Source: Octopus sinensis
Taxonomy: Eukaryota
Length of the DNA stretch: 23,134 nucleotides
Assembly (NCBI RefSeq): GCF_006345805.1
Contig: NW_021836897.1
Coordinates: 1-23,134 of the forward strand
Reading direction: 5' to 3'
Under the pieces are notes generated by a model, which did not search any database, had not been told where the DNA came from, and saw only the letters and a list, made by a program, of their open reading frames with translations. Of this stretch, positions 1 through 23,134 are shown piece by piece. Each line of letters starts with the position of its first letter. Positions within the stretch are counted from its first letter, which is position 1. A program made the translations under genes and the position numbers.

Positions 1-10700: not shown

Positions 10701-11070
10701 AGAATTTGAAGTGAAAAGATTGCAGCCAACAATGAAACACGGCAGTTATTCTGTGATGGTCTGGGAAGCAATTTGGAGCAACGGTTGATCAGAGCTGATG
10801 GAATGTAAGGGAAACATAAGCTCAGATAAATACGTGTCCATATTGCAGAAAGGATTCCTTTCAATCTTCTCCAGTGGTAAAATGATAAAAGAAGTCTCTT
10901 TATTTATGGAACATGGGGCTCCTTGTCACTCGGCTAAAATGACTCAAGATTTGTTGGATGAGAATGGCATTAAAAAACTTCCATGGCCAAGCCAGTCACC
11001 AGATAAGAACCCTATTGAACACCTCTGGTGCATAATGGACAGGGCACTTCATAAAAAGAACAATAAAGCA
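10701..11070 (+). mobile_element. Internal fragment of the same Tc1 element as 3795-4964
   Basis: 10701-11063 matches 4351-4713 with 10 substitutions in 363 bp by manual count. It has no TIRs and contains ORF 10798-11085 (FMEHGAPCH...WPSQSPDKNPIEHLW). Confidence 0.95.
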
Positions 11071-11072
11071 TT

Positions 11073-11170
11073 GGGTAAGATTTGAACCCGTGATGTAAAA
11101 TAAGCGAAGGCGAACGTTAACAGTGCAATGAAGAATATTGTCTGACGTTGTTGCTGATTCTTCCAAAAGC
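11073..11170 (-). mobile_element. Highly degenerate head of family-B SINE
   Basis: GGTAAGATTTGAACCCG resembles GGAATTTGAACTCAG (15261) and GGCAAGATTTGAACTCGG (12924), i.e. a reverse-strand B box. Confidence 0.35.
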
Positions 11171-11554
11171 CAAAAAACTAACTGCAACAACAACAACATA
11201 TTGTCTTTGTCGAAAATCAATAGATATTGTAATAAGAGAAACTGGTCAAGGACGGGAGTTCGCTGGCGCTACGAAGGCAATATTTGTACACATACACACA
11301 CATATACATGCACGGATACATAATATACACAAGCAGATATATAGAAGCACGCACGTACACGTGCACGTATATATGTGTGTGTATATAATGGCTTACTTAA
11401 AGCTACATCTAGTGTCTCAAGTACTGTAAGTTAAACATACAGCCGTTTGATTGACATTAGAAAATCCATAGAAAATCTCCTGAGAAAAGACAAAAAGATA
11501 AACAAAAACGGCGAACAAAGCAAAACAAATGATATTGCTGCGTGACAGACGGGG

Positions 11555-12095
11555 AAGAATAAGAAGAGGAAGGAGAAGAAGGAGGAGAAGGGGAAGAAGA
11601 AGAAGGAGAAGGAGAAGAAGAAGAGATAGTAGAAGGAGAAGAAGAAGAAGAAGAAGAAGAAGAAGAAGAAGAAGAAGAGAGATAGTAGAAGGAGAAGAAG
11701 AAGAAGAAGGAGAAGGAGAAGAAGAAGAAGAAGAAGGAGAAGGAGAAGAAGAGATAGTAGAAGGAGAAGAAGAAGAAGGAGAAGGAGAAAGAGAAGGAGA
11801 AGGAGAAAAAGGAGTAGAAGAAGAAAAAGAAGGAGGAGGAGGAGGAGGAGGAGAAGGAGAAGGAGAAGAAGATGGCGAAGAAGAAGAAGGAGAGAAAGGA
11901 GAAGGAGGAGAGGAAGGAGAAGGAGGAGTAGAAGAAGAAGAAGAGGAAGGAGAAGAAATAGAAGGAGAGGAAGGAGAAGAAGAAGAAGAAAGAGGAGGAG
12001 AAGGAGAAATAGGAGAAGAAGAAATAGAAGGAGAGGAAGAAGAAATAGGAGAAGAACAAGAACAACAACAGCAGCAACAACAAGAAGATAATAAG
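11555..12095. repeat. ~540-bp polypurine (GAA/GGA/GAG)n low-complexity tract
   Basis: Nearly pure A/G on the + strand, with a recurring AGAGATAGTAGAAGGAGAAGAAG block. It is the source of the Glu/Gly- and Ser/Pro-rich ORFs. Confidence 0.92.
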
Positions 12096-12454
12096 AACAA
12101 AATAAATAAGGACATAATAGAAGGGAAGCACGAAGAAGTAAAAGTACAGGAAGAGAAACCGACCAAACTCGGCAAATATGTCCGTATTGATGTGTGTTTG
12201 TGTATAATACGTATGTTTGTAGGAGTGGATATATATGTGTGTGTGTGTGTGTGTTTGTGTGTGTGTATGTTTCTCCCTCTCCCCCCCTCTCTTCCTTGTG
12301 CGTGTGTTTTGGCGTTTTTATTGGTTTCTTTAAAAACGCATTTCCCCCTTCTTGTTTATACTCGTTATATCAATAGGCAAACGCCACTTTCGCTTTTGAT
12401 GCCAAGAAGGCTTTGTTTTTGCGCGAAGAACCGTGTGCGTGTATAGAATACTTG

Positions 12455-12482
12455 CGTGTGTGTGTGTGTGTGTGTGTGTGAC

Positions 12483-12520
<38 letters not shown>
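12455..12520. repeat. (GT)n-(GA)n microsatellite
   Basis: Seen directly. Confidence 0.9.
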
Positions 12521-12524
<4 letters not shown>

Positions 12525-12653
12525 AAACATCTGGTCATGATGTTAGGATACAATAAACCGAAAATGCCAGCGCTGCAAACAGTTCTCTTTGATTACGGAT
12601 TATTACCGTCAGCCAAGAGGAATTTCTTGGCATACATCCCCCTACACACACAA

Positions 12654-12685
<32 letters not shown>

Positions 12686-12711
12686 GCACATATAATATAT
12701 ATACAACGGGC

Positions 12712-12810
12712 CCTTTGACTCATAAAGGCCGGTGAGCCGGTTTCCAAGGCGTATAAATGACCAACATCACGACATTGTCCCTGCACAAGACACGGGTCTG
12801 TTACAAGGTC
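12712..12810 (-). mobile_element. Possible degenerate SINE 3'-region fragment
   Basis: Minus strand GACCCGTGTCTTGTGCAGGG...GAAACCGGCTCACCGGCCTTTATGAGTC resembles a widespread metazoan SINE 3' segment, from recall only. Confidence 0.3.
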
Positions 12811-12844
12811 CAATAATGCCAGCAATTTTGATGGGATGAGACAA

Positions 12845-12993
12845 GTCCATTACATTAACCCCTTCTACTTGACTGGTGCTTTATTTGTTCGACCCTGATG
12901 GTATGAAAGATAAATTTGACCACGGCAAGATTTGAACTCGGAACGTAAAGAGCCGGCGGAAACGCTGCTTAGCATCTCGTCCGAGGTACTAAC
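12845..12993 (-). mobile_element. Degenerate family-B SINE
   Basis: Aligns by eye to 15180-15325 (CTGGTGCTTTATTTGTTCGACCC...ATGAAAG...GATTTGAACTCGGAACGTAAAG...GCTTAGCATCTCGTCCG). Confidence 0.7.
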
Positions 12994-13361
12994 AAGTGTC
13001 TTTTAGATAATCATTAACTCTATACTGGTAACATGGGTCTTTTTTCAAATGTTTTGGTTTCCTAGCAGCCCTCCATTCCACGTGAACGTGACGCGCTGTC
13101 GGTTCAGTTACCAGCCACTTGATAGCGCAACAGCTTTTATCGTACTCTGTATTGGCAATCGTTCAAATGAGCCAAGATCGCGACGCAGCTACAACATCAA
13201 GATGGTGGCGATGATCTTTAAGGGGTTCTGTAACCCTTAATGGTCCTAGAATTCTGCACAGGCGTTGAAGAATTCCTTTAGAATGACAATTCTATATACT
13301 GAAATATAGATTCTACATTCTGCCGTGTAGTACACCTCTTCAGTTGTATGGTCAGTCATGT

Positions 13362-13725
13362 GGAGGAACAATGGTCCAGTGGTTAGGGCAGCGAACTCGC
13401 GGTCGTAGGATCGCGGTTTCGATTCCCAGACCGCGCGTTGTGAGTGTTTATTGAGGGAAAACACCTAAAGCTACACGAGGCTACACGAACCCTGCTGTAC
13501 TCTTTCACCACAACTTTCTATCATTTTTTCTTCCTGTTTCTGTAGTACCTGTATTTCGAAGGGCCTGCCTTGTCACACTCTGTGTCACGCTGAATCTCCC
13601 CGAAAACTACATTAAGGTTGCACGTGTCTGTGGCGTGCTCAGCCACTTGAATGTTAATTTCATGAGCAGACTGTTCCGTTAATCGGATCAACTGGAACCA
13701 TCGTTGTCGTAACCGACGGAATGCC
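13362..13725 (+). mobile_element. tRNA-derived SINE (family A)
   Basis: Head GGAGGAACAATGGTCCAGTGGTTAGGGCAGCGAACTCGCGGTCGTAGGATCGCGGTTTCGATTCC. Collinear with the reverse complement of 9812-10197, with a short internal deletion after GAGGCT. Confidence 0.92.
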
Positions 13726-14255
13726 ACGATATGGTCAACCATAAGACATTTAACAGCTTAGAGAACTTACAGAGACCCTGTTGGAAGCATGATCACTGTA
13801 ATGCTCAGTGATGGTCATCTTTGGACATGTGAGAGGGAAATAATTTTTAGAGACTTTATGTCATGCGAGTGCGCGAGCCCGACTTATAATATATCTGTGT
13901 GTGACTATTTTCTGATTACATACCCCAGGCTTTTTGCACATTTCGTCTGCAAGTTATGAACATTACGGTTATTACGTAATTCCGAGCTTCCTGAAACAGC
14001 TGTCGAGTTAAGAAACTATGTATTATTTTCTTATCATTCTGTATTTTTATGCTCTAAGTTTAATATATTTGTGTATATATGTGTGTTTGTGTGTGCGTCC
14101 GCGCGTGCATGTGTGTATGCATATATGTATCTATCTTTATCTATGCTTATACATGTGTGTATCTGCGCGTGCGGATATGTATGTATGTATGTGTCAAGCC
14201 TATTTGTGTTTATCTGCAATAATAATAATAATAATAATAATAATGATAATAATAG

Positions 14256-14500
14256 AAAACCCCCATAATAATAAGTGCAATAGGTATGATTAAAAAACAT
14301 TCATGCATAACCAAAACTCAGGAACATACGAATGTATGTAACATACAGAAAATAGCACTGCTAGGCACCGCACACATCCTACGTAAAACACTTTCAATAC
14401 AGTAAATGTAAGAGCATCACAACAGACCACAGCACATACCCAAGGCACACAGAACTGCACTTGATAGTGCAGTGAAAGGTATGTGATAAAACTAAGACTA

Positions 14501-14560
<60 letters not shown>
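14256..14560 (+). mobile_element. 3' end of a Dong/R4-clade (restriction-like endonuclease) non-LTR retrotransposon with (AAT)19 tail
   Basis: Frame 14256-14405 reads KTPIIISAIGMIKKHSCITKTQEHTNVCNIQKIALLGTAHILRKTLSIQ*. The PII.GALG...QK.ALLGTA.ILRK.L pattern is the C-terminus of R4/Dong-type ORFs. It is followed by a ~100-bp 3' UTR and (AAT)n at 14504-14560, and preceded by (AAT)n. Confidence 0.75.
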
Positions 14561-14561
<1 letters not shown>

Positions 14562-15117
14562 CCCTGATGCAGTACCAGGCAATGGCTCTCTTGGCTTCTG
14601 ATCTTAACTGATTGGAAGTGTTAATCATGTACATTGTTTTGTCTTGGTATAAAAAGATGGGCTACAGCAAATATTCTGCTCAATACTACAGATTTGCTTG
14701 TCAGTTGTTTGTCCTTAACCAGTTGAGCATGTCCCTTAGTGGCTGACGATATGTGCATCTCTGATCACGAGCAGAAGTAGTGGGGGAGCATCATAGACAT
14801 GTGTTGAGAGGAATTCTTTGGGGTTTGGATAATTCACCTCTGGAAACATGGGTGTTTCGTTCATCATTCTTAAACAAACCTTATTCAGGGACCTTTTGAG
14901 TGGTATGGGCTACTCGACCAGAAGAAAAATTCTAACTGGGCCCCACCTGCAAGGTCATGTACTGTTTATCTTGATATGAGATCACCATGTCGTGCACATA
15001 TGGTTGTGATGCATGTGCCTGGTGTACCCTTATCAGACGAGTAGTCATGAAGGGTATACTGGGCTTCGTATATTTTACCCTAGAGTCACTTTGATGGCAT
15101 GCACTGCTCTCTCACTC
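14561..15117 (+). mobile_element. 557-bp non-coding interspersed element of unknown class bounded by (AAT)n on both sides
   Basis: It has sharp boundaries against (AAT)19 and (AAT)8, no convincing ORF, and stem-loops near both ends. I recall this sequence as recurrent in octopus assemblies (unverified). Strand is inferred from G-U wobble asymmetry. Confidence 0.6.
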
Positions 15118-15347
15118 AATAATAATAATAATAATAATAATCCTTTCTACTATAGGCACAAGCTCTGAAATAAGGGGCTAGTCAATTACATTGACTCCAG
15201 TGTTTCACTGGTACTTAATTTGTCAACCCCGAAAGGATGAAAGGCAAAGTCGACTTCGGTGGAATTTGAACTCAGAACATGAAGACAGACGAAAAGCGGC
15301 AAAGCATTTCGCCCGGCGTGCTAACGATTCTCTCAGCTCACCGCCTT
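15118..15347 (-). mobile_element. tRNA-derived SINE (family B) with (ATT)n tail
   Basis: Minus strand AAGGCGGTGAGCTGAGAGAATCGTTAGC...GAGTTCAAATTCC (B box)...GTCGACTTTGCCTTTCATCCTTTCGGGG...AAGTACCAG...GCCTATAGTAGAAAGGA(TTA)n. Confidence 0.88.
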
Positions 15348-16280
15348 GATGACTACATTATATTATATATACACATGTATGTATATACACCTAAATATAA
15401 ACGTATCAAAAACACAAATTAAAAAGCTAGAAACAAAGCGAACCACTGTGCTTGCCTAGTTTGTCGGTTCCTTCTGGCCAGTAGCAAACTATTCTACTGC
15501 TAAGTCCCTATTTCAGGAATAAATTCCTTCTCCAATCTCGGGGTCCCTGATAAGGGCCGTGAACGCCGCCATTCAGCATCTGATTAAGTCATGACAACAA
15601 AGTAGATGAAAATAGATTTACGTGTTTGAAATGTGGTCAATGGCAAAGCCAGTTTATCTAAATATGTTGAACAGAACAGAACAGACAGCCGCATCACGTG
15701 ATCTGTCGTAGGGGTTAAAAATGGCCGTTAACTCTGTAATCAATCACAAAATTGTTCATATATTTGTTTACCTTCTGGCACGAGTATTCACCTACTCAAT
15801 AGAGGTTTAGTAGAGAAGGCTGTTGGTGAGTAGGGAAGGAGGGCAACTCAGGTGCCAAAGTTAGGGTTTACCCCGGTCTCCCTCTTCCACCCCCTTATTA
15901 TTCATTTGTTTATCCATTTTTAATTTATTGTTTTTTCATTTTTGTTTTCTTTCGTTTAAAAACCTGTTTTATTGCCAAATATTGATTGACTAAAGTTCAT
16001 TTCAACTTAATGTTTCGACAAACACACACACACATATGTACATACATGTGTGTATGTACGTACGTATGTATGTACGTACGTACGTATGTATGTATGTATA
16101 CGAACTGTACAAACACCCATACCCACCACATTGCGGGGAATAACACAATTCAACGAGAGATTTATGGAAATTTTAATAAATCTAACAAATATTTTCATTG
16201 TTTGATGTGACTCGTAAATTTTCTTTTTCCTCGTATCTCGCTCCCATGTCTCTCGCAACCAAATTAAAACCAAAGAAAAA

Positions 16281-17540
16281 ACTATAACTCACTGTGGTAC
16301 CTACTTACAGCTAAGCAGACTGCACTGTCGACAGTTAAGTGTGCTAGTCATGGACACAGTACAGTGAACTATGCAAAAGTGTGGGACCTACATACGGCTA
16401 CGTAGACTGGGCTTTAGTCATTTGTGTTGGTCATGAACTTAGTACAGTGAACTATGCAACAGTGTGGGACCTACATACGGCTACGTAGACTGGGCTATAG
16501 TCATTTGTGTTGGTCATGAACTTAGTACAGTGAACTATGCAACAGTGTGGTACCTACATACGGCTAGGTAGACTGGGCTATCGTCATTTGTGTTGATCAT
16601 GACCTTAGTACAGTGAACTATACCACAATGTTGTATCTACATACAACTAGGTAGACTGGACTGTCGACAGTTAAGTGTGTTGGTCATGGATTCAATATAG
16701 TGAGCTATACCACGCTGTGGTACCTACTTACAGCTAAGTAGACTGGGCTGTTGACAGTTAAGTGTATGGGTCACAGACACAGCAAAATGTGCGAACGATT
16801 CTCCTTTACGGCAGCCAGTCATGGCCAATGAGGATGGAAGATATTAAGCGACTAGAATCCTTCGATCACCTCTGTCTACGCCGCATCCTTCGTGTCCGAT
16901 GGCATCACTTTGTCTCCAACAATTCGGTGCGACACCAGTGCAAAATCACCTCCCTCCGACAAGTCATCCTAACGAGACGTCTGCGTTGGCTGGGTCATGC
17001 TCTCCGTCATCAACCAGGAGAATTCATCTACGAAGCAATTGCCCCAGCTCCCCTTCAGGGTTGGCGAAAGCAGTGTGGTGGACAACGAAAAACCTGGCTG
17101 ATGACAGTCAAGGCTGATCTGGAACCCAACCTAGGCCCCCATATCTACGGCGTTCGCCGCTGGAATAAGGAGTGGTTGGAGATCACGCGGTCGTTAGCCT
17201 CAAATCGCCAGGCCTGGTCGGCGTTTGGGAGAGATGCAGCATTGAGGATGAATGAAGCCAGTGCAACCCACCCCGGGTGAATGCTGTAAGAAGAAGAAGA
17301 AAAATGAACCATACTACAATGTGGTACCTACTTACAGCTAGGTAGACTGGGCTGTTGACAGTTCAGTGTGTTGGTCAGGGACACAGTACAATAAACTATA
17401 TCATTGTGGTACCTACATACAGCTAAGTAGACTGCGCTGTTGACAGTTCAGTGTGTTGGCCATGGACACAGTAAAATGAGCTACACTACAGTGTGGTACC
17501 TACTTACAGCTAGGTAGACTGGGCTGTTGACAGTTAAGTA
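16281..17540 (+). repeat. 83-87 bp minisatellite array (~9 units), interrupted by an RTE insertion
   Basis: GTGG(T/G)ACCTAC-type unit starts at 16294, 16381, 16464, 16547, 16630, 16717, [insertion], 17321, 17406, 17493. Confidence 0.95.
16790..17300 (+). mobile_element. 5'-truncated RTE-clade LINE (ORF C-terminus), (AAG)n tail, 6-bp TSD AAAATG
   Basis: Open frame VRTILLYGSQSWPMRMEDIKRLESFDHLCLRRILRVRW...RRLRWLGHALR...GGQRKTW...NRQAW is the typical RTE post-RT region. Stop at 17278-17280, tail AAGAAGAAGAAGA, and AAAATG at 16784-16789 and 17301-17306. Confidence 0.93.
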
Positions 17541-17754
17541 CACAGTAAGATATGAACCTCAATACTTCGATTTATCGTCCAATATGTTATCAGTTCTGCA
17601 TTTCTCTGCTATCGAAGTTCGATCATTAACACGTTATAGAAAAAAAGATCAAATAAATATTTAAAAAAATACTTTAAAATAACTAAATAAATAAAGAATA
17701 CGTCTAAATGATTGATTTAATATTGGTTTATTAAAGGTTGTTGACGCGTTGGGT

Positions 17755-17755
17755 G

Positions 17756-17786
<31 letters not shown>

Positions 17787-18320
17787 CATGTGTACGTATG
17801 TATGTCTTTGTTCGAATGTGTATGAGTTTGTACTTGTGTGTGATTGGTATTGAATTTGTATGTAAGATTGTTTTTGTATGTGTGTGTGTGTGTGTCGGTG
17901 ATTTTTGTCATGACTGTGTGTAAGGAAAGTCTTGTGTTTGGTGTATACAGAGTGAAGTGGGGGGGTGAAAGAGAGAGAGAGAGAGAAGAAGAAAATTGAG
18001 TGAGAGGGAAACAGTCAGACGGAAAAGAAGAGAGAGAGGTAGAGCGAATGAGAGCAAGATAGAGAGTGAGAAGTAAAGAGAGAGAGAGAGAGAGAGAGAA
18101 ACAGAGATAGATAGACCTAAATATCGAGAGAGAGAGAGAGAGAGAGAGAGCTAGGTAGAGCGAGTGAGAGCATAAACAGAAGGAGAGAGAGAAACAGATA
18201 GAGGGAGAGAAACAGAGAGAGAGAGAGAAACAGAGAGACAGAAATAGACATAAATATCGAGAGAGAGAGAGAGACAGACAGACAGAGTGACAGAGAGACA
18301 GAGAGTAAGAGGAGGAGGCA
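17755..18320. repeat. (GT)n and (GA)n/(GACA)n microsatellites
   Basis: Seen directly. Confidence 0.88.
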
Positions 18321-18879
18321 GAGAGTGTCAGAAAGGTGAAAGTCTGCAATAATTCCAACCATTTATCACTTTGGTTTGTCTTGTGTTCTTCCTTATTTCT
18401 TCGTCAATGTTTTCAAATATTTTCTTATATTTTGCTTTTTTTTTCTTTATTATTTTCCGGTTTTATTTCATTTATTTCTATATACTTTGTTTCTATAATT
18501 GTTTTTCTTTGTTTTTGTTGGGTTTTTTGTTTTGTTTTTTCTTTTTTCTTTTTTTGGTTCCTTCTGTATTTTTTCTCTCCGCAGTTTCCAATTCCATCCG
18601 ACACCCTGCCTCTACCTTTCGAAGAAAAGAAATTGAACATTCCTTATCGAATTCTCCATTGATCTCTTCATTCTGTCTTCCCACTTGGCACCACTTCCAC
18701 ACTCCACTAAACTGCACCAATATTTCGGAATGTCATTGAATGGCGTTGTCTGAAGTTGAGATGTTCATGCTTTTCTCGGAGAAATTAGCTTCAGGAGCCA
18801 AATATAAGCAATTAGTAGCTTAGATTTAGATCGGGTTCTGTAGACAAGACTTAGATTGGTATTTGCATGCAAGTACTAT

Positions 18880-19274
18880 GCTGTAGTATAGAGTTCACTG
18901 TACTGTGTCCACAACCAACACACTTAACTGTCAACAGTCCAGTCTATCTAGCTGTAAGTAGATACCACACAGTGATATAGTTCGATGTACTGTGTCTATG
19001 ACCAACACACCTAATTGTCAACAGTCCAGTCTACCTAGCTGTAAGTAGGTACCACAGTGTGGTATAGTTCGCTGTACTCTCTCCATAGCCAACACAACTG
19101 TCGACAGTCCAGTCTATCTAGCTGTATGTAGGTACCACACAGTGGTATAGTTCGCTGTACTGTGTGCCCAACCAACACACTTAATTGTCGATAGTCCAGT
19201 CTACATAGCTGTAAGTAGATACCACACAGCTGTACTGTGTCCATGACTGGCACACTTAACTGTCGACAGTCCAG
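18880..19274 (-). repeat. Second array (~4.5 units) of the same 83-87 bp minisatellite, inverted orientation
   Basis: Reverse-complement units, with TACCAC ends at 18968, 19055, 19138 and 19225 (spacing 87, 83, 87). Confidence 0.95.
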
Positions 19275-19368
19275 TAGGAAAATAACTACCAGTGAAGAAC
19301 AGGGGTTCGTCTGATTGGCTTGACCTACTTCCTTGAAACCTACTGGTCCACTGCCTATCGTAGAAAGA

Positions 19369-19421
<53 letters not shown>

Positions 19422-19600
19422 GAGGCCAGCGAGCTCACAGAAGTGTTAGCTCTCCGAACGAAATACTCAGCAGCAGTTCTTCCGGTTTCACAGTTATGAG
19501 ATCAAATTCCGCCGAAGTCGATTTTTCATCCTTTCAGAGTCGGCGAAATTATGTACCAGTTGCGCACTGGGGTCAATGTAATTGACTTAATCCCATTATC
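19422..19600 (+). mobile_element. Degenerate family-B SINE, immediately after an (ATT)n tail that follows GTAGAAAGAA (3' remnant of another copy)
   Basis: GAGATCAAATTCCGCCGAAGTCGATTTTTCATCCTTTCAGAGTCG...GTACCAGTTGCGCACTGGGGTCAATGTAATTGAC aligns to the reverse complement of 15141-15347. Confidence 0.78.
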
Positions 19601-19629
19601 TCACCTCGGCACAAGAAATCCATTTCTGT

Positions 19630-20290
19630 CATTGTGTTTTAGTGGAACGGATTGTGCGCAGAGCGACGAAACCGTTCGGCATGCATTCCTGCTGGGCCCA
19701 AGCATTGCTGACCCGTGGAATTATGTCGAACAGCCGCTATGACGTGTGAAACGGATTCTCTCGACCGAACCCATCGCGAGGATTGCCCCTCTACCGACCC
19801 TTAACAAGGCAGAGCACTTGGTGTCCCTCTACAAAGTGGCTACGGAGAAAGAGGTTTCGTGTGGTGGGCGAGGCTGGAAAGACTGAGGAAAGACACCTTC
19901 TTTTTCAGTCAAGATCTCATCGCTTTTGTAAGACCCACATTGAAAGGAAAGTAAAGATGGAAGTACCACCCCAACCCCGTAAATTTGTGAAAAGATGGGA
20001 TGACTGTGGCAGAAATCGCTCGAATGAATGGCTCTACTCTTCGTGTGTGCGCCTGCAGATTGAAGAGCAAGAGAGAGGGCTCATACTCGCGATAGTCTGG
20101 GTAATCCTGGAATATGTGGGGTTCTTTGATTGACCCTAATAGGAAGACTGCATCATTCATGTTATCCCATACCTTTTTTTTTATTCATTTCACCGTCTTT
20201 TAATTTCTTTTTTACCATCTTCTATCTAAATCCCCACACAAATTGTTGTCTGTCTTTGTGATACCCCACCTCTACCACCTATCCTCCTGG
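19630..20290 (+). mobile_element. Decayed Tx1/L1-clade LINE ORF2 C-terminus and probable 3' UTR
   Basis: Across frameshifts it reads DCAQSDETVRHAFLLGPSIADPWNYVEQPL* (remnant of the C-x2-C...H-x4-C zinc motif of L1/Tx1 ORF2), IARIAPLPTLNK, KEV..WWARLERLRKDTFF, HIERKVKME, KFVKRW, MTVAEIARMNGSTL. The family assignment is from recall. Confidence 0.55.
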
Positions 20291-20306
20291 GGATAATAGA
20301 AGACAT

Positions 20307-20718
20307 TCTTCTTCTTCTTCTTCTTTTTCTTCTTTTTTTCTTCTTCTTCCTTTTCTTCTTCTTCTTCTTTTTCTTCTTTTTTTCTTCTTCTTTTTCTTCT
20401 TATTTTTCTTCTTCTTTTTCTTCTTCTTCTTCTCCTTCTTCTCTTCTTTTTTCTTCTTCTTTGGTTCTCTTCTTCTTCTTCTTCTTATTATTGATTATTA
20501 TTATTATTTTATTCTTCATTATTATTATTAATTTATTATTCATATTAGTATTATTTCATTATTATTTCATTTATTATTATTATTATTATTATCATTATTA
20601 TTATTATCATAAATATAGTATTATCATAATTATTATTCATTATTATTATTATCATAATTATTAGTATTATCATAATTATTATTATCATTATTATTATTAT
20701 CATTATTCATCATCATCA

Positions 20719-20752
<34 letters not shown>

Positions 20753-20900
20753 CATTATTATTATTATTATTATTATCATTATTATTATTATTATATTATT
20801 ATTATATTTTATATTATCATAATATTATTATCATTATTATTATTATCATCATCATCATCATCATCATCATCATTATTATTATTATTATTATTATTATTAA
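20307..20900. repeat. Compound trinucleotide tract (TTC)n-(ATT)n-(ATC)n
   Basis: Seen directly. Confidence 0.92.
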
Positions 20901-20964
20901 ATTTCACTGATTACGCTAATGACTGTCTTTTATTTTATAGACAACTATCTGTCGACTACAATAC

Positions 20965-21080
20965 ACAACAGCAACTACTACTACCACTACCACCACTACC
21001 ATAACCACCACCACTACCACTACTACTACTGCCACTACTACTATAACCACCTGCACCACTACTACTTCTACTACTAAAGT
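20965..21080. repeat. (ACT/ACC)n trinucleotide tract
   Basis: Seen directly. Confidence 0.88.
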
Positions 21081-21309
21081 ACAACAATGATAGCGCATAG
21101 AACAGTAAATAGTATCGTTGCCATAGCTACCAGCAACACATGTCCAAGAATTGCGTGCAAAGGTAGTTTTATGAAAGAAAAAGGAAAGGAGGAGAGAAAG
21201 GAGGAAGGGGAGGAAGGAGGAGGAAGGAAAGAAGAAAACAAAGAATTGTAATTGAGCATAGCAGTAAAGAATGGTATAAGGAATGCCTTTTATATATACA
21301 TGCATATAG

Positions 21310-21311
21310 AT

Positions 21312-21368
<57 letters not shown>

Positions 21369-21384
21369 AAGACATGCAGACAGG

Positions 21385-21443
<59 letters not shown>

Positions 21444-21738
21444 GTAGACACATAGATAGATATAGAAAGAAAGATGTGTGTATAATAGTATGTGTTTGTT
21501 TATACGCAAGTGTGTATATACATGTGAATGTGTGTTTTTGTATGTTTATATGGTTATATATATATATATATATATTATATTATATAATATATATATATAT
21601 TATATACACGCACATACGGACATACATATATACACACATACATATATATATGTATATATATACATATAGTATGTATATATATATATATTTATATCTATAT
21701 ATACCTATATATATACATGTATATACATATATATATAT

Positions 21739-21815
<77 letters not shown>
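21310..21815. repeat. (GA)n-(GACA)n-(GATA)n and (TA)n microsatellites
   Basis: Seen directly. Confidence 0.9.
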
Positions 21816-21816
<1 letters not shown>

Positions 21817-21991
21817 TATTATGATAAGGACGCGCTTTTACGTCTACTTGCTAGAAAATGAGAGCTAAAACTCACCAAATAACACTGCAAATAATCACAT
21901 GACTATACACACACACACACACCACATAAGAAAAAGGGAGGAAGAATTTCGATTATCCCCGCGTGTTCAGTTGTAATGCAATTATACATAT

Positions 21992-22039
<48 letters not shown>

Positions 22040-22040
22040 T

Positions 22041-22220
22041 ATAGGGTGAGTTTACGAAAAAAAACAAAAGACGAAGACAGGTGGTGTACAAAACAAACAG
22101 ATGTATTAGTATAACGCTCAAGATAGAATAAGTCTTTTACGTTTCGAGCCTACGCTCTTCTACAGAAAGGGACACAGAAAAAAAAAAAAAAGGAGAGAAA
22201 GAAGGAGAGAAAAAAGCACA
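22041..22220 (-). mobile_element. Penelope-like element (pseudo-LTR) fragment
   Basis: Contains the CTG.nGA.n-stem-GAAACGT motif characteristic of Penelope-like pLTRs and sits directly against a (TA)n tract. No RT or GIY-YIG coding sequence is present. Confidence 0.5.
22132..22173 (-). ncRNA. Minimal type I hammerhead-ribozyme-like motif (non-canonical core)
   Basis: Minus strand GUCC-CUUU-CUGUAGA-A-GAGC-GUAG-GCUC-GAAA-C-GUA-AAAG-AC: stem I CUUU/AAAG, stem II GAGC/GCUC, GAAA, palindromic ACGU stem III and GUA cleavage triplet. The core has U at A6. Confidence 0.5.
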
Positions 22221-23134
22221 CTGTTTACATAGTTTTAATATATTTTTTGAAATATTTCATGTGTGAATGAGTATTGCGTTTGTCGACCGGTTTCGCTTTC
22301 GCTAATAATGGCATTGAAATTATTGTAACTTTGTATTTTCTTAAGATTTTAGTCCATGTTGTGTACGGGAATTTGTGAATGAATCAACAAGTAGAAAAAT
22401 CTAAGGCGAGGTGATTGGTGATCGTTATTATTCGGGTCAGGGAAGGTAATTGCTCATATTTTGGGGAGCGGGGTAAATAAATATACAAAACCTCAAAATC
22501 TAAAGTAGTGAGACGAAGTATTTACAGTGATGGTTATGTGAACATAAATTAAAATATATACTGAGACCAAAGTTGGTTATGCGTTCGTGTTTAGGCGTAT
22601 TTTTCGATGCACAAATTTTATTTGTTTAAACATATTTGTACAGAAATTGTTTCTTTGCACTGGTAGATGAGGAAAACGGTGAAGTTTGGTTGGATATTAC
22701 TTGCACAACTCTCTCTATGCTCATTCAAAGGAATCTGTTTGTACTGAGGGAAACGGATCTGTCCCTTATATATATATATAAGCCCACTGGCTGTTTGCGA
22801 CACCGGTGCCTCAACAGACCCTGAAATTCTACATAACGTTGCCGGGGGATTCGGCTGTCAGCATGCTGCTGGATATCTGTCACTGAAGAACCCATGGCAG
22901 GATGAAATCACAAGATCTGGCACTTCCTGCAGGCGTATAGCAGACGATTCTCGTCTATTAACGATCTAACGCTGAGTGCTTTTATGCATCACGAGTCCTT
23001 ATGAGAGATTCTCGCAAGGCAAATAACGCAGTGTTCTATACACAACCACCGGGTTAAGTTGGAGATCGACATTACCTTTTGGTATTAATATTGCTTCTGT
23101 ACCTATCAATTACATATACACACACACACACGTA

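What the first reader, a model, noticed from the sequence alone, without database searches (positions are those of the whole stretch)
16281..19274. Mirror-image minisatellite arrays: candidate foldback-type element with modular long inverted arms
Seen: the same 83-87 bp unit forms a + array (16281-17540) and a - array (18880-19274) about 1.3 kb apart. The two outermost units match at 40/41 nt (16324-16364 versus the reverse complement of 19230-19270) and share a GTGC(T/C)AGTCA variant, where inner units mostly have GTGTTGGTCA. The outer units are therefore closer to each other than to their tandem neighbours. Established: Foldback-class elements (Drosophila FB, sea-urchin TU) have long TIRs built from tandem subrepeats around a variable non-coding middle. 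Inference: a ~3-kb foldback-like element, or an inverted duplication, that I cannot assign to a known family. Caveat: the outer ends are not flush (the left extends ~45 bp further) and I found no TSD.
Basis: partly seen in the sequence, partly recalled or inferred. Interest (0 to 1): 0.78.

Follow-up and report, generated by a model that had tools for sequence, protein, structure and literature searches.

The report
Old mirror-image minisatellite inverted repeat
Two arrays of one ~85-bp repeat face each other across 1.3 kb of ordinary DNA and are decayed mirror copies of a single ancestral array, but nothing available here shows whether this is a dead foldback-type transposon or a local rearrangement.

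Summary
An 83-87-bp unit forms a + arm (16281-16789 plus 17307-~17562, about 9.5 units) and a - arm (18881-19275, about 4.5 units) around a 1.3-kb single-copy, non-coding spacer. The + arm is not continuous. A 5'-truncated non-LTR retrotransposon tail (16790-17300, 6-bp target duplication AAAATG) was inserted into unit 6 later.

The outermost units match 44/46. After removing each unit's overall closeness to consensus, mirror order is the best of all 120 orderings of the right-arm units. The arms therefore descend from one already differentiated array and are about 85% identical over 392 aligned nt.

Transposon status is not shown:
- The outer termini are not flush.
- No similarity extends beyond the arrays.
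- The only target-duplication candidate (GAAAA[T]AACTA) is not significant (P about 0.03-0.11).
- There is no transposase remnant and no second copy in the window.

The inverted similarity stops at the array edges, which argues against a random segmental inverted duplication. A decayed foldback-like element (about 0.4) is roughly as likely as the local rearrangements together (about 0.4). Interest is modest.

The parts
16281..16789 (+). Left arm, part 1. It holds a partial unit (16281-16292), then units P1 16293, P2 16380, P3 16463, P4 16546, P5 16629 and the first 74 nt of P6 (from 16716). P2-P4 are the 83-bp type, which lacks TAAG. P2 and P3 are 99% identical, indicating a recent local unit duplication.
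16790..17300 (+). A secondary insertion, not part of the repeat: the 5'-truncated 3' end of a non-LTR retrotransposon. It has an open frame (ORF 16762-17280 runs in from the array) and ends in (GAA)n plus an A run. Its protein aligns to the region just C-terminal of RVT_1 in relatives (40% identity over 93 aa). Relatives carry RVT_1 or DUF6451.
16784..16789 (+). Left copy of the AAAATG target-site duplication of the retrotransposon insertion. The second copy is at 17301-17306. Removing the insert plus one copy restores a complete unit P6 (compare the intact P8, ...ACAGTAAAATGAGCTACAC).
17307..17562 (+). Left arm, part 2: the rest of P6, then P7 17320, P8 17405 and P9 17492. P9 is certain up to 17539. 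The stretch 17540-~17562 looks like the tail of P9 after a 13-nt internal deletion (read by eye; the nhmmer match stops at 17539).
17563..18880 (.). Single-copy spacer of about 1.3 kb. It contains (GT)n at 17756-17784, a GA-rich tract at 18029-18305 and a T-rich tract at about 18380-18560. It holds no repeat units, no protein-family match, and no symmetry between its two ends.
18881..19275 (-). Right arm. Reading the - strand from the outside inwards: truncated outermost unit M0p (19275-19227, starting at unit position 27 and lacking about 15 nt of its tail), then M1 19226, M2 19139 (83-bp type), M3 19056 and M4 18969-18881.
16319..16364 (+). Best-conserved inverted pair. This block of P1 matches the reverse complement of 19230-19275 at 44/46. 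Both carry the private GTGC(T/C)AGTCA variant and an intact 12-bp palindrome, ACTGTCGACAGT.
16275..16284 (+). Candidate, not significant, flanking direct repeat: GAAAAAACTA here and GAAAATAACTA at 19278-19288. It is recorded only so that it can be tested against other copies or an empty site.
   Evidence: P = 0.03-0.11 against genomic and A-rich nulls

Best explanation
Shown: the two arms are mirror-image descendants of one differentiated minisatellite array. The structure is an old, inactive foldback-type inverted repeat, with arms about 85% identical around a 1.3-kb non-coding middle. Afterwards it decayed in place:
- CpG to TpG decay of the central palindrome in the inner units.
- Local amplification of units P2/P3.
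- A 13-nt deletion in P9.
- Insertion of a truncated non-LTR retrotransposon into P6.

[quoted passage not shown] Such an element is mobilised in trans by a transposase that would bind a site repeated in every unit. The 12-bp palindrome ACTGTCGACAGT is the obvious candidate site, though that is a guess. After insertion the right terminus lost about 39 nt or more, and with it any target-site duplication. The element has no function now.
For: - Arms are made only of tandem subrepeats, in opposite orientation and of unequal length, around a non-coding middle.
- Unit order is mirror-colinear (1/120), and the outermost units are each other's closest relatives.
- The inverted similarity stops within about 40 nt of the array edges at both the outer and the inner ends, and no flanking unique DNA is shared. 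That is expected if the arms are the repeat-built TIRs of an element. It would be a coincidence for a random segmental inverted duplication.
- Published foldback-type elements show this architecture, with variable and unequal repeat numbers and many rearranged copies. Tetris has 220-bp subrepeats, a non-coding middle and 8-10-bp TSDs, and only 3 structurally complete copies were found (PMC4079207). Galileo has long, internally repetitive TIRs (abstracts).
- The arms are too diverged (80-85%) to be an assembly artefact.
Against: - The outer termini are not inverse copies of each other. The left arm has 38 extra nt and the right arm starts mid-unit, so an extra, ad hoc terminal deletion must be assumed.
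- There is no significant TSD.
- There is no unique terminal domain, no transposase remnant in the middle or nearby, and no second copy in the 23-kb window.
- Copy number in the genome is unknown, because every route to related DNA failed.
- The higher identity of the outer pair does not need terminal conservation (P = 0.023 under uniform 85% identity). Slower turnover of edge units in any tandem array would also explain it.
Confidence: 0.38

Rival explanations
1. Local inverted duplication that is not a transposon. After a break or a stalled fork, the 3' end folded back or switched template and copied the neighbouring array in reverse. This left a single-copy spacer (the loop), and a second junction returned to the right flank at 19275/19276.
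For: - The arms are mirror-colinear.
- The single-copy spacer of about 1.3 kb lies within the 0.77-70 kb range of fold-back spacers (PMC3907307).
- The right arm has an abrupt mid-unit outer end, there is no TSD and the outer ends are not flush. All of this is expected and needs no extra event.
- Both arms appear to end at a unit boundary on the inner side (read by eye).
- The same window holds a second, young palindrome (8974-9462, arms 100% identical in blocks) centred on (AT)n. This shows that inverted duplications arise, or are assembled, in this region.
Against: - Both breakpoints of the copied segment would have to fall within about 40 nt of the two edges of a 0.76-kb array, because no unique flank is shared on either side. 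That is unlikely for random breakpoints unless the array itself directs them.
- No inverted microhomology above chance was found at the spacer boundaries.
- The documented fold-back events are Mb-scale and terminal, not 0.4-kb and interstitial.
Confidence: 0.25
2. A single ancestral + array that already contained a multi-unit (higher-order) tandem duplication was split by a small inversion of about 1.7 kb. One breakpoint lay inside the array. The flipped half of the array and its former right flank became the right arm and the spacer. No inverted duplication took place.
For: - This explains without coincidence why the inverted similarity is confined to array units and why the flanks share nothing.
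- It predicts exactly one abruptly truncated inner end and one abruptly truncated outer end. P9 (certain only to unit position 48) and M0p (starting at unit position 27) fit this.
- Block duplications inside tandem arrays are common (established knowledge).
Against: - It needs two events.
- The inversion breakpoint must coincide with the boundary of the duplicated block, so that the first unit of the flipped half is the counterpart of P1. The chance of that is about 1 in 5-9.
- M0p is not especially similar to its supposed former neighbours P8 and P9 (75-78%).
Confidence: 0.15
3. Two separate insertions, in opposite orientation, of a mobile element that carries one internal array. Examples are the tandem-repeat-containing MITEs and non-autonomous Helentrons known from bivalves.
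For: - Short satellite-like arrays dispersed by such elements are common in molluscs (abstracts of PMC3879986 and PMC7492417).
- Two copies of one master would share unit order, which would give mirror colinearity.
Against: - Those elements have conserved non-repetitive modules on both sides of the array. Here neither the outer nor the inner flanks of the two arrays share anything above shuffle level.
- Two hits 1.3 kb apart would itself be a coincidence.
- Nothing here verifies that the source is a mollusc; that idea rests only on my recollection of SINE sequences.
Confidence: 0.06
4. Independent arrays or an artefact. Either the two arrays expanded separately from unrelated seeds and the outer-outer match is chance, or the inverted arrangement is an assembly error.
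For: - 44/46 is only P = 0.023 under uniform divergence.
- The raw, uncentred order test is not significant (14/120).
Against: - The centred order test gives 1/120, and three independent characters are mirrored.
- Arms at 80-85% identity, with a private retrotransposon insertion and arm-specific substitutions, are not what a mis-assembly produces.
Confidence: 0.04

Closest known systems
Foldback-type transposons with long, internally repetitive TIRs: Drosophila FB, sea-urchin TU, Tetris (D. virilis), Galileo (P superfamily)
   Same: - Two long inverted arms built of tandem subrepeats.
- Arms of unequal length.
- A variable non-coding middle.
- No coding capacity in this copy.
- Structurally rearranged copies are the rule in published families (PMC4079207; Galileo abstracts).
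   Different: - There are no matching outer termini and no terminal flanking domain.
- There is no significant 8-10-bp TSD.
- Only one copy is known.
- The arms are only about 85% alike.
- No linked transposase is known.
- The subrepeat (83-87 bp with a 12-bp palindrome) is unrelated to any described one, as far as the tools could show.
Fold-back (snap-back) inverted duplications with a single-copy spacer (Hermetz et al. 2014, PMC3907307)
   Same: - A non-inverted and an inverted copy are separated by a single-copy spacer of kb size.
- There is no TSD.
- The far junction falls at an arbitrary position.
   Different: - The scale is 0.4-0.8 kb against Mb, and this case is interstitial rather than terminal.
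- The copied segment coincides with a tandem array at both ends.
- No junction microhomology could be demonstrated.
Tandem-repeat-carrying non-autonomous elements of molluscs: DTC84 MITE of Donax, pearl, Helentron-borne Cg170-like arrays of Crassostrea
   Same: Short arrays (a few to about 10 units) of satellite-like monomers of about 80-170 bp sit in euchromatic, repeat-rich DNA.
   Different: Those carry one array in one orientation between conserved left and right modules. Here there are two arrays in mirror image and no shared non-array module.

Membership tests
Foldback-type DNA transposon (FB / TU / Tetris / Galileo-like) | Long terminal inverted repeats composed largely of tandem subrepeats | tested here: met
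   The + arm has about 9.5 units and the - arm about 4.5 units of 83-87 bp.
Foldback-type DNA transposon (FB / TU / Tetris / Galileo-like) | The two outer termini are inverse copies of each other (flush ends or a shared terminal domain) | tested here: not met
   Inverted similarity starts at 16319 and 19275. The left arm has 38 further nt with no counterpart, and the outer flanks align no better than shuffles (414/500 shuffles reach the observed score).
Foldback-type DNA transposon (FB / TU / Tetris / Galileo-like) | Target-site duplication of fixed length (8-10 bp in Tetris and the Mutator/Foldback group, per PMC4079207) | tested here: inconclusive
   The best candidate is GAAAA-AACTA / GAAAATAACTA, abutting both boundaries. 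P = 0.106 (shuffle), 0.03-0.05 (random genomic pairs) and 0.11 (A-rich matched pairs).
Foldback-type DNA transposon (FB / TU / Tetris / Galileo-like) | Non-coding or variable middle domain | tested here: met
   The 1.3-kb spacer holds microsatellites, no Pfam match and no repeat units.
Foldback-type DNA transposon (FB / TU / Tetris / Galileo-like) | Multiple dispersed copies sharing termini, and some copies or a partner element encoding a transposase | not testable with these tools
   There is no other copy in the window. No hit was found in the metagenome, viral or prokaryotic contig collections or the protein collections. The source genome could not be reached.
Fold-back / template-switch inverted duplication | Arms are colinear mirror copies of one pre-existing segment | tested here: met
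   The mirror-order score is the maximum of 120 permutations after centring, and 392 nt align at 85.2% along one colinear path.
Fold-back / template-switch inverted duplication | Single-copy spacer between the arms, with short inverted microhomology at its boundary | tested here: inconclusive
   The spacer is single-copy and its size lies in the published range. No boundary homology above chance was found (371/500 shuffles reach the observed score).
Tandem-repeat-containing MITE / non-autonomous Helentron (mollusc type) | Conserved non-repetitive modules flanking the internal array | tested here: not met
   Neither the outer nor the inner flanks of the two arrays are similar.
SINE or structured-RNA-derived repeat | The unit matches a tRNA, 5S or other RNA family, or folds significantly | tested here: not met
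   No Rfam or ARAGORN hit falls on the arrays. Unit folding z-scores range from -0.7 to +1.0.

The most novel reading that the evidence does not exclude
This is the first recognised copy of an undescribed foldback-like transposon family in its host. From my memory of its SINE sequences, which I could not verify, the host is probably an octopod cephalopod. The family's long TIRs would be built of an 83-87-bp subrepeat. Each subrepeat would carry a 12-bp palindrome (ACTGTCGACAGT) serving as a reiterated transposase-binding site. No paper in the searched library mentions foldback elements together with cephalopods.
Probability: 0.3. Interest if true: 0.5.

Novelty: new member of a known kind. Interest (0 to 1): 0.3.

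Why it matters
If genome-wide copies with shared termini and target duplications exist, this would add a foldback-like family to a lineage where I found none described. It would also give a clean case of TIR subrepeats acting as seeds for minisatellite or satellite DNA, as argued for Tetris, and of long inverted repeats that can drive small inversions.

If it is unique to this locus, it is an ordinary fossil of a local rearrangement. It would then be useful mainly as a dated example: the nested retrotransposon and the CpG decay give a relative chronology of how tandem arrays duplicate in inverted orientation and then turn over, fastest in their interior. Either way it has no visible present function.

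Tried and rejected
Routes to other copies, all of which failed:
1. Array ORFs as a route to other genomic copies. CpG-bearing unit variants keep one frame open. However, a word-indexed search with a 111-aa consensus translation found nothing. An exhaustive phmmer search with the 72-aa window ORF returned only three unrelated repeat proteins.
2. Degenerate DNA patterns from the two most conserved cores. These gave 0 hits in metagenome contigs (two scans), viral contigs and prokaryotic genomes.
3. Exact-protein look-ups of four window ORFs. None is on record.
4. The Tc1-like fragment as a bridge to the source species. The best relatives are only 59-69% identical, and the two loci fetched share only that element at 73-76% DNA identity, with no unit and no SINE.

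Ideas about the origin of the unit, rejected:
5. Unit derived from a structured RNA or SINE. There are no Rfam or tRNA hits on the arrays and the folding z-scores are about 0.
6. Degenerate units in the spacer or beyond the ends. None were found.
7. My by-eye impression that the right arm continues degenerately for about 22 nt past 19275. It is not above shuffle level.

Other checks that gave nothing usable:
8. Transposase remnants in the spacer and flanks. None were found.
9. The raw, uncentred unit-order test was not significant (14/120). It became significant only after removing each unit's overall closeness to consensus. I report both results.
10. The many TSD-like near-matches (65 against 11.6 expected) collapse to one A-rich 10/11-nt alignment, which is not significant against better nulls.
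11. Literature on foldback elements in cephalopods or molluscs. Nothing was found.
Full report
**Context.** The window is eukaryotic, AT-rich and saturated with microsatellites (63 TRF rows). It contains the following:
- Two 97%-identical fragments of a Tc1-like transposase (DDE_3).
- Two families of SINE-like repeats.
- No RNA genes.

From memory, and not verified by any tool, the two SINE-like families resemble the abundant tRNA-derived SINEs of octopus genomes. No collection available here contains the source genome or a close relative.

**Check of the observation.** TRF, BLAST with the unit consensus and an nhmmer profile of the units all find the 83-87-bp unit at three places only:
- 16281-16789 on the + strand.
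- 17307-17539 on the + strand, probably extending to about 17562.
- 18881-19275 on the - strand.

I cut all units in one register. This gives P0 (partial) and P1-P9 on the left, and M0p (truncated, outermost) and M1-M4 on the right. The block 16319-16364 matches the reverse complement of 19230-19275 at 44/46, while every other left-by-right pair is 71-87% over the same block. GTGC(T/C)AGTCA is private to these two units. The 38 nt at 16281-16318 have no counterpart, and nothing beyond the arrays aligns above shuffle level at either the outer or the inner flanks.

**Correction to the anatomy.** The '+ array 16281-17540' is interrupted. The stretch 16790-17300 is the 3' end of a non-LTR retrotransposon:
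- It carries an open frame of 164 codons.
- Its product aligns (40% over 93 aa) to the region immediately C-terminal of the RVT_1 domain in relatives, several of which carry RVT_1 or DUF6451.
- It ends in (GAA)n plus an A run and is flanked by AAAATG on both sides (16784-16789 and 17301-17306).

Deleting the insert and one AAAATG restores a full unit P6. The right arm has no such insert, so the insertion came after the two arms separated. With the insert removed, the left arm is about 770 bp, the right arm 395 bp and the spacer about 1.3 kb.

**Are the arms mirror copies, or just the same repeat in two orientations?**
- A monotone matching of left units to right units on raw identities favours mirror order over the opposite order (0.32 against 0.18). 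It is not significant (14 of 120 permutations do as well).
- Raw identities are dominated by how close each unit lies to the consensus. After double-centring the matrix, a diagonal appears: P1~M0p, P2-P4~M2, P6/P7~M3 and P8/P9~M4. Mirror order is then the single best of all 120 orders. The result is 6/120 if the recently amplified P2-P4 are collapsed, and 2/24 if the outer pair is left out.
- Three discrete characters agree. The private outer variant is one. The 4-bp TAAG deletion (83-bp type) occurs in P2-P4 and M2. The central palindrome keeps CG in the outer units (P1, P4, P5; M0p, M1, M2) and has decayed to TG in the inner units (P6-P9; M3, M4).
- A global alignment of the arms gives one colinear path of 392 nt at 85.2% identity.

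I conclude that the arms descend from one array that already had at least 4-5 distinguishable units. The 96% identity of the outer pair does not by itself show terminal conservation. Under uniform 85% identity it has P = 0.023, and edge units of tandem arrays are known to turn over more slowly than interior ones.

**What the structure is not.**
- It is not an assembly artefact. The arms are 80-85% identical, with arm-specific substitutions and a private insertion.
- It is not derived from a structured RNA or SINE.
- It is not coding. Every frame of the consensus has stops, and only CpG-bearing variants open one frame, which gives a spurious 72-aa ORF.
- It is not a mollusc-type tandem-repeat MITE or Helentron pair, because no non-array module is shared.

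**Transposon or local rearrangement?**

For a foldback-type element:
- The architecture fits: repeat-built arms of unequal length around a non-coding middle (PMC4079207; Galileo abstracts).
- The inverted similarity ends within about 40 nt of the array edges on all four sides. A random inverted segmental duplication would hit both edges of a 0.76-kb array only by coincidence.

Against a foldback-type element:
- The termini are not inverse copies of each other.
- There is no terminal domain and no transposase.
- The only TSD candidate (GAAAA-AACTA at 16275-16284 and GAAAATAACTA at 19278-19288) is not significant once low complexity is respected (P = 0.03-0.11).
- That candidate is incompatible with the terminal deletion needed to explain the ragged right end.

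For a fold-back or template-switch duplication:
- No extra events are needed.
- The spacer lies in the published size range.
- A young, spacer-less palindrome 7 kb away (8974-9462) shows that inverted duplications occur in this region, or in this assembly.

A third possibility also explains the array-limited similarity without coincidence. A small inversion with one breakpoint inside a single array that carried a multi-unit tandem duplication would do so. It requires the breakpoint to sit at the block boundary.

I rate the foldback-like relic at about 0.38, fold-back duplication at about 0.25, inversion at about 0.15, two insertions at about 0.06, and chance or artefact at about 0.04. The remainder is unassigned.

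**Chronology (inferred).** An ancestral array formed with CpG-containing palindromes. It was then duplicated in inverted orientation, or inserted as a paired-arm element. About 15% divergence followed, with CpG decay and arm-specific homogenisation: GGACTG occurs in all right-arm units, and CAGCGAAC in M1-M2 with CATCGAAC in M3 (the C at that position also in M0p, whose tail is truncated). The retrotransposon then inserted into P6; its frame is still open, so this was probably much later. The P2/P3 duplication (99% identity) is the most recent event.

**Novelty and interest.** The kind of structure is known. The unit has no detectable relative in anything I could search, and I found no report of foldback elements in cephalopods or molluscs. 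However, a single decayed copy without termini or TSD cannot found a family. Interest is modest (0.3). It would rise to about 0.5 if the genome-wide census in the next steps finds inverted pairs with shared ends and TSDs.

Noticed in passing
window 8955-9479 (core 8974-9462): A near-perfect palindrome with arms of about 235 bp. The arms are 100% complementary in three blocks of 71, 56 and 69 nt and 97% overall. It is centred on an (AT)n run at 9191-9241 and abuts a long (TA)n at 8508-8960. It is either a very young inverted duplication or hairpin element, or a long-read foldback assembly artefact.
   Followed up: partly
window 16790-17300: A 5'-truncated non-LTR retrotransposon tail with a still-open 164-codon frame, a (GAA)n/A tail and a 6-bp AAAATG target duplication, nested in repeat unit P6. 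The closest relatives are only 40% identical (fish, amphioxus and unnamed metagenome ORFs).
   Followed up: yes
window 4351-4720 and 10701-11071: Two direct copies, 97% identical, of a 370-bp fragment of a Tc1-like transposase (Pfam DDE_3). The best protein relatives in public data are only 59-69% identical. A longer diverged stretch (about 3790-4875) aligns to the same element in the two fetched contigs, L001 and L002.
   Followed up: partly
window 6102-6279, 9821-10198, 13360-13724; and 15166-15339, 19431-19603: Two families of SINE-like repeats. Family A has three copies, two of them 86.5% identical and inverted relative to each other, with a tRNA-like head readable on the reverse strand of 9821-10198. 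Family B has two copies at 75% identity, in inverted orientation, which happen to bracket the finding asymmetrically. ARAGORN and Rfam do not call them. From memory they resemble octopus SINEs.
   Followed up: partly
window 11554-12062: A 500-bp purine-only (GAA/GAAGGA)n tract with extreme strand asymmetry (GC skew +0.6, AT skew +0.5). It produces long spurious E/R/G-rich and S/P-rich ORFs on the two strands.
   Followed up: no
window 7236-7337: A perfect (100%) 25-bp tandem repeat, 4.1 copies (CAATTAAAATTTATATTCATCATAT), sitting between (TAT)n and (TG)n microsatellites. It looks like a very recent minisatellite expansion.
   Followed up: no
window 19035-19253 (- strand): A 72-aa ORF that reads through 2.5 repeat units. 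It exists only because the CpG-bearing unit variants (CTGTCGACAG, CAGCGAAC) remove the two TGA stops of the decayed consensus. It is spurious, but it shows that an undecayed array would be one long open frame.
   Followed up: yes
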